A DNA stretch of 20,000 nt from Dudresnaya verticillata (GCA_977862235.1 OZ374557.1:4145750-4165749), one strand, 5' to 3'; counted from the first letter of the stretch, positions 1 to 20,000 are shown. The notes: generated by a model not told the origin, from the letters alone. Numbers and translations: made by a program.

Positions 1-603
1 CTTGGACTCTCCTACAATAGCCACACGCGTGCCCCAAAAGTTGTTGCAAATTTCTACCCCGAGTACAACAAGCACCTTCGTAGCCTGATGACACTCTCGC
101 TGTAGCAAGACAGCACGTCCACGAACAGCGTCGTGCAAATCAAGAAATGCAACCCGACTGACGGCGTTTCAGGTGGCGCAGCAACGAAGGACACCGCGTT
201 TGTACCCATAGTCTGCTATCATCGAAGTGCCCGGATTGTCCCTTCACGAGTTGCAAAGCTCCGTGCTAAGCTAGGCCTCCCGGACGCGTCGCGGAGACCT
301 CACGCTGCCAACGGGAATTGAAGCATACCCTCCTCAACCAGCTGCAGAAAGTAACAAGAGGTAGCAAGGCCACAGCGGTCTAGGCCGCGGCGCATCCTCC
401 CACCGCATTCCAGCACCGCCCAGACGCAGGGCACCAAACTACACTACGAAATAAGACCACAACTAGGGCTGGACCCCGTAACCAGCAGACCATTAAAAGG
501 CCGTACGCACAACCCTGCAAAATTTGCCCTTCTGTACGTAAAAAAATGCTACGCCTCTTGCCGGACGTGCACTGCGCATGCTGTACACTTACCGCGGTTC
601 ATT

Positions 604-628
604 CAGCCTGTTCTCGCTGAACAGGCTG
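604..628. other. Perfect 10-bp stem hairpin
   Basis: CAGCCTGTTC (604-613), loop TCGCT, then GAACAGGCTG (619-628), its exact reverse complement. Function unknown. Confidence 0.6.
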
Positions 629-1800
629 CTATATATTTGGTTTCCTTAAAAGCAGCACGAAGCATACGGAGAAGCGTTTATGTTATCGGCCGCACCTTCG
701 CTTGGGCAGAGGCATCGCAACAGAGACGTGGCCGTGTAGGGGTTTGATAGCGCTTGGAAGTCCTGCTTTGGAACGCGATGACCCAATTCTCCGTACCGAT
801 CACTATCCTCCGTCAACCAAATCTCTGGTTATTGAGCTGTCACTTGCAGTGCCTTGAGTAATTGAGACTTGGAATTCTATGACAGCTACTGCGAGAAGCG
901 TTTCTGTGAGTTTCGCGGGGATCTGTCAAGCACATTCCTGGGGGCGTGGCCTGGGGTTTAAGACAACTACAATCCTTAATGCTTACTATCCAATGTTCGC
1001 ATTAGCCCCCACCTGTGAAACAACTGACATCCCACCAGAAGAAACATGTTCAAACGCAGCACTGATGACGGTAGCACCGTAAAACCCCACAACAGTTGCA
1101 CCAAACGACATCTTTCCCTGCGCTTCTGCCAACCCCGAGCATCATCATTTTCTCCGTAGGTTTATTGTTTGCTGCTCACCTTTATAAGAAGCGTGTTCCA
1201 TGTACCTTCGAAGGCCGATATTTACCAGGGAGGTGGGCCCGGCTGTGAATAGAAACAAGGCAATTATCCCAATGGTTTCGAGCCGAAATGGGTTTTAGTA
1301 CCTGTCTCGATCAAACCGAAACATTCGCTCATCTTCAGCTCAAGACGTTCAGTTGCGTCTACCTTTTTGCGTTATGCAGTAGTATTGACGGAAAAATTTC
1401 TTCCGCCTATGTACCAGAACATCGCAAATCCTATGATGCAAATTGCAGGGCAACAACGCCGTGAAAGATGTCTGTACAAGCGTTCGACAACTCGTAGCAT
1501 CCGTCGCTCCCAGCCACGCCCTCTTCCAAGGAGACCGCAAAACGCCTATCCCATTTTCCACAACCGAGCGACATAGCCGATCTAAACATCCCGTTCGACC
1601 TCGCGCTTTACGTAGCCGACTATTTCCACGCTCACTTCCGGGAAGAAGTAGCCCTGAACGCGAATCTGGGCCCGTTCCTCGAGCGCCTAGACTCCACCAT
1701 CCTCCGACTGCATGCTCTGCTCGCCTAACTCCTGCGATACCACCCTATCGACGCCGGGCACCAGGTCTGCTGCCCCTGTGGATAGTACCCTCTCGTCGCA

Positions 1801-2211
1801 ATGGAGCTACAACCCACGCTAACCTCGCTCACAGTCGCCACACAGATCACCGAGGCTGACATTCAGGCCGCGCTTGCACCTGCCAAGCGGTTGTACGTTG
1901 CGTTGGAGAATTCAGCCGCTACCGCCGCTGTGCTGGATGCCCTGGTCAGACTGGGGCTGCTGTCATCAAGCGGAAGGCAGCCGAGGCCGGTAAATCACTG
2001 GCTACTGTTGCACCCATGTTTGCCACTGTGCGGGCGTCTCTCGTTCTATCTGGTTCGTTCCCAGCAACAGACAGACGGGGACAGCGACGCCATGCAGAGC
2101 TGCGGGCAGGTTTACCCGTTGCATCAGTCTGCACAGTGCCATTTTGTCAGAGTTTTGACATATGCCCGATTTGCTGTCAACGGGGGTAAATATGGCCGAC
2201 GCAACACTTGA
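1801..2211 (+). CDS. Possible small hypothetical protein or gene remnant (136 aa)
   Basis: ATG-initiated ORF with a helical-looking N-half (TEADIQAALAPAKRLYVALENSAATAAVLDALVRLGLL). No recognisable family. Confidence 0.2.
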   Translation: MELQPTLTSLTVATQITEADIQAALAPAKRLYVALENSAATAAVLDALVRLGLLSSSGRQPRPVNHWLLLHPCLPLCGRLSFYLVRSQQQTDGDSDAMQSCGQVYPLHQSAQCHFVRVLTYARFAVNGGKYGRRNT

Positions 2212-3333
2212 TGATGCTGTGTTAAGGCTCAGAACTGCTTGTTTGGTGGCACAGGCAATTGGGAAGTAATGTAAAGCCGAGGTGAAAGGGTCTTTTATCC
2301 GCGCAAGGAAACTTGTATTACGCGTACTTTTGAAATTGAAATAGCGCCCAAGCTACAGGACAAGACAAGAACACCACGCGGGCTGACCGCAATGCCCAGC
2401 GGGCAATGAAATAGGCGTACACACTAGCCTGCAAACATTCCGCCCCAGTATAACGTAGCCATGTACTATGGTACAATGCGTAGTCCGTACGCTTGCCGCG
2501 AAGCTTGTACACCCTGATCTCACTGAACAGGCTACCATGTGTATTTACCGCTACAAAATATCTGCAAAGTGTACGGAACAATGTAGTATGCATGACGTTT
2601 AGGGGTTTGGGTCGGACGCCGCGTACTCTCCGCGCATCCTCGTCTCCGCTCTGCCTGGCTTCCTGCTGGCCACGAAACTCGCCTGGGCCATAACATTCTT
2701 CACCCTCACGGCCTCCGCAACGCCCGCACACTGCGTTGTCGACATTCCGCACGGGCGAAACCCTGTTTCGCACCCCTTTGTCGAGCGCGTGTTTGAGAGC
2801 GACTGGGAGAACCCACAGCCGTTCGTTTTGGATGAGGGTGACACTGGCGACGATGGGAGCGCCGTAGATGGCGTCTGAGCATTGCTTGCGCGCTGTCGTG
2901 TGCTGGACGCGCAGCCTCCGCCTACGACTCGGACTAAGTATACCGCCCCGCCCTGTGCAGAACGATTTTCGTCTGGTGTAGCTCGTCTCCATGCATGAAA
3001 CTTGGTGTTTCCGAGCCCCTTACGTTGCATGGAGTGGCACAACAGCACTAGACCCGCCAACGTCCTATGAAGTCCTCTGCCAGTGATCATAACGCAAAGC
3101 ATCCAAATTTCATTGTGCACTCGGCATGATGCAACCGTGGATGTGCAACAGCTGCACAACATTATCCACCCCGCATCCGCGGGGCTTCGCCATACCTACA
3201 GCCAAACCCGTCTCGCTCGCTTCGCCGCTCGAGCCGCCGTCTCGGAGCTCACTTCACCGCGCCCGCGTCAAGCCAACGCTGCAAACTTACGTTAACCTAC
3301 AAGGGATCTAGCTCTTCACCAAAATTTCAACTA

Positions 3334-3663
3334 CTAGCTGCCATCACCCTTCTCACCGCAGCTCTTCTCCACCGCCTCGCGCCGCATCTGCAGGACCTGT
3401 TCAAGTGGTGGTCGTCCAGTGAGCTGCAACTGCCAGCCCACCCACACATTGTATACGGCATCCGCGGCCGCCCCGATGAGCGGAATCGTCGTCGCACTGT
3501 ATACCCACACCAGCCCGGCTGCATCGTACGCCTCCCGGAACATGGGCACGCCCAGTACTACTGTATCACACGCCTCTGATACCGCGGATGCGCCCCATGG
3601 TCGTTTCGTAGTCGATCCCGCCGTACTCCTCAGCCTTGTAAGACGGCGACTCAATGTCCACAA
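3334..3663 (-). CDS. Possible small hypothetical protein (109 aa)
   Basis: ORF with protein-like composition in its C-terminal two thirds. No recognisable motif. Confidence 0.2.
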   Translation of the reverse strand: MWTLSRRLTRLRSTAGSTTKRPWGASAVSEACDTVVLGVPMFREAYDAAGLVWVYSATTIPLIGAAADAVYNVWVGWQLQLTGRPPLEQVLQMRREAVEKSCGEKGDGS

Positions 3664-4839
3664 ACTTGATCGACACCGGTAGGCCGTGCTTCTCCAACCG
3701 GGTTTGGTGGAAGTTTACCTCTTTCAAACACACCGGTAAGTCGCTGTCATGTAGCAGGCAGCACTATTAAACACTTGTGAGCTCAAGATCGGCCCTTGTT
3801 GAGGAATTCGTGGGCACATTTCTGCGCGCGTCATTGTCCATCACCCCACACTTCCGTCTGTACAATGTATCACCGAGACCCTATTCACGACCAAAAAGCA
3901 CAGCACTTTGACCATGCTGTAGAATACGCGAGTAGCTTCCAAACATCCAACAGAATAGTGCGAGACTCTAACAGAATGGGAGCAGACGTCTGTACTGCGG
4001 AGCACAAGCTGAGTGTCTCCACTATGTGCGGCCCCTCATTTGCAAACCAGGGACCGAATCGTTACACACAAACTTTCGTTAGCGGCTGGGAGGTGCGTCT
4101 GAGTCTCAGGTGTGCTGATCGCGTTGAATCTGCGAGTAGGCACAGAAAAGCGGCATTCCGTGCTCTCAACCTACTGGGGCCTCTTCGTAATGCCCTCAGC
4201 AGCAGAGGGGCAAGGAAACTGTGGAACTAATTGCAAAGCAGTTGATATGAAGTGTTTGTTTGCAGCAGTCAGCAATGGTGGGGGGTGCGTAGAAGGGTCA
4301 ATATGTACGAGTTGCTGACCACGTTCCGTTCCCCGGCGCCGTTGCAACCGAAAGATGCTACGAATACCACGGTGCAAAAAGTTACACCCATTATCTTCGC
4401 CTTCTTGCTTCGTTTGCGCGACTTCGAAGTGGGGCGCGAGGCCTTGAGCGTCCTTACCGCGCGCTTGCGACCTGTCTCGATCGGCGGTGGAGCGATTTCG
4501 GCCAGCACTACATTGGGTGCCGGAGGCTCGGACCCCATAGTATGCAGTAGTGGATGTATGAGCAGTGTAGTGTGTACCGCCGCCCAATGCCGGCGTGTGC
4601 ACGGGGAGTCAGCCGGTGTCATCCACAAGCTTGCATTTTACGAACTTTCCCGCTTGTCTGTGAAAATAAATCACAGTTGTATGTGGAAACGGGAAAAGTA
4701 ACGAATAGCAGGGTGCCCAGTATGTGATGATTTGGCGCCACAGTTGCCTTCCACCGACGTCGGCGCAGCCCTTAAAAAAATCGCGCAACGGCAGGGGCAT
4801 ATAGGGGTTTTCCCACCCGAGCGCAATCGCTATCGACCC

Positions 4840-5340
4840 GCTACCCCTGCAGCCCCCCGCAGCCCCTGCAACACCGCATCCACCACGCTCGCCCCTAGCG
4901 TTCTGCCGTACCACCCTCGCTACCCTCTCCGTCTACTGCGTTTGACGTTGCCCGCCCGCGTTGCGCTTTCCTCGCGGCACCGCCCTGCTGCCACCCGCCG
5001 TCTGTGCAGTTGGAGCCGCCGTTTCCTGTGTCCTGCTGTTTGCTGCGCCCTGGACCGCGCCTTCCCGTCTACTTCTACACAGCGCTCTTTTGCTGCCGCC
5101 GCTACCGCCGTTGGAACCGAAGCGTTGTTCCGCGCTCGGGCTGCCTCGTGGACCTCGCCGCCGCCCGCCAACATCTTCGCTCGAGGAGAGTTGCTGCCGC
5201 GTTCTGTGGACCCCTGGGGTCGCGCTGCCGCCGCCGCTAACGATCGGCGTCATCTCGCATCGATCGCGACGCCGCCATCAGCCCGCGCAATCCGCTCAAT
5301 CTAGCTAGAAGTCTATTCTCCCGTGGCCGTTGGCTCCGCC
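4840..5340 (+). promoter_or_regulatory. GC/CpG-rich, CCG-rich segment upstream of the large ORF; possible promoter or 5' UTR
   Basis: Visibly C/G-rich with many GCCGCC runs. It lies directly upstream of the palindrome array and the ATG at 5789. Function inferred from position only. Confidence 0.3.
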
Positions 5341-5402
5341 TCTCACGTCGACGGGGGAGAAGAGCGACTTACAAGTTGCTGAGAAGTTCGCAAATCCGGG
5401 AC

Positions 5403-5765
5403 TGTGCAGTCGCTGCAAATTTTGAGGTCTTGCACAACCCGTACCTTCTTGGCACTGTGCAGTCGTTGGAAATTTTCAAGCGTTGCTCACTGCGTACCCT
5501 CTAGGTACTGTGCAGTCGTCGCAAATTTTCAAACGCTGCACAACTCTTGATACTGTGCAGTCGTCGCAAATTTTCAAACGCTGCACAAATCTTGATACCG
5601 TGCAACCGTTGGAAATTTTCAAGCGTTGCACACAACGTACCTTCTAGGTACTGTGCAGTCGTTCCAAATTTTCAAACGCTGCACAACTCTTGGCACTGTG
5701 CAGTCGTTGCAAATTTTCAAGAGGTGCACAACTTTTGATACTGTTTAATCGCAAATTTGAAAAAG
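5403..5765. repeat. Tandem array of seven full and one partial 34-bp imperfect palindromes (TGTGCAGTCGTTGCAAATTTTCAAACGCTGCACA)
   Basis: Units start at about 5403, 5456, 5509, 5554, 5599, 5652 and 5697, with a partial unit at ~5742. Linkers are of two types, ~11 bp (ACTCTTGATAC-like) and ~19 bp (..CGTACCTTCTAGGTAC-like), giving 45- and 53-bp periods. Confidence 0.93.
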
Positions 5766-5788
5766 GTAGCTCTACTGACAGTGAAGCG

Positions 5789-8700
5789 ATGGTGAGCCCG
5801 AAAAGAGGTGCAGCAAAGGCTCGGAGAGGGCGTAATGCGACCAGAGGTCGAAAGAAGGGTGCCGGTCGTGGAGACAACGGTAGCACGGCTGATATGGAGG
5901 TTAATCAGCCAACTGGTGATGTGAATGATGGGGCAAGGCCTCAACCGAGTGCGGGTAGAGCAGAAGCAGTGCCAAGTGGGCCCCCTGTACACTCAGAGAC
6001 AGGGAAACCGACTCCTACATCGTCTCCTGTTGTGAAAGGAAGCGGCGTTCCCTCCAGCCTCACCGGGCAAGGCAGCGAAGGTGGTAGCAAGACGGGTGCC
6101 GCTCGATCAGGTCCCGCTACTAAGAGTACTGGCGATGATGTTGCAGCTATCAACTCCAGCGGCAAGAAAACGGGAACCCCGAGCGAATTGACTCCGTCGG
6201 AGCCCGCGAAGGAAGTCTCAGACCCCCCTGTCGACGAAATGGCAGCACGTGAGACACCGGAAAATCCCACATCTGCACCGGGTGATTCGTCCCTGAAAAC
6301 GAGGCAAAAGCGGTTGGCTACGGAAGTTGCAACTGCGGAAAAGGATGCTGCAACTGCGAAAAAGAAGGGCACGGACTGTCAACGAGAGGACCAAAGTGCA
6401 AAGGAAGCGACGCCTCCGCCTCACTCTGCTGTCCCCAACGATCCTGCACTACCCCCGGCTGCTGGCGTGAACGGTGGAGCCCAGAAGAATACCCCTCAAT
6501 CGGACGCAATTGGACGCCAGGCGGACACCCCTGCAGAAGTTGAGGATGAGAGTGATTCGCCTTGTAAGCCAGACGAGAACGCCGATTCCGAAGCCGGAGT
6601 GGAATCGGACGAGATCAGTGCTGCACCCTCGTCGCGTCGCAGCACGAGGATAAACCATGCACAGGCTCGAAAGGGGAAGGCAAAACGAACCCGTGGGGAG
6701 GCTTTGTCACTCGGGGGTACAGGAGGGCGGAAGGAAGGTGTTTCTCGAGGCGTGCGTCCACGAAAGAGCACTGGAATACGTTCAGCGCCTGTCCCTGTTG
6801 ACAATCGCACGCCGGTTCGAGGTGGGGGTTATTTGCCAGGGATGACCGGATTGCGCCGCCCCGCTCCGCTCTATACCGGAATTGATGTATCGGATGGAAT
6901 GGTTACATTGCCGAGACCCCGTGATGCAGACGGAAAAGTGAGTGCCCCGAAGCTACCACATCCGTCTATTCTACTGGAATTTCTGGACACTTGGAGGGTT
7001 GTGCAGAAGCCAAACTCGGAGATGACTGCCACATATCACCAGCACATTGGACACAGCGTGTACCCAAACGACGGTGATGGTGTTCTGTGGCCTGTGGCAA
7101 CCCCTGTGTCCAACATCCGCATCGCAACCCATAGCAACATCCGATCGGTACAGCAATCGCTTCTGAGAGGCGGTGATGGTATCCCGAGATGGTTTGAGGG
7201 CCTGGGCCAATCCACCCTGATGATTAGAGCAGATGCCCTTGGGGTACATATTCCCGATATGTACGTGGAGCGTATTCAAATTGCGGAAGAACCGAGCCCC
7301 GGGCAGGATTTTACGGGCCCCGTTTATTTGTACCGGTATCGCAAGGGCTGCCGCCCGATTCTGCCAGAAAAGTGGCTCGATACGAGTGGCTCTGACCCGA
7401 AGCTTCCGGCCAACGCTGTACTTGGGATTAACGATGGAAATGTCCGTCTTTCAGCGGCAGCTCTCCTCGGTGTTCAGAACATGAAATCCCGTGTCTCTGT
7501 CATGGTCATACCGCAGCAGCAACTTGAGGGTCTTAGGCGCAACCGCGAAAATATCTTGGAAGCGGCGGCGTTCATTGAAGGGGTCATAACGGGAGTTGCC
7601 AACGTGCTCAACGAGGCGACAGCGCATATCGGGACCACCACACCTGTTCAGATGGCGTTGGCCTGTGCGCTTCTACGTACCGGGACAGTCAGGCAACTGC
7701 CGTCAAGAGTTCATATTCCATCAACAGCAAACGAGGAGGAGAGTCGCTTCGATGGGCTGCAGCAATCGATTGTAGCGAAAATCGCGGAAGAACGTAATGA
7801 GGAGCAAAATGCGCATGGCCCGGGAGCATCAGACGAGGGGATTGGCGCTACTACATCGACACGGGATGTGGGCAGGGCAGGTGAAGAAGGCACTGGGTCG
7901 TCTAGGATCGACGAGTGTGAAGCTGTTGAAAATTTACGAGACTTGCACATTGGTAATCCTGCGACCCGTTCTACCAACTCTGCCAGCCAGCCGACAGCAG
8001 TCACTGTGAAGACAGGGGAAACGGGCCCGGAAGAGCATGGGGGAGCCTGTTTACCGCGGCATCCTGGCGGTCTGACTAAGAGTGCTGGACCTTGTGGCCC
8101 GATCAGGCCATGGAGGAAAGAGTTTTGTAAGGAGTACAATAGTTGCTTGGGGACGCTGATAGAACCGAGCCCTCAGACATACCTCCGAGGTGGGACAGTG
8201 GCTGGGGAGCGGTATGGTGTTGTGGCCCGTTCGGCAATCGGGGAGTCTGCGCCGAACAACCAGAAGAAGGGGAAGAGGAAGAGAACCGGAAGTGATGCCA
8301 CTCCTGAAACGTCACAGCCCCGAAGTCGCCGGAGAGTAGAGCCGGAGGGGAAAGCTTCAACGCCGAGTGAATCCCTGGGGCGCAATATAGCAGAACACCC
8401 GGGACAGGAAATGTCCGGATTGGAAGGGGAAGGGAAGAAGCAAGACCGAGAATCTTTCCTGAACCTCGCGAAGGAAGCGACAGACTTTCTGTTTATCTGC
8501 GGATGCGTGGAGATCAGACGCAACCGCATCGTGCATGTCTGTCAAGCTTGTAAGTCGGATAGCGAACTGATACGCGATGACCTGGCCAGCACTTGGGCCT
8601 TGGAGGTACTGGACAAGCGAGATGCTTCTGTGAGCAGCGGTGGATCTCCGATTGTATACGCGCTTCCGTATGACGCGGAAAAGTACCGTTACATGAAGGT

Positions 8701-9334
8701 ACTGTTCAACAAGAGTTTAACAACCCTTTTCGGGCCCATGACCCAACCGTCAGGGAGACGCGTGCTTGTACGTGGAAGTGCCTACAACTACAGCCTGGAG
8801 GAGGTATCGCTGTACAACATTACTGAGGGGGAACGCAGGTTGATAATAAGCGAATTCCACGGCGTGGCAATGCTGGCAGCAGTGAACCGTCTTGATCGAT
8901 ACGAGGCGGAATGCTTGAGCGATAGAACGGAGAAGAAATTGATCGGGGGGTACAACGTTGCGAAGACAAGCACCAGCAGAACTAAGTTCCTTGTTGATGA
9001 GCAGTCGGAGAAGGTATACACACGGTCTTCAGGATATGGTGGCCTGTCTTCAGTCTTGAGAGAGGCCGGGATGCTCGGGGCACGTGCTGCAACGGCTGCA
9101 ACCAAGCTATGCAACGGGCTTCTAGGTCTTCGCTCTGTGAACTGCATACTACTCGCAGGTGATTGCAAGGCCAAGCTGCCACGAACAACCTCGGAGACCT
9201 TTCAATGGTTTACAGTCAACTCATGGCATCGGAAACCGACTCAGGAGCAGTTGGAAAACCGTACGTACGACATGAGCAGGCCACACGATTGTATTCGTCG
9301 CGTCTTGACGGAGAGGATGGCTTTGAAAAAATGA
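5789..9334 (+). CDS. Large hypothetical protein (~1181 aa): disordered basic N-terminus, central ParB/Srx-like motif, uncharacterised C-terminal globular region
   Basis: 3.5-kb uninterrupted ORF. The first in-frame ATG is at 5789; the track start at 5690 is a non-ATG codon inside the repeat array. LGINDGNVRLSAAALLG at 7421-7471 resembles the ParB/sulfiredoxin hhDGxxRhxAhxxLG signature. NLS-like KKGKRKR and one CQAC are present. Confidence 0.8.
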   Translation: MVSPKRGAAKARRGRNATRGRKKGAGRGDNGSTADMEVNQPTGDVNDGARPQPSAGRAEAVPSGPPVHSETGKPTPTSSPVVKGSGVPSSLTGQGSEGGSKTGAARSGPATKSTGDDVAAINSSGKKTGTPSELTPSEPAKEVSDPPVDEMAARETPENPTSAPGDSSLKTRQKRLATEVATAEKDAATAKKKGTDCQREDQSAKEATPPPHSAVPNDPALPPAAGVNGGAQKNTPQSDAIGRQADTPAEVEDESDSPCKPDENADSEAGVESDEISAAPSSRRSTRINHAQARKGKAKRTRGEALSLGGTGGRKEGVSRGVRPRKSTGIRSAPVPVDNRTPVRGGGYLPGMTGLRRPAPLYTGIDVSDGMVTLPRPRDADGKVSAPKLPHPSILLEFLDTWRVVQKPNSEMTATYHQHIGHSVYPNDGDGVLWPVATPVSNIRIATHSNIRSVQQSLLRGGDGIPRWFEGLGQSTLMIRADALGVHIPDMYVERIQIAEEPSPGQDFTGPVYLYRYRKGCRPILPEKWLDTSGSDPKLPANAVLGINDGNVRLSAAALLGVQNMKSRVSVMVIPQQQLEGLRRNRENILEAAAFIEGVITGVANVLNEATAHIGTTTPVQMALACALLRTGTVRQLPSRVHIPSTANEEESRFDGLQQSIVAKIAEERNEEQNAHGPGASDEGIGATTSTRDVGRAGEEGTGSSRIDECEAVENLRDLHIGNPATRSTNSASQPTAVTVKTGETGPEEHGGACLPRHPGGLTKSAGPCGPIRPWRKEFCKEYNSCLGTLIEPSPQTYLRGGTVAGERYGVVARSAIGESAPNNQKKGKRKRTGSDATPETSQPRSRRRVEPEGKASTPSESLGRNIAEHPGQEMSGLEGEGKKQDRESFLNLAKEATDFLFICGCVEIRRNRIVHVCQACKSDSELIRDDLASTWALEVLDKRDASVSSGGSPIVYALPYDAEKYRYMKVLFNKSLTTLFGPMTQPSGRRVLVRGSAYNYSLEEVSLYNITEGERRLIISEFHGVAMLAAVNRLDRYEAECLSDRTEKKLIGGYNVAKTSTSRTKFLVDEQSEKVYTRSSGYGGLSSVLREAGMLGARAATAATKLCNGLLGLRSVNCILLAGDCKAKLPRTTSETFQWFTVNSWHRKPTQEQLENRTYDMSRPHDCIRRVLTERMALKK

Positions 9335-9403
9335 AACGCAGGAGTGAAGACATGTGCTGCATAATTGCAAACGCAGGAGTGAAGACATGTGCTGCATAAT
9401 TGC
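9334..9403 (+). repeat. Exact 35-bp tandem duplication at the junction of the two ORF parts
   Basis: AAACGCAGGAGTGAAGACATGTGCTGCATAATTGC at 9334-9368 and again at 9369-9403. Confidence 0.95.
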
Positions 9404-10516
9404 AAGGCTCTTCCGGACCTGCAAAAGATACTGCGCGACTTGTTATTCACTGAGAAGTACGATGTGGACTTGTGGGCGGGGTCTCCGGAAAGCGGGATGC
9501 GCACGGAACCAACGGACAGGGCGCGTCTAGGTGGGTCCAAATTTGACTTCGACGTGTACCGGGCAATAGAAAGCGCTGCCGGACGATATGAGTTCTTCGA
9601 AGATGCATGGGTAAACCTGGGGATACCCAGCAGGATAGCCCGATGCCTGTACTCCTTCAAGGTGGCGAATGGTGGGATGGGGGATTCAATTCAGATGAAT
9701 ATAATCAGCATTCGCTCTACGGAAATTGACCCGGAGATGAAACCATGCATGCTGGAATTACTGGACACGGACATGACCGAGGATGGGCTCGAAGTGGACG
9801 TGCCCCTGGCGAACAGTCTCCCTGTTGGCCAGGCCACGAGACCTGGAGACGCGTCGGCGCAGGAGCTGACGTCACGAAAAGCTGTTAGGCGTCGTAAATC
9901 AAGAGACGGTGGTGGTGGAGGTACTGGAGGTGGCGGGTCGGGCGGTGGAAGGTCGGGCCGCGAAGTGTCGGGCCGTGGTGGATCCCGAAACGCCCCCTGG
10001 CGCAAGACCAAAAGCAACACTCTCGGAAGCGTCGTGATGGGGAGGACGAAGGAGATTCTGGGAATGTCTAAAGAGAAGCAGGAGGAGGCCATTGCCATGG
10101 TCGTGACCTGCAGCATGGAGGTTTGCCACGACCGGCCCGAACTCGCGGACCCAAGTATACCTTTGGAGGAGCGATTGGAGCAGGTCAAGGAATTATTCAG
10201 GAGACCAGTAGACGTGGAGAGTATAGCGTCGGACCCACCCAATTCGGACGAGCTATTCGAGGAAGTCGAGGTTGTACATGAGCAAGTGATGAGTCAGGTG
10301 GTTCCTCAAGTGTCTAAGAGTGTGAATAACGCTTCGCTGCAAAAGCGTGGCGCCGAGGAGGAATCTGGGGATGAGTCTTCCCGTACGAGAAAGACGGGCC
10401 GCAAGCTCTCGACGGGTGAGCGGCAACAACGGGAAGGAGGCAGGGGTAGAAATGCTGAGCGTAGCGACGAGTACCCGGAAGACCTTGGTAGCAATCAATC
10501 CGTAGAGATATCGTGA
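9389..10516 (+). CDS. Hypothetical protein (~375 codons), probably a downstream exon or continuation of the 5789-9334 gene
   Basis: Long ORF in the same frame as the upstream ORF, starting 54 nt after its stop. Protein-like sequence precedes the first ATG (9497). It has a Gly-rich linker and an acidic/basic tail. Confidence 0.65.
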   Translation: MLHNCKALPDLQKILRDLLFTEKYDVDLWAGSPESGMRTEPTDRARLGGSKFDFDVYRAIESAAGRYEFFEDAWVNLGIPSRIARCLYSFKVANGGMGDSIQMNIISIRSTEIDPEMKPCMLELLDTDMTEDGLEVDVPLANSLPVGQATRPGDASAQELTSRKAVRRRKSRDGGGGGTGGGGSGGGRSGREVSGRGGSRNAPWRKTKSNTLGSVVMGRTKEILGMSKEKQEEAIAMVVTCSMEVCHDRPELADPSIPLEERLEQVKELFRRPVDVESIASDPPNSDELFEEVEVVHEQVMSQVVPQVSKSVNNASLQKRGAEEESGDESSRTRKTGRKLSTGERQQREGGRGRNAERSDEYPEDLGSNQSVEIS

Positions 10517-10604
10517 GGAGTTGGAATAGTGAAGTAAAGCGTGGAATAGGCATACTGCAATGGATACTACATCACTACAGCAGGGGACGGACACTACAAA
10601 TTCA

Positions 10605-11835
10605 GAGGAGTTGCACAACTACACCGCAATGTGCAACGATTGCAAATTTACAAGCACTGCACATCACTACCGGGGCGCACGAGGAGCTGCACAACAACGA
10701 ATGCAAACTTGCAATAGTTGCACAGCTCTTCGACGAGCCGCAGGAGACGCTATTTTGCAGCATTGCATGGAATTACCAATGCGTCGAACGGATACAGATG
10801 TCGAAAATATGCAAAGGCATACAGGCCTCACACAGCGCTGCCGCAATGTACAACGATTACAAATTTGCAAGAGCTGCACATCACCATCGAAATATGCAAA
10901 TTTGCAAGAGCTGAACATCACCATGGAAGCATGCAAGCCTTACACAGCGCTGCCGCAATGTGCAATGATTACAAATTTGCAAGAGCTGCACATCACCATG
11001 GAAGTATGCAAGCGTCACACAGCGCTGCCGCAATGTGCAACAACGCTGCCGCAATGTGCAACAACGCTGCCGCAATGTGCAACGATTACAAATTTGCAAG
11101 AGCTGCACATCACCATCACAATATGCAAATTTGCAAGAGCTGCACATCACCATGGAAGTATGCAAGCGTCACCCAGCGCTGCCGCAATGTGCAACGATTA
11201 CAAATTTGCAAGAGCTGCACAACACTATCACAATGTGCAACGAACGCAAATTTACAAGCGCTGCACATCACTACCGCGGCGTGCAAGGGGCTGCACATCA
11301 ACGAATGGAAACTTTCAGTCGTATGCAGGACTGCACCAAGCAACAGGGCATTGTGTTCGCAAGCTTTCCACAGCATTTCTACGTGGTGGAACGTACTAGA
11401 TTTGCAAGCGCTACACAGCAGTGCAGTGTGCAGCGACTGGAAATAGACAGGAGCTGCACTGGACTGCCTCCATTGCACGAGAGGTGGTATTTGGAAGAGT
11501 TGCACATCACATATTCACCGTGACACGGACGGATGGAAGTATGCAAGCGTCACCCAGCACTGCCGCAATGTGCAACGATTACAAATTTGCAGCAGCTGCA
11601 CGAGACTAACACAATGTGCAACGAACGCAAATTTATAAGCGCTGCACATCATTTCCGCGGCGAGCAAGGGGCTGCACATCAACGAATGGAAACTTGCAGT
11701 CGCATACAAGGCTGCTCCAAGCAACAGGGGATTGTGTTTGCAAGCGTTCCACAGCAGTTCCACAGCATGTTTCACATATGTTTCCCAGCAACAGCGCCGG
11801 TGAAAGAAATACACTGTGAAAGAGATGCAAATTTA
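10605..11835. repeat. Complex array of the same 34-bp palindrome family (TGTGCAACGATTACAAATTTGCAAGAGCTGCACA) with higher-order duplications
   Basis: Many full and half copies are interleaved with CATCACCATGGAAGTATGCAAGCGTCAC-type linkers. A 21-bp unit is triplicated at ~11024-11086. A ~240-bp block is duplicated at ~11152 and ~11533. Confidence 0.9.
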
Positions 11836-11886
11836 CAGAATCTTCACAGCACCGGAGTCACAATGCTCACCGTTGATGAGACAAGG

Positions 11887-12345
11887 CTAGCGCTTTGATT
11901 TCTGCCTCCTTCGCGTCCTCCGTGGGGGCGGAGGCAGGACGAGGTTGACTCGATGGGTTGCTAGGAAGGTTTCATCAAGCTTTTTGTACGCTTCCTCTCT
12001 GGAAAGCTTGGTCGGCTCCTTCAAGTTTGACTTGGGTTTCGAAACACTTGGAACAGCCTTCTCCTTGGTCTGTGCTGGGACTCCTTGCTTGCTTGAACGA
12101 GCACGAGGCTTTGCGATCCCTTGCCTCTTAGACTTGTCGAAGGCCCGGAAGCGGCTGCGAGATGCTTGAGTGAAATCACAATCGGAACCGTAGTCGTCGA
12201 ATGCGCAATTCGTTAAGCGATGGGTGCGTGGCGAACGAGGCCTACCGGCGTGTTTTTGGGAACCACAGCCAATCTCTGATGGTACGTGTGCCGCGGTCAT
12301 TGCCCTGGCGGCAATGACGTCATCGTCAGAGGATCGCTGCGACAT
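11887..12345 (-). CDS. Small basic, largely disordered hypothetical protein (~152 aa)
   Basis: ATG at 12345 (MSQRSSDDD...). Lys/Arg-rich with a short helical segment (LSREEAYKKLDETFL) and a C-terminal PPPPRRTRRRQKSKR. Convergent with the large gene across the repeat array. Confidence 0.45.
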   Translation of the reverse strand: MSQRSSDDDVIAARAMTAAHVPSEIGCGSQKHAGRPRSPRTHRLTNCAFDDYGSDCDFTQASRSRFRAFDKSKRQGIAKPRARSSKQGVPAQTKEKAVPSVSKPKSNLKEPTKLSREEAYKKLDETFLATHRVNLVLPPPPRRTRRRQKSKR

Positions 12346-12515
12346 ATTGAGAACAATGAATGTGCTCACCTTCGATTGTATTCGGATGCAGCGTAGCGGG
12401 CGTGGGTGAACTGAGCGAGATGGAACGGACTCTTCCCTTCCGCGAGAAGCCCGTAGAGGAATACTATTTGTACACTGCGGTCGTGCGCCTCGCCGGCGCC
12501 ACCTCAGCAAACCAC

Positions 12516-12645
12516 CCCGATGTCGGGTGTGCTTCCTACAAAAACGGCGCTACGACTAATACGAAATTCGCGAATGTGGGTATACATTCGCGAATGTGGT
12601 ATCAAGTTGTAGCGCCGTTTTTGACGGAAGCACCCCGACGTCGGG
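12516..12645. repeat. ~130-bp inverted repeat (62-bp arms, 6-nt loop) with nested palindromes
   Basis: Left arm 12516-12577 (CCCGATGTCGGGTGTGCTTCCTACAAAAACGGCGCTACGACTAATACGAAATTCGCGAATGT) pairs with 12584-12645 with only a few mismatches and indels. Loop is GGGTAT. Confidence 0.92.
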
Positions 12646-13440
12646 ATTGTGGAGATGCAGAGACCAGCAAGTGGAGGCCCCCGAGTGCAATACGAATTTG
12701 AAAATTTGTGAATGTATTATACGCGAAGAGTCTACTGTATTGCGTGTCCGAGCGAGCAACCAGAGATGGGCGGGACGGCATCAACCGCACTTCCCATCTC
12801 TCTTTGCACCGCCGTCACGCAACCGTGAGCAGTACAGGAACGGAAACGGAGCACTGAAGTTGATGACGAACGCGAGCGCCCGGAAGCACCGAGGAGGTGC
12901 TTCAGGTAGTTCCCGATCGTCATCAAGTTGTCGTTTCCGCAAAGGCTCGCGAATGTGGGTGATCCGTTCACAGCGTGGAAGCATAACGTCGTCGCTGAGT
13001 GGGACACAACCTGTGGTGCGAGATCGGTCGTACACGCACTGGGTGCATACACCGTTCGAGAGCACGGAACCGTCGGTGCGAGCAGACCGGTTGCAAGTGA
13101 GTCAGACCGGAGCTCGTTATGGGGTTGCCAATGTGTCAATCCTTCAAATTTCCAGCTCCTTCACACCGCAGGCATGCAACCAATACAGCACTGCTCAACA
13201 ACAGCGGGTTTACATAATCGGTGTGAAAGAGGTACAAATTTGCAGGAATGTCACATATAGCTATATATATTCCCGGAGGGAAGAGCGGCGAGAAGCCCCC
13301 CATTTAACTAAAAAACCGGAAACCAGGGAATGCTGGAGGCGAGGAGGATTCTCCGCAGGGAAGATGCAAGTAGGGTCCACAGCTAGGAAGTCCCTATTGC
13401 ATAACAGTAGAGTATGCAGATGACGGGGGGAGGCAGCGTC

Positions 13441-13670
13441 CCAGGGAACATCAACGCAATTCCCAGGGAAGACCAACGCAATGCCCAGGGAAGACCAACG
13501 CAATTCCAGGGAAGACCAACGCAATTCCAGGGAAGACCAACGCAGTCCCAGGGAAGACCAACGCAGTCCCCAGGGAAGACCAACGCAGTTCCAGGGAAGA
13601 CCAACGCAGTCCCAGGGAAGACCAACAGGGGCCCAGGGAACACTATCTGGTCCCAGGGAAGAGCGTTGGA
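13441..13670. repeat. 21-bp minisatellite array 1 (CCAGGGAAGACCAACGCAGTT), ~11 units, degenerate at the 3' end
   Basis: Direct tandem units of mostly 21-22 bp are visible in the sequence. Confidence 0.95.
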
Positions 13671-13689
13671 TCCACATGGAAGAGCAACG

Positions 13690-14745
13690 GGACCATATGG
13701 GAGATAGTAACCGGGTAGATACTACAATACCGTTCCCTGGAAGCCGGTGCTAGGTTGCGGACACTGCCGGAGCGCGTTTGCAATCATACATTCCAGAACT
13801 GACCCGACATACCAAACGCATCCGATCAAGTCTGGATCTGAGCTTCGATGAGATCAGAAGCTGTGAAGACTATCGGAGTCAGAATGGTCGACGTCGACCG
13901 TGACCAGTAGACCAACGCAGTTCCCCAGGGAAGACCAACGCAGTTGCAGGGAAGACCAACGCAATCCCAGGGAAGACCAACGCAATCCCAGGGAAGACCA
14001 ACGCAGTTCCAGGAAAGACCAACGCAGTTCCAGGGAAAATCAACGCAGTTCCAGGGAAGACCAATGCAGTTCCAGGGAAGACCAACGCAGTTCCAGGGAA
14101 GACCAACGCAATCCCAGGGAAGACCAACGCAAGCCCCGGGGAAGACCAACGCAGTTCCAGGGAAGACCAACGCAATCCCAGGGAAGACCAACGCAGTTCC
14201 AGGAAAGACCAACGCAGTTCCAGGGAAAATCAACGCAGTTCCAGGGAAGACCAATGCAGTTCCAGGGAAGACCAACGCAGTTCCAGGGAAGACCAATGCA
14301 GTTCCAGGGAAGACCAACGCAGTTCCAGGGAAGACCAACGCAATCCCAGGGAAGACCAACGCAATCCCAGGGAAGACCAACGCAGTGCCAGGAAAGACCA
14401 TCGCAGTTCCAGGGAAAATCAACGCAGTTCCAGGGAAGACCAATGCAGTTCCAGGGAAGACCGACGGAGTCCCAGGGAAGAGCGTTGGATACGTGAAGAA
14501 GAGCGTTTGGTCCACGGGGAAGAGCGTTTGGTCCATGGGGAAGACCAACCGGTCCACAGGGAAGGTAGTAACCGGGTAGGTACGACAAGATCGTTCCGTG
14601 GAAGCAGGTGCTAGGTTGCGGATGCTTCCGGAGAACATTTGCAAACACACGTTACAGAACTGATTAGATATCAGGAATGGATCAGATCAAGTCTGGATCT
14701 GAGCTCCGATGAGATCAGAATGTGTGAAGTGTATCCGAGTCGGCG
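13690..14745. repeat. Diverged direct duplication of a ~200-bp tail that follows each minisatellite array (~13690-13885 and ~14551-14745)
   Basis: Shared anchors TAGTAACCGGGTAG (13705/14566), GGTGCTAGGTTGCGGA and GATCAAGTCTGGATCTGAGCT (13824/14685), at a constant 861-bp offset. Confidence 0.9.
13909..14560. repeat. 21-bp minisatellite array 2, ~27 clean units plus a degenerate tail, with a 9-unit (189-bp) higher-order period
   Basis: Same unit as array 1. The variant series GGAAAG, AAAATC, AATGC recurs at 14012, 14202 and 14391. Confidence 0.95.
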
Positions 14746-14942
14746 ACGTGGACGATGACGCCGGCCGCCACGTCATGCGTGCGAAACCGTAACAGTTTTC
14801 CCGCGGAAATGGAAACCGGAACGGTACTCGCGCCAACAGAAGGAAGGATCTGTTCGAAAACAGTACTTAAAGGCTGTAGCCTGTTGCGAGCACCCCCCTC
14901 CCCTCCACCAAACTCACCAAGGCCCGACCCTAGGGACGACAG

Positions 14943-15059
14943 GTTCGTTCAGCCTCCTCCCCCCCCGTCGCGAAGCGGATGTTGCGAGCGACTTGCGACT
15001 ATTTGCGGGAGACCTGTCTGCCTATGAAGCGTGCGCTAACTCTTCTTTTCCCATTTCAG
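14943..15059 (+). other. Candidate spliceosomal intron, possibly in the 5' UTR of the recombinase-like gene
   Basis: Donor-like AG|GTTCGT at 14943. Branch point GCTAAC at 15035-15040, followed by a pyrimidine tract TCTTCTTTTCCCATTT and CAG ending at 15059. Splicing does not create a long ORF. Confidence 0.35.
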
Positions 15060-15110
15060 TTGAGCGACGGAACGAACCGCGATCGACGAGCGAAACATTG
15101 CTGTTGCTCC

Positions 15111-15177
15111 GACAGCGACGACGGTGACGACGGTGACGACTGCGACGAGAGAGACGACGACGACGACGACAGCGACG
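15111..15177. repeat. Imperfect (GAC)n trinucleotide repeat
   Basis: GACAGCGACGACGGTGACGACGGTGACGACTGCGACGAGAGAGACGACGACGACGACGACAGCGAC. Confidence 0.85.
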
Positions 15178-15530
15178 GCCAGCGTTCGTAATTACCGTAA
15201 TTACTTCTTGCGTTTTCGAATTCCGGTAAGCAATTACTCACCAGTTTTGAAACCTTAAGCGTGCTTGGGGAGCTACCTGGAAGCAGTGGAATGTAAGCTA
15301 CTGTTTCCGGGGAGCTCTCTGCGGAAGCAGTTGCGGGTTTGCGACAGCTTCCGGAGACCTCTCGGTTGGGGGTCCGGAAGCAGTCGCGAACTCGCGATGT
15401 GTTCCACCGAACTGCTACGGAAGCATACTCAGTACGCTAACCTGAATCACATTTTCCGACATATGCAGCTTTTTTCATCGAACGAGAGGTTTGTGACGTT
15501 GAGGAAGCTGTGGTGACCCCGCATTACGAC

Positions 15531-18386
15531 ATGGGTTCAGTTGACCGTATTGAGGTTGTTCAATCGGCGGTTTCCAAGCTGGCTGAGTACAACTTGCATC
15601 TGATTCCCGAGGTTGCTGAGCTTGGATGCGGTGTGTGTCGACATGCCGTGTTCTTTGGAGCGCGCGGTGCTGACAACCTGTTCAGGCATATACAGAAGTG
15701 CCAGCCGGGTAGGAGAATCAGTCGCTTGGAATCCAACGACATTTTCAAGGCATGGAAGACCGTGAAGGACGGGATTGTGAAGAGCTGCTCGGAAGAAGAG
15801 TACGGAGCGTACATAGGAACTTGTGCGCCAGAAATGTCTCGTTGCAGTGTGCGCCGTATTCCGTTTCTGAAGGTGTTGCAATGTGTTCCCTGCTCGGAGT
15901 GTGCATTCATGTCGTCCTCTCCCGAGTCGATGAAGAAGCATTTCGAAATGCACAGGTCTTCTGGAAAGAAGATTACCCTCACAGAGATGAAGAGACTTGG
16001 GGTCATGAAGTGCCAGAAACTGTTCAAATCCAACGCAGTGGGAAACCCGTTTGTTATCAAGGACGAGGTAGAGGGCAATACTCACGCTAGTGGAGGTGGG
16101 CAAGCAAGTGGGCAGGGAACTTCAAATGTTCGACGTCTTCTGCAGGAGCTCAAGAAGGTCGAGAAGGAAAGAGTCGAAGTGGAAGAGCCTGTGGAAAAGG
16201 ATGTGAGGAAGATGGGAGGGTTTGCGAGTGCAACGAGGCCGGACTTGAAGCTTGAACAGCTCAAAATGTCCATGGAGGAGGCCGCGAAGCTGTGTGGGGA
16301 AGCGAGCGGGGGGGTGATGGTTTGTGGAGCCGATGAGGTGGATCTCAAAAAGTGGTTGGCGAAGACTGTTCTTTCGCTGTTCGAGGCTGGGCGGCTGTGC
16401 TTTGGAAGGCCAAATATGTCCATGGCCAGAGTGTTGCTGGCTGTTCGAGCTCCGCCAGGTGCGAACAGGACGGACAAGAACGAATTTGTGCTTGTGCAGA
16501 AGCAATCGAGGAAGAGGTATGCGTCATCGGTGGCAGGTGTGGCACTGGGTCTTTTGCGGATGACGGATGGGCCTGAATCTGCGAAAGGGTTGATCGGTAG
16601 TGAAGAAGTACGGGATGCTTGTGCGAAGGTGATGGTTGTGTACCTGGAGGAGAAGAACCGGGACGCGGAAGCAGATGTCGAATTGCGACCGGTTCCGGGG
16701 AAGAGGTCTGAAGCTGTCCGAGCAATGCACCGCCTCTTGAGGGCTTTGCTATACGAGAAGGTAAGCGTGGATGAGGGTAGTCGCTTCTGCGCTGCCCATG
16801 TCCTGACAACCTGTCTCGGCGTGAAGCGGGCAGGGAGGGGTGTTACTTTCTCGCAAGGGAGGGATGTGTCCCCGGTTCTTGCTGCGCTTGCGTATGCGAG
16901 CTCTTGCTGTGCGTTGATGGACATATGCAGCCCGGAGGAGGGTACGAGTGAAGAAGAGTTGGCCAGGGTGGAAGTGAGGCATCAGGCTGGCGGGAGTCTT
17001 GGAATTCACTTTCTCCAGTCTCTTTGTTTGCAGGCGCGAAGGTTTCGAAATGAGGAGTATGCGAGGAACACGTGGATGCCTTGCGAAGACCTGAAACACG
17101 ACGGGTTGTGTTGTGGATATGTGGAGGGGCTGCACATGAGTCCGAAGGAGATTGGCCATTGCGTGAAGAAGATGCAAAAAGAGGCGGTGCGGCTGATGTT
17201 TGGAGCGGATGGTATTCTGGGAGGGGTCGAGATGCCAACGAACTTTCAGGGGCGACTGTCCCAGATTGTGGACCACACGACGAGGAAGCTGGTCCCGTAC
17301 GGGTTCATGGCCGATGAACGGAATGGGGATATTGCTCGGGAATGCCGAGATTTGGTGGGTGAGGCAGTGAGGAAGATGGATCATCTTTCTGACGGAGCTT
17401 TCGACAAGCGGGCGAGGGAGATGCTGTCTGTTATAAGGAAGTTCAATGTGCTTGTTGTGGCCTGCATGCACTTGTCTGGAGGCAATGTGTGCCGGGGTCC
17501 GGAGCTGGGTTTTTTGGCTGTGAGGAACACGGCAAGTGGACCGCGAGGAATACAGTTTCCCGGTGGACCTCGGGTCGCCGTTATTCCGACATACGACAAG
17601 ACCAGGAACATGAAGAGAGGGAAGATGCGGGTGATCAGTAAGCACCCGGATGTGGTGACAAGCAATCTTCTCAAGGTGATGATTCTTGTCGGTATGGACT
17701 TGCGCCTGGCGCTGTCCCGGCATCTGCAACGGGGAGGGTCAGGAAGGGTCCAAGATGTGGATCAAGACGGTGCTTACGATTACTTGATGCCCACTGAGAG
17801 CGCTCGAAACGGGTGCTTGCAAATGGCCTCCAGCATGTGGAGGAAATTTGGGTTGCCCGAAGATCACAGTGCCGAAATGCATCGGCAGTGGTTTGGCAGG
17901 TATGCCAATGACAAGGCGAACGAGGATGCTGACTTTCGGGTTGTAGCGAGGGTGTTGAGCAATACTCCGCAGGAACAATCGGAGGAGGAAGCGATGCGCG
18001 GCGGGGCTGTCGGGAATGTGCTGCAGGTGCAGGGAGCGCATTCGATGGAGGTGGCTCGGACGCTATATGGGGCATGCGCACCGAACATTGCCGGAGGGGG
18101 GCAAATCGACGACCGAAGAATGAAGAATTTCAAGCGAGCTTCAGATGGGTGGCTCCTCGACTGTGGGTTGGCGAGCAACGTCGACTGGAATGAAATTGTG
18201 GCCGACGAGGAGGAGGGCGAGGACTTTGGAGGAAGTGGAAAGGCCTCGGGTACGGATTGTGGAAGACGAAGGGAGGAAGCGGTCGGGCCCTTGGGGGTTC
18301 GACGGCAGTTGTTGGGGGGAGCGAGCGGGGGAGGAGTGGAGTGTGGAAGCATTTCCGTTGCGGGGTTTAGGGGTTTAGGGGTTTAG
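15531..18386 (+). CDS. DUF3505/OrsD-type zinc-finger plus tyrosine-recombinase-like protein of the telomere-linked helicase (TLH) type, truncated by the telomere before a helicase domain
   Basis: First ATG at 15531. N-terminal CGVC..HIQKC, IPFL..CSEC..MKKHFEMH and CQKLF..PFVI follow the DUF3505 pattern. MHLSGGNVCRGPEL..RN..R.I..TYDKT, EMHRQW, QGAHSMEVARTLYG and FKRASDGW match motifs I recall from fungal TLH proteins upstream of RecQ. The final codons and TAG stop lie within telomere repeats. Confidence 0.82.
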   Translation: MGSVDRIEVVQSAVSKLAEYNLHLIPEVAELGCGVCRHAVFFGARGADNLFRHIQKCQPGRRISRLESNDIFKAWKTVKDGIVKSCSEEEYGAYIGTCAPEMSRCSVRRIPFLKVLQCVPCSECAFMSSSPESMKKHFEMHRSSGKKITLTEMKRLGVMKCQKLFKSNAVGNPFVIKDEVEGNTHASGGGQASGQGTSNVRRLLQELKKVEKERVEVEEPVEKDVRKMGGFASATRPDLKLEQLKMSMEEAAKLCGEASGGVMVCGADEVDLKKWLAKTVLSLFEAGRLCFGRPNMSMARVLLAVRAPPGANRTDKNEFVLVQKQSRKRYASSVAGVALGLLRMTDGPESAKGLIGSEEVRDACAKVMVVYLEEKNRDAEADVELRPVPGKRSEAVRAMHRLLRALLYEKVSVDEGSRFCAAHVLTTCLGVKRAGRGVTFSQGRDVSPVLAALAYASSCCALMDICSPEEGTSEEELARVEVRHQAGGSLGIHFLQSLCLQARRFRNEEYARNTWMPCEDLKHDGLCCGYVEGLHMSPKEIGHCVKKMQKEAVRLMFGADGILGGVEMPTNFQGRLSQIVDHTTRKLVPYGFMADERNGDIARECRDLVGEAVRKMDHLSDGAFDKRAREMLSVIRKFNVLVVACMHLSGGNVCRGPELGFLAVRNTASGPRGIQFPGGPRVAVIPTYDKTRNMKRGKMRVISKHPDVVTSNLLKVMILVGMDLRLALSRHLQRGGSGRVQDVDQDGAYDYLMPTESARNGCLQMASSMWRKFGLPEDHSAEMHRQWFGRYANDKANEDADFRVVARVLSNTPQEQSEEEAMRGGAVGNVLQVQGAHSMEVARTLYGACAPNIAGGGQIDDRRMKNFKRASDGWLLDCGLASNVDWNEIVADEEEGEDFGGSGKASGTDCGRRREEAVGPLGVRRQLLGGASGGGVECGSISVAGFRGLGV

Positions 18387-20000
18387 GGGTTTAGGGGTTT
18401 AGGGGTTTAGGGGTTTAGGGGTTTTTAGGGGTTTAGGGGTTTAGGGGTTTTAGGGGTTTTAGGGGTTTAGGGGTTTAGGGGTTTAGGGGTTTAGGGGTTT
18501 TAGGGGTTTAGGGGTTTAGGGGTTTAGGGGTTTAGGGGTTTAGGGGTTTAGGGGTTTTAGGGGTTTAGGGGTTTAGGGGTTTAGGGGTTTAGGGGTTTAG
18601 GGGTTTTAGGGGTTTAGGGGTTTAGGGGTTTAGGGGTTTTAGGGGTTTAGGGGTTTTAGGGGTTTAGGGGTTTAGGGTTTTAGGGGTTTTAGGGGTTTAG
18701 GGGTTTAGGGGTTTAGGGGTTTAGGGGTTTAGGGGTTTAGGGGTTTTAGGGGTTTAGGGGTTTAGGGGTTTTAGGGGTTTAGGGGTTTAGGGGTTTTAGG
18801 GGTTTAGGGGTTTTAGGGGTTTAGGGGTTTAGGGGTTTAGGGGTTTAGGGGTTTAGGGGTTTAGGGGTTTTAGGGGTTTTAGGGGTTTAGGGGTTTAGGG
18901 GTTTAGGGGTTTTAGGGGTTTAGGGGTTTAGGGGTTTAGGGGTTTAGGGGTTTAGGGGTTTAGGGGTTTAGGGGTTTAGTTTAGGGGTTTAGGGGTTTAG
19001 GGGTTTAGGGGTTTAGGGGTTTAGGGGTTTAGGGGTTTAGGGGTTTTAGGGGTTTAGGGGTTTAGGGGTTTAGGGGTTTAGGGGTTTAGGGGTTTAGGGG
19101 TTTTAGGGGTTTAGGGGTTTAGGGGTTTAGGGGTTTAGGGGTTTAGGGGTTTAGGGGTTTAGGGGTTTAGGGGTTTAGGGGTTTAGGGGTTTAGGGGTTT
19201 AGGGGTTTAGGGGTTTAGGGGTTTAGGGGTTTAGGGGTTTAGGGGTTTAGGGGTTTAGGGGTTTAGGGGTTTAGGGGTTTAGGGGTTTAGGGGTTTAGGG
19301 GTTTAGGGGTTTAGGGGTTTAGGGGTTTAGGGGTTTAGGGGTTTAGGGGTTTAGGGGTTTAGGGGTTTAGGGGTTTAGGGGTTTAGGGGTTTAGGGGTTT
19401 AGGGGTTTAGGGGTTTAGGGGTTTAGGGGTTTAGGGGTTTAGGGGTTTAGGGGTTTTAGGGGTTTAGGGGTTTAGGGGTTTAGGGGTTTAGGGGTTTAGG
19501 GGTTTAGGGGTTTAGGGGTTTAGGGGTTTAGGGGTTTAGGGGTTTAGGGGTTTAGGGGTTTAGGGGTTTAGGGGTTTAGGGGTTTAGGGGTTTAAGGGGT
19601 TTAGGGGTTTAGGGGTTAGGGGTTTAGGGGTTTAGGGGTTTAGGGGTTTAGGGGTTTAGGGGTTTAGGGGTTTAGGGGTTTAGGGGTTTAGGGGTTTAGG
19701 GGTTTAGGGGTTTAGGGGTTTAGGGGTTTAGGGGTTTAGGGGTTTAGGGGTTTTAGGGGTTTTAGGGGTTTAGGGGTTTAGGGGTTTGGTTTAGGGGTTT
19801 AGGGTTTAGGGGTTTTAGGGGTTTAGGGGTTTAGGGGTTTAGGGTTGTTTAGGGGTTAGGGTTTTTGGGGTTTTAGGGGTTTAGGGGTTTAGGGGTTTAG
19901 GGTGTTTAGGGGTTTAGGGGTTTTAGGGGTTTAGGGGTTTAGGGGTTTAGGGTGTTAGGGGTTTAGGGGTTTAGGGGTTTAGGGGTTTTAGGGGTTTAGG
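18362..20000 (+). repeat. Telomeric array (TTTAGGGG)n with TTTTAGGGG variants; G-rich strand runs toward the window end
   Basis: About 1.64 kb of tandem 8-mers continuing to the last base, in the orientation expected for a right chromosome end. Confidence 0.97.

Follow-up and report, generated by a model that had tools for sequence, protein, structure and literature searches.

We have found a tyrosine-recombinase-type domain in a probably truncated TLH gene at the end of a eukaryotic chromosome. The domain is real and well-supported; its fold is predicted, and its activity is proposed. Across the TLH family a phosphotyrosine nick-and-rejoin activity is highly probable, and we put at about 0.5 the probability that TLH units spread because the recombinase domain exchanges strands from one chromosome end to another while RecQ drives the junction. 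The copy described here is likely a leftover without its motor and may or may not cut DNA.

Background

Many fungi carry TLH genes at most of their chromosome ends, and descriptions of these genes speak of RecQ helicases that contain one domain without a known role. Rehmeyer et al. reportedly defined this TLH domain in 2009, and the TLH papers cited here assign no function to it. A literature search, confined to main texts and liable to miss a passing remark in print, found no link between the TLH domain and recombinases; the nearest items concerned a fragment of DUF3505 close to ToxB, the RecQ of Academ transposons (PMC3627910) and RecQ copies at Mycosphaerella subtelomeres (PMC4522978). TLH genes are multicopy, arranged in arrays and present in some strains only (10.1101/2024.02.27.582403; 10.1101/2022.03.07.483234), as would be expected of mobile DNA, and their 3' ends in Magnaporthe face the telomere, with ends frequently truncated (PMC1635262). 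A recombinase-type active site would make the choice between a host telomere-rescue enzyme and a selfish element testable by one Tyr-to-Phe change and, if real, the recombinase-RecQ fusion would join the known eukaryotic tyrosine-recombinase elements. The locus described here adds a deeply divergent member to the TLH family, one whose frame is unbroken and whose telomere repeat is unusual.

Results

A TLH-family ORF at a chromosome end

The window (the whole 20,000-nt stretch of DNA that was analysed) is a eukaryotic chromosome end with the following features.

13439..14759, no strand assigned: two tandem units upstream of the TLH-family ORF; in each, an array of 21-nt repeats leads into a tail of 243 nt
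15510..18386, + strand: TLH-family ORF, 958 aa from GTG, pointing toward the telomere, without a helicase
15627..15701, + strand: first zinc-finger-like motif, C40/C43/H60/C64 (in relatives the last ligand is usually His)
15891..15953, + strand: second C2H2 zinc finger, C128/C131/H144/H148 (OrsD/DUF3505 region)
16488..16553, + strand: helical stretch, aa 327-348, with invariant Y337 (49/49 homologues)
17022..18173, + strand: predicted tyrosine-recombinase/topoisomerase-IB-type domain, aa 505-888, with candidate residues R662, K697, R792, H844 and Y853 and E789 in the His slot
17082..17114, + strand: C525/H530/C535 cluster directly before the catalytic domain, each residue kept in 61/70 homologues
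18174..18361, + strand: low-complexity linker, from which relatives run on into the RecQ helicase
18362..20000, + strand: telomere tract made up of about 202 TTTAGGGG repeats, 163 of them exact, joined directly to coding sequence

The frame at 15510-18386 takes 100 of the 102 tblastn HSPs of homologues, and its first ATG, at 15531 (M8), is the probable eukaryotic start and would give a protein of 951 aa. A tblastn match at 13048-13251 (E 0.003) was rejected as chance, being missed by a profile built without the present protein. The 243-nt tails of the two upstream tandem units are 78% alike, and the position of these units recalls that of the helicase-associated repeats in TLH regions of fungi (PMC1635262). 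Searches of metagenome contigs and viral contigs found no related DNA loci.

Among the features by which TLH genes are recognised, the two N-terminal C2H2 motifs are present, the first with Cys in place of His as its last ligand. Both are well conserved in 49 homologues (first finger: C40 in 42, C43 in 38 and H60 in 42; second finger: C128 in 48, C131 in 45 and H144 in 46). On the protein itself, matches to zf-H2C2_5 (E 0.0013) and OrsD (E 0.12) fell below the cut-off. The helical stretch at aa 327-348 bears a weak likeness to the opening helix of the core-binding domain of recombinases, in a profile match that is not significant (E 0.24, 22 columns) and gives no more than a hint of such a domain, and the C525/H530/C535 cluster is a possible metal site.

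Homologues carry the shared region before a RecQ helicase

Word-based searches with the single protein found no homologues, and a sequence search of the PDB with the domain likewise gave no matches. A full HMMER search with aa 501-900 returned 98 proteins, the best at E 1e-36 and 32% identity; identity between our protein and its nearest relatives is 25-35%. When 29 of the longest or best of the 98 were scanned against Pfam, DEAD and Helicase_C followed the shared region in 26 and OrsD/DUF3505 preceded it in 15 (E<=1e-3). The DUF3505/OrsD label is firm on the relatives but weak on the protein itself, given the OrsD score above. A profile that included the relatives' helicases was closest, in the PDB, to BLM, RECQ5, RECQ1 and WRN. 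When an alignment of 21 domain sequences was used for a second search, it yielded 75 long proteins, of which 65 have a DEAD domain and nine come from Botrytis cinerea. For Botrytis, 14 subtelomeric TLH genes carrying two C2H2 motifs, the TLH domain and a helicase have been described (10.1101/2022.03.07.483234). In a quick tree of 71 domains our protein groups with seven others (SH-aLRT 99), four of which have a helicase. Its Atlas neighbours at 0.96-0.97 are eukaryotic, mostly fungal, clusters; the named clusters PF00589, NDC10_II and DUF3435 lie at 0.86-0.88 and serve as leads only.

The architecture shared with these proteins is zinc fingers, then the recombinase-type domain, then, in the relatives, the RecQ helicase. 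A Walker A pattern lies 116-576 aa after the catalytic Tyr in 49 of 52 pattern matches among homologues, and the remaining three, at 1, 49 and 105 aa after it, look spurious. The homologues therefore carry a domain of the aa 505-888 type 116-576 aa before Walker A, in agreement with the conserved domain of about 250 aa that lies upstream of the helicase in TLH genes; from its position and size, the aa 505-888 domain is likely the published TLH domain. The original prediction had proposed a recombinase rather than a helicase N-terminal extension, and this opposition falls away, as the region is both: it makes up the N-terminal portion of a RecQ protein of the TLH family.

Telomere repeats begin before the point where relatives run on into a helicase

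The ORF adjoins the telomere repeats, as TLH genes do. The telomere tract starts 98 codons after Y853, and the last codons of the ORF and its TAG stop are written by TTTAGGGG repeats, a stop-free run of the frame into the tract that the original prediction overlooked. The RecQ helicase that relatives carry in the same ORF is absent here, because the tract begins at this point. A helicase match was sought by profile in all six frames of the window and none was found (best E 0.96); the possibility that a frameshift conceals the beginning of a helicase immediately ahead of the telomere was rejected on the same ground. With no RecQ helicase in the ORF, we file the gene as a truncated TLH-family gene and not as a complete TLH. 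The telomere starts before the point at which RecQ begins in relatives, so the ORF likely represents the N-terminal portion of a TLH RecQ gene whose helicase was removed by terminal truncation.

The open frame also fits a recombinase element that naturally has no helicase and was purposely joined at its right end to telomere repeats, by insertion into the tract or recombination with it, with no accidental truncation. No stop interrupts the frame until it ends within the repeats, the DEAD domain is absent from 10 of the 75 long relatives and the helicase from three of the seven clade members, and Fusarium TLH units, full or truncated, are flanked by telomeric repeats (10.1101/2024.02.27.582403). 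However, whatever the frame, TTTAGGGG repeats bring a stop after a few units at most, and its presence does not point to design; the junction falls inside a variable linker with no 3' untranslated sequence between ORF and tract; and the relatives without a helicase may be contig-end fragments. Truncation inside TLH ORFs is moreover documented, one Magnaporthe chromosome end being truncated in this way (PMC1635262). We consider a purposely joined, helicase-less element quite improbable. Terminal truncation followed by addition of a new telomere is the simplest reading of the junction, because of the Magnaporthe precedent, the position of the junction before the helicase and the lack of a helicase in any frame.

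Five candidate catalytic residues are conserved across the family

R662 (nt 17493), K697 (17598), R792 (17883), H844 (18039) and Y853 (18066) stand where the original prediction had placed them, as does E789 (17874) in the His slot of the HxxR motif. The loose pattern R..K..[HE]xxR..[HW]x8Y turned up in 192 of 2000 shuffled versions of the protein. The bare motif therefore proves little, and the case that it is real comes from its conservation across homologues. For the first conservation set, 70 of the 98 HMMER matches covered the domain and 28 partial ones were dropped. Among these 70, R662 is kept in 69, E665 in 69, K697 in 70, R792 in 67, H844 in 69 and Y853 in 69, and all five candidates occur together in 66. 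As a control within aa 500-903 of the protein, K697 tops the 18 Lys (the next being kept in 28/70), Y853 the eight Tyr (next 51/70) and H844 the 12 His (next 61/70), and R662 and R792 rank second and third among the 36 Arg, behind R679. These homologues were picked by similarity to the domain itself, which biases the set toward shared residues. A second set comprised 74 proteins; the five sites are all covered in 69 of them, and R-K-R-H-Y is found in 69/69, with the middle R of one of them (P0137) sitting in a poorly aligned stretch; the other five show gaps and no substitutions. A lack of conservation among homologues, named beforehand as the outcome that would count against a recombinase, was thus looked for in both sets, and the residues are conserved. 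G658, N673, R679 and Q841 are as fixed as the five candidates.

The HxxR His slot is not conserved, and for this reason the catalytic set is not fully canonical. Across the 70 homologues it holds Ser in 31, Asn in 10, Arg in eight, His in one, Lys in one and Glu in none, and the second set of 74 has seven residue types there, His not among them. Our protein has an insertion of two to three residues near this slot, which E789 or S787 may fill. The claim of an intact recombinase set therefore holds for R, K, R, H and Y, conserved in order, but not for the HxxR His, which is missing family-wide. At 24 columns conserved to at least 80%, the protein is off consensus at four, P596, V660, K711 (Arg in 66/70 homologues) and D730; only four of the 70 homologues depart at as many or more. 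These departures could be divergence or early decay.

Such unusual substitutions, together with the NDC10_II cluster among the Atlas leads (0.87), speak for a recombinase fold used for DNA binding alone, without cutting, as in other recombinase-derived proteins such as the DNA-binding protein Ndc10. Against this, overall identity is about 25%, yet the Tyr, the His, the Lys and the two Arg stand out as the best-kept residues of their kinds, a pattern difficult to account for unless the domain is catalytic, and the structural Z for Ndc10 is just 4.3. We therefore regard a binding-only role as very improbable and keep to a catalytic reading of the family.

The predicted fold is that of tyrosine recombinases and type IB topoisomerases

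A model from the single sequence was unusable (pLDDT 35.9). An AlphaFold2 model of aa 505-888 from 36 sequences reached pLDDT 82.5 and pTM 0.85, with Y853 at the edge of a low-confidence stretch (block mean 53). Foldseek against the PDB gave no match at E<=0.001, and against a viral library its best match was weak, an integrase at E 0.029. An exhaustive structural aligner was run over 48,161 chains. Among its first 18 rows, 17 bear the name of a recombinase, an integrase or a type I topoisomerase in their titles, and we take the remaining one, SroF, to be a recombinase-fold protein as well. The best row is XerA 4a8e (Z 9.2, rmsd 3.6, 168 aligned), followed by Brujita integrase (Z 8.3), XerA (8.2), XerH (8.1) and Leishmania topoisomerase I (8.0), and the first unrelated row stands at Z 5.5. 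Unrelated models often reach Z 7-8 with this aligner and Z 8-9 is little above that, so the weight rests on the uniform identity of the top rows. The fold check proposed with the original prediction accordingly came out in favour of Xer/Int/topoisomerase IB with the exhaustive aligner but empty with Foldseek.

When the last aligned pair is extended by two residues, Y853 falls on residue 344 of XerH and 379 of Tn1549 Int. The catalytic Tyr of XerH is Y344 (PMC5241119), and the title of the Tn1549 Int entry names Y379F; for Cre and lambda Int the Tyr register is off by 3-4. A profile of 71 domains scored 37.5 (E 1e-4) against 15 E. coli and phage integrase domains, with control maxima of 20.6 in 60 block shuffles and 17.2 for the reversed profile. 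The local profile alignment puts R662 on XerD R148 and K697 on the Lys of the XerD GNK motif (K172), and the global one puts R792, H844 and Y853 on XerD R247, H270 and Y279. No integrase family in NCBIfam, Pfam or PHROG matches the domain; one homologue has a faint PHROG integrase match (E 0.056). Taken together, these results support a predicted tyrosine-recombinase/topoisomerase-IB fold with residues at the catalytic positions, and fold and register alone imply that the five would share one pocket.

The structural rows also bear on a topoisomerase IB-like protein, that is, a monomeric nick-swivel-reseal enzyme fused to RecQ, which would ease torsion or untangle recombination or replication intermediates at chromosome ends and would serve the host rather than a mobile element. 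It would be a one-protein analogue of RecQ-topoisomerase partnerships, of which Sgs1-Top3 and reverse gyrase are examples. Topoisomerase IB rows stand near the Xer rows (2b9s with Z 8.0, rmsd 4.8 and 170 aligned; 3m4a with Z 7.2), and the HxxR His slot is unkept in the TLH family as it is in topoisomerase IB. The latter carries Lys in this second slot, whereas the TLH slot is mostly Ser, with Lys in 1/70. Xer/Int recombinases, however, occupy the first four rows and give the smallest rmsd values, and the RxxE[LI] box fits the XerD/Cre pattern. As for a host role, S. pombe tlh genes are induced in telomere crisis and aid recovery from it (as cited in 10.1101/2024.02.27.582403), but the patchy, multicopy and often broken distribution suits mobile DNA (PMC1635262; 10.1101/2022.03.07.483234). 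On balance we find a topoisomerase-like host enzyme somewhat unlikely and prefer strand exchange by a recombinase.

The original prediction had also allowed for a telomere resolvase (protelomerase), which would form hairpin ends. Fold, residue mapping and conservation bear out a place in the tyrosine-recombinase/topoisomerase-IB superfamily, with activity as a proposal, but the resolvase half of the claim finds little in the structural scores (TelK Z 4.4, TelA 4.2 and ResT 2.9, against 8-9 for Xer). The gene is telomeric in location and N15 TelN also does without the HxxR His (K380xxR383). Against a resolvase, the chromosome end consists of ordinary G-rich repeats and not a hairpin, and the single TelN sequence is not matched by the profile (E 0.38), a weak test in that single XerD, Cre and Int sequences fail it too. 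A resolvase is scarcely credible here.

Discussion

In the strand-exchange reading, the zinc fingers and helical middle of the full-length TLH protein would bind a site in the subtelomeric unit, and the recombinase domain would make a 3'-phosphotyrosine nick and swap a strand with a second chromosome end. Migration or unwinding of the junction would then fall to the fused RecQ helicase, and one end might thereby pass the TLH unit to another by copying or exchange; TLH genes would in that case be self-spreading subtelomeric elements. More tentatively, and as a possibility that we do not favour, TLH genes could be unrecognised eukaryotic mobile elements of a zinc-finger/tyrosine-recombinase/RecQ type that graft their own unit onto chromosome ends, pass from one end to another and occur beyond their usual fungal hosts (here in one with TTTAGGGG telomeres), and the present copy, a natural helicase-less but still catalytic version, could drive subtelomere exchange at nearby 34-bp pseudo-palindromes or 21-nt arrays.

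Among known systems, the TLH RecQ helicases (Magnaporthe TLH1, S. pombe tlh1/2, Ustilago, Fusarium oxysporum TLH, Botrytis BcTLH and Monosiga) have in common with our protein the two N-terminal zinc-finger motifs and a conserved domain before the helicase site, and the gene is likewise the last before the telomere, with its 3' end outward and tandem repeats nearby. Unlike in complete TLH genes, the helicase is replaced by telomere repeats, and the telomere unit is TTTAGGGG in place of the TTAGGG of most fungi.

The Xer/Cre/lambda-Int recombinases (PF00589; XerA 4a8e/5hxy, XerH 5jjv, XerD and IntI 2a3v) share the predicted catalytic fold, with RxxE[LI], a Lys on a beta-hairpin, xxxR and H-x8-Y in equal order and register. 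The TLH domain differs from them in lacking the HxxR His, in its additional invariant N673, R679 and Q841 and Cys/His cluster, in longer inserts, in the fused zinc fingers (and RecQ in relatives) and in having no Pfam sequence match. Type IB topoisomerases (2b9s, 3m4a and 1k4s) have the fold superfamily, a near-equal Z and the absence of a second-slot His in common with it, but the TLH domain is without their conserved slot Lys, has a recombinase-like RxxEL box and superposes on them at higher rmsd. The telomere resolvases TelK, TelN, TelA and ResT share the fold superfamily, the missing second His and the chromosome-end context; the structural scores of our protein against them are far lower, and the host telomeres are repeat-based. 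Cryptons and the Starship captain (DUF3435) are eukaryotic recombinase-domain proteins too, and DUF3435 and NDC10_II are weak Atlas leads, with no Pfam match to DUF3435 at E<=0.5 for the 36 aligned members among the families listed (25 of 31). The TLH family is distinguished from these elements by its RecQ fusion and its telomeric position.

Sequence surrounding the predicted recombinase domain

Just N-terminal of the predicted tyrosine-recombinase/topoisomerase-IB-type domain of the TLH-type gene (telomere-linked RecQ helicase family), family conservation picked out a short cluster:
17082-17114, Cys-His-Cys cluster

Each of its residues is kept in 61 of the 70 homologues that cover the domain. 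It is a possible metal site, of which the TLH literature examined makes no mention. The gene begins 750 nt downstream of a duplicated unit whose two tails are 78% alike, and two intergenic inverted repeats were also recorded:
12526-12636, long imperfect inverted repeat (32 nt arms, 88%)
12857-12929, long imperfect inverted repeat (34 nt arms, 79%)
13439-14759, tandem duplication (unit: 21-nt repeat array plus 243-nt tail)

The telomere tract (18362-20000) is built of the 8-mer TTTAGGGG, with 163 exact units and 25 carrying an additional T; a literature search found no organism with such a unit.

Pseudo-palindromes bracketing two ORFs

Two intron-free-looking ORFs possibly constitute another subtelomeric element:
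5690-9334, + strand, ORF of 1214 aa
9334-9403, 35-nt direct repeat between the ORFs
9389-10516, + strand, ORF of 375 aa

Neither ORF had a Pfam hit or a significant PHROG match, and a PDB search with the 1214-aa ORF returned no match. The pair is bracketed by two clusters of a 34-bp pseudo-palindrome, TGTGCA-N7-CAAATTT-N8-TGCACA, located by pattern count:
5403-5730, seven copies
7916-7949, one copy
10630-11848, nine copies

These 17 places in the window compare with 0 expected from 200 shuffles, the pattern itself having been derived from the same copies. No exact match was found in the viral contigs searched. The pseudo-palindrome has the same length as loxP, which is likewise 34 bp.
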